Shown here in pieces: positions 1-64,000 of a DNA stretch of 64,000 nucleotides. Origin of the DNA: an uncultured Aestuariivirga sp. (GTDB lineage: Bacteria; Pseudomonadota; Alphaproteobacteria; Rhizobiales; Aestuariivirgaceae); contig CAXTTK010000013.1 of NCBI GenBank assembly GCA_964247245.1, positions 17,905 to 81,904 on the forward strand. Reading direction: 5' to 3'. The notes below the pieces were generated by a model. The model worked only from the letters and a program-made list of their open reading frames with translations. It had not been told where the DNA came from and made no database searches. A program made the translations under genes and the position numbers. How positions within the stretch are numbered: the stretch's first letter is position 1; every line of letters starts with the position of its first letter.

Positions 1-168
1 CGCCCATGAAGCGCTTTTCGGCCGTTTCGGGTGCATCATAAACGAAGCCGGAATTCAGGAACAGAGCCTCGGAAGTTTCGCCAAAAGGCGTGCGCTCTAA
101 TCCGCCGCGCACCAATTTGGTCGCATCACCCCAGCCGGGAGCATTCTTAGTGCGAGTCTTTTTAGTCA
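1..168 (-). CDS. metZ: O-succinylhomoserine sulfhydrylase / Cys-Met-metabolism PLP enzyme, N-terminal fragment running off the window
   Basis: Hand translation of the minus strand from the ATG at 168 gives MTKKTRTKNAPGWGDATKLVRGGLERTPFGETSEALFLNSGFVYDAPETAEKRFMG, a typical MetZ/MetB-family N-terminus. It is absent from the ORF track because there is no stop in the window. Confidence 0.55.
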
Positions 169-570
169 TCAGCTTTGAACCCAAGGAAGGCCAGCGGCTT
201 TCCAGCCATTTGTTTGAGCACGGTGGCCATCGGCGTCTTTATCGCCCTCAAAACCTTGAGCGATGTTCCAGCAATTGACGTATCCGGCAGCAGATAAAGC
301 GTTGGCGGCGGAAGCTGAGCGCGCACCAGAACGGCAGAGGCATAAAATTTCAGCATCTTTCGGAAGGCCCATGGCTTGCACTTCTTCTACAAAGCGAGCG
401 TTCACTTCCATCGTTGGGTAAACCTGCCATGAAAGGCGAACCAAACGGTCAACCATCGGCACGCCCACAAAGGTCCATTCCGGCTGAGTGCGCACATCAA
501 TGAGCACGGCAGCTGAATTGCCTTTTAAGCGCTGATGCGCTTCGGTTGGTGGAATATCGCCTTGATGCAT
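169..570 (-). CDS. Rhodanese-domain sulfurtransferase
   Basis: 133-aa ORF with the rhodanese active-site loop CRSGARS. Confidence 0.8.
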   Translation of the reverse strand: MHQGDIPPTEAHQRLKGNSAAVLIDVRTQPEWTFVGVPMVDRLVRLSWQVYPTMEVNARFVEEVQAMGLPKDAEILCLCRSGARSASAANALSAAGYVNCWNIAQGFEGDKDADGHRAQTNGWKAAGLPWVQS

Positions 571-759
571 TTTTGAACCCCTGATTTACATTGCACCTTA
601 GCGAACCGCAGCAACAGTCGCAAAGGAAAATGATGAGCATAAACGTTGATATTATCGGCGTGAGTTTCTGGCCTAGGGAGGTGAATGAACTGGCGCTTTC
701 AAGTTAAACAATTGGCCTGCTAAGGTTTAATCAGTAGAATCTTTCGAGGAGCTAAAAGA

Positions 760-3219
760 ATGTCGAAACCACTTCCAAAACAAGCTGACGTTGTGATTAT
801 CGGTGGTGGTATTGTGGGTTGTTCGATTGCTTATCACTTAACCAAGATCGGCATCACCAATGTGGTGGTTTTGGAACGCAAACAATTAACTTCAGGAACC
901 ACTTGGCATGCGGCCGGGTTGGTGGGGCAGCTTCGCGCGTCTCGTAACCTGACGGAGCTAGCGAAATATACGGCAGGCCTTTTTGAAGGACTTGAAAAAG
1001 AAACGGGCCAAGCCACTGGCTTTAAACAAAATGGTTCGATCTCGATTGCGCTCACCGAAGGCCGCATGGAAGAGCTGTTGCGCGGCGCCTCTATGGCCAA
1101 GAATTTTGGGCTGGCTGTTGATGTGATCTCACCTGAGGAAATTGGCAAGCGCGTTCCGCATTACAATTTGGACGGCGTTAAAGGCGGCGTGTTTCTGCCG
1201 AAAGACGGTCAAGTTAATCCCATTGATGTGACTCAAGCCTTGGCAGCAGGCGCGCGCAGCCGGGGTGCGCAAGTTTTTGAGAATGTGAAAGTAACGCGCA
1301 TCTTAACAGCCAAGGGTGCAGCGACGGGCGTTGAGACAGCTGATGGCACGATTATGGCCGACAAGGTTGTGATGGCCACAGGCATGTGGTCGAGGGAGTT
1401 GGGCCGCTCGATCGGTGTGAACATTCCGCTTCACGCTTGCGAGCATTTTTATATCGTGTCGGAACCGATTGCAGAGTTGCCACGCAATATGCCCGTGGTG
1501 CGCGTTCCCGATGAATGCACATACTACAAGGAAGATGCGGGAAAGTTGATGGTGGGCGCGTTTGAGCCCGTGGCCAAGCCTTGGGGTGGTGGCGGCATTG
1601 ATGACGAGCACGCTTTCGTCACACTGCCTGAAGACATGGATCACTTTGAACCCATCTTGGCAAATGCGATCAACCGCGTGCCGCTTTTAGAAACAGCTGG
1701 TATTCAATTGTTCTTCAACGGGCCTGAAAGCTTTACGCCTGACAATCGTTATTATCTAGGCGAAGCGCCCGAGGTGAAGAACCTGTTTGTGGCCACTGGG
1801 TTTAACTCAATCGGCATTCAATCTTCTGGCGGTGCGGGCTTGATGTTGGCCGATTGGATCAAGAACGGCCATGCACCTGTGGATTTGAACGGCATAGATG
1901 TGCGCCGCATTCATCCGTTCCAGTCCAACACCAATTATGTGCGCGACCGCGTGACTGAAACGCTAGGCCTGCTCTACGCAATGCATTGGCCCTACCGCCA
2001 GGCTGAGACTGCGCGAGGGGTCAGGCGCTCACCATTTCATCAGTATACGGATAAATTGGGTGCGGTGTTTGGAGAGGTGAATGGCTGGGAACGGCCAAAC
2101 TGGTATGCGCGCGGTGGCGTGAAGCGCGAATATGAATATTCATATGGCCGCCAAAATTGGTTCGCCTGTGCTGATTATGAAGCCAAGGCGTTGATGAACG
2201 ACGTGGTGTTCTTCGATCAATCCTCATTCGCGAAATTCGAAGTGGCGGGCCGCGATTCTTGCAGGGTGCTAAATTATATTAGCGCCAATAATGTGGATGT
2301 TGAGCCAGGCAAGATTGTTTACACCCAATGGACGAACGAGCGCGGCGGCATTGAGGCCGACTTGACGGTGACGCGCTTGGCGGAAGACAAATTCTTGGTT
2401 GTCACAGGTGCAGTGCCACAAACCCGCGACATGGCTTGGCTGAGGAAACACACGCCCGAAAATGCACATTGCATTTCAACAGATGTGACATCTGGCCTGC
2501 CAATGCTTTCAATCATGGGGCCTAAATCGCGTGCTTTGCTGCAGAAAGTATCTGGCGCTGATTTATCGAACGCTGCGTTCCCGTTTGGCACGTCGAAAGA
2601 AATTGAAATTGGTTATGCCCGCGTTCGCGCCAGCCGAATTACTTATGTGGGTGAGTTGGGTTGGGAACTTTATGTGGCGGCAGAATTTGCCGCACATGTT
2701 TTTGAAACCGTCCAAGCTGCAGGTGCGGAATTCAACCTCACCCCTGCTGGCATGCACACCATGAATAATGCCCGCATGGAAAAAGCCTATCGCCACTGGG
2801 GCCATGATATGTCGGATGAGGAAACCGTTTTGGAAGCTTGTCTTGGTTTTGCTATCGCATGGGATAAGCCCGATGGGTTTATTGGGCGTGACGCATTGCT
2901 AAAGCAAAAAGCATTACCCGCGTTAACGAAGCGCTTGGTTTGCATTGCTCTGAACGATGACAGCGAAAAGGCACCGATGATTTATCACGAAGAACCGATC
3001 TATCGGAACGGCGTGAATGTTGGTTCAACCACATCTGGCGCGTGGGGCCACCGCGTGAACAAGTCATTGGGCCTCGGCTATGTTAAAAACAGTGATGGCG
3101 TGACCAAGGATTGGATTGAATCTGGCAAATGGGAAGTGGAATTAGCTTGGAAACGTTACGACGTAAAAGTTCAGCTTGGCAGCTTCTATGATCCGAAGGG
3201 CGAACGCATTAAGATGTGA
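760..3219 (+). CDS. FAD-dependent dimethylglycine/sarcosine dehydrogenase family protein (DAO domain + GcvT-like folate-binding domain)
   Basis: 819 aa. N-terminal dinucleotide-binding motif VVIIGGGIVGCS, long C-terminal aminomethyltransferase-like region, and RBS GAGGAG upstream. Confidence 0.85.
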   Translation: MSKPLPKQADVVIIGGGIVGCSIAYHLTKIGITNVVVLERKQLTSGTTWHAAGLVGQLRASRNLTELAKYTAGLFEGLEKETGQATGFKQNGSISIALTEGRMEELLRGASMAKNFGLAVDVISPEEIGKRVPHYNLDGVKGGVFLPKDGQVNPIDVTQALAAGARSRGAQVFENVKVTRILTAKGAATGVETADGTIMADKVVMATGMWSRELGRSIGVNIPLHACEHFYIVSEPIAELPRNMPVVRVPDECTYYKEDAGKLMVGAFEPVAKPWGGGGIDDEHAFVTLPEDMDHFEPILANAINRVPLLETAGIQLFFNGPESFTPDNRYYLGEAPEVKNLFVATGFNSIGIQSSGGAGLMLADWIKNGHAPVDLNGIDVRRIHPFQSNTNYVRDRVTETLGLLYAMHWPYRQAETARGVRRSPFHQYTDKLGAVFGEVNGWERPNWYARGGVKREYEYSYGRQNWFACADYEAKALMNDVVFFDQSSFAKFEVAGRDSCRVLNYISANNVDVEPGKIVYTQWTNERGGIEADLTVTRLAEDKFLVVTGAVPQTRDMAWLRKHTPENAHCISTDVTSGLPMLSIMGPKSRALLQKVSGADLSNAAFPFGTSKEIEIGYARVRASRITYVGELGWELYVAAEFAAHVFETVQAAGAEFNLTPAGMHTMNNARMEKAYRHWGHDMSDEETVLEACLGFAIAWDKPDGFIGRDALLKQKALPALTKRLVCIALNDDSEKAPMIYHEEPIYRNGVNVGSTTSGAWGHRVNKSLGLGYVKNSDGVTKDWIESGKWEVELAWKRYDVKVQLGSFYDPKGERIKM

Positions 3220-3224
3220 GCTCG

Positions 3225-3677
3225 TTACTTCGATAGATTCGGCCAATTCTTATCAGCTTGAACAATGTAACCCGGAATATCTTGTGACCACTTCTCTCTG
3301 ATGGCGGGCGACAAATTGATATAGAGCTTATCTTTAAAAACAGTCCAAGCTTCAGGGTCGCCCGGCGCAACAGCACCCTTGGCTGCGGCAAAGGCGCAAT
3401 AGCCACCATATTGCGGAGCATATTTTTCTGGGCTGGCCGCAAAGAGTTTCATGTTTGCAGCCGATGTGAAATACCAATCAACGCCGTTCCAATTAATTTT
3501 TTGAGATGGGTCGCCGGGCTTTGCGGCTTTTTCTGCAAAATAGGCCACGGCGTCATAACCACCGAGAGCGGCATCTTTGATATGGGTATCAAAGCCTGTG
3601 GCGGCACCCGCAAGACTTGGAGCGAAGCTCAGGAATGCCCCAGCGAGAAGCAAGTTTCTGCGATTGATCATGTTCAT
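3225..3677 (-). CDS. Exported YHS-domain protein
   Basis: Start trimmed to MNMINRRNLLL (Tat-like signal; GGAG RBS upstream). Motifs GGYDAVAYF and PQYGGYCAFA are typical of the YHS family. Confidence 0.65.
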   Translation of the reverse strand: MNMINRRNLLLAGAFLSFAPSLAGAATGFDTHIKDAALGGYDAVAYFAEKAAKPGDPSQKINWNGVDWYFTSAANMKLFAASPEKYAPQYGGYCAFAAAKGAVAPGDPEAWTVFKDKLYINLSPAIREKWSQDIPGYIVQADKNWPNLSK

Positions 3678-3846
3678 GGGCTTTCTCCGTTTTTTACAAT
3701 ATACACGGTGCTGTTCACACCTGCGACACACAATGGTTTGTACTATGATCACCTTGTGTTGATGGTGTTCGGAGTATTTGCATTTTGTTCTTTATTCCGA
3801 ACGATGGACGCACTATATTACAGAAGAACCACAAAAGGAGGCCCAT

Positions 3847-4503
3847 ATGGCATTGCAACTTGGTGATATTGCTCCAGATTTTGAAGCAGACACGACAGAA
3901 GGTCGTATTCATTTCTATGATTATATCGAAGGCTCTTGGGCGATGATCGTGTCGCACCCAAAGGATTTCACACCCGTTTGCACCACTGAGCTCGGCTCAA
4001 TGGCAACCTTGAAACCAGAATTTGACAAGCGCGGCGTGAAGATGATCGGCATTTCGGTTGATAGCGTGGATGACCATTTGCGTTGGAAGAGTGACATCAA
4101 GGATGTGACCGGTTCTGACGTAAACTATCCTATGATTGGCGACAGCGATCTGACCGTGGCCAAGCTTTACGGCATGATCCACCCCAACGCTTCTGGCAAC
4201 GCCAAGAGCCGCACGGCAGCCGATAACGCCACAGTGCGCAATGTGATGATCATCGGGCCGGACAAAAAGATCAAATTGATTTTGACTTATCCGATGAGCA
4301 CAGGCCGCAATTTTCATGAGATTTTACGCGTGATTGACTCGTTGCAATTGACGGCGACGAAATCTGTAGCGACGCCTGCGAATTGGAAACAAGGCGAGGA
4401 TGTGATCATTTTGGCGTCAGTTTCAGACGAAGCCGCAAAAGAAAAATTTCCTCAAGGTTGGAAGACGGTGAAGCCTTATTTGAGACTGGTGAAGCTGGGA
4501 TAA
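3847..4503 (+). CDS. 1-Cys peroxiredoxin (Prx6-like)
   Basis: MALQLGDIAPDF...HPKDFTPVCTTELG peroxidatic Cys motif. AAGGAGG RBS before the ATG at 3847. Confidence 0.85.
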   Translation: MALQLGDIAPDFEADTTEGRIHFYDYIEGSWAMIVSHPKDFTPVCTTELGSMATLKPEFDKRGVKMIGISVDSVDDHLRWKSDIKDVTGSDVNYPMIGDSDLTVAKLYGMIHPNASGNAKSRTAADNATVRNVMIIGPDKKIKLILTYPMSTGRNFHEILRVIDSLQLTATKSVATPANWKQGEDVIILASVSDEAAKEKFPQGWKTVKPYLRLVKLG

Positions 4504-4533
4504 ATTGTTCATCATCGCCATTTTCCACATTAG

Positions 4534-4619
4534 CCGTCACCCCTGCGAAGGCAGGGGCCCAGCTTTCTTAAATTTGTACGCGTAAACAAGCTGGATCCCT
4601 GCCTTCGCAGGGATGACGG
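4534..4619. repeat. REP-like extragenic palindrome pair (two inverted halves, each itself a GC hairpin)
   Basis: CCGTCACCCCTGCGAAGGCAGGGGCCCAGCTT (4534-4565) is the near-perfect reverse complement of AAGCTGGATCCCTGCCTTCGCAGGGATGACGG (4589-4619/20). The same family recurs at 10161, 33150 and 39250. Confidence 0.85.
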
Positions 4620-4659
4620 AATTAATGAGTAAAGATATTTAGATATAACAAAAGTAAAT

Positions 4660-6126
4660 CTACCACCAACTCTTCGCTGTAAACTTCCCCGCCGCTTGTT
4701 CAATCACATAAGCAGTCTGAAACAGCGTCTCTTCATCAAACGGTTTGCCGATTAACTGCAATCCTAGTGGCAAGCCTTCAGACGAAAGACCCGCAGGCAC
4801 AGCAATACCGGGTAGGCCCGCCATGTTCACCGTCACCGTAAAAATATCGTTCAGATACATCTGAACCGGATCAGTGATTTCACCGGGTGCGAAGGCGGCG
4901 CTTGGGGTGGCGGGTGTTAGCACCACATCAACCTTGGCCCAAGCCTTATCAAAATCCTGTTTAATCAGTGTACGGACTTTTTGGGCCTTCACATAATAGG
5001 CATCATAATAGCCAGCGGACAGCACATATGTGCCGATCATCACGCGGCGCTGCACTTCTTTGCCAAAGCCAGCGGCGCGGGTTTTTTCGTAGGTGTCAAT
5101 CAGGTCATCACCGGGCACGCGCAGGCCGTATCGCACACCGTCATAGCGGGCGAGGTTTGAGGAAGCCTCGGCGGGGGCAACAATGTAATAAGCGGGCAAT
5201 GCGTATTTTGTATGAGGCAGCGAGATTTCAACAATCTCAGCGCCCTGCTCTTTCAGCCACTGCGCGCCCTTATCCCAAACGGTATTGATTTCAGACGACA
5301 GACCATCTGGACGATATTCTTTGGGAATGCCAATGCGCAAACCCTTGATGGATTTGCCGATGGCTTTTTCATAGTCAGGCACGGGCAGATCAACAGAAGT
5401 CGTGTCTTTATCGTCTACCGACGCCATGGCTTTGAGCATGATGGCAGCGTCGCGAACATCACGCGTAATAGGGCCCGCTTGGTCCAGCGACGATGCAAAG
5501 GCGACTGTGCCCCAGCGCGAAACACGTCCGTAAGTTGGTTTGATGCCGACTGTGCCCGTGAAAGCAGCTGGCTGGCGGATGGAACCGCCTGTGTCGGTGG
5601 CCGTAGCTGCGGCGCAAATATGTGCAGCAACCGCAGTGGCTGAACCGCCGGACGAACCGCCCGGCACAAGCTGGGCGTTGGAGTTGTGCCGACGCCAAGG
5701 GTTTGTGACACCGCCGTAGTATGAGGTTTCATTTGATGACCCCATGGCAAATTCATCCATGTTGAGCTTGCCCAACATCACTGCTCCAGCATCCCACAAG
5801 TTCTGCGTGACGGTGGATTCATAGCCGGGTTTAAAACCGTCCAGGATATGGCTGCAAGCTTGAGTGTGAACGCCTTTGGTTGCGAACAAATCTTTGATGC
5901 CAAGCGGAATGCCTTCAAGCGCCCCGCCCTCGCCCTTGGCAAGCTTTGCATCGGAGGCTTTGGCCATGGCGCGGGCTTGATCAGGTGTTTCGGCAACATA
6001 AGCGTTCAAAATCTTGGCCTTCTCGATGGCCGCGATATAGGCTTCTGTCAGCTCAAGGGCCGAGAATTCGCGGGCCTTTAATTTGGCGCGAGCTTCAGCA
6101 ATGGTGAGATTTGTGAGGTTGGTCAT
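4660..6126 (-). CDS. gatA: Glutamyl-tRNA(Gln) amidotransferase subunit A
   Basis: 488 aa with the amidase signature GGSSGGSA. 4-nt overlap with gatC upstream. Confidence 0.95.
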
Positions 6127-6410
6127 TCGACAACTTTCGGCACCATGAAGAAATCATCTTCACTGGCGGCTGCATTTTGGACAATCGCTTTGGGGTAATG
6201 ACCATCGGTCACCACATCTTTGCGCTTCTTCATATTTTGCTCGACCACGGAGGTCAGCGGTTCGACATTTTCCACATTAACTTCATTGAGTTGCTCAACA
6301 AAGTTAAGAATAACGTTCATCTCACCTGCAAGCTTGGGCAGATCAGAATCTGCCACTTTAATACGTGCCAAATGCGCCACGCGCCGCACCGTTTTTTCAT
6401 CGACTGACAT
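6123..6410 (-). CDS. gatC: Glutamyl-tRNA(Gln) amidotransferase subunit C
   Basis: 95 aa. Typical GatC N-terminus VAHLARI and coupled to gatA. Confidence 0.9.
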
Positions 6411-6450
6411 CGTCTATCCTTGATTTGATTGGCCGCTTCCTAGCAAGAGT

Positions 6451-7137
6451 CTAACGCAGCTGCAACTTGGCTTTCTCTACGCCATATTCATCAAAGTTTT
6501 CGGGCGCCAACCAAGCCTCGAACCCGGCACGGATGGCAGGCCATTCCTTGTCAATGATTGAGAACCAAGCTGTATCGCGATTGAAACCCTTGATAATATA
6601 GTGCTGACGGAAAATGCCTTCGAATGTAAAACCATAACGCAGCGCAGCACGGCGCGACGGCGCATTGAGCGCGTCGCATTTCCATTCCAGACGGCGCACA
6701 CCCAGTTCGTCAAAAGCATGACGCATCATAAGATAGAGCGATTCCGTTCCCTCCCGTGTGCGTTGGAGTGATGGTGCCAGCCAGATGCTGCCAATTTCGA
6801 TTACACCATTTGCCGGGTCTGCGCGCATAAACGCGCCCATGCCCATGGCCTTTTCAGATTGGCGATTGACCAGAGAATAAAACCACGGGTCACGCAACAC
6901 TTGGCGCTGTTTCAACCATTCTGTGAATATTTCCAAAGTTGGAAACGGCCCAAACGCCATATAAGTCCACATACCATCATCAGCGTTGGCACCGCTGATC
7001 GATTGATAGAGGGAGGCCACATGGCGTTCGGCATCAAGCGGATCAAGCCGCATCCAGCGCCCCGCAATGGGGCTGAGATCTGGCAATGTGCCGGGGGGCA
7101 GCGGATTAACAATGGGGCCGACGGGATTTTTGCTCAT
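6451..7137 (-). CDS. GNAT-family N-acetyltransferase
   Basis: 228 aa with a RimJ/L-like acetyltransferase core (RRLEWKCDALNAPSRRAALRYGF). Confidence 0.75.
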   Translation of the reverse strand: MSKNPVGPIVNPLPPGTLPDLSPIAGRWMRLDPLDAERHVASLYQSISGANADDGMWTYMAFGPFPTLEIFTEWLKQRQVLRDPWFYSLVNRQSEKAMGMGAFMRADPANGVIEIGSIWLAPSLQRTREGTESLYLMMRHAFDELGVRRLEWKCDALNAPSRRAALRYGFTFEGIFRQHYIIKGFNRDTAWFSIIDKEWPAIRAGFEAWLAPENFDEYGVEKAKLQLR

Positions 7138-7191
7138 CAGTGTTTCATAGTTCGAGTTATTTGCCAGGCCAAGAAAAAACGCTAAGACCAG

Positions 7192-7659
7192 ATGATGTCC
7201 ATTCTTCTCGACGCCGCCCTGCCCGCCATTGCGGCCCTGCCCTTAAATCAGCGCCTCATGGCCTTAGACCTTGGCACCAAAACCATCGGCGTGGCCACGG
7301 CAGATTACACGAGAGCGTTCGCCACCCCGCGCCACACCATTGAGCGCACCAAATTCACATCCGATGCGCAGTCTCTCATTAAGTTCGCCGCTGATGAAAA
7401 CATCGGCCTCATCGTGCTCGGCCTGCCGCTCAACATGGACGGCACCGAAGGCCCACGCTGCCAATCCACCAGAACCTTCGCCCGCAACTTCGGCAAACTC
7501 TCGCCGATGCCCATCATCTTCTGGGACGAACGCCTTTCAAGTTTTGAAGCAGATCAACAAATGATCGAAGCCGGACTGCGCCGCGACAAGCGCCAAGCCA
7601 ATATCGATAAGTTAGCTGCTGCAATTATATTGCAGAGTTTGTTGGATGCGTTGAGGTGA
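7192..7659 (+). CDS. ruvX: YqgF/RuvX putative pre-16S rRNA nuclease / Holliday junction resolvase-like
   Basis: 155 aa. Motifs LMALDLGTKTIGVA and VLGLPLNMDG. Confidence 0.85.
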   Translation: MMSILLDAALPAIAALPLNQRLMALDLGTKTIGVATADYTRAFATPRHTIERTKFTSDAQSLIKFAADENIGLIVLGLPLNMDGTEGPRCQSTRTFARNFGKLSPMPIIFWDERLSSFEADQQMIEAGLRRDKRQANIDKLAAAIILQSLLDALR

Positions 7660-7664
7660 AAAAG

Positions 7665-7829
7665 ATGAAGAAGCAATCTACTTCCGAAATCAAAGCCGCA
7701 TCACGTACGGATGCGGAAAGACACAGCTTCAATACCACCGAACTCTCGGCGGAAAAAATCAAGGCCGTTGCGGAAACCAAAATGGACAACCGCCACGATC
7801 ATCTCAATAAACTGTTTGAATTGAAATAG
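7665..7829 (+). CDS. Small hypothetical protein (54 aa), function unknown
   Basis: Hand-found ORF below the track cutoff, ATG at 7665 preceded by GAGGTG at 6-nt spacing. Sequence MKKQSTSEIKAASRTDAERHSFNTTELSAEKIKAVAETKMDNRHDHLNKLFELK, ending in TAG at 7827-7829. The same frame stays open for 47 more codons after the TAG. Confidence 0.3.
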   Translation: MKKQSTSEIKAASRTDAERHSFNTTELSAEKIKAVAETKMDNRHDHLNKLFELK

Positions 7830-7974
7830 GCTTTCACAAACCCAACGCCAGAGCGATATATTGTGTCAAACTACGCAGATATCTACCATGATGAATTTCG
7901 AGCAAAGCTAGAAGAATGTTACTGGGAGGGTACGAAGCATCAAGTGCAGAAGTGTGGATATTTTAAGAACTAAT

Positions 7975-8163
7975 TTAGTTCATTGACTGATGCGTTAGCT
8001 AAGTATATGGTTCCGCACACTCTTTACGTGTATATGAGTATGTACTCACGTCCGGCGTTTCGCTAGACGATTATTTTACTGCCTACTTTTATCGGCGGGA
8101 ATTAGTCTGAGCTTTCATTGGCTCAAATTTTCGCAAATAAAAGCTCAGACTAATTCCCACCTT
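7975..8163 (+). ncRNA. Candidate retron non-coding RNA (msr-msd) region; boundaries unresolved
   Basis: About 190 nt of non-coding, AT-rich, hairpin-rich DNA directly upstream of the effector-RT pair, which is the position expected for a retron ncRNA. Contains a TTAGC motif at 7994-7998, an imperfect hairpin at 8026-8051 and the perfect 19-bp hairpin at 8097-8158. No convincing a1/a2 pair was found by eye. Confidence 0.35.
8097..8158 (+). repeat. Perfect 19-bp inverted repeat with 24-nt loop (candidate msd stem or attenuator)
   Basis: GGGAATTAGTCTGAGCTTT (8097-8115) is the exact reverse complement of AAAGCTCAGACTAATTCCC (8140-8158). Two further pairs are possible after one mismatch. It ends 7 nt before the effector RBS GAGG. 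Confidence 0.9.
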
Positions 8164-9141
8164 TTGAGGTTTAGAGTGAAATTGAACGGATTGGCAGGAG
8201 AGTTCGTTAATGGACTTGAACTCTCCGGCTTTCGTTTAGGAAGGCCCAAGAAATTTATATTTCTGTGCGGTGGCGTGCTTGACAAGACAATTGCGAAACC
8301 ACCAGAAACGGCCAGAGAAGCATTTCTTAGAGAACTTCCAAATCGCGATATCTTTCATAATTATAACATAATTCTTGCGGAGGAGATTAACGCTTTCTAC
8401 CCTGATAGCCCTTATAGCAATACTAATCTGATTGATCTTGAAAAAGATATCGCCGAACTCTCCGATTCTGTTGTTCTTTTTTCTGAAGGTATTGGTTCGC
8501 TAGCGGAGCTTGGTGCATTTACTCAAATTCCTGAAATTGCGCTTCGGATGATTGTTATCATTCAGGAAATACACCACAATGCGAAATCATTTGTCCGTGA
8601 TGGTCCGATAAGAAAACTTGAACAATTAAGAAAGGACTCTGTACTTGTGTTCGACTGGAAAGTTGACACCAAAGTAGCGCCTTTTTTAGACCACTCCACT
8701 TTCAAACAAATATATTCTGACTTGTCGAAGTCAATTCTTGATCAACTCCAAGTATTTCCTGAGAAGGAAACAATAGAGCAAGTTAGTTTTGCACATAAGA
8801 CTTTTCTCGTATGCGCCTTGATCGATATCTGCGGAGCGTTGAAGTTCGAAGAAATTTCAACGAGTTTATCGACACTTGGACTGAATGTTGCTCAAGCAGA
8901 ATTGATGAGGATAATTTTTTGTGCAGAAAAGGTCGGCTGGATCAACGTACGAAAATATGGTCACACCAAATACTATTTTCCGAATTTTCACACTTCTGTT
9001 TGTGACTTTAAATACAATGCAAAAGCCAAACATCGTGATGCTGTAAGGTGGAAGGTTGATATACTAGAGTTTTGGAGCAACTCTGATAAATCTCGCTCCA
9101 AGCTCATATTGGAGAATGTTCGCAGAGAGTCAAAAACATGA
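8164..9141 (+). CDS. Retron effector candidate: nucleoside 2-deoxyribosyltransferase-like N-terminal domain + probable winged-helix C-terminal domain (St85/Sen2 RcaT-like architecture)
   Basis: 325-aa ORF from TTG 8164. The more likely start is GTG 8176, which follows GAGG at 6-nt spacing. Motifs FIFLCGG and SEGIGSLAELGAF (nt 8482-8520) resemble the NDT-family D/E-x-G-T-x-x-E-x-G core. The stop overlaps the RT ATG (ATGA at 9138-9141). AT-rich. Confidence 0.65.
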   Translation: MRFRVKLNGLAGEFVNGLELSGFRLGRPKKFIFLCGGVLDKTIAKPPETAREAFLRELPNRDIFHNYNIILAEEINAFYPDSPYSNTNLIDLEKDIAELSDSVVLFSEGIGSLAELGAFTQIPEIALRMIVIIQEIHHNAKSFVRDGPIRKLEQLRKDSVLVFDWKVDTKVAPFLDHSTFKQIYSDLSKSILDQLQVFPEKETIEQVSFAHKTFLVCALIDICGALKFEEISTSLSTLGLNVAQAELMRIIFCAEKVGWINVRKYGHTKYYFPNFHTSVCDFKYNAKAKHRDAVRWKVDILEFWSNSDKSRSKLILENVRRESKT

Positions 9142-10127
9142 GCGAACTCTTGAAAACACTTTCAGCGACTACGGGATTGTCCATTTCTGACATATTGAGA
9201 GTGGCAAGCAATGGACCTAACCGTTACAAAGTCTTTATGATTGAAAAGCGAAGTGGTGGATTACGGAAAATTGCACAACCTGCGAGAGAATTGAAACACA
9301 TTCAAAGGTCTTTGATAAAAATCCTAGAAAAACATCTGCCTGTGCATGATAGTGCAACGGCATATCGCATTGGAAAAAGCATTCGTGACAATGCCAGACC
9401 TCATCTCAGTAGCACTCACTTGTTGAAACTTGATTTTACAGATTTTTTTGGTTCAATTCTTGAACAAGATTTCACAGCACTTTGTATTCCAAAGTTAAGT
9501 TGGAACGAACCGACCGACATTGCATTATTGGTTGGTTTGCTTTTCTGGAAGGACAAGGAGCGGCAGGGGCTTAGACTTTCAATCGGCGCTCCGTCATCTC
9601 CGTTTTTATCCAACGCTATGCTCTTCTCGTTTGACGCCACAATCGCAGCTTATTGCGCTGCAAATGAAATCACTTACTCGAGATATGCTGACGACATAAC
9701 CTTCTCTTGCTTGTCAAATGAACGGTTACATGAGGTGTTAAACCATTTAACACTGATGCTTCAAACCATGAGCAATCCAAGATTAACATTGAATGAGCAT
9801 AAAACAGCATTCGTTTCAAAACGATTTGGTAGAAGAGTTACAGGCTTAACACTTTCTAATCAAGGTAGACTTTCCATAGGACGTGAAAGAAAGCGTCAAC
9901 TGCAAGCTGGAATTCACCACTTCATGTTGGGTAAGTTAAGCCAGGATGAAATCGAAAAACTCCGAGGGAACCTTGCATTTGCGCAATCTGTGGAAGCCAG
10001 CTTCTTGTTGTCAATGAAAGACAAATATGGCAACGAAGTTATTGAGCGACTTTTAAGAAGAAAAATCTCGCGCGATCCATTCTGGGAACATCTAAAAAGA
10101 AACCGTATCCCTCCACCTAAAGTATGA
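9138..10127 (+). CDS. Retron-type reverse transcriptase
   Basis: 329 aa. Motifs: YKVFMIEKRSGGLRKIAQP (RT1), DNARPH = NAxxH (nt 9390-9404), LKLDFTDFFGSI (RT3), IGAPSSPFLSN (RT4), YADD (nt 9684-9695), RRVTGL = VTG (nt 9837-9845). No maturase, endonuclease or other fused domains. Confidence 0.9.
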   Translation: MSELLKTLSATTGLSISDILRVASNGPNRYKVFMIEKRSGGLRKIAQPARELKHIQRSLIKILEKHLPVHDSATAYRIGKSIRDNARPHLSSTHLLKLDFTDFFGSILEQDFTALCIPKLSWNEPTDIALLVGLLFWKDKERQGLRLSIGAPSSPFLSNAMLFSFDATIAAYCAANEITYSRYADDITFSCLSNERLHEVLNHLTLMLQTMSNPRLTLNEHKTAFVSKRFGRRVTGLTLSNQGRLSIGRERKRQLQAGIHHFMLGKLSQDEIEKLRGNLAFAQSVEASFLLSMKDKYGNEVIERLLRRKISRDPFWEHLKRNRIPPPKV

Positions 10128-10160
10128 AATCAACAATATATTAGGTGACGTTTCGAACCA

Positions 10161-10192
10161 AAGCTGGATGCCAGCCTTCGCTGGCATGACGG
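10161..10192. repeat. Solo half-copy of the REP-like palindrome family
   Basis: AAGCTGGATGCCAGCCTTCGCTGGCATGACGG matches the right halves at 4589, 33203 and 39303. No partner left half lies nearby. Confidence 0.8.
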
Positions 10193-10288
10193 TTTAGCGG
10201 GGTGTTTCTAAACAGCAAATCCCCCGCTAACCAAACTTTCCCCCCACCCCTTGCACCCCGCCCCACTTCCCCCTATCACGCCCCTTTA

Positions 10289-11242
10289 ATGACATCGCGC
10301 ATCGCCCGCCCTCTGCTCTTCAAGTCCCCTCACCTTTTGGGGATCAGCGATCTTTCTCCTCTTGAAATTCCGGCCTTGCTTGATTTGGCCGATACCTATG
10401 TGGACGTGAACCGTGGGGCTGATAAGCGCCAGCCGATCCTCACCGGTTTCACCCAAGTAAACCTGTTTTTCGAAGCCTCGACCCGCACGCAAAGTTCGTT
10501 TGAAATTGCGGGCAAGCGGTTGGGGGCGGATGTGATGAACATGGCGGTTTCGACTTCGGCCATTTCCAAGGGCGAGACGGTTCTTGATACGGCCATGACC
10601 ATCAATGCCATGCACCCGGATTTTCTGGTGGTGCGACATCAGTCTTCGGGCTCGGTTGAATTGCTGGCGCAGAAAGTGTCTTGCGCTGTGATCAATGCCG
10701 GTGACGGCCAACACGAACACCCCACGCAGGCACTGCTGGATGCGCTGACGATACGGCGTCATTTTGGAAAGCTTCAAGGGCTGACTGTGGCGATTTGTGG
10801 TGATGTTCTGCACTCGCGCGTGGCCCGCTCGAACATTCAATTGCTTGGCAAGATGGGGGTTTCCGTGCGGGTGGTTGGGCCATCAACTTTGCTGCCATCT
10901 GGCATTGCCAATTTTGGTGTGGACGTATTCCACGACATGAAGCGCGGGCTTGAAGGCGCAGATGTGGTTATGATGTTGCGCTTGCAATTGGAGCGGATGA
11001 GCGGTGCGTTTGTGCCTTCTCAGCGCGAATATTATCATTTTTATGGTCTAACCGAAGAGAAGCTTAGCTTTGCCAAACCGGGCGCTTTGGTGATGCATCC
11101 GGGCCCGATGAACCGTGGCATTGAGATCGACTCGAGTGTGGCCGATGGTGCGCAATCGGTGATCCGCGAACAGGTTGAAATGGGTGTGGCGGTGCGCATG
11201 GCTGTGCTTGATGCTTTATCGCGCAATGGAGCACGCGCATGA
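10289..11242 (+). CDS. pyrB: Aspartate carbamoyltransferase catalytic subunit
   Basis: Start trimmed to [11 protein letters not shown]. Motifs STRTQSSFE and HPTQALLD. Confidence 0.9.
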
Positions 11243-12546
11243 TCAAACGCAACGCTCAAAAACGCCGCGCTTGGATCAACGCGCAGATTGTGGCCCCTGC
11301 TCAGGGCCTTCGTGGCAAAGGCGGCATTCTGGTTGAGGATGGCTGGATTTTGGCTGTAGGGCCGCAGGTGACGCGCGACATGGTGGGCGCTGGCACCGAG
11401 GTGACAGATTGCAAAGGCAAGCTGTTGATCCCCGGGCTGATTGATATGCATGTGTCAACGGGCGAACCCGGAACAGAATACCGCGAGACTTTGGCTTCGG
11501 CGTCTGAAGCAGCGGCCGCTGGTGGTGTGACCACCATGATCGTGATGCCAAACACCCAGCCAGTGATCGATGATGCCGCAATTGTGGATTATGTTTTGCG
11601 GCGGGCGCGAGATACAGCCTTGGTGCGGGTTGTGCCGATGGCTGCGATTACAAAAGGCCTGAACGGCGAATTAATGAGCGAGATTGGACTGGTCAAAGCA
11701 GCCGGTGCCGTGGCTGTGACCGATGCCACCAAGGCTGTGGCCAATGCCAATATGTTTCGCCGCGCACTGATGTATGCAAAAGATTTCGACATGTTGGTGG
11801 TGCAGCATGTGGAAGAGCCGACGCTTTCGTCTGGTGTGATGAATTCTGGTGAGGCAGCATCTCGGTTAGGGCTATCCGGCAATTCGGCGATGTCTGAAGT
11901 GATTATGTTGGAGCGTGATTTGCGCCTCGTTGAGATGACGGGTGCGCGCTATCATGCAGCGCAAATTTCATGTGCTGCTTCGGTTGAAGTTATGCGCGCG
12001 GCCAAGGCCAAAGGCCTGCCCGTCACCTGTGGGGTTTCAATCAATCATCTGGTGTTGAATGAGAACGACATTGGTGCCTACCGAACCTTCTTCAAGCTCT
12101 CACCACCACTGCGTGATGAAAACCACAGACGGGCTTTGGTGGCTGCGGTGATCGACGGCACAATTGATGTAATCGTGTCGGGCCATAACCCTCAGAGCGA
12201 TGACACCAAACGACTTCCCTTTGCTGAGGCAGCCTTTGGTGCAATCGGCTTGGAAACAATGCTCAGCGCGGCATTACAGCTTTATCACAGCGAAAACATG
12301 CCGTTAGAACGTTTGGTGGAAGCAATGTCTCATGTGCCAGCCTCACTTCTTGGTTTGGAAACAGGGCGTTTAGCGGCGGGCGCACCCGCCGACTTTGTGA
12401 TTGTCGATCCTCACCTCAGCTGGAAGGTCGAAGCTGCAAAGCTTTGTTCCCGTTCAAAAAATACCACATTTGAAGATCGCACCCTGGAAGGCCGCGCCAT
12501 TGAAACTGTGGTTGCAGGAAACAGCGTTTACAATTACGCTTCGTAA
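11239..12546 (+). CDS. Dihydroorotase-like amidohydrolase, probably a non-catalytic PyrC-prime type
   Basis: 435 aa with a 4-nt overlap with pyrB. The amidohydrolase fold is present but key motifs are degenerate: [10 protein letters not shown] instead of DxHVHxR, YHAAQIS instead of HxxHxS, and SGHNP instead of SDHAP. Confidence 0.75.
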
Positions 12547-12561
12547 TTGGGGAGCGACGCG

Positions 12562-13152
12562 ATGCAATATTTTCTTTCAGCACTTCTAGGTTATCTTTTT
12601 GGCTCGGTGCCGTTTGGTTTACTGCTCACGAAAGCCGCAGGCCTAGGTGACGTGCGCAACATCGGCTCGGGCAATATTGGCGCAACCAATGTTTTGCGCA
12701 CGGGAAACAAACCAATTGCGATTGCCACATTGCTTTGCGATGTTTTGAAGGGCACGATTCCCGTTCTCATTGCCGCCCACTATTATGATTTCAATGCCTC
12801 GCTTGCCGCGGCCTTTGGCGCAATCGCAGGGCATATTTTTCCGGTGTGGCTAGGCTTCAAAGGCGGCAAGGGCGTTGCCACCTTGATCGGGATTTTGTTT
12901 GGCATCTATTGGCCCATTGCTTTGATTTTTTTGGCGGTATGGTTGGCCTTTGCTTTCGCGTTTAAATTCTCTTCGCTTGCCGCACTCGCCTCCTCAATGC
13001 TTCTTCCTATTTGGGCCTTGCTGCTAGGGCATTTAGAGTTGGCATTACCACTGGCAGCATTCGCAATCGTGGTGTGGATAATGCACCGCGCAAACATCAG
13101 CCGCCTCATGAATGGCACCGAAACCAAAATATCTCTGAGTTCAAAAAAATGA
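12562..13152 (+). CDS. plsY: Glycerol-3-phosphate acyltransferase PlsY
   Basis: [19 protein letters not shown]...[21 protein letters not shown] before the ATG at 12562. Confidence 0.9.
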
Positions 13153-14258
13153 GTGGGCCGCGCCAACTTTCAGATCAAGAGCGAATGAACTGGTTGCGCC
13201 TCAGTCAGACTGAAAATGTTGGGCCAGTTACTTTTCAACAGTTGATCAGTGCTTACAAAACCGCAACCGCTGCCATCGAAGCCCTGCCCGAGCTTTCGCA
13301 TCGCGGCGGAAGGCGGAAAGCGCTCAAGGTCTATTCAGCCGAAGCCGCAGCAAAAGACATGGCGAGCGCAGAAAAAATTGATGCAAGTTTCGTTGCCATC
13401 GGCGAACTGGGTTACCCGCCAGATTTAAGCCACGTACCATCGCCGCCGCCCATGCTCTGCGTAAGTGGCAGCTTGGAACTGGCCGAAATGAACAGCGTCG
13501 CCATTGTTGGAGCGCGCAATGCTTCCGCGCTGGGTATGAAGTTTGCAAGACAATTGGCGCATGGATTATGCGACAAAGGATTCCTTGTTGTGTCTGGGCT
13601 TGCGCGCGGCATCGATACGGCAGCACATGAAGCCTCAGTGAATGCGCAAACCGCAGCCGTGTTGGCGGGCGGACTTGATCATTATTACCCACCTGAAAAC
13701 GAAAAGCTGCAACGCGCCATTGCCGAGCGTGGATTATTAATTAGCGAAATGCCGCCGGGCACCGCGCCCAAGGCTGAACATTTTCCCCGCCGCAACCGCA
13801 TCATCTCAGGCATGGCAAAAGCTGTCATCATCGTTGAGGCCGCCATGAGGTCCGGCTCGCTCATCACCGCACGCTTTGCCGCAGAACAAGGCCGCGAAGT
13901 TTTTGCGGTGCCCGGTTCACCACTCGATCCTCGCTGTGAAGGCACTAACAAATTAATCAAAGATGGCGCAAATATTCTAACGTCGATTGATGATGTTTTG
14001 CAGGCATTGAACACCCCGCGCTATATTGGTGCAGGACAATTGTTTGAAACTGAAGCGGCCAGTCCCGCTGCAACATTTCAGATCAGCAACGCTGAACGCG
14101 AACACGTGGCGCAGCTTTTATCCCCCTCTCCGATCGAAACCGACGATCTGATCCGTGAATCAGGAATGCCAGCTGGGCAAATTCTAACAATCCTCTTAGA
14201 ACTCGAACTTGCAGGCAAAGCAATACGTCACGCAGGTGGTCGTATTTCATCTGGCTAA
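13149..14258 (+). CDS. dprA: DNA-processing protein DprA
   Basis: Start trimmed to the ATG at 13149, which overlaps the plsY stop. Motifs [21 protein letters not shown] and C-terminal wHTH. Confidence 0.9.
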
Positions 14259-14344
14259 TGAGTGTTGACAGATTGCAAAATCTCTGTGCAATCTTACGGA
14301 TAAATGCAAGTCGCTAATGTCGCAAATAAATGGGGGAATTTGAC

Positions 14345-14587
14345 ATGAGGAACTTTTTATCACAAGTTCTAATTGCATCGTGTTATGTATCTGTGTCGAT
14401 GTTGACGTCTGACATTTCCGAAGCAAAATCTAAAGTTCGGGTCAGTAAAATCCGATCCTTCAATCCAGATCAAAGAAAAAAGTTTTTTGAATTGGCAATC
14501 AAGGAATGCAGTAAGCGATTTGGCGGCGCTGGTTATCTTTCCCCTGAAGTAAATTACGTCACAGGCAATGTTGTTTGCCGCGGTTGA
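14345..14587 (+). CDS. Small secreted hypothetical protein (paralogue A)
   Basis: Signal-peptide-like N-terminus and two Cys in the C...KRFG...G..VC pattern shared with the next ORF. Confidence 0.45.
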   Translation: MRNFLSQVLIASCYVSVSMLTSDISEAKSKVRVSKIRSFNPDQRKKFFELAIKECSKRFGGAGYLSPEVNYVTGNVVCRG

Positions 14588-14626
14588 TAACTTTGCAAAA
14601 CAGCTAGACAACACAAGGAACAATAA

Positions 14627-14833
14627 ATGCGTATAGCTTTAATCGCCGCTCTCCTTCTAAGCCTGCCGATGATTACCGTGGGTGCAGTTGGCAAAACTGT
14701 GCAGACCCAGAGCAAAGCAGAACATGACCGCGCCCTCGCATGGTGCAGAAAGAAATATGGGACAAGCTTAGAGTCGGTTGAGTTCACAAAAAGATTCGGC
14801 CAAACGGGCTATTTTTGTTTGACCCGTAACTAA
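14627..14833 (+). CDS. Small secreted hypothetical protein (paralogue B)
   Basis: MRIALIAALLLSLPMITVGA signal peptide. WCRKKYG...GYFC pattern parallels ORF 14345-14587. Confidence 0.45.
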   Translation: MRIALIAALLLSLPMITVGAVGKTVQTQSKAEHDRALAWCRKKYGTSLESVEFTKRFGQTGYFCLTRN

Positions 14834-15490
14834 TCAATCCACCTCATCTTCCGCAAATATCCACTTCTCTGTCAGCGCGCCCGCTTTCCAATCATGGAAT
14901 GCAGGCGTTGCTAATATGGCATTCATATAGTGTTGAGTATCGTTAGATACTTTGATCTCGTAAGTTTCTAAGCGCGTCACGACGGGTGCAAACATCGCAT
15001 CAGCAATTGAGAATTTACCAAACAAAAATGGTCCGCCGCGCCCATGCGCTTTGCGACATTCTTTCCACAGCGCTTCGATCCGCGCAATGTCTGCATAGAT
15101 GCCGTCATTCATTGGCACAGGCTTGGTGGGCCTACGCAAATTCATTGGGCAGGCGTTACGCAAATTGCGGAAGCCGGAATGCATTTCTGCCGATACTGAG
15201 CGGGCCATAGCGCGAGCAGTTTTGTTCTTGGGCCATAGGTCGCGATCAGGCCAAGTCTCGGCAGCATATTCCATGATTGCGAGTGAATCCCAGATCACAT
15301 TTTTGCCATGCACCAAAATCGGAACCAGTCCAGCTTTGGAGATTTTTTTGACTGCTTTGCCAAACTCCGGTTCACCAAATTTGATTAGTTTTTCGTCGAA
15401 GGAAATCCCTGCCATTGCCAAAGCCATATAAGGCCTGAGCGACCAAGATGAATAATTTTTATTGCCGATAACAAGTAAAGGTTTTGCCAT
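14834..15490 (-). CDS. Glutathione S-transferase family protein
   Basis: Start trimmed to MAKPLLVIGNKNYSSWSLRP (GGAGAA RBS). GST N- and C-terminal domains. Confidence 0.8.
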   Translation of the reverse strand: MAKPLLVIGNKNYSSWSLRPYMALAMAGISFDEKLIKFGEPEFGKAVKKISKAGLVPILVHGKNVIWDSLAIMEYAAETWPDRDLWPKNKTARAMARSVSAEMHSGFRNLRNACPMNLRRPTKPVPMNDGIYADIARIEALWKECRKAHGRGGPFLFGKFSIADAMFAPVVTRLETYEIKVSNDTQHYMNAILATPAFHDWKAGALTEKWIFAEDEVD

Positions 15491-15513
15491 TTTAATTTCT
15501 CCGCTGCTTGCAC

Positions 15514-16716
15514 TTACATTGATTTCGGCAAATAGCGCCAGACCAAAACAGCAAGCCCAGCCACGCACACGCCTAAAATAACAAACACAATCGATACATC
15601 AAAATACGAAAGTGCGATGGCAAAGATGAAGCCGGGGATCAATTCAGAAAAATCAATGAAGGTACGATACACAGCAGTCATACGTTGGCGTTCGGAGGGG
15701 CGAACGGCACGCAAATATGGAATACCCCCTACGCTATCAATGCCCGACGCAAACAAAGCAGCCAGCAATAGCAGCCCTGCTGCAATCACCGGCGCATGAA
15801 CGCCAAACAGGCCCGCAATAATAGTGCTGACCGAAATCACAGCAAAACACATTGTGATAACCCCGCGAACCCCAATCCTATCTGCCAAAGCTCCAAACCC
15901 AAATGCTGATAGCAGGAAAAATTGACTGATCGAGATGATCAGTCCGCCTGAAAATTTGCTCATGCCTCCTTCGATCATAAGCAGTGGCCCATAGGTGAAA
16001 AACGTACCCCAGAAGCATGATCTTCCAAACGCAATGGCCCATGCCAAGCGCAATCGTGGCTGCGCCACAAATCGAGCGGCGTTTGCTAATGGATTAAACG
16101 GGGCCAACGTGCCCGATGGCATGGTCGTGCTTTCATGCAGACGCAAATACCAAAAGACACAAAGCACCAGAACACCAACGGACATAGCCGCTAGCTGAGG
16201 TGCGAACGCGCCATAATGCGTATAAAGCCAAACGCCGGAAACTGGCCCTGCAACCCAGGCGAAAGTGGAAACCGCGAGGCGCAGCGGCTCAGAGCGCGTG
16301 AGTTCCGCCTTGCGAATATGATCCATAATATAAAGCTGAAGCGTGACATTCATGATTGATGCGCCAGAGTTGCGCAGAATAACACCTGTCACCTGCCCCG
16401 TTAGAGTAAAACTTGCGAGCGCTATGCTGCCGCCAATCAACATCAATCCGCCAATTGTGTAAGCCCAACGTCGCCGAACATGGCCAAACAAGAACGGCAT
16501 ACAGAGTGTAATCAAGAGAACTGTAAATGAAACACAGGTACCGAGAATGCTAACCGCGCGGCTTGAACCTAAAAGATCATAGGCTTGAATGGAAAGGACA
16601 CCAGAGTTGAACGACCGCACCAATGATTCAAGCAGAAACAACAGGCCAAAAGTTCCCGCCCCTGCCCTGCGAAAATTGCCTTCGGGAATCAATTGGTACG
16701 ATTGTGCACTCATCAC
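15514..16716 (-). CDS. MFS transporter
   Basis: 400 aa with about 12 hydrophobic segments. Confidence 0.7.
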   Translation of the reverse strand: MMSAQSYQLIPEGNFRRAGAGTFGLLFLLESLVRSFNSGVLSIQAYDLLGSSRAVSILGTCVSFTVLLITLCMPFLFGHVRRRWAYTIGGLMLIGGSIALASFTLTGQVTGVILRNSGASIMNVTLQLYIMDHIRKAELTRSEPLRLAVSTFAWVAGPVSGVWLYTHYGAFAPQLAAMSVGVLVLCVFWYLRLHESTTMPSGTLAPFNPLANAARFVAQPRLRLAWAIAFGRSCFWGTFFTYGPLLMIEGGMSKFSGGLIISISQFFLLSAFGFGALADRIGVRGVITMCFAVISVSTIIAGLFGVHAPVIAAGLLLLAALFASGIDSVGGIPYLRAVRPSERQRMTAVYRTFIDFSELIPGFIFAIALSYFDVSIVFVILGVCVAGLAVLVWRYLPKSM

Positions 16717-16778
16717 ATCACCTAAGCGCGGCCAAAGACTTGTTTACAAGCCCCAGCAACTCTTGCTTAAAGCCAAAT

Positions 16779-18179
16779 ATGGACAATACTTCTAGCCATA
16801 GTGAAAAACAGCGCGTTGCCATCATTTCAATGTTATCCAGTGCGGCGCTTGCAAGCATCAAACTGGTGGCGGCTATTTTTTCAGGCTCGCTTGGCGTACT
16901 TTCTGAAGCAATCCATGGGTTGATCGATTTTGGCGCGACGATTGTGACAGTGTTTGCGATACGTTGGTCAAGTCAACCAGCGGATGATGACCACCAGTTC
17001 GGCCACGCCAAGATTGAAAGTGTTGCAGCACTTCTTGAAACTGTGCTGCTCTTCGGAACTGCAGTTTATATTGCCTACGAAGCTATACTGCGGCTGACGA
17101 AGCCGCATGAACCACTCACCATCGCTTGGTGGGCCTTTGCAATCATGGTAGTTTCAATTGCTGTCGATTATAACAGGTCGAGAGCCTTGCGCAAAACCGC
17201 TGAAGCTACATCCAGCGAAGCGCTTAAAGCTGATGCCACACATTTTGAATCTGATATGTGGAGCTCGCTTGCAGTATTGATTGGATTGGCAGGTGTTTGG
17301 ATTGGATTTCAATGGGCTGACTCGGTGGCAGCACTTTTAGTTTCAATTTACATCGGTAAGATTGCTTGGGATTTAACCAGTACCACACTGAACACCTTGC
17401 TCGATGCCGCGCCTGCTGGAGTTTCGGCGCAAATCAACGATATAGCAGATCAACAGAACGGCATTCTGAGCGTGAACAGCTTGCGGGTGAGACCAGCTGG
17501 CGCAACCCTGTTTGTTAATCTGGATGTCAATGTACCACGGCTATTAAATTTAGTTTCCATAGCGGATTTAAAAACCCGATTAGTTGCCGCCATCCAGTCA
17601 AAACTGCCGCATGCCGATATTTCAATCACAACCAATCCTGTAGCGTTGGATAACGAAACCGCATTTGACAAAATCGGTTTAATTGCCGCTCATTACAATG
17701 CATCAATCCACCACATTACTGTCCAACAAGTGCAAGGTCGCATGGCGGTGAGTTTTGATCTTGAAGTTGATGGCGCAACACAGCTTGCAGCAGCACACGA
17801 TCAGGCAACTCAGTTAGAAGACGCCATTCGCGATGGTTTAGGTGGCGATGTCGAGGTTGAAAGCCATATTGAGCCTCAACCTGCGAGATTGCTTCTGGGC
17901 GAGCCAGCATTGCCCACCGAAACCAAAAAGATCGAAAAAATTTTGCAGCAGCTTGCGAAGTCTGAAAAATCACTCAGTGATTTGCATAATGTTCGCGTTC
18001 GCCACGCGGATGGGGGCCTCTATGTACATTATCACTGCCGTTTCAAGCCAACCGAAACAATTGACGCTGTACATGCAGCTGTTGACCGAATTGAAATCGC
18101 CTTCAATACTAAACTTAGAAATGTAAACCGCGTCATCGCTCATGCCGAACCGCTGGGGGAGGCCCAGCACAAGCTTTGA
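16779..18179 (+). CDS. Cation diffusion facilitator (CDF) transporter with triplicated cytoplasmic domain
   Basis: Start trimmed to MDNTSSHSEKQR. CDF TM core (SEAIHGLIDF, HFESDMWSS) followed by three ZT_dimer-like repeats, each ending in the pattern ..H/T.EP/NP. Confidence 0.8.
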   Translation: MDNTSSHSEKQRVAIISMLSSAALASIKLVAAIFSGSLGVLSEAIHGLIDFGATIVTVFAIRWSSQPADDDHQFGHAKIESVAALLETVLLFGTAVYIAYEAILRLTKPHEPLTIAWWAFAIMVVSIAVDYNRSRALRKTAEATSSEALKADATHFESDMWSSLAVLIGLAGVWIGFQWADSVAALLVSIYIGKIAWDLTSTTLNTLLDAAPAGVSAQINDIADQQNGILSVNSLRVRPAGATLFVNLDVNVPRLLNLVSIADLKTRLVAAIQSKLPHADISITTNPVALDNETAFDKIGLIAAHYNASIHHITVQQVQGRMAVSFDLEVDGATQLAAAHDQATQLEDAIRDGLGGDVEVESHIEPQPARLLLGEPALPTETKKIEKILQQLAKSEKSLSDLHNVRVRHADGGLYVHYHCRFKPTETIDAVHAAVDRIEIAFNTKLRNVNRVIAHAEPLGEAQHKL

Positions 18180-18186
18180 CGATGGC

Positions 18187-18459
18187 CTAGCTGGTCGACG
18201 CCCTACTCAACTCACGTAAGTGCTCGATCTCGCCCTCAGGAATGCTGACTCTATTCGCAACAGAAAACGCCTCATAGAAGCTGACCTCCAATAAGCCTTG
18301 AAGAGTTTTCATCTCCGCAGATTTGGCCATGTTACGTAGCTCGAGCACCATATCAGCGATATATTGAGCCGTTTCTCGTTTCTCTAATTTCCCCTTAAAG
18401 TTGCTTGAATAATGTTTAATCGTATCTAGATTGTTTTCTAACTTGATATTTTGTTCCAT
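18187..18459 (-). CDS. Hypothetical protein (90 aa)
   Basis: ORF only; helical and charged. No recognisable motif. Confidence 0.35.
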   Translation of the reverse strand: MEQNIKLENNLDTIKHYSSNFKGKLEKRETAQYIADMVLELRNMAKSAEMKTLQGLLEVSFYEAFSVANRVSIPEGEIEHLRELSRASTS

Positions 18460-18640
18460 TTTTCGCTCTTTAAAGCTATTAAGTCGAAAACTCGTGTTTA
18501 AACTCTTTATGGTTGTATTGTAGATACCATAAGTTGCTCTTAGGTTGCAAAGAGGCTTTTATTTTCAAAAAAATAGGTTTTCTTGCCTCGAACCCCATAT
18601 ACGCCTAAGAGCATCGCCCAACTTGAACCCGGAATTATGC

Positions 18641-21277
18641 ATGACTGTTGTTGTCGTTGAATCGCCTTCTAAGGCCAAAACCATCAATAAATATCTAGGC
18701 CGCGATTTTACGGTGCTGGCATCCTTCGGCCATGTGCGCGATTTGCCAGCTAAAGATGGCTCGGTGAAACCTGATGAAGACTTTGCCATGGATTGGGAGG
18801 TCGACAGCAAATCGGCTAAGCGCCTGTCCGATATTGCCACCGCACTCAAAGGCAGTGACCGCCTTGTTCTAGCGACCGACCCTGACCGCGAAGGCGAAGC
18901 TATTTCTTGGCATGTGTTTGAAGTTTTGAAAAAGAAGGGCGCGCTCAAAGGCAAGACTGTTCAGCGTGTTGCGTTCAATGCCATAACCAAGACTTCGGTT
19001 CTCGAAGCCATGGCGCATCCCCGTGAGGTAGATGGTGCATTGGTTGATGCCTATCTGGCACGGCGTGCTCTGGATTATCTTGTTGGCTTCACCCTTTCGC
19101 CCGTTCTCTGGCGCAAATTGCCGGGTTCGCGTTCGGCAGGCCGTGTGCAATCTGTGGCCCTGCGATTGTTGTGCGATCGTGAATTGGAAATTGAAGCCTT
19201 CAAAAGCCATGAATACTGGACAATTGATGGCACTTTTGTAACCTCAAAGGGCCAAGAATTTTCCGCTGCACTCGCCAGCATCAATGGCAAGCGCCTGGAA
19301 AAGCTGGAACTGAAAGACCAAGCATCGGCACAGGCCATTGAAGCTGCTGTCAAAGGCCAACGCTTCACCGTCGAAAGCCTCGAAAGCAAACCCGCCAAGC
19401 GCCATCCTTATGCGCCATTCCGAACATCCACATTGCAACAAGAAGCGTCGCGCAAACTTGGCTTCTCATCCGCTAAGACGATGCAAATAGCCCAGCGCCT
19501 TTATGAGGGCATGGACATTGGCGGCGAGACTGTGGGTCTTATCACTTATATGCGCACCGATGGCATCGACATGGCACCAGAAGCCATCGCCGCCACGCGC
19601 AATGCAATTTTGAAAAGTTTTGGCGAGCCATATCTTCCATCAGCTCCTCGTGTTTACACATCGAAAGCCAAGAACGCACAGGAAGCCCATGAAGCCATTC
19701 GCCCTACTGATCCGGGCCGTTTGCCCGATCAAGTGAAAGGCGTTCTCGATGGCGAGCAACTTGCACTCTACGATTTAATATGGAAACGCACGATCGCCAG
19801 TCAAATGGAAAGTGCCGAGATGGAGCGCACCACTGCCGACATTGGCACCACAGGCCATGACGGCAAACATTATTCATTCCGCGCTAATGGCTCGGTTGTG
19901 AAGTTTGACGGCTTCCTGCGCGCCTATACTGAGGGCTTAGACGACGAGGAAGATGAAGATGCAAAGCGCCTGCCCGCCATGGCGCGCGGCGATACATCTG
20001 GCGTTAAGAAGATCGAAGGCGTGCAGCATTTCACTGAGCCGCCTCCACGTTATTCTGAAGCTTCGCTTATCAAGAAAATGGAAGAGCTCGGCATTGGCCG
20101 CCCTTCTACTTATGTCAGCATCATGAAAACGCTGAGTGATCGCGGTTATATGCGCGTTGAAAAGAAGCGGCTGATTCCAGACGACAAAGGCCGCATCGTG
20201 ACAGCGTTCTTGGAGTCATTTTTCAAGCGCTACGTGGAATTTGATTTCACTGCGAACCTTGAAGAACAGCTTGACCGGATTTCGGCTGGCGAGATTGATT
20301 ACAAACAAGTGCTGCGTGATTTCTGGAAAGATTTCACTGCCGCCTTGGCCGAAGTCAAAGACCTCCGCATCACGCAAGTAATTGACTCGCTCAATGATAT
20401 GCTGGAGCCGCATATATTTCCGGCCAAAGCCGACGGCAGCGATCCACGCGCCTGCCCATCCTGCGCTGATGGAAAAATGTCCATTAAGCTAGGCCGCTTT
20501 GGATCGTTTGTTGGCTGCACCAATTATCCCACATGTAATTACACAAGGCCTCTCTCAACGAATTCAGCAGATGCTGCATCAGCCATTCCCGCTGGTGGCA
20601 TTCTTCTCGGCAATGACCCTGAAACCCAAATGCCAGTAACAAGGCGCATGGGCCGCTTTGGGCCATACGTGCAATTGGGCGAAGCTGTGGAGGGCGAAAA
20701 ACCACAACGTGCATCAATTCCAAAACGTGTTGATGTGAACACGCTTGATTTGGAACAAGCCTTAAAGCTGCTTTCACTTCCGCGCGAAGTGGGCATTCAT
20801 CCTGAAACCAAAACACCGATCACCGCAAACTTTGGCCGCTTTGGACCTTATATTTTGCATGACGGCGTTTATGCCAACTTGGAAGCAGAAGACGATGTGT
20901 TCACCATCGGCCTGAACCACGCAGTTGATCGCTTGGCCGAGAAACGTTTGAAGGGGCCCTCAACGCGTGCGCGGCCCGGTGCGCTCCGTAGTCTTGGTGT
21001 GCACCCTGATGATAATGAAAAGGTTGAGGTGTTTGGCGGGCGCTATGGTGCCTATGTGAAGCACGGCAAAACCAACGCCACCATCCCGCCAGAGATGACG
21101 ACAGAGTCGATCACTCTGGAACAAGCTTTAGGCCTGATTGCTGAGCGTGAAACCAAGGGCGGCGGTAAGAAAAAAGCTGCGAAGAAAGCACCGGCCAAAA
21201 AAGCTGCTGCAAAAAAGAAACCCGCAAAAAAGGCGGCCAAGAAAGCCGTGAAAAAGCCAGTTGTCAAAGCCGCCTAA
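18641..21277 (+). CDS. topA: DNA topoisomerase I
   Basis: Start trimmed to MTVVVVESPSKAKTINKYLG. Toprim domain, the active-site Tyr region, Zn-ribbon repeats and a Lys/Ala-rich tail. Confidence 0.95.
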   Translation: MTVVVVESPSKAKTINKYLGRDFTVLASFGHVRDLPAKDGSVKPDEDFAMDWEVDSKSAKRLSDIATALKGSDRLVLATDPDREGEAISWHVFEVLKKKGALKGKTVQRVAFNAITKTSVLEAMAHPREVDGALVDAYLARRALDYLVGFTLSPVLWRKLPGSRSAGRVQSVALRLLCDRELEIEAFKSHEYWTIDGTFVTSKGQEFSAALASINGKRLEKLELKDQASAQAIEAAVKGQRFTVESLESKPAKRHPYAPFRTSTLQQEASRKLGFSSAKTMQIAQRLYEGMDIGGETVGLITYMRTDGIDMAPEAIAATRNAILKSFGEPYLPSAPRVYTSKAKNAQEAHEAIRPTDPGRLPDQVKGVLDGEQLALYDLIWKRTIASQMESAEMERTTADIGTTGHDGKHYSFRANGSVVKFDGFLRAYTEGLDDEEDEDAKRLPAMARGDTSGVKKIEGVQHFTEPPPRYSEASLIKKMEELGIGRPSTYVSIMKTLSDRGYMRVEKKRLIPDDKGRIVTAFLESFFKRYVEFDFTANLEEQLDRISAGEIDYKQVLRDFWKDFTAALAEVKDLRITQVIDSLNDMLEPHIFPAKADGSDPRACPSCADGKMSIKLGRFGSFVGCTNYPTCNYTRPLSTNSADAASAIPAGGILLGNDPETQMPVTRRMGRFGPYVQLGEAVEGEKPQRASIPKRVDVNTLDLEQALKLLSLPREVGIHPETKTPITANFGRFGPYILHDGVYANLEAEDDVFTIGLNHAVDRLAEKRLKGPSTRARPGALRSLGVHPDDNEKVEVFGGRYGAYVKHGKTNATIPPEMTTESITLEQALGLIAERETKGGGKKKAAKKAPAKKAAAKKKPAKKAAKKAVKKPVVKAA

Positions 21278-23501
21278 ACCGCCAGCAAAACCGTCAAAAC
21301 ATCCCGGCGTTCCCTCGCCTGATGACATCCTCAAATTTGTGGCGAGTTCACCTAGTGTGGTAGGCAAGCGTGAGATTGGCCGCGCCTTCGGCATTAAAGG
21401 CAATGACAAGATTAAGCTGAAGCAAGTTTTAAAAGACATGCAAGACCAGGGCACGCTTGGTGGCAAGAAGCGCCGCATGACGGCAAAGGGCCATCTGCCA
21501 CCAGTCACCATCATTCAAGTCGAGGGCCTTGACCATGATGGCGAAGCTTGGGGCATTCCCGTTGAATGGGACGAAGCTGCAGGCAAACCGCCAAAGTTAT
21601 TGATCGAACTGGCCTCGGGTAAAGCGCCTGCTGTGGGTGACCGCGTGCTCGCTAAAATCGAAGCTCTATCGGGCAAAGGTCCCTATGCGCATAAAGCTAA
21701 AGTCATGCGCGTGTTGTCGGATCGTGCAGGCCGCGTGTTGGCGATATTCCGTATCGTCAAAGGCGAAGGTGCGCGGCTTGTGCCTGTCGATAAGAAAGCC
21801 CGATACGATCTGCAAGTTTTGAAAGGTGATGAAGGCGGCGCACTGAATGGCGAATTAGTGGCCGCTGAGATCATCAAAGATCAAGGGCGTGGCATGCCCA
21901 TTGCGCGCGTGCGCGAACGTTTGGGGGACATGGCCGACCCGCGCAATATCTCGCTGATCGCCATCCATCAACATGGCATTCCCAATGCATTTCCTGCAAA
22001 GGTTTTGGAAGAGTCCGAAGCGCTCAAAACGTTCAGAGAAGCGGGCCGCATGGATCTGCGCGATGTGCCATTGATAACAATAGATCCACCCGATGCGCGT
22101 GATCATGATGATGCGGTGTGGGCCGAGCATGACGATAGTGCCGCAAACCCCGGCGGCTTTAATGTGATCGTAGCGATTGCTGATGTATCTGTTTACGTCC
22201 GCCCCGGTTCGGCACTGGATAAAGAAGCGCGCATCAGAGGCAATTCAGTTTATTTCCCAGACCGCGTTGTGCCGATGTTGCCTGAACGCATTTCCAATGA
22301 TCTCTGTTCATTGCGCGAAAAAGAACTGCGTCCTGCGCTTGCCTGCTTTATGACCTTCGATAAATCAGGCCGCAAGAAATCGCACCACTTCAAACGCGTG
22401 ACAATGCGCTCCGCCGCAAAGCTTTCTTACGAAGAAGCGCAAGCCGCAATTGACGGTCGTCCATCGCCCAAAGCCGAAAGCTTGGTCGAACCAGTGTTGA
22501 AACCGCTTTGGGCCGCCTATGCCGCTTTGAAAAAAGCTCAGGATGCCCGCAGCCCGTTGAACCTTGATTTGCCCGAGCGCAAAATTATTCTCGATGCAAC
22601 CGGTGCCGTGGCGCGGGTGACTGTGCCAATGCGTTTGGATGCGCATAAACTGATTGAAGAATTTATGATACAAGCCAATGTGGCCGCAGCAGAAGAATTA
22701 GAAAATAAAAAAACGCCCCTGCTCTACCGCGTCCATGAACAACCGTCTCAAGAGAAAATCAAAGCGCTCGCAACATTTCTCAAAACTGTGAATCGCGAAT
22801 TGCCTTTGGGGCAAATTATCAAGCCTTCGCATTTCAACAAGCTGCTGGCATCCGTGAAGGGCGAGGATTTTGAACAGCTGGTGCACCAGATTGTTTTGCG
22901 CACCCAAGCACAAGCTGTCTATCGCTCAGAAAACGCTGGTCACTTCGGCCTCACCTTGCGCCGCTATGCGCATTTCACGTCACCCATCCGGCGCTACGCT
23001 GATTTGATTGTCCACCGCGCGTTGATCAGCGCCCTGAATATGGGTAGCGATGGCTTGTCTGAGTTCGACATTGCCAATCTCGATGAAACCGCAGAAATGA
23101 TAAGCACCGCCGAACGCCGTGCGATGGTGGCCGAGCGCGAAACCAATGACCGCCTGATTGCTTCATATCTTGCCCCGCAAGTGGGTGCAGTGTTCAACGG
23201 CCGCATCGGCGGCGTAGTGGGCGCAGGCCTGTTTGTAAATTTGGAAGAAACCGGAGCGGACGGCTTTGTGCCCGCCGCCACGCTTGGCCGTGATTACTAC
23301 GTCTACGACGAAGTGCGCCACGCATTGATCGGCGAGCGTACAGGCGAGACCTTCCAGATGGGCGATATCGTAAAAGTGAAGCTCGTCGAAGCCGCCCCCG
23401 TCAAAGGTGGCCTCAAATTCGAAATCGTCGGCGAGGGCCGCAAGGGCGAGAGGCCGAAGATTCGCGGCAAATCGCGCAAGCCACAGCGCGGGCGGCGGTA
23501 A
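21261..23501 (+). CDS. rnr: Ribonuclease R
   Basis: 746 aa with RNB domain motifs (IDPPDARDHDDAV), a C-terminal S1 domain and a basic tail. The TTG start overlapping the topA end is uncertain. Confidence 0.9.
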   Translation: MSKPPKPPAKPSKHPGVPSPDDILKFVASSPSVVGKREIGRAFGIKGNDKIKLKQVLKDMQDQGTLGGKKRRMTAKGHLPPVTIIQVEGLDHDGEAWGIPVEWDEAAGKPPKLLIELASGKAPAVGDRVLAKIEALSGKGPYAHKAKVMRVLSDRAGRVLAIFRIVKGEGARLVPVDKKARYDLQVLKGDEGGALNGELVAAEIIKDQGRGMPIARVRERLGDMADPRNISLIAIHQHGIPNAFPAKVLEESEALKTFREAGRMDLRDVPLITIDPPDARDHDDAVWAEHDDSAANPGGFNVIVAIADVSVYVRPGSALDKEARIRGNSVYFPDRVVPMLPERISNDLCSLREKELRPALACFMTFDKSGRKKSHHFKRVTMRSAAKLSYEEAQAAIDGRPSPKAESLVEPVLKPLWAAYAALKKAQDARSPLNLDLPERKIILDATGAVARVTVPMRLDAHKLIEEFMIQANVAAAEELENKKTPLLYRVHEQPSQEKIKALATFLKTVNRELPLGQIIKPSHFNKLLASVKGEDFEQLVHQIVLRTQAQAVYRSENAGHFGLTLRRYAHFTSPIRRYADLIVHRALISALNMGSDGLSEFDIANLDETAEMISTAERRAMVAERETNDRLIASYLAPQVGAVFNGRIGGVVGAGLFVNLEETGADGFVPAATLGRDYYVYDEVRHALIGERTGETFQMGDIVKVKLVEAAPVKGGLKFEIVGEGRKGERPKIRGKSRKPQRGRR

Positions 23502-23589
23502 ACCTTTCCCTTCAACAACCTTGCGACCCCTTGCCGCTGCGGCGGTTGGTGGGTTTGTAATCACTCGACGTCAAGCTCAAATCCATTAT

Positions 23590-23979
23590 ATGTTCGAAAT
23601 CAGATCATGGCCTCAAGCGATTTGGCGCGGTTTTCGCTGCAAGTGCCCGGCTTGTGGCCAAGGGCGGATGTTCTACAAATATCTGAAAGTTGTCGACCAA
23701 TGCCCATCCTGTGGCGAGGATCTCCATTATCAGCGCGCCGATGATGCGCCGCCTTATCTGACTATCATGGCCGTAGGTCACCTCATCGTACCCGCCCTGT
23801 TCATCGTTGAACGCCTATGGAAACCCGCCGTTTGGATTCATATGGCAATCTGGTTGCCACTCACCCTGATCCTCACCCTCGCCCTTTTGCCCATGTTCAA
23901 AGGTGCTGTAGTGGGCCTGCAATGGGCGCTGCGGATGCATGGGTTCGGGCTGACTGGTGCGTTTGACTCAGATCAATAA
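23590..23979 (+). CDS. DUF983-family membrane zinc-ribbon protein
   Basis: Start trimmed to MFEIRSWPQ. CPACGQG...CPSCG zinc ribbon followed by two TM helices. Confidence 0.7.
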   Translation: MFEIRSWPQAIWRGFRCKCPACGQGRMFYKYLKVVDQCPSCGEDLHYQRADDAPPYLTIMAVGHLIVPALFIVERLWKPAVWIHMAIWLPLTLILTLALLPMFKGAVVGLQWALRMHGFGLTGAFDSDQ

Positions 23980-24152
23980 TGTGGTGGACCAATCTGAATT
24001 TTAGAGAGCGCTATTAAAGCTCATCATTTGTGGCTGAATTTAATCATTCGCGGACAAGAACACTCACTATCCAAAGTTTCATAAAGAGCCGAGAAGAAAC
24101 AAGTAGATTAAATTAGGACTGTGAGTTTTTGAATACAGAACTCGGCCATCAG

Positions 24153-25145
24153 TTATTTGCTGCGAACATCAGCGGCAACTTTTTCAGCGAACGCGCTCGT
24201 TCGCGCAAGTTGCGCCGAGTCGAGCTGCCATCGTTCCGTTGCGAAATAGATTGATATACTTTGTTCAGTTCGCCAATCTGACCGAATGTCATTCCACTCA
24301 GTTGTCTCATACTTCTCTATTTTGAATGGCGGTGGCACTGTATCCAATATCAATATGCCGGCAATTGATAGATCGGCTGACACAGATAGTCCTGTTTGCC
24401 ATCCGCCGATATGGAGAGATGCCGCATCTTGTCCCATGCCGTAAAATGTCAAATATGATCGAGCATAGCCTATTCCCACCACAAAACTCAAATTTGAGAA
24501 ACGGACTGGTCGCCCGTTATAGTCCTCGAAACTTGCGCCACCAGGAACATGAAAAGAAGCTTCATCCGTCCAACTATATGGTGAGAACGAATACTTCAAA
24601 CCCACGCCAGCGCTGACTGTATTGACTGTGCCACTGGCCTCGTCACCCTTGGTGTTTCTGATTTTGACCCGTAAAATATTGAAACCCAAACCCGCGTCAA
24701 TTGATCCAGTAACACCAACACTCGCATACCAAAATTCATCTCTAGTAGGGCGATTGTAGTGATTGATCACTTTAGTCGGCATAGTGTCTTGGTTAGAACG
24801 TGCAATTTTGACAACAACATCAACACGTCGAAATTGGGCATCATCACTCGTCTTGCTGTTTCCGGACTGCGTGAAGGCCTCCCGCTGGCCAACGCTGATG
24901 GCACCAATAACGGCCGACTGATCGGGTTGAAGATCATCCTGATATTCAACGTTTTTTATGAAGTTGAGTTTATAGTTTCCCAGTGCGCGTGTCAGGTCCG
25001 ACTCGAATTGCTTTAGGAAGGCGTCCGCCCTTTGTTGTCCAAGTTTTTCATTAAGTTGGACTCGTTGCGCATCAGATCCAGTTCCCCGCCAGCGGGGGCT
25101 TGCATGGCCAACGATCGAACACTTTACAGTAAGCTGAGTATTCAT
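24153..25145 (-). CDS. Orphan hypothetical protein with OmpA-like motifs at both termini
   Basis: 330 aa in an AT-rich stretch. N-terminus VGHASPRWRG..N..LGQQRADAF...FRRVDVVV resembles the distal half of an OmpA_C/MotB domain. C-terminus ISIYFATERWQLDSAQL...EKVAADV resembles the proximal half. No signal peptide. Confidence 0.5.
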   Translation of the reverse strand: MNTQLTVKCSIVGHASPRWRGTGSDAQRVQLNEKLGQQRADAFLKQFESDLTRALGNYKLNFIKNVEYQDDLQPDQSAVIGAISVGQREAFTQSGNSKTSDDAQFRRVDVVVKIARSNQDTMPTKVINHYNRPTRDEFWYASVGVTGSIDAGLGFNILRVKIRNTKGDEASGTVNTVSAGVGLKYSFSPYSWTDEASFHVPGGASFEDYNGRPVRFSNLSFVVGIGYARSYLTFYGMGQDAASLHIGGWQTGLSVSADLSIAGILILDTVPPPFKIEKYETTEWNDIRSDWRTEQSISIYFATERWQLDSAQLARTSAFAEKVAADVRSK

Positions 25146-25525
25146 TGCATGAACCTTCTTTCAAACAGTGATGTTCTTTGGGCAACAGATTGCCGAGAAA
25201 CTCATTTGAATTAAGTAACGAACCCCACTCTAAACTTAGTGATAAACACAGTGTATAACATCCCCCGAAATGAGGATGGTCTCCGATCGGCGCATTGTGG
25301 GGGATATGGCATGTCCCGCTCCCCGCATTGAAATTGGCTTGGCCTGCAAAAACTTCTCAGTCTGCTCTGCTTTGGCTCAGTCAAGACGTTATTGTCAGGT
25401 TTTGAATGTCTTGCACCTGAGTGGAAAGTATAAGTTCAGACTGATCCAATACCAAATTATAGGCCGCGCTTGACTTTTCAGGACAATTCCTGTCTATCCG
25501 CCCCAACAGACATTCGGAGACTATT

Positions 25526-25693
25526 ATGGCTAAAGGTAACGTGATCAAGATTAAGCTGGCATCTACTGCCGACACAGGCTTTTTCTATGTGACCAAGAAA
25601 AATTCGCGCACCAAGACTGAGAAATTCTCGTTCATGAAATATGACCCCGTTGTGCGTAAGCATGTTGAATTCAAGGAAACCAAGATCAAGTAA
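25526..25693 (+). CDS. rpmG: 50S ribosomal protein L33
   Basis: Hand-found 55-aa [58 protein letters not shown] with a GGAGA RBS. Confidence 0.9.
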
Positions 25694-25717
25694 TTTAACG
25701 GGTTTTGACAGTCTAAT

Positions 25718-25746
25718 AAGCGCTCAGAAATGGGCGCTTTTTTGTT
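25718..25746 (+). terminator. Rho-independent terminator after rpmG
   Basis: AAGCGC...GCGCTT stem followed by TTTTTG. Confidence 0.6.
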
Positions 25747-26018
25747 GTTCAAATTTGAGATTTAAGGTGCCGGCTCGGGTTTATTGTAAACGAGGAGGCC
25801 ACTCAGTTACAGCCCGAGCCAGCGAGCCAACGAAATCAGGAGATGCGGCGGGCCTGACCCCGAAGGCTTTATTTACAGAAGCATTTTTGCTTCAGATAAG
25901 ATGCTTGAGGAACGGCTCTCGGTGCAGGAGCGCCGTTCCTCTGAGGTAATGTCCGGCGCCTTGGAGAAAGCTAACGGACGCATTCGAAATCATGTATAAG
26001 TTTATGCAACTTGGCGCA

Positions 26019-26052
26019 TAAAAAATCCAGCGTAACCTATGGTAAACGCTGG
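26019..26052 (-). terminator. Rho-independent terminator after scpB
   Basis: CCAGCGT (26027-33) pairs with ACGCTGG (26046-52). On the minus strand the stem is followed by ATTTTTTA. Confidence 0.55.
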
Positions 26053-26089
26053 GCCTTTTAATTTAACCATGAATCATTAAGGTAAACGC

Positions 26090-26815
26090 TTAAACGATCT
26101 CCCCGCCCTCTTCAGCTGCGGGTGCTGCATTTTCATCTGGCAAATGCATTTCAAGTGGCAGTTGTTCCGTGCCATCAAGCGGTTCTTCATCCGCCGTTAG
26201 TTCGTCTGTAACGCGTGGCATTGGCACATCAAATCCCGGCGGAATGTTGCCGTCCAAAAGCCCGGCGGCTTTCAACTCGTGCAAGCCTGGCAAATCAGTG
26301 AGTTCATTCAAGCCGAAATGGCTGAGGAACTCTGGCGTTGTTCCGTAAGTCACGGGGCGGCCCGGCGTCTTGCGCCTGCCCCGCATGCGCACCCAACCGA
26401 TTTCCAAAAGATTATCTAAAGTGCCCTTAGAAATCGCCACACCACGAATATCTTCAATTTCGGCACGGGTGACAGGCTGGTGATAGGCGCAAATTGATAG
26501 TGTTTCGAGTGCCGCCTTACTCAGCTTTTTCTGTTCCTTTGTTTCACGACGCAAAATTGTGCCCATATCCGGCGCCGTTCGCATGGCCCATTTGCCTGCC
26601 ACCTGCACGAGGTTTACGCCACGATTCTCATAGTTGCTCTGCAAATCAGCGAGCAGCCCGAGAATATCCGTGCCCTCGCCCAAAAACTCTTGAAATTTTT
26701 CGATGCCAACAGGCTCAGCCGACGCAAACAACATGGCTTCGACAATCCGTAAATTTTGACTGCGCTCAGCATGCGGATGCATGGTGACGATTGTTTCTTC
26801 GGTATCGTCTGTCAT
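26090..26815 (-). CDS. scpB: Segregation and condensation protein B
   Basis: Motif IVEAMLFASAEPV and two wHTH domains. The start is either ATG 26815 or the TTG at 26860 that overlaps the scpA stop. Confidence 0.85.
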   Translation of the reverse strand: MTDDTEETIVTMHPHAERSQNLRIVEAMLFASAEPVGIEKFQEFLGEGTDILGLLADLQSNYENRGVNLVQVAGKWAMRTAPDMGTILRRETKEQKKLSKAALETLSICAYHQPVTRAEIEDIRGVAISKGTLDNLLEIGWVRMRGRRKTPGRPVTYGTTPEFLSHFGLNELTDLPGLHELKAAGLLDGNIPPGFDVPMPRVTDELTADEEPLDGTEQLPLEMHLPDENAAPAAEEGGEIV

Positions 26816-26856
26816 GTCCTGCTCTTTCTCTATTGGCAAAGCTTGTGAATGCAAAA

Positions 26857-27702
26857 TCAATTTCCTTCAACAACAGCCAAATGTCGGCGGCGCATATAAA
26901 TGGGTGTAAAAGCTTCATCTTGGCGCATTTCAATGCGGCCATCACGCGCCAGTTCGAGACTTGCTGTGAAACTGGACGCACGCACCGAACGACGTGTGGC
27001 GGGTGTGGCCAAATAAACTTCAAGCCAACGATCAAAAGTGCCCCACTCATCCATGGTTCCCACAAGGCGCTCTAATGCCTCGCGCGCCTCTTTGATCGAC
27101 CAAGTGGGTTGGCGCTTTACTGTGTAAGTCTGGCGCACCACTTTACGTTGACGACGATCCGCATAGGCCTTGAGTAGATCAATCAAGTTATCGCTATATT
27201 CGCGCTGCACATCGACCACCAAAGGCTGAGGCTCGCCGCGTTCAAATACATGAAGCCCAAGTTGCGGCATTGTTAAGATTTTTGCTGCTGCATCACGCAT
27301 CGCCGCTAAACGTTGCAAACGGAACGCAAGTCGAGCCGCCATATCTTGCGGTTGCGCTTCATCAGTGCTGGGAGGTGCTGGGATCAACAAGCGTGATTTG
27401 AGATAGGCAAGCCATGCCGCCATCACCAAATAATCAGCAGCAACATCAAGACGCATTTTTTGAGCACGCTCAATGAAAATCAAATATTGATTAGCCAGCG
27501 CCAAAATCGAGACTTGAGCCAGATCAATTTTATGAGCACGCGCCAATTCTAACAGCAAATCCAGCGGGCCTTCGAAGCCACCCACATCAACAATCAATTC
27601 ATCGACATCGGACTCAGGCATAACACGCAAAGCAGCTTGGCCTTCGGGCCATGCGTCCTGCTCAACGGGTGTTATTGGTTCGGCCACTATGTCGTTCTCC
27701 AT
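26857..27702 (-). CDS. scpA: Segregation and condensation protein A
   Basis: 281 aa. Motif FEGPLDLLLELARAHKIDL. Confidence 0.85.
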   Translation of the reverse strand: MENDIVAEPITPVEQDAWPEGQAALRVMPESDVDELIVDVGGFEGPLDLLLELARAHKIDLAQVSILALANQYLIFIERAQKMRLDVAADYLVMAAWLAYLKSRLLIPAPPSTDEAQPQDMAARLAFRLQRLAAMRDAAAKILTMPQLGLHVFERGEPQPLVVDVQREYSDNLIDLLKAYADRRQRKVVRQTYTVKRQPTWSIKEAREALERLVGTMDEWGTFDRWLEVYLATPATRRSVRASSFTASLELARDGRIEMRQDEAFTPIYMRRRHLAVVEGN

Positions 27703-27764
27703 CCGCCAGTGTTTACTGAATAAAAGGCGGCGATTCGAATGTTATGGCAAGCTTATCCCCAGTT

Positions 27765-28781
27765 TCAAACGCTGAGAATGGCTTCCAAATCGTTCAGAGC
27801 CTGCTTCTTGTCATAAGGCAACGGTTTGCGCTTGGTTTTCAAAGCCTGTTTGGCGCGGCGCATTGCTTTACCTGCGAGCGGAACTGCAGCCTCTGCCACC
27901 TCTTCCATTTCGCTCATAACGCCATTGCAATGCAAAAGCATGTCGCAACCAGCTGCTAACGCCAGATTGGCCTTTTCGGTAAAACTGCCTTGAAGTGCTT
28001 TCATTGATAAATCATCTGTCATCAAAAGACCTTCAAAGCCGATCAGTTTACGAACGACATTTTTGATGATCTTGCGCGATAAAGTTGCTGGAAAATCCTT
28101 ATCAAGAGCCTCGTAAATCACATGCGCTGTCATAGCCATCGGACAATCGGCAAAACCGACAAATGGCAAGAAATCGACTCTCTCAAGTTCCATGCGCGTC
28201 GCCTTTACAACTGGCAAGTTGTGGTGGCTATCAACTTCAGCACGGCCATGGCCGGGAATATGTTTCATTACCGGCAGAACACCGCCTTCCATAAGCCCAA
28301 CTGTGTGAGCACGTGAAAGTACCATAATGTGTTCAGGGCGCATCGAGTAGGCACGGTTTCCGATCACATCGTGAGCGCCGGGTTGAGGAACATCAAGCAC
28401 CGGCAGACAGCTCGCCGTAATACCAATCTCTGCCATATCATCAGCCATCAATCGGCCAACACTTCGCGCCGTCTTTAACGCCAATGTCGGGCAACGATCA
28501 TATTGCTTTCCATATTCGATAGCTGCCGGATACTTGCGCCAATAATTGGAAGGCGGCCCAAGTCGTTGAACGCGACCGCCTTCTTGATCGATAAACACAG
28601 GCGCATCTTTGCGGCCGACAGCTCCGCGAAACTGGGCGGTAAGATTGCGGATTTGATCAGGGCTCTCGCAATTACGCTTAAAGAGAATCAATCCCCAAGG
28701 ATTGGTCTTTTTGAAAAATTGAACTTCGTCCGGTGACAACGACAGGTTTGCGCAACCGCTAATAAAGGAACGTATTGTCAT
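27765..28781 (-). CDS. nagZ: Beta-N-acetylhexosaminidase (GH3)
   Basis: KHIPGHGRAEVDSH motif; 338 aa. Confidence 0.85.
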   Translation of the reverse strand: MTIRSFISGCANLSLSPDEVQFFKKTNPWGLILFKRNCESPDQIRNLTAQFRGAVGRKDAPVFIDQEGGRVQRLGPPSNYWRKYPAAIEYGKQYDRCPTLALKTARSVGRLMADDMAEIGITASCLPVLDVPQPGAHDVIGNRAYSMRPEHIMVLSRAHTVGLMEGGVLPVMKHIPGHGRAEVDSHHNLPVVKATRMELERVDFLPFVGFADCPMAMTAHVIYEALDKDFPATLSRKIIKNVVRKLIGFEGLLMTDDLSMKALQGSFTEKANLALAAGCDMLLHCNGVMSEMEEVAEAAVPLAGKAMRRAKQALKTKRKPLPYDKKQALNDLEAILSV

Positions 28782-28833
28782 TTGACTTTAATGAACTTTC
28801 AGAAATAGATACAATTTCTAGTTAGTGCGGAAT

Positions 28834-31383
28834 CTACTGTCTGTGTACAAGGCAGTCGCGTTCGCCCGCCGCAAAAAGCGACGAACAAAGGCTAGATGCG
28901 ACACTCGACGTTGCCATAGGGCCAATATTGAGACGGTAACGCGTACTGCCCAGCACATTTGCTTGCTCAATTATAGGAGCATACCGTTTTATGATCTCAC
29001 CATGCTTTGCAACTAGGCGAGAGTATTCTGCACTGGCTTCACTTTTGCTTTTGAACGACGCCAATTGTGCAACATAAGCACCTGTTGCAACGGCAGGTGA
29101 TGGTGCAGTAACGCGCGGCGCAGCTGCTGCAACCTGCTGAGCAGGAACGATAGGAGCGGGCGCTGCTACAACTGCTGGAGCCTCGGTTACGGGTGCTGCG
29201 ACCTGAGTATCGGTTTTAAACAGATCAAGCAAAGTTTTGCGCTTTTTTGGTGCTTCAACGGGCGCAGCAGCAACCTGACCAGCGCTCGTCTGGTCAACTT
29301 CTGAATTGCCATAAAGTCCACCATTTGAAGAAGTCGTCGTCGCATTCGATCCAACAACTAGTGCTTCAGTTTGGGCAGAGGACGGTTTATTTTTGAGTGC
29401 TAATTTTGAAGGTGGAACCAAAACAACTGGCTTAGAACCAAGTGACTTTGTTATTGCTTCAGCAGTCGCAACTTTCTTCGCCATCAGCTTTTTGTCTTTG
29501 GCAGCAGGTGCTGGCGCAGCGGTCGTATCTGTGATTGCATCAACAGCTGGTTTTGAAGTTTCCGCTTTGGAGGCGAGAACATCAGAACCAGCTGCGACAG
29601 CAGTGCCGGTGCTAGATGGTGGTGGAGCAACATTGGAAACTGCGCCTGCCACTTGAGAGGCGCCGGCAATAACTGAACTTGTTTCAGCTCCACCCGTCAC
29701 AGGCGTGCCAGGAACCACAGGCAGCGCATCTGCCGCCGAGCTTGCGCCGGCGGCAGGGTTTATCATCGCTTGATCAGCTTTTCCTGCATCGCTTTTTCCA
29801 GCAGGTTCAAGAGAGCCTTGCGTTCCGTTTGTTCCACCGGGTGGCGGAGGAAGCGGTAACGGCGTTCCATCATTTCCTGTACCAGCAGATGGCGCAGGTA
29901 TGGCATCAGCAGGTGCGGCACCCGTTCCTGTTGCAGGCTGCACTGGAGCGCTATTATTAGAAGGTTGAACAGGCTTTTCTTCGCTTGGCACCAACTGACC
30001 ACCTAGAACTTCGCGATCACCCACGATGCGATCGTAAATCAGTTTCTTAGAAGAGTTTGCAGCTTTACCAGCTGCAGCATTGTCTGTTGCAGTTGCATCA
30101 GGCGCTGCCTTCGCGGGTTTCTCAGGGGCAGCAACAACCGGAACATTGTTTTGCGTAGTCCCAGCGATACGGCCACCATTCTTGATGTAATTATTGTATC
30201 CCCACCAACCCAACAGGCCAGCGACAACCGCCAGCGCTAACAGCGAAAGCAGAATGAGTGGCGTATATGAACGAGGTGGCTCTTCTTCATAGCCAGTCTC
30301 CACGTCACGGTAAGCTTGGCTATATTCATCGGCGGTCGTACGTCTCTGAGCGCGGGGTGCGGGTTGTTCAAAAATATCATCCTCTTCACCTTCCGCAAAC
30401 TGCACAGCCGGTGCTTGGCGCGCAGGCGGGTTAGCAAGCCTTGGATTAGCCCGCGGTTCCGCACCAAAGCCGGGCTGCGTTGAGTTAAACCCAGTCATAG
30501 GTGGCCGCTGTTGTGGCACCTGCAAACGAGGCTGAGGTTGTTGTGCGCCAGCAGTTTGGTAAGGTTGGCGCATTTGTGGATTAAATGGCGGGGGCGGCGT
30601 ATAGCCTGTCGCCGGATCGATTGGCCTATAATTAGGAGGTGGCACAGGCGCATAGCCCTGCGGTGCTGGCTGATAACCCGGCGGATATTGGTTTGGCTGC
30701 GGAGGATAATAGGGCTGCCCCTGAGGGTAAGCCGAGCCTTGAGGATATGTCTGTGGCTGATAGGACGGTGGAGGTGGCACAGCGCGTGGTGGTAAAGCTT
30801 GCGCGCCGCCCAGCGGTGGGCGTGGCGGGGCGATTTGATTAGAATAGCCTGATTGTGGTTGCGGTACAGGAGGGGCAGTGCGCTGCACTTGCGTTCCCGA
30901 ACGCGACGCAGGTTGAGCAGCGGCCGGACGAACAGCAGCCTTCGGCTCATCATCAGCAAAAGTGAACTTTGGTTTTTCAGCGCCATTGGCGGCAGGAGAA
31001 ACTGCAGCCTCGGCTCTTTGCTTAGCCGCAGCGACACGTTGCTCTGCTAACTTCTCTGCAGCATCTCGCTGAGCCTTTAATTTATTTGCCAATGCATCAG
31101 GCGAAACAACGGGAGGACGTGGAGCAGTAGCCTGTGCAGCAGGTCGCGCCGATCCGGGTGCAGGCGCAGGTTTTGCCGCTGGCCGAGGTGCCATAGGTGC
31201 AGGACGAACACCAGGTGCAGGCGCGGCCTTTGTCTGAACAACTTCTGGCTCGGACGTAGGTTTGAAATCGCCAGCAACCTTGGGCATATCCTTTCCAGCA
31301 ACAATAACACTATCCTTAGTGCCAATGCCAAGGCGCTCGCGCCAGTTGCGTTTATCCGTGCCACCCGTCGAATTTTGGTCCAT
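28834..31383 (-). CDS. SPOR-domain protein with very long Pro/Ala/Gln-rich low-complexity region and one TM segment
   Basis: Start trimmed to MDQNSTGG so that it no longer overlaps argS. C-terminal SPOR domain (YVAQLASFKSKSEA...YRLNIGP). Confidence 0.75.
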   Translation of the reverse strand: MDQNSTGGTDKRNWRERLGIGTKDSVIVAGKDMPKVAGDFKPTSEPEVVQTKAAPAPGVRPAPMAPRPAAKPAPAPGSARPAAQATAPRPPVVSPDALANKLKAQRDAAEKLAEQRVAAAKQRAEAAVSPAANGAEKPKFTFADDEPKAAVRPAAAQPASRSGTQVQRTAPPVPQPQSGYSNQIAPPRPPLGGAQALPPRAVPPPPSYQPQTYPQGSAYPQGQPYYPPQPNQYPPGYQPAPQGYAPVPPPNYRPIDPATGYTPPPPFNPQMRQPYQTAGAQQPQPRLQVPQQRPPMTGFNSTQPGFGAEPRANPRLANPPARQAPAVQFAEGEEDDIFEQPAPRAQRRTTADEYSQAYRDVETGYEEEPPRSYTPLILLSLLALAVVAGLLGWWGYNNYIKNGGRIAGTTQNNVPVVAAPEKPAKAAPDATATDNAAAGKAANSSKKLIYDRIVGDREVLGGQLVPSEEKPVQPSNNSAPVQPATGTGAAPADAIPAPSAGTGNDGTPLPLPPPPGGTNGTQGSLEPAGKSDAGKADQAMINPAAGASSAADALPVVPGTPVTGGAETSSVIAGASQVAGAVSNVAPPPSSTGTAVAAGSDVLASKAETSKPAVDAITDTTAAPAPAAKDKKLMAKKVATAEAITKSLGSKPVVLVPPSKLALKNKPSSAQTEALVVGSNATTTSSNGGLYGNSEVDQTSAGQVAAAPVEAPKKRKTLLDLFKTDTQVAAPVTEAPAVVAAPAPIVPAQQVAAAAPRVTAPSPAVATGAYVAQLASFKSKSEASAEYSRLVAKHGEIIKRYAPIIEQANVLGSTRYRLNIGPMATSSVASSLCSSLFAAGERDCLVHRQ

Positions 31384-31400
31384 TGTCACTTCATCCGTTG

Positions 31401-33137
31401 TTACATTTCCGAGGCGGGTTGAACGCCAAGGAGCCCGAGACCATTTGCTAGACAATAGCGAATCACCCTCAGGAAAGCGAGCCGCGTTAATGTTATGTTA
31501 TCCTGATCTTGCAAAATAAATCTTAATTGCGGCAGTTCTTTGCCCTTATTCCATAAAGAATGAAAATCACTCGCTAAGTCATAGAGATAGAACGATATTC
31601 TGTGGGGTTCATGGGCCATCGCAGCAGCCTCAATAACCCGTGGAAAAGCCGCAATCCTTAAGATCAGCGCCTTTTCAGCCTCATCCGTCAACAAACTGAA
31701 GTCAATTATTGCATCAGATTTATGTCCCGCCGCCTCGGCATTACGCAAAACTGAGCAAATCCGAGCATGGGCATATTGCACGTAAAACACCGGATTATCT
31801 TTTGACTGCTCGGTGACTTTTGCGAAATCGAAATCCAGAGGTGCTTCATTTTTGCGGTAGAGCATCATAAAGCGAACAACATCTGGACCGACCTCTTCCA
31901 CGACTTCGCGCAATGTCACAAACTCACCCGCGCGCTTGGACATGCGCACAGGCTCCCCATTGCGGAAAAGTTTTACAAGTTGGCAAAGTTTGGCGTCAAC
32001 TTGAACAGCACCCGGCCCTGCAAGCGCTGATGCAACAGCTTGCAGCCTCTTAACATAACCACCATGGTCCGCACCCAGCACATAGATCAGTTGCTTGAAG
32101 CCACGATCAATTTTGTTTTGACTATACGCAACATCGGATGCGAAATACGTAAAGCTGCCATCAGACTTGAGCAGAGCGCGATCAACATCGTCGCCAAGCG
32201 CAGTCGACCTGAACAATGTCTGTTCGCGGTCTTCCCAATCTTCATTCACCTCGCCCTTTGGCGGCGGTAAGCGGCCCTCATAAACATCACCAGATGCACG
32301 AAGCTTGGCGATTGTTTTGGCAACCGAGCCATCACTCTGCAAAGATCTTTCTGAAAAGAAAACTTCTTGTTTTATATCGAGCGAAGCGAGATCGTCACGG
32401 ATCATATCCATCATCATTGATATGGACTTATCACGCACCACCGGCAGCCAATCATTTCTGCCCAGAAGTGACTTGCCATATTCTTTAGCAAGTGCCTCGC
32501 CAACTGGCTTCAAATAATCACCAGGATAAAGCCCAGCAGGAATTTCACCAATGTCTTCGCCCAGCGCCTCACGGTAACGCAAATATGCTGACTCTGCCAA
32601 GACGTTCACTTGTCCGCCTGCGTCATTCATATAATATTCTTTGGTCACATCATAACCAGTGAATTTCAGCAGCGAAGCAAGTGCATCGCCAAATACTGCG
32701 CCCCTGCAATGGCCAACATGCAAAGGGCCGGTGGGATTTGCAGAAACATATTCGACGTTCACTTTTTCATTTGCACCGACTTTCGAAGAACCAAATTGAT
32801 CAGCTTGATCAAGTGCCGACTGTAACACACGCGGCCAAATCGTTTCTTTCAATTTGATATTGATAAACCCAGGGCCTGCAACTGTGACAGCCGCCGTATC
32901 AGCATCCGCAGCCAATAACGGCACTAATAAATCCGCAACCGCGCGCGGGTTCAGACCTGCAGGTTTAGCTAGCACCATTGCTGCGTTAACCGCCACATCT
33001 CCATGGGTAGCGTCGCGCGGCGGCTCAGTCGTCAACTTGCTCAGGTCCAGCCCAGCAGGCAGCTTACCCTGCTCCACAAGGGTCTCAACAACGGCTGCAA
33101 CAACACCCTGAAAATGGGCGAAAAGATTCATGCGCAA
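31401..33137 (-). CDS. argS: Arginine--tRNA ligase
   Basis: 578 aa. Motifs [12 protein letters not shown] and MSKR. Confidence 0.95.
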
Positions 33138-33149
33138 GCCCCCATTTTG

Positions 33150-33234
33150 TCGTCATTCCCGCGAAGGCGGGAATCCAACTTTAACCAAAGCGAAAAAGCA
33201 TCAAGTTGGATTCCCGCCTTCGCGGGAATGACGG
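33150..33234. repeat. REP-like extragenic palindrome pair
   Basis: TCGTCATTCCCGCGAAGGCGGGAATCCAACTT (33150-33181) and AAGTTGGATTCCCGCCTTCGCGGGAATGACGG (33203-33234) are inverted copies. Translation of this element gives the spurious IPAFAGMTD peptide in the track. Confidence 0.9.
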
Positions 33235-33297
33235 ATTGAGAGAGTGACGACAAGTGATTCATAACCTTTGATATTTTCGTATTGTTCAGTGCGCTGA

Positions 33298-34530
33298 CTA
33301 TCGGAAAAGTGGGTCGAGGTCAAACAAACGCTTGTGTTGATCAAGCGCATAGCGATCCGTCATGCCCGCAATAAAATCGCACACTTGTCTGGCATATCGG
33401 CTCTGATCTGAAATGGGGTGATCTTCGCGCCAATCAGATGGAAGCAATTTTTCGTCATTCATATAAGCATCGAACAAATCCCTGATCACGCGTTGCGCCC
33501 GTTCCATGATTTCCAGCACGCGCGCATGGCGATACATTTTTAACGACAAGAAACCTTGCAGAACTTTGTTGTTCTCGCGCATTTGGGCGCCAAATTGGAT
33601 TAGAGGTTTTCCCAGTTCGCGCACTGCATCACTCGACTTAACATGAGACTTCGAAATATTCTTGTGCCCTTCCGCCAATACATCAGCCACCATTGCGGAA
33701 ATTAATCGCCGAACCGTTTCGTGGATCACGCGGTTGGTATCAAGATCGGGATAAGCCGTCAGCACCTCACCCAGCGCCTGCCCAGCCAGCGGAATATCAC
33801 CAAGATCGATGATGTTAAAAAGCTTGGCCCGAAGGCCGTCATCAACATCATGCGCATTATACGCAATGTCATCCGACACGGCCGCCACTTGCGCTTCTGC
33901 TGATGCATAACTGGATAATTTCAGATCATGCACTTCTGCATATTCAATGATCGCAGCGGGCAAACCCTTTTCTGCATAATGCCCTAAAGCATGGCCTTCA
34001 GCATCAACCAAAGGCCCGTTATGTTTGACGAGGCCTTCGAGCGTTTCCCATGTCAAGTTCAACCCATCAAAGGCCGCATAGCGCCGTTCAAGCTTGGTCA
34101 CGATGCGAAGTGATTGTGCATTATGATCAAAGCCACCGTAAGGCTTCATCAATTTATCCAACTCGCGCTCGCCCGCATGGCCAAAAGGCGTGTGCCCCAA
34201 GTCATGAGCCAACGCCAGAGCCTCAGTCAAATCCTCATCAAGCCGCAAAACCCGCGCAATCGAACGAGCCACCTGCGCCACCTCAATGCTATGAGTGAGA
34301 CGAGTTCTGAAATGATCACCCTCGTGAAACACGAAAACCTGGGTTTTGTGTTTCAGCCTGCGAAACGCAGATGAATGAATAATCCGGTCGCGGTCTCGCG
34401 CGAAAACACTGCGCGACGGCGCGTCTGGCTCGGCCACAACCCTACCCCGGCTGTGGTTAAAATGGGCCGCATATGGCGCTAGACTCGACATAAAACTGAC
34501 CATTGACATTTTCGCGCGAAAACACAACAT
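33298..34530 (-). CDS. dgt: dGTP triphosphohydrolase-like HD-domain protein
   Basis: Motifs RDRDRIIHSSAFRRL and HSIEVAQV...HDLGHTPFGH. The start is uncertain, with ATGs at 34530, 34509, 34503 and 34491. Confidence 0.85.
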   Translation of the reverse strand: MLCFRAKMSMVSFMSSLAPYAAHFNHSRGRVVAEPDAPSRSVFARDRDRIIHSSAFRRLKHKTQVFVFHEGDHFRTRLTHSIEVAQVARSIARVLRLDEDLTEALALAHDLGHTPFGHAGERELDKLMKPYGGFDHNAQSLRIVTKLERRYAAFDGLNLTWETLEGLVKHNGPLVDAEGHALGHYAEKGLPAAIIEYAEVHDLKLSSYASAEAQVAAVSDDIAYNAHDVDDGLRAKLFNIIDLGDIPLAGQALGEVLTAYPDLDTNRVIHETVRRLISAMVADVLAEGHKNISKSHVKSSDAVRELGKPLIQFGAQMRENNKVLQGFLSLKMYRHARVLEIMERAQRVIRDLFDAYMNDEKLLPSDWREDHPISDQSRYARQVCDFIAGMTDRYALDQHKRLFDLDPLFR

Positions 34531-34537
34531 CTACGCC

Positions 34538-34870
34538 ATGTCCGAACCAGAAATCAGTGTCACCGCCCGCGCCGCCAAGCGCATTCATGAGATTGCGGCC
34601 AAACAACAAGCTGCCGCAGCCCTGCGCATCGCAGTAAATGGCGGCGGCTGCTCCGGCTTCCAATATGATTTCGTGTTCAGCGATAAATCCGAAGACGATG
34701 ACCGGGTCTTTGAACGTGACGGTGCACGGGTTTTAATTGATGCAACATCGCTTGGTTTCATGGCCGGGTCTGAGCTCGATTTTATCGATGATCTGATGGG
34801 CCAGTCTTTCCGCATTCAAAACCCGCTCGCCAAATCATCTTGCGGCTGCGGCACAAGTTTCTCGTTATAA
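34538..34870 (+). CDS. erpA: Iron-sulfur cluster insertion protein (HesB/IscA family)
   Basis: 110 aa. Motif GGGCSGFQY and C-terminal CGCGTSF. Confidence 0.85.
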   Translation: MSEPEISVTARAAKRIHEIAAKQQAAAALRIAVNGGGCSGFQYDFVFSDKSEDDDRVFERDGARVLIDATSLGFMAGSELDFIDDLMGQSFRIQNPLAKSSCGCGTSFSL

Positions 34871-35649
34871 TGCGCATTGCCACGTGGAACGTAAATTCCG
34901 TTAAAGCCCATCTCGAATCTGTCACCACATGGCTGCGTGAAGCAAAACCAGATGTCGTGTGCCTGCAAGAAATCAAATGCGAAGATCATGCCTTCCCCGT
35001 CGCACATTTTGAAGAATTAGGCTACCGCTCAGCAATTCATGGCCAGAAAACCTATAATGGCGTAGCCCTGCTCTCAAAACTGCCGATGGAAGATGTGCAG
35101 CGAGGGTTACCCGGCGATCCCGCTGATGAACAGGCAAGATTCATCGCCGCGACAGTGATCGATGGCAGCAAAGCTGTGCGTGTGTGCGGCCTCTATCTGC
35201 CAAACGGCAACCCTGCCCCCGGCCCCAAATATGATTATAAATTGGCTTGGACGGAGCGGCTTAAAACATTCACCCAAGCTGAACTTAAAAAAGAAGAACC
35301 CTTCGTTTTAGCTGGCGATTACAACGTAATTCCCAACCCAGAGGATGCGCGCAGCCCACAAAACTGGCTGACAGACGCGCTGTTTTTGCCACAAACCCGT
35401 CAATCGTTCCGCGAGCTTCTCGCACTCGGCCTCACAGAATCATTCCGTGCACTTTATCCTTCAAAAGTCGAATACAGCTTCTGGGACTATCAGGCCGGCG
35501 CATGGCCTAAAAACAATGGCATAAGAATTGATCATCTGCTTTTATCGCCGCAAGCCGCCGACAAATTGCTAAGCGTTGAAATCCACAAATACGTGCGCGG
35601 CCATGACAAGCCTTCCGACCACGTCCCAGTATTGATCGAACTGCAATAA
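34870..35649 (+). CDS. xth: Exodeoxyribonuclease III
   Basis: Start trimmed to MRIATWNVNS (TAATG overlap with erpA). C-terminal motif SDHVPV. Confidence 0.9.
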   Translation: MRIATWNVNSVKAHLESVTTWLREAKPDVVCLQEIKCEDHAFPVAHFEELGYRSAIHGQKTYNGVALLSKLPMEDVQRGLPGDPADEQARFIAATVIDGSKAVRVCGLYLPNGNPAPGPKYDYKLAWTERLKTFTQAELKKEEPFVLAGDYNVIPNPEDARSPQNWLTDALFLPQTRQSFRELLALGLTESFRALYPSKVEYSFWDYQAGAWPKNNGIRIDHLLLSPQAADKLLSVEIHKYVRGHDKPSDHVPVLIELQ

Positions 35650-35703
35650 AAAACCCGCCGATTTTCACCAGCGGGCTCTTAAACCTTTAACTCAGTTACA
35701 AAC

Positions 35704-36066
35704 TTACTTTGTAACAGGAGCCTTCACGCCGAAAGCAGCAAAGCTTGCTTCGAATGGCTTGAATGCGCTCTTTGCAGCAGCAGCATAAAGCTCGCCGAGC
35801 TTTGTGAATTCAGCAACAGTTGCGTCAAAAGTTTCTTTTGCAAAAGCTTGTTGAACGGCAACAGCGTTTTCAAAAGACTTAGCAGCAACAGCTTTTTCCC
35901 AATGGCTGGCCGACTTTTCGAAGGATTTCTTCGAGAAATCAGCAACTTCGGTGGCAACAGCTTGATAACCCTTGGTCATCGCAGCGGTCGAAGCAGTCAT
36001 TGCTTCTATGCCATCTTTGCTGGCGGATTGCATATCTTCAAATGATTTCATCATGGTATTCTCCAA
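35704..36066 (-). CDS. Phasin-family protein
   Basis: 120 aa, Ala-rich and helical, with typical alphaproteobacterial phasin composition. Confidence 0.7.
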   Translation of the reverse strand: MENTMMKSFEDMQSASKDGIEAMTASTAAMTKGYQAVATEVADFSKKSFEKSASHWEKAVAAKSFENAVAVQQAFAKETFDATVAEFTKLGELYAAAAKSAFKPFEASFAAFGVKAPVTK

Positions 36067-36329
36067 TCAGTACGGGGGTTGATAAATTCGATGCACCATA
36101 TCTAGGTGCACTGCAACATGAAGTCAAGTATTATTTTGCATTGCAACATAAACTCGTTTTCGACTATCAAGCACCATAGAATTCGACTCGGCATTTACCC
36201 CTTGGTAAGTCTGAGGCATCTAATGGTTAACCCAGTATTGTGACGATTGTGGGGGATCATCATAAAATCGGTGTGTCTGCGGGTTGGTGCTTTGTGATAA
36301 GCGACACCTGCTTGAAGGTGGAAGATTTA

Positions 36330-37715
36330 ATGTTTGTAACCAACTTTGCGATGAAGTTAAGAACTTTAGCAGCACTTTGCTTGATGGCTTCTATGGTCTT
36401 TGTGCCTTCTGCTTATGCAAAGCCACAATTCTCCGCCGTCACAGTTGATGCCCGCACCGGCTCAATTTTATTCAGCGACAACCCAGATGGCTTGCGCCAC
36501 CCCGCCTCTCTCACAAAAATGATGACGCTCTATGTCTTGTTCCAAGATTTGAAAGCGGGCCGCATCAATCGTAACACACAGTTTCGCGTTTCGGCCCGCG
36601 CCGCAGCAATGGCGCCCTCAAAGCTCGGCCTCCGCGCTGGCATGACAATTACCGTTGATGAAGCGATTAAGGCACTCGTAACAAAATCAGCAAATGACGC
36701 CGCAGCCACCATCGCTGAAAATCTTGGTGGTACTGAATCTAATTTTGCGGCCCGCATGACTCGTGTAGCGCGCACGATTGGTATGAGCCGCTCATCATTT
36801 CACAACGCTTCAGGCTTGCCCAATCCAGATCAATATACAACGGCGCGCGACATGGCCACATTGGGCCTGCGTTTGATGCGCGACTTCCCACAATATTATC
36901 CCTATTTCCGGATCACTTCTTTTAACTTTCATGGCCGCACAATCCGCACTCACAATAAACTGGTCGAGCATTATGCAGGCACTGATGGGATTAAAACAGG
37001 TTATGTCGCCGCTTCAGGTTATAATTTGGTGACATCTACAAAACGCGGCGACAAACGCTTGGTTGGCGTTGTTCTTGGTGCTCGCTCCTCTGTAGCGCGC
37101 GGTGCCTATATGATGCGCATGTTAGAAAGTAAGTTTGCGCAAGCGAAAGGCGGCGAAACCGTTGCGGCCCTTGCAGGTTCGTCTAAAGGCGTCATCAATC
37201 CTGTCGCCACAGCCACAGAATCCGCCACAGCACAAACCCCAAGCCAAGATGAAAAGACCCAATTGGCTGATGCCGCAGCAAGCGCTGCGGGTGATCAAAC
37301 AAGTGATGAGGATCAAGCCGACGTCGCCTCCACGACGCCAGTTACACCAAAAGTAATTGAAGCAAACCTCGCACCTGTTGACGGCAAGAAGAAGCCATCC
37401 GGCAAATTGCCCTTTGAAGTGAAATCTGCTTCTGCAGAACCAAATACGCTGGCAGACAGCATAACCCAAAGCTGGAATATTCAGATTGGCGCTTATCCTG
37501 ACAAACAGCAGGCCCAGGCCAAACTGACGGCTCTCAAGGGCAAAGCGATCGCTTCTCTTGAAGGAAAAGCTGCTTATACGATCGGCGTTCAAAAGGCTGG
37601 CGGAACCATATACCGCGCGCGTTTTGCCGGCTTTGATTCTGAGACTGCCAAAAAGGCCTGCGCAAAAATTGTAAGCCTTGGCGAAAAATGTGTTGCCGTT
37701 TCCCCGCAGTCTTGA
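36330..37715 (+). CDS. Serine-type D-Ala-D-Ala carboxypeptidase (S11) with C-terminal SPOR domain
   Basis: Contains SLTK (SxxK), SAND (SxN) and KTG motifs, a signal peptide and a C-terminal SPOR domain (WNIQIGAY...YRARFAGF). The start is ATG 36330 or 36351. Confidence 0.8.
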   Translation: MFVTNFAMKLRTLAALCLMASMVFVPSAYAKPQFSAVTVDARTGSILFSDNPDGLRHPASLTKMMTLYVLFQDLKAGRINRNTQFRVSARAAAMAPSKLGLRAGMTITVDEAIKALVTKSANDAAATIAENLGGTESNFAARMTRVARTIGMSRSSFHNASGLPNPDQYTTARDMATLGLRLMRDFPQYYPYFRITSFNFHGRTIRTHNKLVEHYAGTDGIKTGYVAASGYNLVTSTKRGDKRLVGVVLGARSSVARGAYMMRMLESKFAQAKGGETVAALAGSSKGVINPVATATESATAQTPSQDEKTQLADAAASAAGDQTSDEDQADVASTTPVTPKVIEANLAPVDGKKKPSGKLPFEVKSASAEPNTLADSITQSWNIQIGAYPDKQQAQAKLTALKGKAIASLEGKAAYTIGVQKAGGTIYRARFAGFDSETAKKACAKIVSLGEKCVAVSPQS

Positions 37716-37802
37716 CTCCACTCATAGACAGACTACTCTTAGCTCCCGCTTTAATTTATCTGCCAAACTTGGACACTCGTCTGCAAGCGCAGCAGGAGGT
37801 CT

Positions 37803-39206
37803 ATGATGAACATTAAACCAAACAACCGTTTCAACGCAGCAGAAATCTGGGAAAAAGACCGCGCCCATTTCATGCATCCGTGGACACATTTCGACAGTTT
37901 CAAAGCCGAAGGCTCGATGATCGTGGCTGAAGCCAGCGGCTGTATGATTAAAGATTCAAACGGCAAAGAATATCTCGACGGCCTTGGCGGCATGTGGTGT
38001 GTGAATGTCGGCTATGGCCGCAATGAAATTGCCGAGGTGATGGCCGACCAAGCAAGGCAACTCGCATACGCTAATCCTTTCGTCGACATGACGAATGCTC
38101 CGGCCGCCGAACTTGCAGCAAAACTTGCTGAACTCGCGCCTGAAGGGCTCAATCACGTATTTTTCTCTTTATCGGGCTCATGTGCAAATGACACAGCGAT
38201 TAGAATTGCACATTTTTATCACGCACGTCGCGGCGAACCATCACGCAAGCATATTATATCACGCTTAAACTCATATCACGGCTCAACCTATCTCGGCATA
38301 TCGATGGGTAACCGCGAAGGAGACCGCACTCCGAATTTTCATTACATTAACGACTTCATCCACCATCTTTCAGCGCCCTACCCTTACCGCCGCCCCGAAG
38401 GAATGACCGAGGACCGGTTCACTGATTTTTTGGTGGATGAATTCAAAGCTAAAATCAAACAACTGGGCAAAGAAAATATCGCTGCATTCATAGCAGAACC
38501 AATTCAAGGTTCAGGCGGCGTCGTCGTTCCACCCAAGGGCTATCTAAAACGTATGGCCGCAGTGGCAAAAGAAAACGGCATCCTTTTCATCGCCGATGAA
38601 GTGGTTACCGCTTTCGGTAGATTGGGCCATTGGTTTGCGAGTTATGATGTCTTTGGCTTCACGCCAGATATGATCGTATGCGCCAAAGGCCTCACATCTG
38701 GTTATCTGCCACTCGGCGCAACAATATTTTCCGACGAGGTATACGAAGCCATCAGCGCACCGGACCCTGACGTCTGGTTCGCTCACGGCTTTACATATTC
38801 GGGCCACCCCGTGTGCTGTGCGGTAGGCCTCAAAAATATCGAAATCATCGAACGCGAAGATTTGCTCGGAAACGCTGCCAGAGTGGGCGACCATTTTGAG
38901 AAGCGATTGAAAGAGCTCGAATCCCTGCCACTCGTAGGCCAAGTGCGCGGCCAGCGACTTATGATGTGCGTTGAGTATGTGGCCAACAAAGAAACCAAAC
39001 AGCATTTGGCTGACGAGATTAACATCTCCAAACGAATTTCAAATGTGTGCGAAAGCCAAGGGCTTCTCGTCCGCCCAATTGGCCATCTCGATGTCATGTC
39101 ACCGCCGCTCACGCTTTCGATGAAAGAGGCAGATTTTATTGTTGATACGCTTGGTGGCGCTATTGAAGAAGTTGCGCGTGATTTGAAAGCAGAAGGGTTG
39201 ATTTAG
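37803..39206 (+). CDS. Class III (omega) aminotransferase
   Basis: 467 aa. Motifs FIADEVVTAFGRLG and CAKGLTSGYLPLG (PLP lysine). Confidence 0.85.
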   Translation: MMNIKPNNRFNAAEIWEKDRAHFMHPWTHFDSFKAEGSMIVAEASGCMIKDSNGKEYLDGLGGMWCVNVGYGRNEIAEVMADQARQLAYANPFVDMTNAPAAELAAKLAELAPEGLNHVFFSLSGSCANDTAIRIAHFYHARRGEPSRKHIISRLNSYHGSTYLGISMGNREGDRTPNFHYINDFIHHLSAPYPYRRPEGMTEDRFTDFLVDEFKAKIKQLGKENIAAFIAEPIQGSGGVVVPPKGYLKRMAAVAKENGILFIADEVVTAFGRLGHWFASYDVFGFTPDMIVCAKGLTSGYLPLGATIFSDEVYEAISAPDPDVWFAHGFTYSGHPVCCAVGLKNIEIIEREDLLGNAARVGDHFEKRLKELESLPLVGQVRGQRLMMCVEYVANKETKQHLADEINISKRISNVCESQGLLVRPIGHLDVMSPPLTLSMKEADFIVDTLGGAIEEVARDLKAEGLI

Positions 39207-39249
39207 GGCGAAGGTTGGGACGGTCAGCTGGATTCAACTTCACTCTCTG

Positions 39250-39334
39250 CCGTCTTTCCCGCGCAGGCGGGAATCCAACGTCGCCGCATTTTGCGCTGTT
39301 GCAAGTTGGATCCCCGCTTGCGCGGGGATGACGG
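39250..39334. repeat. REP-like extragenic palindrome pair (more diverged left half)
   Basis: CCGTCTTTCCCGCGCAGGCGGGAATCCAAC (39250-39279) and AAGTTGGATCCCCGCTTGCGCGGGGATGACGG (39303-39334). Confidence 0.8.
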
Positions 39335-39371
39335 TTTATTTTGATGTTGATAACGTCAACAACTTTCTAAC

Positions 39372-39845
39372 CTACCCCAGCAACACATCCTTTGCCTGAT
39401 TGATTTTCGCCGCTAAATAATCGGTGCCGCCCTTATCGGGATGGAAATCTTTCATCAGGCGTTTATGTGCCGCTTTGATGTCGTCTTCACTGGCACCGGG
39501 CTTCAAGCCCAACAGATCATAAGCTTCATTTTTCGAAAATGGTGCCAAAGGTTTTCGAGGTTTGGAATTTTCAGGGCCGTTCTGTTCGGGCGTTTTGGTA
39601 TTGCCCAGATTGAACCCGTTAGGAAATAATGACGACTTGCCATAAAGGCCCGCACCAATTGCAAACAGTGTGGTCGCAATTGTGGTTTGGCCGCGCAAAA
39701 ACAAAAGCCCCGCGGCAGCAATCGCCCCGCCACCCGCCAATTTTTGGGCAAAGTTAGACAAATCCTTTGGGTTCATCCGCGCCGATTTGCGGATCAACCA
39801 CAACCCGCCAACCACAATGATCAGGGCAATGAGAAATGGCGGCAT
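39372..39845 (-). CDS. Membrane-anchored J-domain protein
   Basis: Two or three TM segments followed by a C-terminal J domain with HPD (AHKRLMKDFHPDKGG). Confidence 0.7.
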   Translation of the reverse strand: MPPFLIALIIVVGGLWLIRKSARMNPKDLSNFAQKLAGGGAIAAAGLLFLRGQTTIATTLFAIGAGLYGKSSLFPNGFNLGNTKTPEQNGPENSKPRKPLAPFSKNEAYDLLGLKPGASEDDIKAAHKRLMKDFHPDKGGTDYLAAKINQAKDVLLG

Positions 39846-39848
39846 AAA

Positions 39849-40676
39849 TTAGTTAGCCGGTTTGGCGTCGCAAGCATCCATCTTCAACATATCGAGCTTG
39901 GCTAATTTGCCTTTCAGCGCATAGGTGCCATAGTCCAAAACCAGATCCGTCGAAACGCCGTTTTCATACATATTGAAACTTGCCTGATAGACGGGCTTTT
40001 CGACACTCTGGTCGTCAGTCGGAAAATAGCTGATCGTGATCGGCCAAGACGATAAGGCCTTCAATGGCGAAGCTTCAACATTGTCCTTATCAGGAGCAAA
40101 TGTTCCAGGTGCGCGCATTTTTCCGATAAAGCTTATGGCCTTATAAGTCTTCTCGCCATCCGAGCCGTCATAGACAATCGATGCATCATGAGTGATGCCC
40201 TTCTTTGCAGCATCAAGTAAATGCACCTGATGTGTGGAGGGAAATAACGCTTCCGACGGAACCGTAAAATCCAGCTCCTTCGGAGCGGTCATCTGCCCCT
40301 TGGCTTCCAAATTCGCCTTCTCACGCTTAACTTTTAGTTTTTCTTCCGAATCCAGATTGCCACCCACAAATTGCTTCTGGCTCAAATTCATTTCCAACCC
40401 ATCACCAGATTCCCAAGTGGTAAGCTGCGTATCTAAAACCTGCGTACCTTTTTCAGGCTGAACGTAACGATTGGCAATTCGGTAAGTCACCGCCCAGCCG
40501 TCGCAGGCTGTTCCCGTCAGCTCATAAGCCAAGCGCCCTTCGACTGAGCTATACCCGCTGCCGCTATCCAACCTTGACGTTGAAAGATCATAGATCGCCC
40601 GGTGCGAAGCCAGCGTTGCCGCCTGCGCCGAAACCGTCATCAACACCAAAGCCAAACCCGATTTAAAAAGACGCAT
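39849..40676 (-). CDS. Periplasmic DUF1849 (EipB-like) family protein
   Basis: Signal peptide MRLFKSGLALVLMTVSAQA. Beta-rich 275-aa protein whose N-terminal HRAIYDLS motif resembles DUF1849. Family assignment is from memory only. Confidence 0.5.
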   Translation of the reverse strand: MRLFKSGLALVLMTVSAQAATLASHRAIYDLSTSRLDSGSGYSSVEGRLAYELTGTACDGWAVTYRIANRYVQPEKGTQVLDTQLTTWESGDGLEMNLSQKQFVGGNLDSEEKLKVKREKANLEAKGQMTAPKELDFTVPSEALFPSTHQVHLLDAAKKGITHDASIVYDGSDGEKTYKAISFIGKMRAPGTFAPDKDNVEASPLKALSSWPITISYFPTDDQSVEKPVYQASFNMYENGVSTDLVLDYGTYALKGKLAKLDMLKMDACDAKPAN

Positions 40677-40774
40677 GTTTCATTAATCCCGTGACAAGCC
40701 GAATGGACGGCGTTTAAACTCCACACTAACATAAACTATGGCGAAACAACGTCTAAATAAGGTTTAACGAAATC

Positions 40775-41239
40775 ATGAACAGCATTGATGAAAAACTGAA
40801 AACGCTTGGAATCGTTTTGCCGATACCGATGAGGCCAGTTGGAAACTATGTTCCCTGGGTCAAGTCCGGCAATATGGTCTATATTTCAGGCCAAGGTGCA
40901 GTTGTCGAAGGCAAAGTGCAATACCCCGGCAAACTTGGAGATACTGTCTCGCTTGAAGAGGGCACACAATCGGCAAGGCTTACAGGCATCAATGTGCTGG
41001 CACAACTCCGAGAGGCCGCCGACGGTGATCTGAGCAAAGTAAAACGCATCGTGAAGCTCGTCGGTTTCGTGGCCTGCACGCCAGAATTTACTGACCAACC
41101 CAAAGTTATCAACGGCGCTTCCGATTTGATGGCCGAAGTGTTTGGTGAAAAAGGCCGCCATGCCAGATCAGCTGTGGGCGTTATAGCGCTGCCCATGAAT
41201 CTTTCAGTCGAAATCGAAGCCATCGTCGAACTGGAATAA
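40775..41239 (+). CDS. RidA/YjgF-family protein
   Basis: 154 aa with C-terminal motif ARSAVGV..LP....VEIEAIVE. Confidence 0.8.
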   Translation: MNSIDEKLKTLGIVLPIPMRPVGNYVPWVKSGNMVYISGQGAVVEGKVQYPGKLGDTVSLEEGTQSARLTGINVLAQLREAADGDLSKVKRIVKLVGFVACTPEFTDQPKVINGASDLMAEVFGEKGRHARSAVGVIALPMNLSVEIEAIVELE

Positions 41240-41242
41240 GCA

Positions 41243-42004
41243 ATGCGCTTTTCACCGCAAATGCGCGATTTGAAATGGCTCGTCGCCAAACCAATCGCTC
41301 ACCGGGGCCTTCATAACGAATCCAAAGCTATCGTTGAAAATTGCGAGAGCGCTTTTGCCGCCGCCATCAAACACGGCTATGCCATTGAATGCGATATTGA
41401 GCTCACAAAAGATGGCGAAGCCGTAGTATTTCATGATGACGAGATTGACCGATTGATGGACGGCAAAGGCGCGGTCAAATCCTTCACCACCAAAGAGCTT
41501 AAAAAGAAGAAATATCGGCAGGGCAAAGATCAAATCCAAACCCTGGGTGAACTGCTCGACCAAGTTAACGGCCGCACCACATTAGTAATCGAAATCAAAT
41601 CGCTCTGGGACGAGGATATGACCCTCACACAGCGTGCGCTCGATGTGCTGGCTGATTACGACGGCCCATATGCGCTTATGTCTTTCGATCCCCACATCAT
41701 AGCTTGCGTGGCCGAGCGCTCACCCGTAACTGTGCGCGGCATAACGGCAGACCGCGTGACCGATCCCTACTACAACATGTTGTCGCTTGCACGCCGCCTC
41801 GAAATGCAAAGCTTCTCCCATTTGCCGCGCAGCAAGCCGCATTTCGTTTCATTCGATGCAAATGGTCTTCCTTTTGCCGCCGTGGGTGAAATCCGAGATC
41901 GCGGCCATCCCGTAATATGTTGGACCATCCGTTCACCGAAACAAGCTGCCCAAGCCCTGCGTTATGCAGATCAAATAACTTTCGAGAATTATCACCCGGC
42001 ATGA
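41243..42004 (+). CDS. Glycerophosphodiester phosphodiesterase family protein
   Basis: Motifs IAHRGL..ENCESAF, ECDIELTKDG and FHDD. Confidence 0.8.
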   Translation: MRFSPQMRDLKWLVAKPIAHRGLHNESKAIVENCESAFAAAIKHGYAIECDIELTKDGEAVVFHDDEIDRLMDGKGAVKSFTTKELKKKKYRQGKDQIQTLGELLDQVNGRTTLVIEIKSLWDEDMTLTQRALDVLADYDGPYALMSFDPHIIACVAERSPVTVRGITADRVTDPYYNMLSLARRLEMQSFSHLPRSKPHFVSFDANGLPFAAVGEIRDRGHPVICWTIRSPKQAAQALRYADQITFENYHPA

Positions 42005-43149
42005 CCGCCAAAATTTCCGCCATCAACTCCCTTAAAGACATCGCCGCTGACGATTGGGACGCCTGCGCTAAAATCGATGGCCTCGCGTTCAATCCCTTCA
42101 CATCGCACGCGTTCCTACTCGCGCTAGAGCTATCCGGCTCGGCCACCGCGAAAACCGGCTGGGCAGCGCAGCATTTGGTTTTTGAAGAAAATAACAAAAT
42201 TGTCGGCGTCGCCCCTTGCTATCTCAAATCACACTCGATGGGCGAATATGTTTTTGATCATGCGTGGGCTGATGCCTATACACGTGCTGGCGGGCACTAT
42301 TATCCGAAACTGCAAACCTCAATGCCATTCACGCCAGCCACAGGCCCGCGCTTACTTGCAAACACAGCCGAACGTCGCGCTGAATTGGCGCAAGGTTTGA
42401 TTGCCCTTTGCCAGCAATCCAAATCATCCTCGTCTCACATCACCTTCGCCACAAAACAAGAAGCCGAAGAACTGAGCGAACAAGGCTGGCTGCAACGCAA
42501 CGACATTCAATTTCATTGGCACAATCAAAGCTATTCAAACTTTGCTGATTTCCTCGCAGCGCTCTCGTCATCCAAACGCAAAAACATCCGCAAAGAACGC
42601 CAAGCCATTATTGATAACGGTATCAGTTTCGAACTCGTCACTGGCGGCGATTTGAAAGAAGTCCACTGGGATCATTTCTACAAATTCTATATGGATACTG
42701 GCAGCCGCAAATGGGGCCAGCCCTATCTCACCCGCAAATTCTTCAGCCTAATTAACGAAACGATGAAAGATCAAACGCTGCTGGTTTTGGCAAAGCGCGA
42801 AGGCAAAACCATCGCAGGCGCTTTGAACTTCATCGGTGGCGACACGCTCTATGGCCGCAATTGGGGCTGCCTCGAAAACCATCCCTTCCTGCATTTCGAA
42901 ACTTGCTACTATCAAGCTATGGATTTCGCCATCGCGCGCGGCCTCAAAACCGTCGAAGCAGGCGCCCAAGGCGAACATAAACTGGCGCGTGGCTACGTGC
43001 CCGAAAAAACCTACAGCCTCCATCACTTGGCCCATCCCGGCCTCTCCCGCGCCGTGGCCGATTACCTAGAGCACGAACGCGCCGCGATAGATGAAAATCA
43101 GCAAGAGCTTGGCGAACACACCCCGTTTCGGCATAGTGAGCAGGAATGA
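42001..43149 (+). CDS. DUF482/FemAB-like GNAT-fold protein
   Basis: Start trimmed to MTAKISAINS (ATGA overlap with the upstream gene); 382 aa. Confidence 0.65.
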   Translation: MTAKISAINSLKDIAADDWDACAKIDGLAFNPFTSHAFLLALELSGSATAKTGWAAQHLVFEENNKIVGVAPCYLKSHSMGEYVFDHAWADAYTRAGGHYYPKLQTSMPFTPATGPRLLANTAERRAELAQGLIALCQQSKSSSSHITFATKQEAEELSEQGWLQRNDIQFHWHNQSYSNFADFLAALSSSKRKNIRKERQAIIDNGISFELVTGGDLKEVHWDHFYKFYMDTGSRKWGQPYLTRKFFSLINETMKDQTLLVLAKREGKTIAGALNFIGGDTLYGRNWGCLENHPFLHFETCYYQAMDFAIARGLKTVEAGAQGEHKLARGYVPEKTYSLHHLAHPGLSRAVADYLEHERAAIDENQQELGEHTPFRHSEQE

Positions 43150-43580
43150 CGGAGCAACCAATGCAATACGACCCCAATAACATCTTCGCCAAAATCCTGC
43201 GAGGCGAAATCCCCTGTCACAAAATTTACGAAGACGAACACACCCTCGCCTTCATGGATGTGATGCCGCAAGTGGATGGCCACTGCCTCGTCATCCCCAA
43301 ACACCCATCGCGCAATTTGTTAGACGCTGATCCCACCACCCTCGCCCATCTCATGACGACAGTCCAAAAAGTCGCCACCGCCGCCAAGAAAGCATTCAAC
43401 GCCGATGGTATCCAAATTCGGCAGTACAATGAGGAAGCAGGCGGGCAAACTGTGTTCCATTTACACGTCCACATATTGCCTATGAGACTGGGAGTGCCCC
43501 TGAAACCCCATTCAGGGAAAATGGCAGACAACACATTGCTGGCCAAACACGCTGCCTCAATCCAATCCATGCTCAAATAA
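43146..43580 (+). CDS. HIT-family hydrolase
   Basis: Histidine triad HLHVHILP. Confidence 0.85.
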   Translation: MTEQPMQYDPNNIFAKILRGEIPCHKIYEDEHTLAFMDVMPQVDGHCLVIPKHPSRNLLDADPTTLAHLMTTVQKVATAAKKAFNADGIQIRQYNEEAGGQTVFHLHVHILPMRLGVPLKPHSGKMADNTLLAKHAASIQSMLK

Positions 43581-43627
43581 AAATGGCGGAGATCGCTCTC
43601 CGCCAATCATGATGGTGATGACGTAAA

Positions 43628-44095
43628 TCAGTTCATTGCAACCTTGGCAACATTCACGCCAAGCTCATAAACCAATTGCCCACCAAAATATGCGGTTGCC
43701 GCGACCAATGCACTGCCTGCCAAACCTGCCACCGGAAACGCGAAGGACGCAATGCCCTTGATGCGGAAATCTTTGAACCATAATCCGGCACGGAGCAGTG
43801 CGTAAACACCAGTCACAATCGCCAACATCTCGCCGAGGCTTTCATGAATCTCTGCGACATCGCTATGAAACCCGCCTGCTTCAGCAACATTGAGCGCCAT
43901 GCCTCCGAAGAAATAGGTGGCAATCGCAAACAGTCCCGTCAAAACCGCAAAGCTGGTTGAAATATGACCAGCCACAGTGCGTCCAGTAACACTGCGCCCA
44001 CGCAATGTTGCGACAACATCAAATGCCGTTAAAAAAAGAATAAGTACGATTGGAAAGTGCACCAGCATCGGGTGAATGTGTTGAACAGGTATCAT
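43628..44095 (-). CDS. DUF2231-like integral membrane protein
   Basis: 155 aa with four TM helices and an N-terminal HPMLVHFPI motif. Confidence 0.55.
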   Translation of the reverse strand: MIPVQHIHPMLVHFPIVLILFLTAFDVVATLRGRSVTGRTVAGHISTSFAVLTGLFAIATYFFGGMALNVAEAGGFHSDVAEIHESLGEMLAIVTGVYALLRAGLWFKDFRIKGIASFAFPVAGLAGSALVAATAYFGGQLVYELGVNVAKVAMN

Positions 44096-44218
44096 TTTAC
44101 GCTCCTAAAATTAGAGTTGGTGAACAGAATGATTCACCAACTTGGAGCGTGTGTTAGTTGCACTGCGATGACAGTTGCCTGACACTGATTGTCACAAAAT
44201 AGCCTTAATATTTAAGGG

Positions 44219-46609
44219 TTATTTCACTTTATCAGTTTTCTTCTTTGCAACTTTTTTAACCGCTACCCGAGAGCGCGGCAAAGACTTTCGCTCAACGGGT
44301 TTCGGCAAGGCCTTCTCATCATCGCGGCTGAGATAATCAAACGCCAAGCCATCATCCTTTTTCAGAATGCGAACTGTGCCGCCATCCTTCAGTTTGCCAA
44401 ACAGCAACTCTTCAGCCAGCGGCTTCTTGATGTGCTCTTGAATGACACGCGCCAATGGCCGCGCACCCATTTGCTGATCATAACCCTTCACCGCCAACCA
44501 ATCAGCAGCTTCGGCTGAAATCTCGATATTCACCTGACGCTCCGAAAGCTGAGCTTCAAGCTGCAGAATGAACTTCTCAACGACTTTGCGAACCACTTCG
44601 GCAGGCAAATGTCCAAAGCTTACAACAGCATCCAAGCGGTTACGGAACTCAGGGGTGAACATCTTGGTGATGGCTTCCGTGTCATCACCTTCGCGCACAT
44701 TCTTGGTGAAGCCGAAAGCAGCCCGCGCCATATCTTGGGCACCAGCGTTAGTCGTCATAATCAAGATCACATTGCGGAAATCAACCGATTTGCCATTGTT
44801 ATCCGTCAGCTTGCCATGATCCATCACCTGCAACAAAATGTTGAACAGATCAGGATGGGCCTTTTCAATTTCATCAAGCAGCAAAACACAATAAGGCGTT
44901 TGATCAACCGCATCGGTGAGCAAGCCACCTTGGTCAAAACCAACATAGCCCGGAGGTGCGCCGATGAGGCGCGATACAGAATGCCGCTCCATATATTCGC
45001 TCATGTCAAAGCGTGTCAGCTTAACGCCCAGCACTTCAGCCAAACGCTTAGCCACTTCGGTCTTGCCAACACCTGTAGGGCCAGAGAACAGATAACTGCC
45101 AATCGGCTTTTCTGGTTCGCGAAGTCCTGCCCGCGCAAGTTTAATCGCAGCCGCCAATTGCTCAATCGCCTTATCTTGACCAAACACCATACGCTTCAAT
45201 TCAGACTCAAGATTCTTGAGCAGCGTTGTGTCATCTCGCGAAACATTCTTCGCCGGAATGCGTGCCATGGTGGCAATCGTCGCTTCGATATCAGAAAGCT
45301 CAATCACCTTCTTACGCTGATCTTCGGCCACCAACATTTGTGAAGCACCTGTCTCGTCGATCACGTCAATGGCTTTATCCGGCAATTTGCGGTCGGCCAT
45401 ATAGCGTGCCGAAAGTTGCACTGAGCCCTCAATCGCTTCGTCTGTATAAGTGACTTTGTGAAATTCTTCGTAATAAGGCTTAAGGCCTTTCATGATGGCA
45501 ATTGCATCTGGAATCGATGGCTCGTTCACATCAATCTTCTGGAAGCGGCGAACCAGCGCCCTGTCCTTCTCAAAATGCTGACGATACTCCTTGTAAGTGG
45601 TTGAACCAATGCAACGAAGCTGCCCGCCAGCTAAAGCTGGTTTCAGCAAATTCGAGGCGTCCATCGAACCGCCAGAAGTAGCCCCAGCGCCAATCACTGT
45701 GTGAATTTCGTCGATAAACAAAATGGAGCCGGGTTTCTGCTCAATTTCCTTCATCACAGCCTTAAGCCGCTCTTCAAAGTCACCACGGTAGCGCGTGCCA
45801 GCCAGCAACGTGCCCATATCAAGCGCATAAATCGTGCAGTCCTTCAAAACCGCCGGTACTTCGCCTTTGATAATCTTACGGGCCAAACCCTCAGCAATAG
45901 CAGTCTTGCCCACACCAGGATCACCAACAAATAAAGGATTGTTCTTGGTGCGACGGCAGAGAATTTGAATGGTGCGGTCAACTTCTTTGCCGCGACCTAT
46001 CAGCGGGTCAATCTTGCCTTCGCCTGCTTTCTTGTTCAAATCAACGCAATAAGCTTCTAATGCGCTCTCGGTCTTTTTCTTATTGCCAGAATTCGGAGCG
46101 CCCTGCTCCTCACCAGCATGCTCACCGTCTTGATCAGCCCCACGCACAGCGCGGGTTTCAGAAAGGCCCGGCTTCTTGGCAATGCCATGCGAAATATAAT
46201 TCACCGCATCATAACGCGTCATATCCTGCTCTTGCAGGAAGAAGGCGGCATGGCTTTCACGCTCAGCAAATATCGCGACAAGCACATTAGCACCCGTCAC
46301 TTCTTCGCGGCCGGATGATTGCACATGGATTACTGCGCGTTGGATTACCCGCTGGAAACTGGCTGTGGGCTTGGCTTCGGTCACATTGTCGGTGACCAGA
46401 TTGGCCAGCTCGCTATCAATATAATCGCTCAAGCTTTCTTTCAACTCGTCGATGTTCACGCCACAAGCTTTCATCACGCCAATAGCGTCCTTGTCGTCAG
46501 TGAGTGACAACAGCAAATGTTCCAGCGTAGCCAGCTCCTGCTTACGGCTGGCAGCAAGCGCTAATGCGCGATGTAATGCTTTTTCAAGACTGCGAGAAAA
46601 TGTTGGCAT
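44219..46609 (-). CDS. clpA: ATP-dependent Clp protease ATP-binding subunit ClpA
   Basis: 796 aa with two AAA+ modules ([16 protein letters not shown]) and a Clp N domain. Confidence 0.95.
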
Positions 46610-46719
46610 GATGACTTTCCTTCACGACAGGCAGATGGAAAACGCCAACTTGCCGGATATTCAATTGTTCCGTCTAATATAGGTCAGAAATTAGGCGCGG
46701 CTAGTCCCCTGCAGAATAA

Positions 46720-47046
46720 TTATTCTTTTTCTAATGTGCACTGCAGCGGATGACCATGTTCTCTCGCAAAATCCATAACCTGCGTCACTTTGGTTTCCGC
46801 CACTTCAAACGTATAAACCCCGCACACACCAACACCTTTTTGGTGAACATGAAGCATAATCGTATAAGCATCTTCACCAGACTTGTTAAAAAATAACTCA
46901 AGCACGTGTACCACAAATTCCATGGGCGTGAAATCATCGTTCAATAGCAACACTTTATAAAGTGCTGGCTTCTGGGTTTGTGGGCGTGTCTTAGTTATAA
47001 CACCCGTTTCGGTGTCATTGTCGGTTTTAACAGGAGCTTTGGTCAT
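46720..47046 (-). CDS. clpS: ClpS adaptor protein
   Basis: Start trimmed to MTKAPVKTD. Motif [17 protein letters not shown]. Confidence 0.9.
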
Positions 47047-47198
47047 TACGACAATATAAGCGATTTTTTGGAAATTGGGAGAGGTTACATCGATTTTTAA
47101 CCGCGTTTTCAATGACCAAAAGCCGCATGGCAGCGACTGTCATCAAAATAACAAGATTTTCCGTCTAGTTTAATCGATGGACGGAAGTTGTTTGCTAG

Positions 47199-47408
47199 TT
47201 GAGTAGGTGCGTGATGAAAACAGTTGAAGCGTCTGAAGTTGTTACAATGGTCAAAAAAGGCGCAAAAGTCTTTATTGGCCGCAATTTTTCCGGCCAACCC
47301 AAAATCAAGATTGTCCGTGGTCCATTCGGGTTGTTTGTTTCACGATTTAATATCGATGAACAGCAATGCGAAATTTTGAAAACAAAACTCAATCAGCAAC
47401 ACAATTAA
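47199..47408 (+). CDS. Small hypothetical ORF (doubtful)
   Basis: ORF only. Its 3' end overlaps the convergent parE stop. Confidence 0.2.
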   Translation: MSRCVMKTVEASEVVTMVKKGAKVFIGRNFSGQPKIKIVRGPFGLFVSRFNIDEQQCEILKTKLNQQHN

Positions 47409-49438
47409 ATATCCAAGCCCTCTTCGCTCACAAATTCGGCCCGCTCGCTGATAAAGTTAAAGCGTTCCTCCGGCTTATTTCCCATCAACTGTTCAACCAC
47501 CCGCGCTGTTGAAGCCTGCGCCGCGTCCGCCAAGGTAATGCGCAGCAACAGCCTTTTGGCCGGGTCCATTGTCGTTTCTTTCAGCTGGTGCGCCATCATT
47601 TCACCCAAACCTTTAAAACGCCCCACCTCAACCTTGCCGCGCCCGCCAAAATTGGCCAGCAATTCGTCTTTGTGTTCATCAGTCTGCGCATAAACCGTCT
47701 TGCCACCTTGCGTCAGCCGGTAGAGCGGTGGCACGGCAAGATAGAGATGCCCTTGATCAATTACCCTCGGCATCTGGCGGTAAAAGAACGTCATCAGCAA
47801 TGAAGCAATATGCGCGCCATCAACGTCAGCATCGGTCATGATGATGATCTTGTCATAGCGCAAATCTTCTTCACGATATGAAGCGCCCATGCCGCAACCC
47901 AGTGCTTGCACAAGATCACCAATCTGCTGATTGGCAGCCAGTTTATCTTTGCCGGCATTTGCCACATTTAAAATCTTACCGCGAAGTGGCAAAACAGCTT
48001 GGTTCACCCGGTTGCGGGCTTGCTTAGCTGAACCGCCAGCTGAGTCACCTTCAACGATAAACAGCTCTGAACCATCAGTGGCCGTCGCAGAACAATCAGC
48101 CAATTTTCCCGGCAAACGCAATTTCCGAACCGCCGTTTTGCGCCCAACTTCTTTTTCTTGGCGGCGGCGAAGTCGTTCCTCGGCGCGGTCAATAATCCAT
48201 TCCAGCAATTTATCTGCCTGCGCAGGATGGCCCGTCAGCCAATGATCGAAATGATCACGCACTGCGTTCTCAACAATGCGTGCCGCTTCCATCGTCGCAA
48301 GCTTGTCTTTAGTCTGGCCTTGAAATTCTGGTTCGCGAATGAACACCGACATCATGGCACCCGACTGCACCATCACATCATCCGCTGTGATCACCGAAGC
48401 ACGCTTATTATTCGCCATCTCGGCATATGTTTTAAGCGAGCGCGTTAAGGCGATGCGGAAGCCAGCCTCATGTGTCCCGCCTTCAGGTGTTGGAATGGTG
48501 TTGCAGTATGACGACATGAACCCATCTTCGCCACCAAACCACGCCACGGCCCATTCAACCGAACCATGGCCACCCTCTTTGACGACTTTACCAAAGAAGA
48601 TGTCATCTACAACCCGAGTCATGCCATCAAGGCGTTCTTCCAAATAATCTTTAAGGCCGCCAGGAAAATGAAACACAGCTTCCTCAGGGATCGATTTATC
48701 CTTCAAATGGATTGGTGCACATTTCCAACGGATTTCAACACCACCAAAAAGATACGACTTCGACCGCGCCATTTTATAAAGCCGCGCAGCAGAAAAAACT
48801 GTGTTACCTTTGCCAAAGATTTGATGGTCGGGCAAAAACTTCACCGTCGTTCCACGCCGCCCCGAAACCTTACCCAAGCTTTGCAAGCCGCCGTCGGGCT
48901 TTCCACGACGGAACTCTTGTCGGTAAAGCTGGCTGCCACGCGCCACTTCAACGATGCAATGCTCAGACAAAGCATTGACTACTGAAACACCCACACCATG
49001 CAAACCGCCAGAGGTTTCATAAACCTTGGAGTCAAACTTGCCGCCAGCATGCAGCGTGACCATGATCACTTCTAAAGCAGATTTATCTTTAAACTTGGGA
49101 TGTGGATCAATGGGAATACCGCGGCCATTATCAGTCACAGCCAAATAGCCATCGGCAAAATATTCAACTTCAATCCGACTGGCATGCCCCGCCACCGCTT
49201 CGTCCATCGAGTTATCAATAACTTCGGCAAACAAATGGTGAAGCGCTTTTTCGTCCGTGCCGCCAATATACATGCCAGGCCTGCGCCGGACGGGCTCCAA
49301 ACCTTCCAGCACCTCAATATCCGCAGCCGTATAGCTTTCCTCACCCTTTGATTTGGGCGGGAGTTTTGCTTCGGGCTTGGGCTTGGGCGCCGCGGGCATG
49401 CCGCCGAAAAGGTCTTCGTCTTTAGGTGTTTTAGCCAT
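47405..49438 (-). CDS. parE: DNA topoisomerase IV subunit B
   Basis: 677 aa with a GHKL ATPase domain and Toprim motif (EGDSAGGSAKQ). The size and N-terminal extension fit alphaproteobacterial ParE rather than GyrB. Confidence 0.85.
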   Translation of the reverse strand: MAKTPKDEDLFGGMPAAPKPKPEAKLPPKSKGEESYTAADIEVLEGLEPVRRRPGMYIGGTDEKALHHLFAEVIDNSMDEAVAGHASRIEVEYFADGYLAVTDNGRGIPIDPHPKFKDKSALEVIMVTLHAGGKFDSKVYETSGGLHGVGVSVVNALSEHCIVEVARGSQLYRQEFRRGKPDGGLQSLGKVSGRRGTTVKFLPDHQIFGKGNTVFSAARLYKMARSKSYLFGGVEIRWKCAPIHLKDKSIPEEAVFHFPGGLKDYLEERLDGMTRVVDDIFFGKVVKEGGHGSVEWAVAWFGGEDGFMSSYCNTIPTPEGGTHEAGFRIALTRSLKTYAEMANNKRASVITADDVMVQSGAMMSVFIREPEFQGQTKDKLATMEAARIVENAVRDHFDHWLTGHPAQADKLLEWIIDRAEERLRRRQEKEVGRKTAVRKLRLPGKLADCSATATDGSELFIVEGDSAGGSAKQARNRVNQAVLPLRGKILNVANAGKDKLAANQQIGDLVQALGCGMGASYREEDLRYDKIIIMTDADVDGAHIASLLMTFFYRQMPRVIDQGHLYLAVPPLYRLTQGGKTVYAQTDEHKDELLANFGGRGKVEVGRFKGLGEMMAHQLKETTMDPAKRLLLRITLADAAQASTARVVEQLMGNKPEERFNFISERAEFVSEEGLDI

Positions 49439-49653
49439 GGATACTCTACAGTTATCGAATCATTTTGGTTACTATGACCACCCTAGCGCCAAACCACAAA
49501 TGCTGCAGTGCACTGTGAACATTGTGGCTTTTCCTTGACAAGACTCACTTCTCGGAGTTTCCTCCGATTCAAATAAATTGCCTCAAGAGCAATAATCGTG
49601 GGGAGTGGCGTTTCGCCTTGGGGTAAAAAGGCGCCACCGGGTGGAGGAAATAA

Positions 49654-49944
49654 ATGGCTGACCTCAATCAGAGGATCGAGGCGCTGTATCAAAGTGACAA
49701 GCGCAACGCTTACATTTTGATCGCCTTGCTGTGGATCGTCGTCCTTTTCGTCGTCATCATGTCGTGGCCCTATATCCCAGACGGCGGTGTGCGCATTGCC
49801 TCACTGATCGGCGCTGCCGCAGTTCTCATTTTCAACACGGCAGCCGTGATGGCCATGTTGAAGCACTACGCCGAAGACAAGCACTTCATTTATGGCATGG
49901 ACATCAAGATGCTTGATGCCGCTAAAGACAATCAGGGAGCATAA
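49654..49944 (+). CDS. Small membrane protein (2 TM)
   Basis: 96 aa with GGAGG RBS. First gene of a tightly packed four-gene cluster. Confidence 0.45.
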   Translation: MADLNQRIEALYQSDKRNAYILIALLWIVVLFVVIMSWPYIPDGGVRIASLIGAAAVLIFNTAAVMAMLKHYAEDKHFIYGMDIKMLDAAKDNQGA

Positions 49945-49949
49945 GCAAA

Positions 49950-50327
49950 ATGGCAAAATACACACCTCCTGAACAACCCATCGTTTTGCAGCTGTTTGAT
50001 ATTGCATGCTTGGTTGCGGCAATTTTCTTGGCGCTCTGGTTCCCGCTTTATATGGGTTGGGCTGGTATTTCTAAAAATCTGGAAAAGCTCGATAACCCTA
50101 CGTGGGATGCATTGAAGCAAAACGCCACAATGTCAGCGCAATGGGAAAAGCTGGGCTTCACGCCAGAAACGGCTGGCGCCATCATTCAAAACAAATGGGT
50201 TTATTCAATTGACTGGACCCAACTTATTGTAATGACCATCGTGCTGCTCGGCTATTTCATATTCCTGTTCCGCGCATCGGACACAGAATATCGTGATGTC
50301 ATCGACGAAAAATTCAACGGCAAATAA
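49950..50327 (+). CDS. Small membrane protein (2 TM)
   Basis: 125 aa; starts 5 nt after the previous stop. Confidence 0.45.
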   Translation: MAKYTPPEQPIVLQLFDIACLVAAIFLALWFPLYMGWAGISKNLEKLDNPTWDALKQNATMSAQWEKLGFTPETAGAIIQNKWVYSIDWTQLIVMTIVLLGYFIFLFRASDTEYRDVIDEKFNGK

Positions 50328-50338
50328 GGAAAAAGATC

Positions 50339-50500
50339 ATGTGGGTTTATTTGACTTATTTATGTTGGGCTGTCTGCGTTGTTCTCGGCGGTTGGATGCT
50401 GTTTGATTGGTACAAGATCGACACAACCTATGCCGAAGACACACTAACATCTTCACGCGAAGGCGAAATTGAAGCCGTCTCCGAAAAGCACAAGGTTTGA
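50339..50500 (+). CDS. Very small membrane protein (53 aa, 1 TM)
   Basis: Hand-found ORF MWVYLTYLCWAVCVVLGGWMLFDWYKIDTTYAEDTLTSSREGEIEAVSEKHKV with an AAGGAAAAAG RBS. Confidence 0.35.
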   Translation: MWVYLTYLCWAVCVVLGGWMLFDWYKIDTTYAEDTLTSSREGEIEAVSEKHKV

Positions 50501-50510
50501 GGGCAAAATC

Positions 50511-51905
50511 ATGACAACAACATCCATGGGTTCTGCCCCTCAAAAAATCTCCCTCAGCCGCGTGCTTGGGCCCATTCATGTTTGGGCACTGGGCGTTGGC
50601 ATCGTTCTCGTCGGTGAATTCGACGGTTGGAACTTTGCAGCTGATAAAGGTGGCGCACTTGCTGCTTTAATCGTGCTCTGGTTCTGCGGGTTGCTCTACA
50701 GCGCAGTGGCGATGATCGACTCCGAAGTCACATCGACAATCGCTGCCGCTGGCGGCCAATACGCGCAAGCTAAGCACATCGTGGGGCCATTGATGGCCTT
50801 TAACGTAGCGCTCTATATGGTGTTTGCCTACACGATGCTCGAAGTCTCAGACGCTATTCTGTTTGGTGACGCAATCGTTTCAAAGTCTGGTGCCGATAGC
50901 GGCATCAACCACAATTCTTTTGTTGCGGCCAGCATCATCATTTTGGCATTTCTCAACTATCGCGGCGTGTTGGCAAATTTGAATTTCAATTTTACAATCA
51001 CCGCAATCGCATTTCTATCAATCGTAATCCTGTTTTTCTCCGTCATGCCTTGGAGCCAAGGCACTGTTCTGAAATTGAATGAACTCGTAACCCCCGAAAA
51101 CGCTCTTCCCTATGGTTGGATCGGTGTCATCGCATCATTCCATTGGGGCATCTGGTATTTCCTCGGCATTGAAGGAACAACACAGGCCGCCGAAGAAGTG
51201 CGCTCTCCTGCCCGTGCATTGCCCTTGGGCACTATGGCAGGCATGGTCACCTTGCTCATTGCCGCGACCATGACATGGTATGTCTGCGCCAGCTTGCTGC
51301 CTTGGCAATTGCTTGGTTCAACTTACTTCCCACTCTGGGATGCAGGCCGCGCCACGCAAAGCCCGCTTCTCGAAAACATGATGTTCATCACAACCTTGCT
51401 GGCCGCCCTTGCCTCTGCCAATGGTTGTATCAATGACGCAGCACGCGCTTGGTTCTCACTCGGCCGTGATCGCTATCTGCCTTCATGGTTCTCTGCCGTG
51501 CATCCAAAATACCGCACACCATATCGGTCAATCATTTTTCTCACACCAATTGCTCTGGCCTTCGCCTTCGTGGCCGATCTTAATCAGGCCATAACATTCT
51601 CGATCCTGTCGGGCGTGTTGCAATATACCTTCATGAGCATAAACATCATGATGTTCCGCAAAAAGTGGCCATTGGGTTCAATCCAACGGGGTTACACCCA
51701 TCCGCTCCACCCCGTTCCGGCGATCATGCTGTTCCTCCTCTGCATGGTTACATTCTTTGCAATCTTTTTAGGTTATGGCGTGCAACTGACAGCGATGGTG
51801 GTATTTTACATCGTCGTTTCAGTGTGGTTCCATTTCTATCGCTATCAATATGTCCGCCGTGGCGCACAGTTCACCATGCCATGGCCAAAGCCGCGGGGGT
51901 ATTAG
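50511..51905 (+). CDS. APC-superfamily amino acid/ethanolamine-type permease
   Basis: Start trimmed to MTTTSMGSAP (GAGGG RBS). About 12 TM segments. Confidence 0.8.
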   Translation: MTTTSMGSAPQKISLSRVLGPIHVWALGVGIVLVGEFDGWNFAADKGGALAALIVLWFCGLLYSAVAMIDSEVTSTIAAAGGQYAQAKHIVGPLMAFNVALYMVFAYTMLEVSDAILFGDAIVSKSGADSGINHNSFVAASIIILAFLNYRGVLANLNFNFTITAIAFLSIVILFFSVMPWSQGTVLKLNELVTPENALPYGWIGVIASFHWGIWYFLGIEGTTQAAEEVRSPARALPLGTMAGMVTLLIAATMTWYVCASLLPWQLLGSTYFPLWDAGRATQSPLLENMMFITTLLAALASANGCINDAARAWFSLGRDRYLPSWFSAVHPKYRTPYRSIIFLTPIALAFAFVADLNQAITFSILSGVLQYTFMSINIMMFRKKWPLGSIQRGYTHPLHPVPAIMLFLLCMVTFFAIFLGYGVQLTAMVVFYIVVSVWFHFYRYQYVRRGAQFTMPWPKPRGY

Positions 51906-52000
51906 AGCGTTTTGACTTTTCGCAGAGAAGTCAAAATCGCCATTAGGGTCAGTACTTGATAAGTACTGAATATTTAAGAAGAAACGAAAACGAGACTTGT

Positions 52001-52029
52001 GGCCCGCTGCAAAGCGGGCCATTATTTTT
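52001..52029 (+). terminator. Rho-independent terminator
   Basis: GGCCCGC-TGCAAA-GCGGGCC followed by ATTATTTTT. Confidence 0.7.
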
Positions 52030-52031
52030 GA

Positions 52032-52712
52032 ATGACATTTATAAATTTCATATATGCAGCAGTTGCAGTCGTCGTCGCCTATTTCATAATCAAGCGCACA
52101 ATGGCAAAGGCCGAGCGACAGAGACAAATTCCAAATCAGCTCTTTGCAGAAGTCTCAAAACTTTTCGCTAACTTCGAAATCAAAGCCGGAGAGAGCTTAG
52201 GCAGCCACATTTTAAACGGCATTTATAAAGACCAGCAATTCGAAATCAAAACCATCACAGACACGTTGAACACGCGCAAATTGCCAAGCCTCTGGCTGAT
52301 GATCACTCTGAAATCTTCTATGCCCATCACCCACACATTGGACATGATGCTGCGCCCTGCTGGCCCCACAACTTTTTCGAACTTTGATTTCCTTCCAACA
52401 ATTTTGTCAACGCCTCCGGGTTTCCCAGAGCAAGCTGTTTTGCACAGCGAAGAAGACAGACCTCCATTTGATCTGAATTTGCTAAGGCCCCTTTTGATCT
52501 ACTTCAAAAACCCACGCGCCAAAGAATTTCTAGCTACACCAAATGGTCTGCGTCTCGTCACTCAGTTGAGAGAAGCTGAACGCGCCCGCTATCTCGTCGC
52601 CCGCGAAGCACGCTTTGAGAGCACAACGATAGATGCAAATGAAACGAGGCATGCACTTGAACTATTGCTTGCTTTGGAAAACGATCTGCAACAACGTCAT
52701 GCGCATGACTGA
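52032..52712 (+). CDS. Hypothetical N-terminally anchored protein
   Basis: 226-aa ORF with one N-terminal TM segment. The ATG lies only 3 nt after the terminator T-tract. Confidence 0.4.
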   Translation: MTFINFIYAAVAVVVAYFIIKRTMAKAERQRQIPNQLFAEVSKLFANFEIKAGESLGSHILNGIYKDQQFEIKTITDTLNTRKLPSLWLMITLKSSMPITHTLDMMLRPAGPTTFSNFDFLPTILSTPPGFPEQAVLHSEEDRPPFDLNLLRPLLIYFKNPRAKEFLATPNGLRLVTQLREAERARYLVAREARFESTTIDANETRHALELLLALENDLQQRHAHD

Positions 52713-52989
52713 AAAGCCGGCCATAAATCCTTATCTCGTCTTGCTCTCCAGCCTCATACTGCCGGGCTCCGGCCATGTCTGGCTGGGACTTGCACAACGC
52801 GGATTGATGTTTCTATTCTTCATCATCATCCTGGGCTGGGCCAGCTCTCACATAATGCCCGAAAATTTTAGCTTCATTGGCAGGCATATCGGCGGCATTT
52901 TCGTTTATGGCGTATCAGTAATAGATGCGTATAAAACAGCTCGTATTCGTTATGCAGAGTGGAACCATGAAAAAAATTCTTCTCGCTAG
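52705..52989 (+). CDS. Small membrane protein
   Basis: Start trimmed to MTEKPAINPY (ATGACTGA overlap with the upstream stop); 2-3 TM segments. Confidence 0.45.
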   Translation: MTEKPAINPYLVLLSSLILPGSGHVWLGLAQRGLMFLFFIIILGWASSHIMPENFSFIGRHIGGIFVYGVSVIDAYKTARIRYAEWNHEKNSSR

Positions 52990-53296
52990 CATTCTCGTGA
53001 TTTGCACGGCCCAAGCTGCCGAAACAAAACTCAGCGGTGCAGAAATGCAAACAATCCTGAACGATAAAATACTTTACGGTAACGATGCCGAACAAATTTT
53101 CCAAAAATCTGGCGTTACTTTCTATTCCACTGGCGGCAATCAAAGCCAAGGAAACTGGAAAATCGAAGACGAAAAATATTGTTCGCAATGGCCGCCAAAC
53201 CTAGCGTGGTCTTGCTATGACATAACGCAAGACGGCAACAAGATCACCTTCATCTCCAAAGACGGCAATCGCACCGAAATGTCGATAACGAAATAA
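52967..53296 (+). CDS. Small secreted protein
   Basis: Start trimmed to MKKILLASILVICTAQA (signal peptide). Two Cys (YCSQW...WSCY). Confidence 0.45.
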   Translation: MKKILLASILVICTAQAAETKLSGAEMQTILNDKILYGNDAEQIFQKSGVTFYSTGGNQSQGNWKIEDEKYCSQWPPNLAWSCYDITQDGNKITFISKDGNRTEMSITK

Positions 53297-53357
53297 TCTT
53301 TACAAGGCAATTCGTTACGCTAAACCTTCGCACACTTATATTGCAGGATTACGTATC

Positions 53358-54788
53358 ATGGTTGATGTTAAAGTTTATGCGAGATGGGCGGGCCCCATTG
53401 TGATGATTGGTTTTGGTTCAATTGGCCGGGGATCATTGCCATTAATCTTGCGTCACATCTCGTGTGATCGCAAACGCATCACGGTGATTGATCCATCCGA
53501 TGAATGGAAACACATTGTAGATTCAGAAAACATCGCCTTCAAAAAAATTGGGTTAACAAAAGCCAATCATAAAAAAATCCTTGAACCGCTTCTCAAATCG
53601 AGTTCCGGCCAGGCCTTGATTGTAAATCTTTCAGTTGATGTCGATAGCATATCGATTATGAAGGTAGCGCGTCAGGCCAAGGCGCTTTATATTGATACCG
53701 TTAACGAGCCTTGGCCCGGCTTTTATTACAACACAAAAGTCGATAATGCCTCGCGCACTAATTATGCACTCCGTGAAAAGCTGGTAGCAATCAAAAAAAA
53801 GATGGGCAAAGGTCCAACCGCTGTGTCCTGCTGTGGAGCCAATCCAGGCATGGTGTCTTGGTTTGTAAAACAAGCGCTTCTTAACTTAGCACGCGATCTT
53901 AAAGTAAAAGTTGAAGTACCCAAAAAGCGCGAAGATTGGGCGAAGTTGATGAAACGTCTGGGTGTCAAAGGGGTGCACATCGCCGAGCGCGATACGCAAC
54001 GTGGCCGCGACCCAAAGAAATTGGACACCTTCGTCAACACATGGTCAGTTGAGGGCTTCATTTCGGAAGGCAAACAACCCGCCGAACTTGGTTGGGGCAC
54101 ACATGAAAAGCTGATGCCGCCTCTGGGCCGCAAACACAAAACCGGCAGCAAATCGGCGATCTTCTTAGAGCGTGCCGGCGCCGCCACACGTGTTCGCACG
54201 TGGGTGCCGGAAATCGGCCCGCAACACGGTTTCTTGGTCACCCACAATGAAGCAATTTCGATTTCCGATTATTACACTGTTAAAAAAGATGGCAAAGCAA
54301 TTTACCGCCCGACATGTCACTATGCCTATCACCCGTGCAATGATGCGATCCTCTCAATTGCCGAAATGTTTGGCAATGGTGGCAAAATTCAATCCAAAAT
54401 ACACATCTTGGAACCCCATGAAATTGCTGACGGCAAAGATAAGCTGGGTGTGCTGCTTTATGGCCACAAGAAAAATGCCTATTGGTTTGGCTCGCAGCTT
54501 TCAATCGGCGAAGCCCGCCATCTAGCCCCTTATCAAAGCGCAACCGGCCTTCAAGTCTCATCTGCTGTTCTTGCTGGAATAGTCTGGGCGATTGAAAACC
54601 CAAACTCAGGTATCGTCGAAACCGATGAAATGGATTTCCGCCGCTGCCTAGATTTGCAGCTTCCTTATCTTGGCCCCGTGGGCGGCATGTACACCGATTG
54701 GAACCCGCTCAAAAACCGCGAAATGCTTTTTGAAGAGCCCATCGACAAAAAGGATCCTTGGCAATTCACCAATGTTTTGGTGCATTAA
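53358..54788 (+). CDS. hss: Homospermidine synthase
   Basis: 476 aa. The N-terminus GPIVMIGFGSIGRGSLPLI and overall size match bacterial HSS. Confidence 0.85.
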   Translation: MVDVKVYARWAGPIVMIGFGSIGRGSLPLILRHISCDRKRITVIDPSDEWKHIVDSENIAFKKIGLTKANHKKILEPLLKSSSGQALIVNLSVDVDSISIMKVARQAKALYIDTVNEPWPGFYYNTKVDNASRTNYALREKLVAIKKKMGKGPTAVSCCGANPGMVSWFVKQALLNLARDLKVKVEVPKKREDWAKLMKRLGVKGVHIAERDTQRGRDPKKLDTFVNTWSVEGFISEGKQPAELGWGTHEKLMPPLGRKHKTGSKSAIFLERAGAATRVRTWVPEIGPQHGFLVTHNEAISISDYYTVKKDGKAIYRPTCHYAYHPCNDAILSIAEMFGNGGKIQSKIHILEPHEIADGKDKLGVLLYGHKKNAYWFGSQLSIGEARHLAPYQSATGLQVSSAVLAGIVWAIENPNSGIVETDEMDFRRCLDLQLPYLGPVGGMYTDWNPLKNREMLFEEPIDKKDPWQFTNVLVH

Positions 54789-54808
54789 TTTTGGAGTATA
54801 GTGCGCTC

Positions 54809-56587
54809 ATGAAAAAGATTCGCAAACCTCTCCTCGTTCTGGCTTTCTCAAGCCTTATCGCAATCTCGGCCCATGCCGCACCAAAGCACGGCATGGCCAT
54901 GCTGGGCGAGCCTGCCCTTCCGCCTGATTTCAAAAACCTACCCTATGCCAATCCAGATGCGCCAAAAGGCGGCATTCTGAAACAGGCGGTGACAGGAACA
55001 TTCGACAGCATCAACCCGTTCATCATCAAAGGCAATGCGGTGACGGGCCCAAGAACTTTTGTGTTCGAAAGTATGATGGGCCGCAATGGCGCTGAAGCAT
55101 TTACCGAATATGGTTTATTGGCCGAAAGCATAGATGTGACTGATGATCGCCAAACTTTCACTTTCAAAATCCGTCCCGAAGCAAAGTTTTCTGACGGTTC
55201 CCCCGTTACTGCTTCCGACATTCAGTTCTCGCTCGAAACCCTGCGCGACCATGGTCGTCCAAACTTTAAAAATAATTTTTCAAAAATTACCAAGATGGAG
55301 TTAATTGATGATCACACCATCACCTTCCATCAAGACAAGGGCGACCGCGAATTACCAATGATCATTGGGCTAATGCCAATCCTTTCGAAAAAATCATGGG
55401 ATGGCAAAAATTTTGAAGACACCACAATAGCTCCAATCCTTGGTTCGGGGCCATATACATTTGGCGAAATCAAACCGGGCGAAATGGTCTCTTACAAAAA
55501 GAACCCTGATTATTGGGGTAAAAATTTAGCCTTTAATAAAGGCCTTTGGAATTTCGACCAATTCCGATTTGACTACTACCGCGATGCCAACGCCGCATTT
55601 GAAGCGTTCAAAAAAGGCGATGCCGATGTGCGCGGAGAATCTGATCCCACCCGCTGGACAACGGGCTATAAATTTCCAGCCGTCGGCGAAGGCAAAGTGC
55701 TGCTTGAAACTTATGAAGCCAAAACTCCAGCACCCGCTTCAGGATTTGTATTCAACACCCGCCGCAAAATATTTGAAGACGTAAAAGTGCGCGAAGCATT
55801 GACCATGGCCTTTGATTTCGAATGGGCCAATGCCAATTTATTCAGCGGCTCTTATAAGCGCATCTATGGTTATTTTTCAGGTTCTGAACTTTCATCATTG
55901 GGTAAGCCCGCCGATGCTGTCGAGCAAAGTATAATCGGCAGCGGCCTTCGCGCCGACATCATGGACGGCAGTTACAAGCTTCCCTTTTCAGACGGCTCGG
56001 GCCGCGATAGAAAAATGCTCAGAAAGGCGGTCGACCTTTTGGGTGAAGCTGGCTGGAAAGTTAGTGATCAAGGCTTGATGAATGCCGCAGGTGAGCAGTT
56101 TGCGTTCACCATCACAATCCAGAATCCCGATCAAGAAAAAATCGCGCTTCACTATCAACGTACACTTCAACAGATCGGCATCAAAGTCGAATTGCGCACC
56201 ATCGACGACGCCCAATTCACGGCCATCAAGAAAAACTATGACTATGATATGATCCCTTGGACCTATTACAATTCATTGTCGCCTGGAAACGAGCAAGATT
56301 TGTATTTTGGTTCCGCGGGCAAAACCACTGAAGGCACGCGCAACTATGCAGGCATTGCCGATCCGAAGGTTGACGCCGCTATTCAAGCGATGCTGAAATC
56401 AAAAAACCGAGAAGAATTTGTATCGGCCATTCACGCCGAAGATCGCCTTTTGGTTTCGGGCTTCTACATGGTTCCTTTTTATGTGGCACCGCAATGGGTG
56501 GCTCGCTGGTCTTATATCGGCGGCAATCCGCCCGACAAGCAACCCGTCACAGGTTTTGAATCGGTAACGCTATGGCACAATCCATGA
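54809..56587 (+). CDS. ABC transporter substrate-binding protein, family 5 (YejA-like)
   Basis: Start trimmed to MKKIRKPLLVLAFSSLIAISAHA. About 590 aa. No adjacent permease or ATPase genes. Confidence 0.8.
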   Translation: MKKIRKPLLVLAFSSLIAISAHAAPKHGMAMLGEPALPPDFKNLPYANPDAPKGGILKQAVTGTFDSINPFIIKGNAVTGPRTFVFESMMGRNGAEAFTEYGLLAESIDVTDDRQTFTFKIRPEAKFSDGSPVTASDIQFSLETLRDHGRPNFKNNFSKITKMELIDDHTITFHQDKGDRELPMIIGLMPILSKKSWDGKNFEDTTIAPILGSGPYTFGEIKPGEMVSYKKNPDYWGKNLAFNKGLWNFDQFRFDYYRDANAAFEAFKKGDADVRGESDPTRWTTGYKFPAVGEGKVLLETYEAKTPAPASGFVFNTRRKIFEDVKVREALTMAFDFEWANANLFSGSYKRIYGYFSGSELSSLGKPADAVEQSIIGSGLRADIMDGSYKLPFSDGSGRDRKMLRKAVDLLGEAGWKVSDQGLMNAAGEQFAFTITIQNPDQEKIALHYQRTLQQIGIKVELRTIDDAQFTAIKKNYDYDMIPWTYYNSLSPGNEQDLYFGSAGKTTEGTRNYAGIADPKVDAAIQAMLKSKNREEFVSAIHAEDRLLVSGFYMVPFYVAPQWVARWSYIGGNPPDKQPVTGFESVTLWHNP

Positions 56588-57213
56588 TCAGTATTGATGT
56601 TGTCTCCGATGTGATCTGCCCTTGGTGTTTTCTAGGTAAACGACGCTTGGATAATGCCTTGTCGCTGATTCCAGAGATCAAAGCTGAAATCAACTTCCGC
56701 CCCTTCTTTCTTGATCCCACAATTCCGTCGGAGGGTCTCGACCGTCACGCATATATGGCCGCAAAATTTGGCGAAGAACGCTTGAAGACGATCCACGACC
56801 CGCTGATCAAAGCGGGCAAGGAAGATGGCGTTCCCTATCATTTCGACAAAATCACACGAACGTCAAACACCATGGGCGCCCACAGATTGCTGCGTTGGGC
56901 CAAGATTGAAGGCAAACAAACAGAAATCGCCGAAGCTCTGTTCATGGCCTATTGGAGCGAGGGCCGCGATGTGGGCGACCATAAAGTACTTGCAGACATA
57001 GCAGCCGCGCAAGGAATGAACCGCGAAGGCGTTTTGAAAGCGTTAGCATCTGACCAAGACAAAGCCGAAGTCCTAGCTGAAACTGCGCAAGCCCAACAAA
57101 TGGGCGTGACGGGAGTTCCAACTTACATCATCAACCGCAAATATGGCGTGGTCGGCGCGCAAAGTGCGGAGTTGTTGGCTGAGCAGATAAAGAAAGCCGC
57201 AGCGGAAGTTTAA
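56572..57213 (+). CDS. DsbA-family (FrnE-like) thiol oxidoreductase
   Basis: CPWC active site near the N-terminus. The start may be the ATG at 56584. Confidence 0.8.
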   Translation: MAQSMISIDVVSDVICPWCFLGKRRLDNALSLIPEIKAEINFRPFFLDPTIPSEGLDRHAYMAAKFGEERLKTIHDPLIKAGKEDGVPYHFDKITRTSNTMGAHRLLRWAKIEGKQTEIAEALFMAYWSEGRDVGDHKVLADIAAAQGMNREGVLKALASDQDKAEVLAETAQAQQMGVTGVPTYIINRKYGVVGAQSAELLAEQIKKAAAEV

Positions 57214-57214
57214 T

Positions 57215-57688
57215 TTACTTCCCCAAACAGACCGCTTTGCCAGTTAACTTATAATTTGCCTCAAAACTGGGGATGCTGCCTTCTCGGCCGGAGAGGTCCA
57301 TGTCATCATTGCCCAAACCTAAATACAGATAGCTTGGCGCACCATCTGGTTTAGCAAATCCGATAGTCAATTTTTTCTTCTCACTGCCCCAGCGACCATG
57401 ACCCGTGATCTCATCATTATTAGCATGCACTGTGAGGAAGCGAAATAATGTGTCACCGCATTTTCCAGCATCACTTACACCAATGCCACAGAAATCATTG
57501 CCGCATGGTGCTACGTCAAAGGTTTTGTAAAGTTTTCCCTTGGTGGAATAAACCGGCTTGTCATCAGATACTGTCCAACGACCAAAATAATGCGAGTCCG
57601 CGGCCTGCGCCATGCTAATGCCGCCAAGACCCACTAGGATGAAACTTAACCCTGCGCTAAGATAACGAAGATGAAATTTGTTTTGCAT
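57215..57688 (-). CDS. Secreted hypothetical protein
   Basis: Start trimmed to MQNKFHLRYL (GGAGA RBS). Signal peptide ending AQA; four Cys. Confidence 0.45.
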   Translation of the reverse strand: MQNKFHLRYLSAGLSFILVGLGGISMAQAADSHYFGRWTVSDDKPVYSTKGKLYKTFDVAPCGNDFCGIGVSDAGKCGDTLFRFLTVHANNDEITGHGRWGSEKKKLTIGFAKPDGAPSYLYLGLGNDDMDLSGREGSIPSFEANYKLTGKAVCLGK

Positions 57689-57699
57689 GTGGTTCTCCA

Positions 57700-58341
57700 A
57701 TGAAAGCAACTTCGCCAGCAAATGTGGCGATTTATCGATGGCCCCTTGTGCTTATCATAACAATCATAATGCTGTTTGTCACCTACACTGCAATCCGCGC
57801 AATTTCTGAGGCCTATTTTAGTGACGGATTTCCAGAAGCATTGGCGGTTAAAGTTGAGCTGCTGCCATTGATTTTCCCCATCCATATGGTGGCGGGTGGC
57901 CTTTCGCTGTTGTTGGTACCCGTAACAATCTATTTACGCGGTACTAAACTTCACAAAATTTTTGGAAGAATAGCGGCAGCCGACATTTTGGTCGCTGGAT
58001 TGACAGCACCGTTTGTTGCTTGGGCCGTTCCGGTGACGATTATCTCCGCAGCCGGCTTTACAGCACAGTCGATCACTTGGATGGGATTGTTGATCGCTGG
58101 CATTTGGAACATTCGCAATGGCCGCGTGAAGGCTCATCAAACGTGTATGCTGCTGATGGCAGCGGTAACTTCGGGAGCGCTGTTTTTTCGAATCTTTCTC
58201 GCGTTCTGGGCACACTTTGGCGATCACCACTATTTCAATGATTTTTATGCGCTCAATGCATGGATAGCGTGGAGCATTCCTCTGGTTGCTGTTCTCGTCT
58301 TCCACCGCTTGCGGGGGAAGAAAGGGGCCCATGAGCTTTAG
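57700..58341 (+). CDS. DUF2306-like membrane protein
   Basis: 213 aa with about 6 TM segments. Confidence 0.5.
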   Translation: MKATSPANVAIYRWPLVLIITIIMLFVTYTAIRAISEAYFSDGFPEALAVKVELLPLIFPIHMVAGGLSLLLVPVTIYLRGTKLHKIFGRIAAADILVAGLTAPFVAWAVPVTIISAAGFTAQSITWMGLLIAGIWNIRNGRVKAHQTCMLLMAAVTSGALFFRIFLAFWAHFGDHHYFNDFYALNAWIAWSIPLVAVLVFHRLRGKKGAHEL

Positions 58342-58441
58342 CGAAATGGTATAGATGAGGGCCTTTTTCACAAACTCAGCCCCTCACCTACCCCAATGCT
58401 TCGCATTGGGTCCCCTTCCTCTCCCGCTTTGCGGAAGAGGA

Positions 58442-61400
58442 CTAAGAAGCCAGCTTCACCAAATTCTGCATCAACAGCCGCGTGCCCTTTAAACGTTGTG
58501 CTGCCTGTGGCCAATCGCGTGTCAGCACCAATTTCATATCAGGCCGTAACTTGGCCAAGGTTCCCTGCCCGGCAATCCACTGCACTAAAGCAGTTGGATT
58601 TTCGAAAATCCCGTTGCGGAATTCAATTGTCACACCCTTTGGCCCAGCATCCACCTTGGCCACATTGGCTTTGCGGCACAAAAGTTTAATTGAAACAATG
58701 TCCAGCAAATGATCAACCTCTTCCGGCTTGCGACCGAAACGGTCATGAAGTTCAGCCGCAAAGCCATCAAGGTCGGATTGTTCTTGGACGTCAGATAAAC
58801 GGCGATAGAGGCCGAGGCGAGCTTGCAAATCGGTAACGTAGGTTTCTGGAATGAGAACTGACGTACCAATATTGATTGAAGGCGACCAAGCACCATCGTC
58901 AGCCAATTCCTCACCGCCTGAGCGCATAGAAGCAACCGCATCTTCTAACATCGATTGATAAAGCTCAAAGCCCACCTCCCGAATATTGCCGTGTTGTTCC
59001 TCACCCAACAAATTGCCAGAGCCGCGAATATCTAAATCATGACTCGCAAGATTAAAGCCAGCGCCCAATGAATCCAGCGATTGCAAAACCTTTAAGCGCC
59101 GCTCGGCATCGGGCGTCATCTTCTTGTTGGGTTGGGTGGTTAGCAAAGCATAGGCGCGTTGTTTTGACCGCCCCACACGACCACGCAATTGATAAAGCTG
59201 GGCAAGGCCAAACATATCTGCGCGGTGAATGATCATGGTGTTGGCGGTTGAAATATCGAGCCCCGATTCAACGATTGTTGTAGATAGCAGCACATCAAAC
59301 TTGCGGTCGTAAAAACCAGTCATGATGTCTTCAAGCTCGGTCGGCGACATGCGGCCATGGGCGGTGCGGAATTTGATTTCCGGAATGGCTTCGCGCAGGA
59401 ATTCGGCAATCTCATCAAGATCGGTGATGCGTGGCACAACATAGAAACTCTGCCCACCACGGAAATGTTCGCGCAACAAATGTTCGCGGATTGTGACGGG
59501 ATCAAAGGGTGAGATGTAAGTGCGCACGGCAAGACGATCAAGCGGCGGGGTGGTGATAAGTGACATTTCACGCACACCAGAAAGTGCCAGCTGCAAGGTG
59601 CGTGGGATTGGCGTTGCCGTGAGTGTTAACACATGCACATTTGCGCGCATTTGCTTAAGGCGCTCTTTGTGTTTCACACCGAAATGTTGTTCTTCATCGA
59701 CAATCATCAAGCCAAGATCACGGAATTTCACACTGTCAGCTAGTAGTGCGTGGGTGCCGATGACGATATTAACCGAGCCATCTTCCATACCTGCTTTGAC
59801 GAGTTTGATTTCCTTTGCCCCAACCAGACGCGAGGCTTGCGCGATGCGAAGGGGTAACCCTTTGAAGCGTTCAACAAAGTTCTTATAGTGTTGTCGCGAA
59901 AGCAATGTTGTGGGCACAACAATGGCCACTTGCTTTCCAGCATAAGCCGCCACGAAAGCGGCGCGCATAGCCACTTCGGTTTTGCCGAACCCCACATCGC
60001 CGCAAACCAGACGGTCCATCGGGCGGCCCTTCTGCAAATCTTCAAGCACAGCTTCAATAGCAGATAACTGGTCTTCGGTTTCCTCATAAGGAAAGCGCGC
60101 GCAGAATTCATCAAACGCACCCTCTGGTACGTTAAAGACATCACCAGGTTTCAACTCACGCGCTGCTGCCGTTTTAATCAAATCACCAGCTATTTCACGG
60201 ATGCGCTGTTTAAGTTTCGCCTTCTTGGCTTGCCACGCACCACCGCCCAGGCGATCAAGCTGAACATTCTCAGCATCAGAACCATAACGCGACAGGAGTT
60301 CTAAATTTTCGACAGGTAAAAACAATCGGGTATTTTCGGCATAAATTAACAGCAAACAATCATGCGGCGCACCTTGCACTTCGATGGTGCGAAGGCCTTC
60401 GAAGCGTCCAATGCCGTGATCAACGTGAACCATCAAGTCACCGGGCGAAAGCGATGACAACTCGGATAGAAAATCGGCTGCCTTCTTTGCCTTGCGGGCG
60501 CGGCGTACCAGACGGTCGCCCAGAATATCTTGTTCCGAGATGACCGCCTGCTCGGGTGTTTCGAAGCCCTGTTCCAATGGCAATACGATGAGCGAGACAA
60601 TGCCAACTTCATGTTTCGTAGCTTCGGCCCAATTTTTGGCGATCACCAATGGTGCCAAACCATGATCATGCAGAATGGTTGAAAGGCGCTCCGCTGAACC
60701 ATCGCTCCAGCAACTGATCAATGTGCGTTTGTTGGCTTTGCGCAATTGCTCGGTATGCTGACGAACGGCATCATATACATTGCCGCCCGCCTCTGCCCGT
60801 TCTGCAGCAAAGCTGCGGCCTTGTTTGCCGGAAAACGAAACCGCATCGCGCGATGGATTTTCGAAAGGTGAGATTTCGAGAATGGTACGATCTGCACAAA
60901 GCTGGTTCCATTCAGTTTCAGAAAGGTAAAGGCGTTCGGGCTTTAACGGCTTATAAGGTGCTGCACCAAAACTTTGTTTGCCCATGGCTTCACGACGCGC
61001 ATCGTAAAACTCTTCCACTTGATCATGCCGCGCCGCCATCGATTCCGTATTCGATTGCGATAACGACCAAACGGCATCAGGCACATAGTCAAATAAGGTG
61101 GCCAGTTCGCTGTGGAACAATGGCAACCAATGTTCCATGCCTTGATATATGCGGGCGTTGGTGATTGACTCGTATAGCGGATCATTCAAATCAATACCGC
61201 CCAAAGCTTCGGCATATGCCGTGCGGAAAGTTGCAATCGAGTTTTTGTTGAGCAGTACTTCATTTGCTGGATGAAGCGTCAGCGATTTAAGTTGCGCGGT
61301 TGATCTTTGCGACTGTGCATCAAACTGGCGAATACTTTCTAACGTGTCGCCAAAAAAATCGAGGCGTACAGGTTGTTCAGCACCGGGTGGAAATATATCG

Positions 61401-61921
61401 ATCAATCCGCCACGCACTGCAAAGTCGCCGCGATCAACAACCGTGCCACAGCGCGAATAGCCATTGTTGATGAGGAAGGCTTGCAGCACATCATCTTTGA
61501 TGCTTTGGCCGGGAACAGCTGTGAAGCTTCCACCTTCAATCAAGCTCTTTGGAACGACGCGCTGGAGTACCGCATTGATAGTAGTGAGCAGCAAGTAAGG
61601 CTTGGTTGCAGGTGTTATTAGTTCGGCCAAAACCGAAAGTCGTTTCGCTAAAATATCAGCCGACGGAGACACGCGGTCGTAGGGCAAGCAATCCCAAGCC
61701 GGAAAGCGTTTGATCTCCAAACTGGGTGCAAAAAATTTGATCTGTTCTTCAAGTTCAGACAAATGCTGATCGTCACGACAAACATGCACGAGCCCACGAT
61801 TGCCTGCGCCCACGGCAAGCTTGGGCAAAACTTGGGCATCATAGCCTTCAGGCAATGCACCAAGTTGAATGCGGCCGGGTCTAGCGAGACGCTGGATTGT
61901 TGTGTCGATAGGCGTGGTCAT
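58442..61921 (-). CDS. mfd: Transcription-repair coupling factor
   Basis: 1159 aa with helicase motifs GDVGFGKTEV and DEEQHFG plus the C-terminal TRCF domain. Confidence 0.95.
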   Translation of the reverse strand: MTTPIDTTIQRLARPGRIQLGALPEGYDAQVLPKLAVGAGNRGLVHVCRDDQHLSELEEQIKFFAPSLEIKRFPAWDCLPYDRVSPSADILAKRLSVLAELITPATKPYLLLTTINAVLQRVVPKSLIEGGSFTAVPGQSIKDDVLQAFLINNGYSRCGTVVDRGDFAVRGGLIDIFPPGAEQPVRLDFFGDTLESIRQFDAQSQRSTAQLKSLTLHPANEVLLNKNSIATFRTAYAEALGGIDLNDPLYESITNARIYQGMEHWLPLFHSELATLFDYVPDAVWSLSQSNTESMAARHDQVEEFYDARREAMGKQSFGAAPYKPLKPERLYLSETEWNQLCADRTILEISPFENPSRDAVSFSGKQGRSFAAERAEAGGNVYDAVRQHTEQLRKANKRTLISCWSDGSAERLSTILHDHGLAPLVIAKNWAEATKHEVGIVSLIVLPLEQGFETPEQAVISEQDILGDRLVRRARKAKKAADFLSELSSLSPGDLMVHVDHGIGRFEGLRTIEVQGAPHDCLLLIYAENTRLFLPVENLELLSRYGSDAENVQLDRLGGGAWQAKKAKLKQRIREIAGDLIKTAAARELKPGDVFNVPEGAFDEFCARFPYEETEDQLSAIEAVLEDLQKGRPMDRLVCGDVGFGKTEVAMRAAFVAAYAGKQVAIVVPTTLLSRQHYKNFVERFKGLPLRIAQASRLVGAKEIKLVKAGMEDGSVNIVIGTHALLADSVKFRDLGLMIVDEEQHFGVKHKERLKQMRANVHVLTLTATPIPRTLQLALSGVREMSLITTPPLDRLAVRTYISPFDPVTIREHLLREHFRGGQSFYVVPRITDLDEIAEFLREAIPEIKFRTAHGRMSPTELEDIMTGFYDRKFDVLLSTTIVESGLDISTANTMIIHRADMFGLAQLYQLRGRVGRSKQRAYALLTTQPNKKMTPDAERRLKVLQSLDSLGAGFNLASHDLDIRGSGNLLGEEQHGNIREVGFELYQSMLEDAVASMRSGGEELADDGAWSPSINIGTSVLIPETYVTDLQARLGLYRRLSDVQEQSDLDGFAAELHDRFGRKPEEVDHLLDIVSIKLLCRKANVAKVDAGPKGVTIEFRNGIFENPTALVQWIAGQGTLAKLRPDMKLVLTRDWPQAAQRLKGTRLLMQNLVKLAS

Positions 61922-62193
61922 ATCAGCTTTGGCCTAAATCCAATCATCTCATGCAACAGTGGCGTATTCCATCTTTCAGGTACGGGTTCTTGTCCCGTTG
62001 TCCAGCTCAACAATTCTTGATCGGGAATTTCGAGCAGAACTTCGAACAACGCCAATTCACCGGTGTTCATGTCCGAAAGCCGCGCATGTGCAAAACCGCC
62101 GACTACCATATCCATCTCCTTGATGCCGCGATGAGTTGCGCGCCAGAGAAGGCGCTTCCGTGTGATTTCAGTTTTTTGTGAATTGTCGTTCAT
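61918..62193 (-). CDS. sdhE: FAD assembly factor SdhE (DUF339)
   Basis: Start trimmed to MNDNSQ. Contains RGIKEMD (the conserved RG.KE.D motif). 4-nt overlap with the mfd start. Confidence 0.8.
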   Translation of the reverse strand: MNDNSQKTEITRKRLLWRATHRGIKEMDMVVGGFAHARLSDMNTGELALFEVLLEIPDQELLSWTTGQEPVPERWNTPLLHEMIGFRPKLI

Positions 62194-62257
62194 AAGCACC
62201 GCGTCATAACCTTTGATGGGCTTGCACCGCAACCCTATCGCTGCAAAACTAGCTCAT

Positions 62258-64000
62258 ATGCGACCAACTATCCTCACCCCCCTATTTGCCGATGTGACCT
62301 CGATCAAAGGCATTGGCGATAAAATGGCGAAACTTTTGGCCAAGCTGCTGCGCAGTGGCGGGGAAGCTGAACATGCGCGGCTAGTTGATGTGCTGTTCCA
62401 TTTGCCGCACACGCTGGTGGACAGGCGTTATCGCTGCACCATTTCGCAATTGCCTTTGCAAGGCATTGTGACATTGGAAATAACCATTGGCAAACACAAG
62501 CCGCCACCGCGCGGAACGAGGCTGCCCTATAAAATCGAAGCACATGACGATACCGGGATTATGACGCTGTCATTTTTCTCAACCTATATTGATCAACTAA
62601 AGCGGCAATTTCCTGTGGGTGAAAAGCGATTCATTTCCGGCGAGATCAGTTGGTTTGGTGCCGAGGCGCAAATGAGCCATCCTGATTATGTGCTGAATGC
62701 AGATGAATTGGCCAAGATGCCAGTGTTGGAGCCGATCTATCCATTAACAGCGGGGCTATCGTCAAAGCTGCTGAGCAAAGCTGCAAAAGCTGCGCTAGAG
62801 AAACTCCCATCTTTGCCGGAATGGCAAGACGTGGCTTGGTTGCAACGACAGGCTTGGACGGATTTTGGCACGGCACTGAGGAATATGCATACGCCAGAGG
62901 ATTTGACGGTGCTGGCCCCAGATGGCCCAAACCGCTCGCGGCTGGCCTATGACGAGTTACTGGCCAATCAATTGGCGCTGACTTTGGTGCGGGCGCAAAT
63001 GAAGCGCGCATCAGGGCGCAAACTGGGTGGTTCGGGCGATTTGCGCAAGTTGATTATCAACAACCTGCCCTATAGCCTTACAAATGCACAACAATCGGCC
63101 TCGGCTGAGATTTTAGCAGATATGGCCAGCACCAACCGCATGATCAGACTGCTTCAGGGCGATGTGGGCGCGGGCAAAACTGTAGTGGCACTTTTGGCTT
63201 TGGCGACGGCGGTGGAAAGCGGAACCCAAGGCGCATTAATGGTTCCCACTGAAATTCTAGCGCGGCAGCATTTTGTGGGACTTTCAAAACTGATTGAAGG
63301 CACGGGAATCAAGGTTGCGATTTTGACGGGCCGCGAAAAAGGCAAACTGCGTGAGGAAACTTTGGCAGGGCTGATCTCAGGTGAGATCAATATTTTGATC
63401 GGGACCCATGCACTGTTTCAAGATGGCGTTGAGTTTCATGATCTGGGTTTGGCTGTGGTGGATGAGCAACACCGCTTTGGTGTGCATCAACGCTTAGCGC
63501 TGCAAGGCAAGTCTGAAGGCAAGACGGATTTGCTAGTGATGACGGCAACACCTATCCCGCGCACGCTCGCTTTGACCGCTTACGGCGATATGGATGTTTC
63601 AAAGATTACCGAAAAGCCAGCCGGGCGATTACCTATTGATACGCGGGTTTTATCGACGGGCCGTTATGATGAAGTGATCAGCGGCTTGCACCGCAGCTTG
63701 ACCACGGGTGCGCGCGCCTATTGGGTCTGCCCTTTGGTGGAAGAAAGTGAGTTTGTGGATTCCGCAGCAGCGGAGAAAAGATTTGAAGCACTGGCCGAAG
63801 AATTTCCAAACCAAGTTGGCTTGATCCATGGTCGGATGAAGGGTGTGGAAAAAGATGAAGTGATGATGCGCTTTAAAACTGGCGCGCTTTGCATATTGGT
63901 TTCAACGACTGTGATTGAAGTGGGTGTGGATGTGCCTGAAGCCTCAATCATGATTATTGAAAATGCCGAACGCTTTGGGCTTGCGCAACTCCACCAGTTG
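62258..64000 (+). CDS. recG: ATP-dependent DNA helicase RecG, N-terminal about 580 aa (runs off window)
   Basis: Hand translation from the ATG at 62258 gives MRPTILTPLFADVTSIKGIGDKMAK. Motifs GDVGAGKT and DEQHRFGV. The frame stays open to the window end. Confidence 0.9.
   Translation, partial: MRPTILTPLFADVTSIKGIGDKMAKLLAKLLRSGGEAEHARLVDVLFHLPHTLVDRRYRCTISQLPLQGIVTLEITIGKHKPPPRGTRLPYKIEAHDDTGIMTLSFFSTYIDQLKRQFPVGEKRFISGEISWFGAEAQMSHPDYVLNADELAKMPVLEPIYPLTAGLSSKLLSKAAKAALEKLPSLPEWQDVAWLQRQAWTDFGTALRNMHTPEDLTVLAPDGPNRSRLAYDELLANQLALTLVRAQMKRASGRKLGGSGDLRKLIINNLPYSLTNAQQSASAEILADMASTNRMIRLLQGDVGAGKTVVALLALATAVESGTQGALMVPTEILARQHFVGLSKLIEGTGIKVAILTGREKGKLREETLAGLISGEINILIGTHALFQDGVEFHDLGLAVVDEQHRFGVHQRLALQGKSEGKTDLLVMTATPIPRTLALTAYGDMDVSKITEKPAGRLPIDTRVLSTGRYDEVISGLHRSLTTGARAYWVCPLVEESEFVDSAAAEKRFEALAEEFPNQVGLIHGRMKGVEKDEVMMRFKTGALCILVSTTVIEVGVDVPEASIMIIENAERFGLAQLHQL

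Follow-up and report, generated by a model that had tools for sequence, protein, structure and literature searches.

A probable intact type II-A1 (Sen2/St85-family) retron between ruvX and pyrB in an uncultured Rhizobiales-like alphaproteobacterium

The ruvX-pyrB locus

The window, i.e. the whole stretch of 64,000 nucleotides that was analysed, carries an AT-rich segment between two housekeeping genes, which the Pfam scan identifies as RuvX (PF03652, 1e-40) and PyrB (OTCace_N and OTCace). Only three ORFs lie between ruvX and pyrB, encoding a 57-aa product, an NDT-like effector and a reverse transcriptase (RT). The features discussed below are as follows.

7654-10246, no strand assigned: variable inserted segment from the ruvX stop codon to the pyrB leader, comprising the small ORF, a spacer and the retron
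7983-8011, + strand: promoter-like site of the retron transcript from a consensus scan, with -35 TTGACT (7983-7988), a 17-nt spacer and -10 TATGGT (8006-8011)
8018-8178, + strand: msr-msd non-coding RNA of 161 nt, from a covariance model; the MFE fold recovers all helices
8018-8027, + strand: a1 arm, CACTCTTTAC, pairing with a2 at 8/10 positions, with two central U-U mismatches
8028, + strand: candidate branching guanosine, nucleotide 11 of the RNA and directly 3' of a1, whose 2'-OH would prime
8035-8048, + strand: msr stem-loop 1, UGAGU/ACUCA (helix 2 of the covariance analysis)
8049-8069, + strand: msr stem-loop 2 with the invariant GGCGTTTCGCTAGAC at 8054-8068 (helix 4; 95.4% of cells paired)
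8094-8161, + strand: msd hairpin, template of the msDNA stem, with a perfect 19-bp stem (8097-8115/8140-8158) plus two outer and three inner pairs
8169-8178, + strand: a2 arm, GTTTAGAGTG, ending in the GTG start codon, with a Shine-Dalgarno-like GAGG (8166-8169) abutting its 5' end
8176-9141, + strand: effector (toxin) gene, 321 aa from GTG, with alternative starts at TTG 8164 and TTG 8182
8506-8508, + strand: GAG codon of E115, the predicted catalytic glutamate, invariant in 21 homologues
9138-10127, + strand: retron RT gene, 329 aa from ATG, overlapping the effector stop codon by ATGA
10161-10195, + strand: hairpin downstream of the RT stop, with AUGCCAGC/GCUGGCAU as its inner stem (z = -1.45, not significant; no U tract)

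A sequence-only reading had described the module as AT-richer than its surroundings and as inserted between ruvX and pyrB, and both descriptions hold. The GC profile lies at 0.38-0.43 over about 7600-10150 (about 0.40 for the inserted segment) versus 0.50-0.59 in both flanks, and the retron is a true insertion in a hotspot, because the ruvX-pyrB site of related genomes is empty in L200, L202 and L203 and holds different cargo in L198 and L199. In the empty-site genome L200 homology ends at 7653 and restarts at 10247, while in L198 and L199 it restarts at 10220-10222; these comparisons indicate a hotspot at the ruvX/pyrB junction where cargo is swapped in the host's lineage. An exact-sequence look-up of the RuvX of the locus gave no match, and the relatives carrying the site were reached via homology search. 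PADLOC and Pfam scans of the alternative cargo returned sub-threshold matches only, those in L199 including a possible Phd/MazF-like toxin-antitoxin (TA) pair.

Unlike the known II-A1 examples, this insertion is accompanied by no integrase and by no prophage or tRNA/dusA association. There is no tRNA or recognisable mobility gene, nor were direct or inverted repeats found flanking the segment, and therefore no insertion mechanism can be proposed; the module was inserted where the sequence between ruvX and the promoter of pyrB is variable, in a Rhizobiales-like alphaproteobacterium. No phage genes or other defence genes lie adjacent to the retron.

The effector and the reverse transcriptase

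Both ORFs named in the sequence-only reading exist, one at 8164-9141 (325 aa from TTG) and one at 9138-10127 (329 aa from ATG), joined by the ATGA overlap, and the motifs NARPH, VTG, YADD, FIFLCGG, SEGIGSLAELGAF and E115 all occur where they had been placed. The effector ORF is thus real, but GTG 8176 or TTG 8182 is a more likely start than TTG 8164; GTG 8176 is preceded by the GAGG at 8166-8169, and the same codon serves as the annotated start of the 84% and 57% homologues.

The effector had been thought divergent enough for short motifs alone to be recognisable, whereas its whole-length profile matches are very strong (9.9e-71 to PADLOC NDT_II-A; 222 bits to NCBIfam STM3845_fam, cut-off 100). 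It found no match in the local Pfam copy, a blank explained by the age of that copy, since precomputed annotations place PF28093 (STM3845) on all effector homologues. The suspected NDT-like/wHTH character was likewise upheld by structure prediction, which had been suggested as a check: the AF2 model is confident (pLDDT 90.9) and in Foldseek matches the Retron-Eco1 effector (8qbk_E, 5e-10, probability 1.0) and DNPH1 (probability 1.0, TMt 0.64). Helices at 209-223, 228-237 and 244-256 followed by strands at 260-265 and 268-273 (H-H-H-beta-beta) give the modelled C-terminus (209-273) a predicted winged-helix topology, so that profiles and model together describe an N-terminal NDT-like domain and a C-terminal DNA-binding winged-helix domain. 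FIFLCGG falls at aa 31-37 and SEGIGSLAELGAF at aa 107-119. The counterpart of E115 in the Ec86 effector is the catalytic E106, the residue replaced by Ala in 8qbl, whose title reads 'inactive effector (E106A)'.

The RT carries NARPH (aa 85-89, 9390-9404) and VTG (aa 234-236, 9837-9845), the NAxxH and VTG signatures of retron RTs, together with the catalytic YADD (aa 183-186, 9684-9695), and its best profile matches are all retron RT models. PADLOC, another suggested check, returned RT_II-A (PDLC02939; 6.3e-113, 375.2 bits) alongside NDT_II-A for the effector, with RT_I-A at 340.7 bits and all other models at 200 or below; NCBIfam retron_St85_RT scored 321.9 bits against a cut-off of 235, and Pfam RVT_1 gave 1e-22. 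The best PDB matches are the retron RTs 9n69, Ec83 and Ec78 (e-64 to e-71, 220-244 bits). The ranking of profile and PDB scores would place the protein as a clade-1 retron RT, in the clade shared with type I-A, in keeping with the retron RT first proposed. Neither this match nor that of the effector, at 6e-113 and 1e-70 against retron-specific profiles, is due to chance. Downstream, the hairpin at 10161-10195 drew no call in a terminator scan, and is with low confidence a possible weak terminator.

The msr-msd RNA

The non-coding RNA is not spread over 7830-8163 but occupies 8018-8178, with the promoter at 7983-8011; similarity to distant relatives is absent 5' of about 8011, and 7830-7982 is not retron-specific. 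Two earlier candidates, viz. an a1/a2 pairing of 7844-7852 with 8051-8059 and a promoter-like site at 7833-7862, were dropped on this dissimilarity and on the position of the covarying a1/a2. The site at 7983-8011 resembles a sigma-70 promoter and probably functions as one, the TTGAC of its -35 element being invariant in five loci with otherwise dissimilar upstream DNA, and the transcript is predicted to start near 8018, the 5' end of a1.

The interval 8018-8178 has the make-up of a retron RNA: its ends form the a1/a2 inverted repeat, a conserved G follows a1, and the msr stem-loops and the msd hairpin lie in between. A covariance model built here (R1) gives this interval 186 bits. Of the 70 genome loci searched, nearly all have a full-length match to R1 directly 5' of the effector gene, and R1 also recognises the RNA that precedes an effector/RT pair annotated as St85-family in E. 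coli (L197, 2260-2432; 54.9 bits, E 4e-13). MAFFT alignments misregistered msr stem-loop 1 and the variable msd stems, and the covariance-model alignment was used instead. In this alignment, which was fitted to the model and so leans towards its structure, 92.3% of cells are paired, compared with 63.5% after shuffling and about 40% when partners are slid; 44/48 base pairs are altered on both sides. Strong covariation across about 70 loci thus supports the msr-msd structure.

The covarying a1/a2 stem joins 8018-8027 with 8169-8178. Relatives have arms that differ and yet remain complementary (9/10 in L147, 10/10 in L075, and 7-8 perfect pairs in L119, L184 and L001), and an independent reading of a1/a2 in these five loci is in agreement. 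In msr stem-loop 1, where 93.8% of cells are paired, each of the five pairs is altered on both sides within the family, and the 25/25 modelled pairs of the msd hairpin (helix 5) are so altered too, compensatory changes being seen in L074 and L001, while the msd stems of L119, L147 and L184 are of entirely different sequence. The GGCGTTTCGCTAGAC 15-mer, on the other hand, is invariant in all loci of the subclade and nearly so in the E. coli RNA. As is known for retrons in general, the RT recognises such elements of its RNA, and msr stem-loop 2 is the probable recognition element here. A metagenome scan for the 15-mer returned mostly chance matches, the real ones being L086 (on the same contig as L001), L119, L147 and L184.

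G8028 is invariant, in a TTACG context, in all aligned loci. Retron-Vmi1, which has the same organisation, has its branching G at position 12 (PMC11701397), and by analogy G8028, at position 11, would be the branching guanosine.

An Rfam search with E-value and gathering thresholds gave no retron ncRNA match; the Rfam matches in the region are plant and animal miRNA-precursor models falling on the long msd hairpin, and are spurious. In 50 of 51 loci, versus about 21% by chance, a candidate effector start in frame is found from -6 to +8 nt around the 3' end of the model.

Relationship to known retrons

Type II-A1 was defined by Mestre et al. (2020, PMC7736814) by an RT of clade 1, the IA/IIA1 type of ncRNA and an NDT effector that also carries a DNA-binding domain. 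The locus belongs to this known subtype, because both proteins pass the curated NCBIfam cut-offs for the retron St85 family and the best PADLOC matches are NDT_II-A and RT_II-A. The RNA type agrees through the R1 match upstream of the E. coli pair, a comparison made with our own model, and the order of RNA (8018-8178), effector (8176-9141) and RT (9138-10127), all on the + strand, is the St85/Sen2-type order that had been proposed, now with a covarying msr-msd in first place. Judged from these profile, covariance and modelled-structure results, the locus is very probably an intact type II-A1 (Sen2/St85-family) retron acting as a tripartite toxin-antitoxin anti-phage module. Its parts, a structured RNA, a toxin and a reverse transcriptase, are of a kind already recognised by standard annotation.

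Whether the module was a known subtype or a new effector variant had been left undecided in the sequence-only reading; the former proved right, and the effector is not a new variant, because St85-family homologues, most with the same ncRNA upstream, occur in at least 70 species-representative genomes, mostly of Alphaproteobacteria.

Sen2 (St85) and the other II-A1 retrons (Vch2/Vc81, Eco3/Ec73, Eco9 and Vmi1) share with the locus the order msr-msd, effector, RT, as well as the effector family, RT family and ncRNA architecture, and the E. coli St85-family RNA has in common with it a GUC-GGCG-UUU-CGC-GAC hairpin. The locus differs in its Rhizobiales-like alphaproteobacterial host and in its effector, which is about 26% identical to the enterobacterial and Vibrio II-A1 effectors found.

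Retron-Eco1 (Ec86), of type II-A3, has an effector that is homologous by sequence (2.9e-10) and by full-length fold, keeps the catalytic Glu and follows the same tripartite logic, but its domains seem to be arranged differently, given an overall TM-score of about 0.46. Its RT is a far poorer match (121 bits, 6e-34) than those of the Ec78/Ec83 type, which separates the locus from II-A3 with its clade-9, Ec86-like RT; Mestre et al. place the Eco1 RT in clade 9, not clade 1, with a different ncRNA type (PMC7736814).

Proposed mechanism

By comparison with characterised relatives, the RT would bind the msr hairpins, prime from the 2'-OH of G8028 and copy the msd region backwards, starting at about 8168 and ending at about 8080, to give a branched msDNA of roughly 85-90 nt, with the template being removed by host RNase H. 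The RT-msDNA complex would then bind the effector and hold it inactive until phage factors act on the msDNA, by modification, binding or degradation, and so set the effector free, whereupon its N-glycosidase-type domain might, via E115, attack NAD(P)+ or a nucleotide or nucleic-acid substrate, so that growth would stop before phage release. The toxin of Sen2 is RcaT, with RT-msDNA as its antitoxin (10.1101/2020.06.22.160168), and Eco1 forms RT-msDNA filaments in which its effector hydrolyses NAD(P)+, the trigger being msDNA methylation (summarised in PMC12673091). Substrate and trigger may here differ from those of the known relatives, because identity is about 26% to enterobacterial St85-family effectors and 17-20% to the Eco1 effector.

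Alternative interpretations

A functional retron could serve mainly as an addiction or stress-responsive toxin-antitoxin system rather than in phage defence. Sen2 was first characterised by cold and anaerobic growth phenotypes, without phage (10.1101/2020.06.22.160168), and the possible TA pair in the L199 hotspot and the absence of adjacent phage or other defence genes would fit such a role, but characterised retrons, type II-A members included, protect against phage. We regard this role as the main one as distinctly unlikely, and the two functions are not mutually exclusive.

The locus might also be a decaying or non-functional remnant, with open genes, an RNA that no longer primes efficiently, and eventual loss in prospect. 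The two U-U mismatches in the middle of a1/a2, which are U-A in most relatives, could reduce priming efficiency; in strain L076 a GTG-to-GTT change breaks the outermost a1/a2 pair and shifts the start codon; and hotspot cargo turns over. Against this, both ORFs are intact and full length with all catalytic motifs (YADD, NAxxH and VTG) present, and an unopposed toxin would be counter-selected. Comparison with one relative, about 80% identical overall, also argues for maintenance: 8041-8220, covering most of the ncRNA, is 98-100% identical while that relative's flanks are at 65-85%, the proteins are 83-84% identical without frameshifts, and the same two mismatches are kept, so that they are tolerated and do not reflect recent damage. 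A remnant is therefore very unlikely. Identity to this relative at fourfold-degenerate sites, compared with the aim of separating vertical inheritance from later transfer, is 0.42 in ruvX (36 sites), 0.62 in the effector and 0.56 in the RT, the sites being few and chance identity inflated by AT bias.

A type I-A (Septu-like, Ec78/Ec83-type) retron or hybrid is suggested by the closeness of the RT_I-A and RT_II-A scores and by type I-A RTs (Eco7/Ec78 and Eco4/Ec83) being the closest solved structures. Types I-A and II-A1, however, share RT clade and ncRNA and differ in the effector (Mestre et al., PMC7736814), type I-A effectors being a PtuA ATPase and a PtuB HNH nuclease; no gene for a PtuA-type ATPase or HNH nuclease lies between ruvX and pyrB, where the sole partner is the NDT-like effector, and this extremely improbable reading was rejected by gene content. 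That the RT belongs to a non-retron system (group II intron, DRT/UG, Abi or DGR) beside an unrelated gene has next to no chance of being right, as the weak group II intron and Drt2/3/4 matches, such as any RT gives, fall far under the curated cut-offs (group_II_RT_mat 50.1 vs 300, Drt2 39.6 vs 390, Drt3a 29.9 vs 200, Drt4 24.8 vs 450), while NAxxH and VTG, a covarying msr-msd with its a1/a2 stem and a family-specific effector as neighbour are all present.

Implications and the a2/start-codon overlap

As one more St85-family (II-A1) retron, from an uncultured Rhizobiales-like lineage, the locus has little import beyond annotation, the family being already recognised by NCBI and PADLOC models and present in many Alphaproteobacteria. 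The covariation-supported msr-msd map (promoter, a1/a2, G8028, msr hairpin and msd stem) may be of use in the engineering of retron editors and for better ncRNA models of alphaproteobacterial II-A1 retrons, and the family-wide juxtaposition of a2 and the effector start offers an inexpensive starting point for testing whether a retron toxin is controlled at translation.

This juxtaposition hints at control of toxin translation by RNA structure. It is a tentative suggestion, and on the unlikely side, that in the alphaproteobacterial II-A1 branch a2 also covers the toxin translation start, so that folding or processing of the ncRNA from the operon transcript would gate translation of the toxin and, via the ATGA overlap, of the RT. 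If true, such gating would form an RNA-level safety layer atop the protein-level RT-msDNA antitoxin. In Sen2, RcaT levels are unaltered by antitoxin mutants (10.1101/2020.06.22.160168). Type VI Retron-Vpa2, described in a preprint as a hybrid RNA with a translationally repressed toxin (10.1101/2025.10.22.683967), provides a conceptual parallel only: there too, retron RNA structure encloses the toxin's ribosome-binding region or start codon, but the retron type differs, the effector is a small peptide, msDNA is absent before infection, and repression is reported, whereas at the present locus juxtaposition is what is seen. In the E. coli example the effector start lies 51 nt downstream of a2, whereas here it abuts or overlaps it.

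Identity of the gene pair

An intact retron of type II-A1 (St85 family) lies between ruvX and pyrB. It is a further member of a family that is common in the class of its host. The sequence-only reading had called a retron module here, and correctly so, the object being an ordinary one that standard annotation models recognise. The two overlapping ORFs that it described are real, and every motif that it quoted is present in the two proteins at the residues listed here.

Features of the gene pair
8164-9141: upstream ORF encoding the effector, 325 aa when read from TTG; FIFLCGG at residues 31-37, SEGIGSLAELGAF at residues 107-119, with E115 encoded by GAG 8506-8508
9138-10127: reverse transcriptase (RT) ORF, 329 aa, with an ATGA overlap with the upstream ORF; NARPH at residues 85-89, YADD at 183-186, VTG at 234-236

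The low GC content ascribed to the module is likewise borne out, at 0.38-0.43 over ~7600-10150 compared to 0.50-0.59 in both flanks. The module is bordered upstream by ruvX (PF03652, 1e-40), beyond which lie gatC, gatA and a GNAT gene, and downstream by pyrB (OTCace_N and OTCace), beyond which lie pyrC and plsY.

In profile searches the RT is matched best by PADLOC RT_II-A (6.3e-113) and RT_I-A (1.9e-102), other retron types reaching at most 200 bits, and with NCBIfam retron_St85_RT it reaches 321.9 bits (cut-off 235), while falling far under the cut-offs of the NCBIfam group II intron and Drt2/3a/4 models. The nearest solved structures are those of Ec78/Ec83-type retron RTs (e-64 to e-71), the Ec86 RT being far weaker (6e-34).

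The upstream protein had been considered so divergent that only short motifs were recognisable, which does not hold: PADLOC NDT_II-A matches it at 9.9e-71 over almost the whole profile, and NCBIfam STM3845_fam (‘retron St85 family effector protein’) at 222 bits against a cut-off of 100. The suggestion of an NDT-like core followed by a winged helix is, by contrast, supported by a confident AlphaFold2 model built on the homologue alignment (pLDDT 90.9, pTM 0.89), since its top three PDB matches in Foldseek are Retron-Eco1 effector chains over the full length (E 5e-10, probability 1.0), the NDT-family hydrolase DNPH1 matches its N-terminal domain (probability 1.0, TMt 0.64), and residues 209-273 are predicted to form three helices and then a beta-hairpin, i.e. 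a winged-helix topology. The Retron-Ec86 effector is also a sequence match (2.9e-10); E115, which is unchanged in 21 homologues, aligns to E106 of that effector, the residue replaced by alanine in chain 8qbl_G, from an entry whose title is given by Foldseek as ‘inactive effector (E106A)’.

Structure and conservation of the ncRNA

An ncRNA upstream of the effector had been proposed at 7830-8163; it is present, but comparison with relatives places it at 8018-8178. For this comparison the closer effector homologues were traced to their contigs, namely L076, the same locus in a 98.8% identical strain; L071, L072 and L073, from a relative that is ~80% identical and also has the retron between ruvX and pyrB; and L074, L075 and L001, with 57%, 57% and 45% protein identity and other genomic contexts. 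Nucleotide similarity of the distant loci to the window starts only at ~8011, and a conserved block in the alignment begins at ~8016, after a promoter-like site.

Features of the ncRNA, all helices being from an unconstrained fold
7983-7987: TTGAC of the -35 box of the promoter-like site, invariant in the alignment
8006-8011: -10 box of the same site
8018-8178: ncRNA (msr-msd RNA), 161 nt
8018-8027 with 8169-8178: a1/a2 closing stem, CACTCTTTAC with GTTTAGAGTG, 8/10 paired
8028: invariant G
8035-8048: short hairpin
8049-8069: hairpin with the invariant 15-mer GGCGTTTCGCTAGAC
8094-8161: long hairpin; perfect stem of 19 bp, 8097-8115 with 8140-8158

Rfam holds no family for this ncRNA, the sole matches being spurious miRNA models on the long hairpin. 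A metagenome scan for the 15-mer returned three more real copies (L119, L147 and L184), in which the msr core is the same, the msd stems are wholly different, and the a1/a2 arms differ yet stay complementary, which is the classical retron pattern. A second near-match to the 15-mer in the window, at 61879-61893 (-), has two mismatches and is negative with the ncRNA covariance model; it is probably due to chance.

The covariance model, built from five sequences, was run on 70 loci from a one-genome-per-species scan; almost all of them contain a full-length match whose end falls at the effector gene or shortly ahead of it. In an alignment fitted to the model itself, 92.3% of cells are paired, compared to 63.5% when shuffled and ~40% with slid partners, and both-sided changes are seen at 44 of the 48 pairs. 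The same model also detects, at 54.9 bits, the RNA that precedes an annotated effector and RT of the St85 family in E. coli (L197).

Over window positions 8041-8220, which take in the ncRNA and the opening codons of the effector, identity to L071 is 98-100%, compared to ~65-70% for ruvX and ~80-85% for the retron genes. Two readings fit this near-identity: the RNA is under strong purifying selection, or the retron was transferred after the lineages split. Identity at fourfold sites with the same relative is 0.42 for ruvX and 0.56-0.62 for the retron genes, values drawn from few sites and with an AT bias that inflates chance identity.

Classification and distribution

In the scheme of Mestre et al. 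2020, a type II-A1 retron has an RT of clade 1, an IA/IIA1 ncRNA and an effector that is NDT-like and ends in a DNA-binding domain, with Sen2 (St85), Vch2 and Eco3 as examples (PMC7736814). Every one of these sequence-level features was found at the locus, which is therefore a type II-A1 retron. Type I-A shares both RT clade 1 and the IA/IIA1 ncRNA (PMC7736814) and is ruled out because the ATPase and HNH genes are absent at the locus; type II-A3 is ruled out because the RT is not Ec86-like.

The 70 loci are mostly from Alphaproteobacteria, with genera including Bradyrhizobium, Mesorhizobium, Devosia, Caulobacter, Rhizobium and Methylocystis, and several already carry the NCBI name ‘retron St85 family effector protein’; St85-family retrons are thus common in this class. 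The subclade of the window's effector (42-100% identity) is mostly metagenomic.

Proposed mechanism and the effector start codon

Sen2 encodes an accessory protein, RcaT, that acts as a toxin; its antitoxin consists of the RT together with mature msDNA, and binding of the RT to RcaT is direct and specific (10.1101/2020.06.22.160168). Vmi1, which is organised like Sen2, produces an msDNA of 85 nt with its branching G at position 12 (PMC11701397). For Eco1, a summary in PMC12673091 describes the homologous effector as an N-glycosidase held in RT-msDNA filaments, which hydrolyses NAD(P)+ and is activated by a phage methylase that modifies the msDNA. By analogy, G8028 would serve the RT in the window as its priming site, and the msd would be copied from ~8168 back to ~8080, giving an msDNA of roughly 85-90 nt; the effector, with E115 as its catalytic residue, would be held inactive by the RT-msDNA as long as no phage factor disturbs the msDNA.

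As to where translation of the effector begins, TTG 8164, as used in the 325-aa reading, is the least likely start. A Shine-Dalgarno-like GAGG (8166-8169) precedes GTG 8176, and the 84% and 57% effector homologues are called from the equivalent codon. The near-identical strain L076 has GTT at 621-623 where the window has GTG 8176-8178, and in that strain TTG 8182, six nt downstream, is the called start; the same change also disrupts the outermost a1/a2 pair.

In the window, GTG 8176-8178 forms the final three bases of a2, and the GAGG adjoins a2. Across the 51 related loci where the FxFLCGG motif could be located, the 3' end of the ncRNA model lies at a tightly fixed distance from this motif (median 75 nt), and a candidate in-frame start codon lies -6 to +8 nt from that end in all but one (50/51), where chance would give roughly 21% (five in-frame codons, 3/64 each). 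The E. coli example L197 differs, with a 51-nt gap between ncRNA and effector start. Toxin translation is structurally repressed in type VI retrons (2025 preprint 10.1101/2025.10.22.683967), whereas RcaT levels are unchanged in Sen2 antitoxin mutants, which counts against similar gating (10.1101/2020.06.22.160168). RNA structure may gate effector translation in the window's clade, although we consider this rather unlikely.

The ruvX/pyrB junction

The proposal that the module is inserted between ruvX and pyrB is confirmed by empty sites in three relatives with RuvX 69-81% identical (L200, L202 and L203), where pyrB directly follows ruvX, and by breaks in homology.

Coordinates of the ruvX/pyrB gap
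Window: 7654-10246
L198: 5508-8021
L199: 5466-7889
L200: 5466-5496
L202: 5460-5525

Homology of the empty site to the window stops at 7653 and resumes at 10247 (at 10220-10222 when compared with L198 and L199), so the retron occupies a variable segment of ~2.6 kb running from the ruvX stop codon to the pyrB leader. The retron fills this gap in the window, L076 and L071-L073; in L198 and L199 (RuvX 88-89% identical) other genes do so, viz. a DUF559 gene and a 413-aa protein of no family (faint LmuB/DruC matches only) in L198, and five small genes, DUF559 among them, in L199. The junction thus behaves as a cargo-swapping hotspot in this lineage. A search around the inserted segment revealed neither flanking repeats nor an integrase or tRNA, and no mobility genes were seen in the gap. 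The L197 retron, in contrast to this chromosomal slot without an integrase, adjoins psu and ogr/delta-like genes at 286-1855 (E. coli TUM2805 plasmid record NZ_CP128951.1), i.e. a P4-like satellite element, and its carriage resembles that of Ec73.

At the left edge lies a further small ORF.

7656-7829 (+): Lys-rich ORF, 57 aa, overlapping the ruvX stop codon (GTGA)

This ORF is kept in L071. The L199 cargo has at its left edge a 96-aa ORF whose C-terminal part is 55% identical to it; this longer ORF has a sub-threshold Phd/YefM (antitoxin) match, and the ORF after it is PemK/MazF-like, again below threshold. Judged by these sequence comparisons the 57-aa ORF is not retron-specific, and it may be an antitoxin remnant of the hotspot and not part of the retron. 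At the right edge, the longest pyrB ORF opens at GTG 10202, homologues are 317-320 aa, and a C-rich stretch at ~10220-10288 is conserved whether or not a genome carries the insertion; the probable start of pyrB is ATG 10289, its leader or promoter having stayed intact downstream of the insertion.

Elsewhere in the window, Rfam gives a match to the EcpR1/Atu_C6 sRNA at 25764-25870 (-), with 65.2 bits, over the gathering score. Together with the named RuvX relatives (‘Rhizobiales bacterium’ and Aestuariivirga sp., 62-67% identity), this is consistent with a Rhizobiales-type host.
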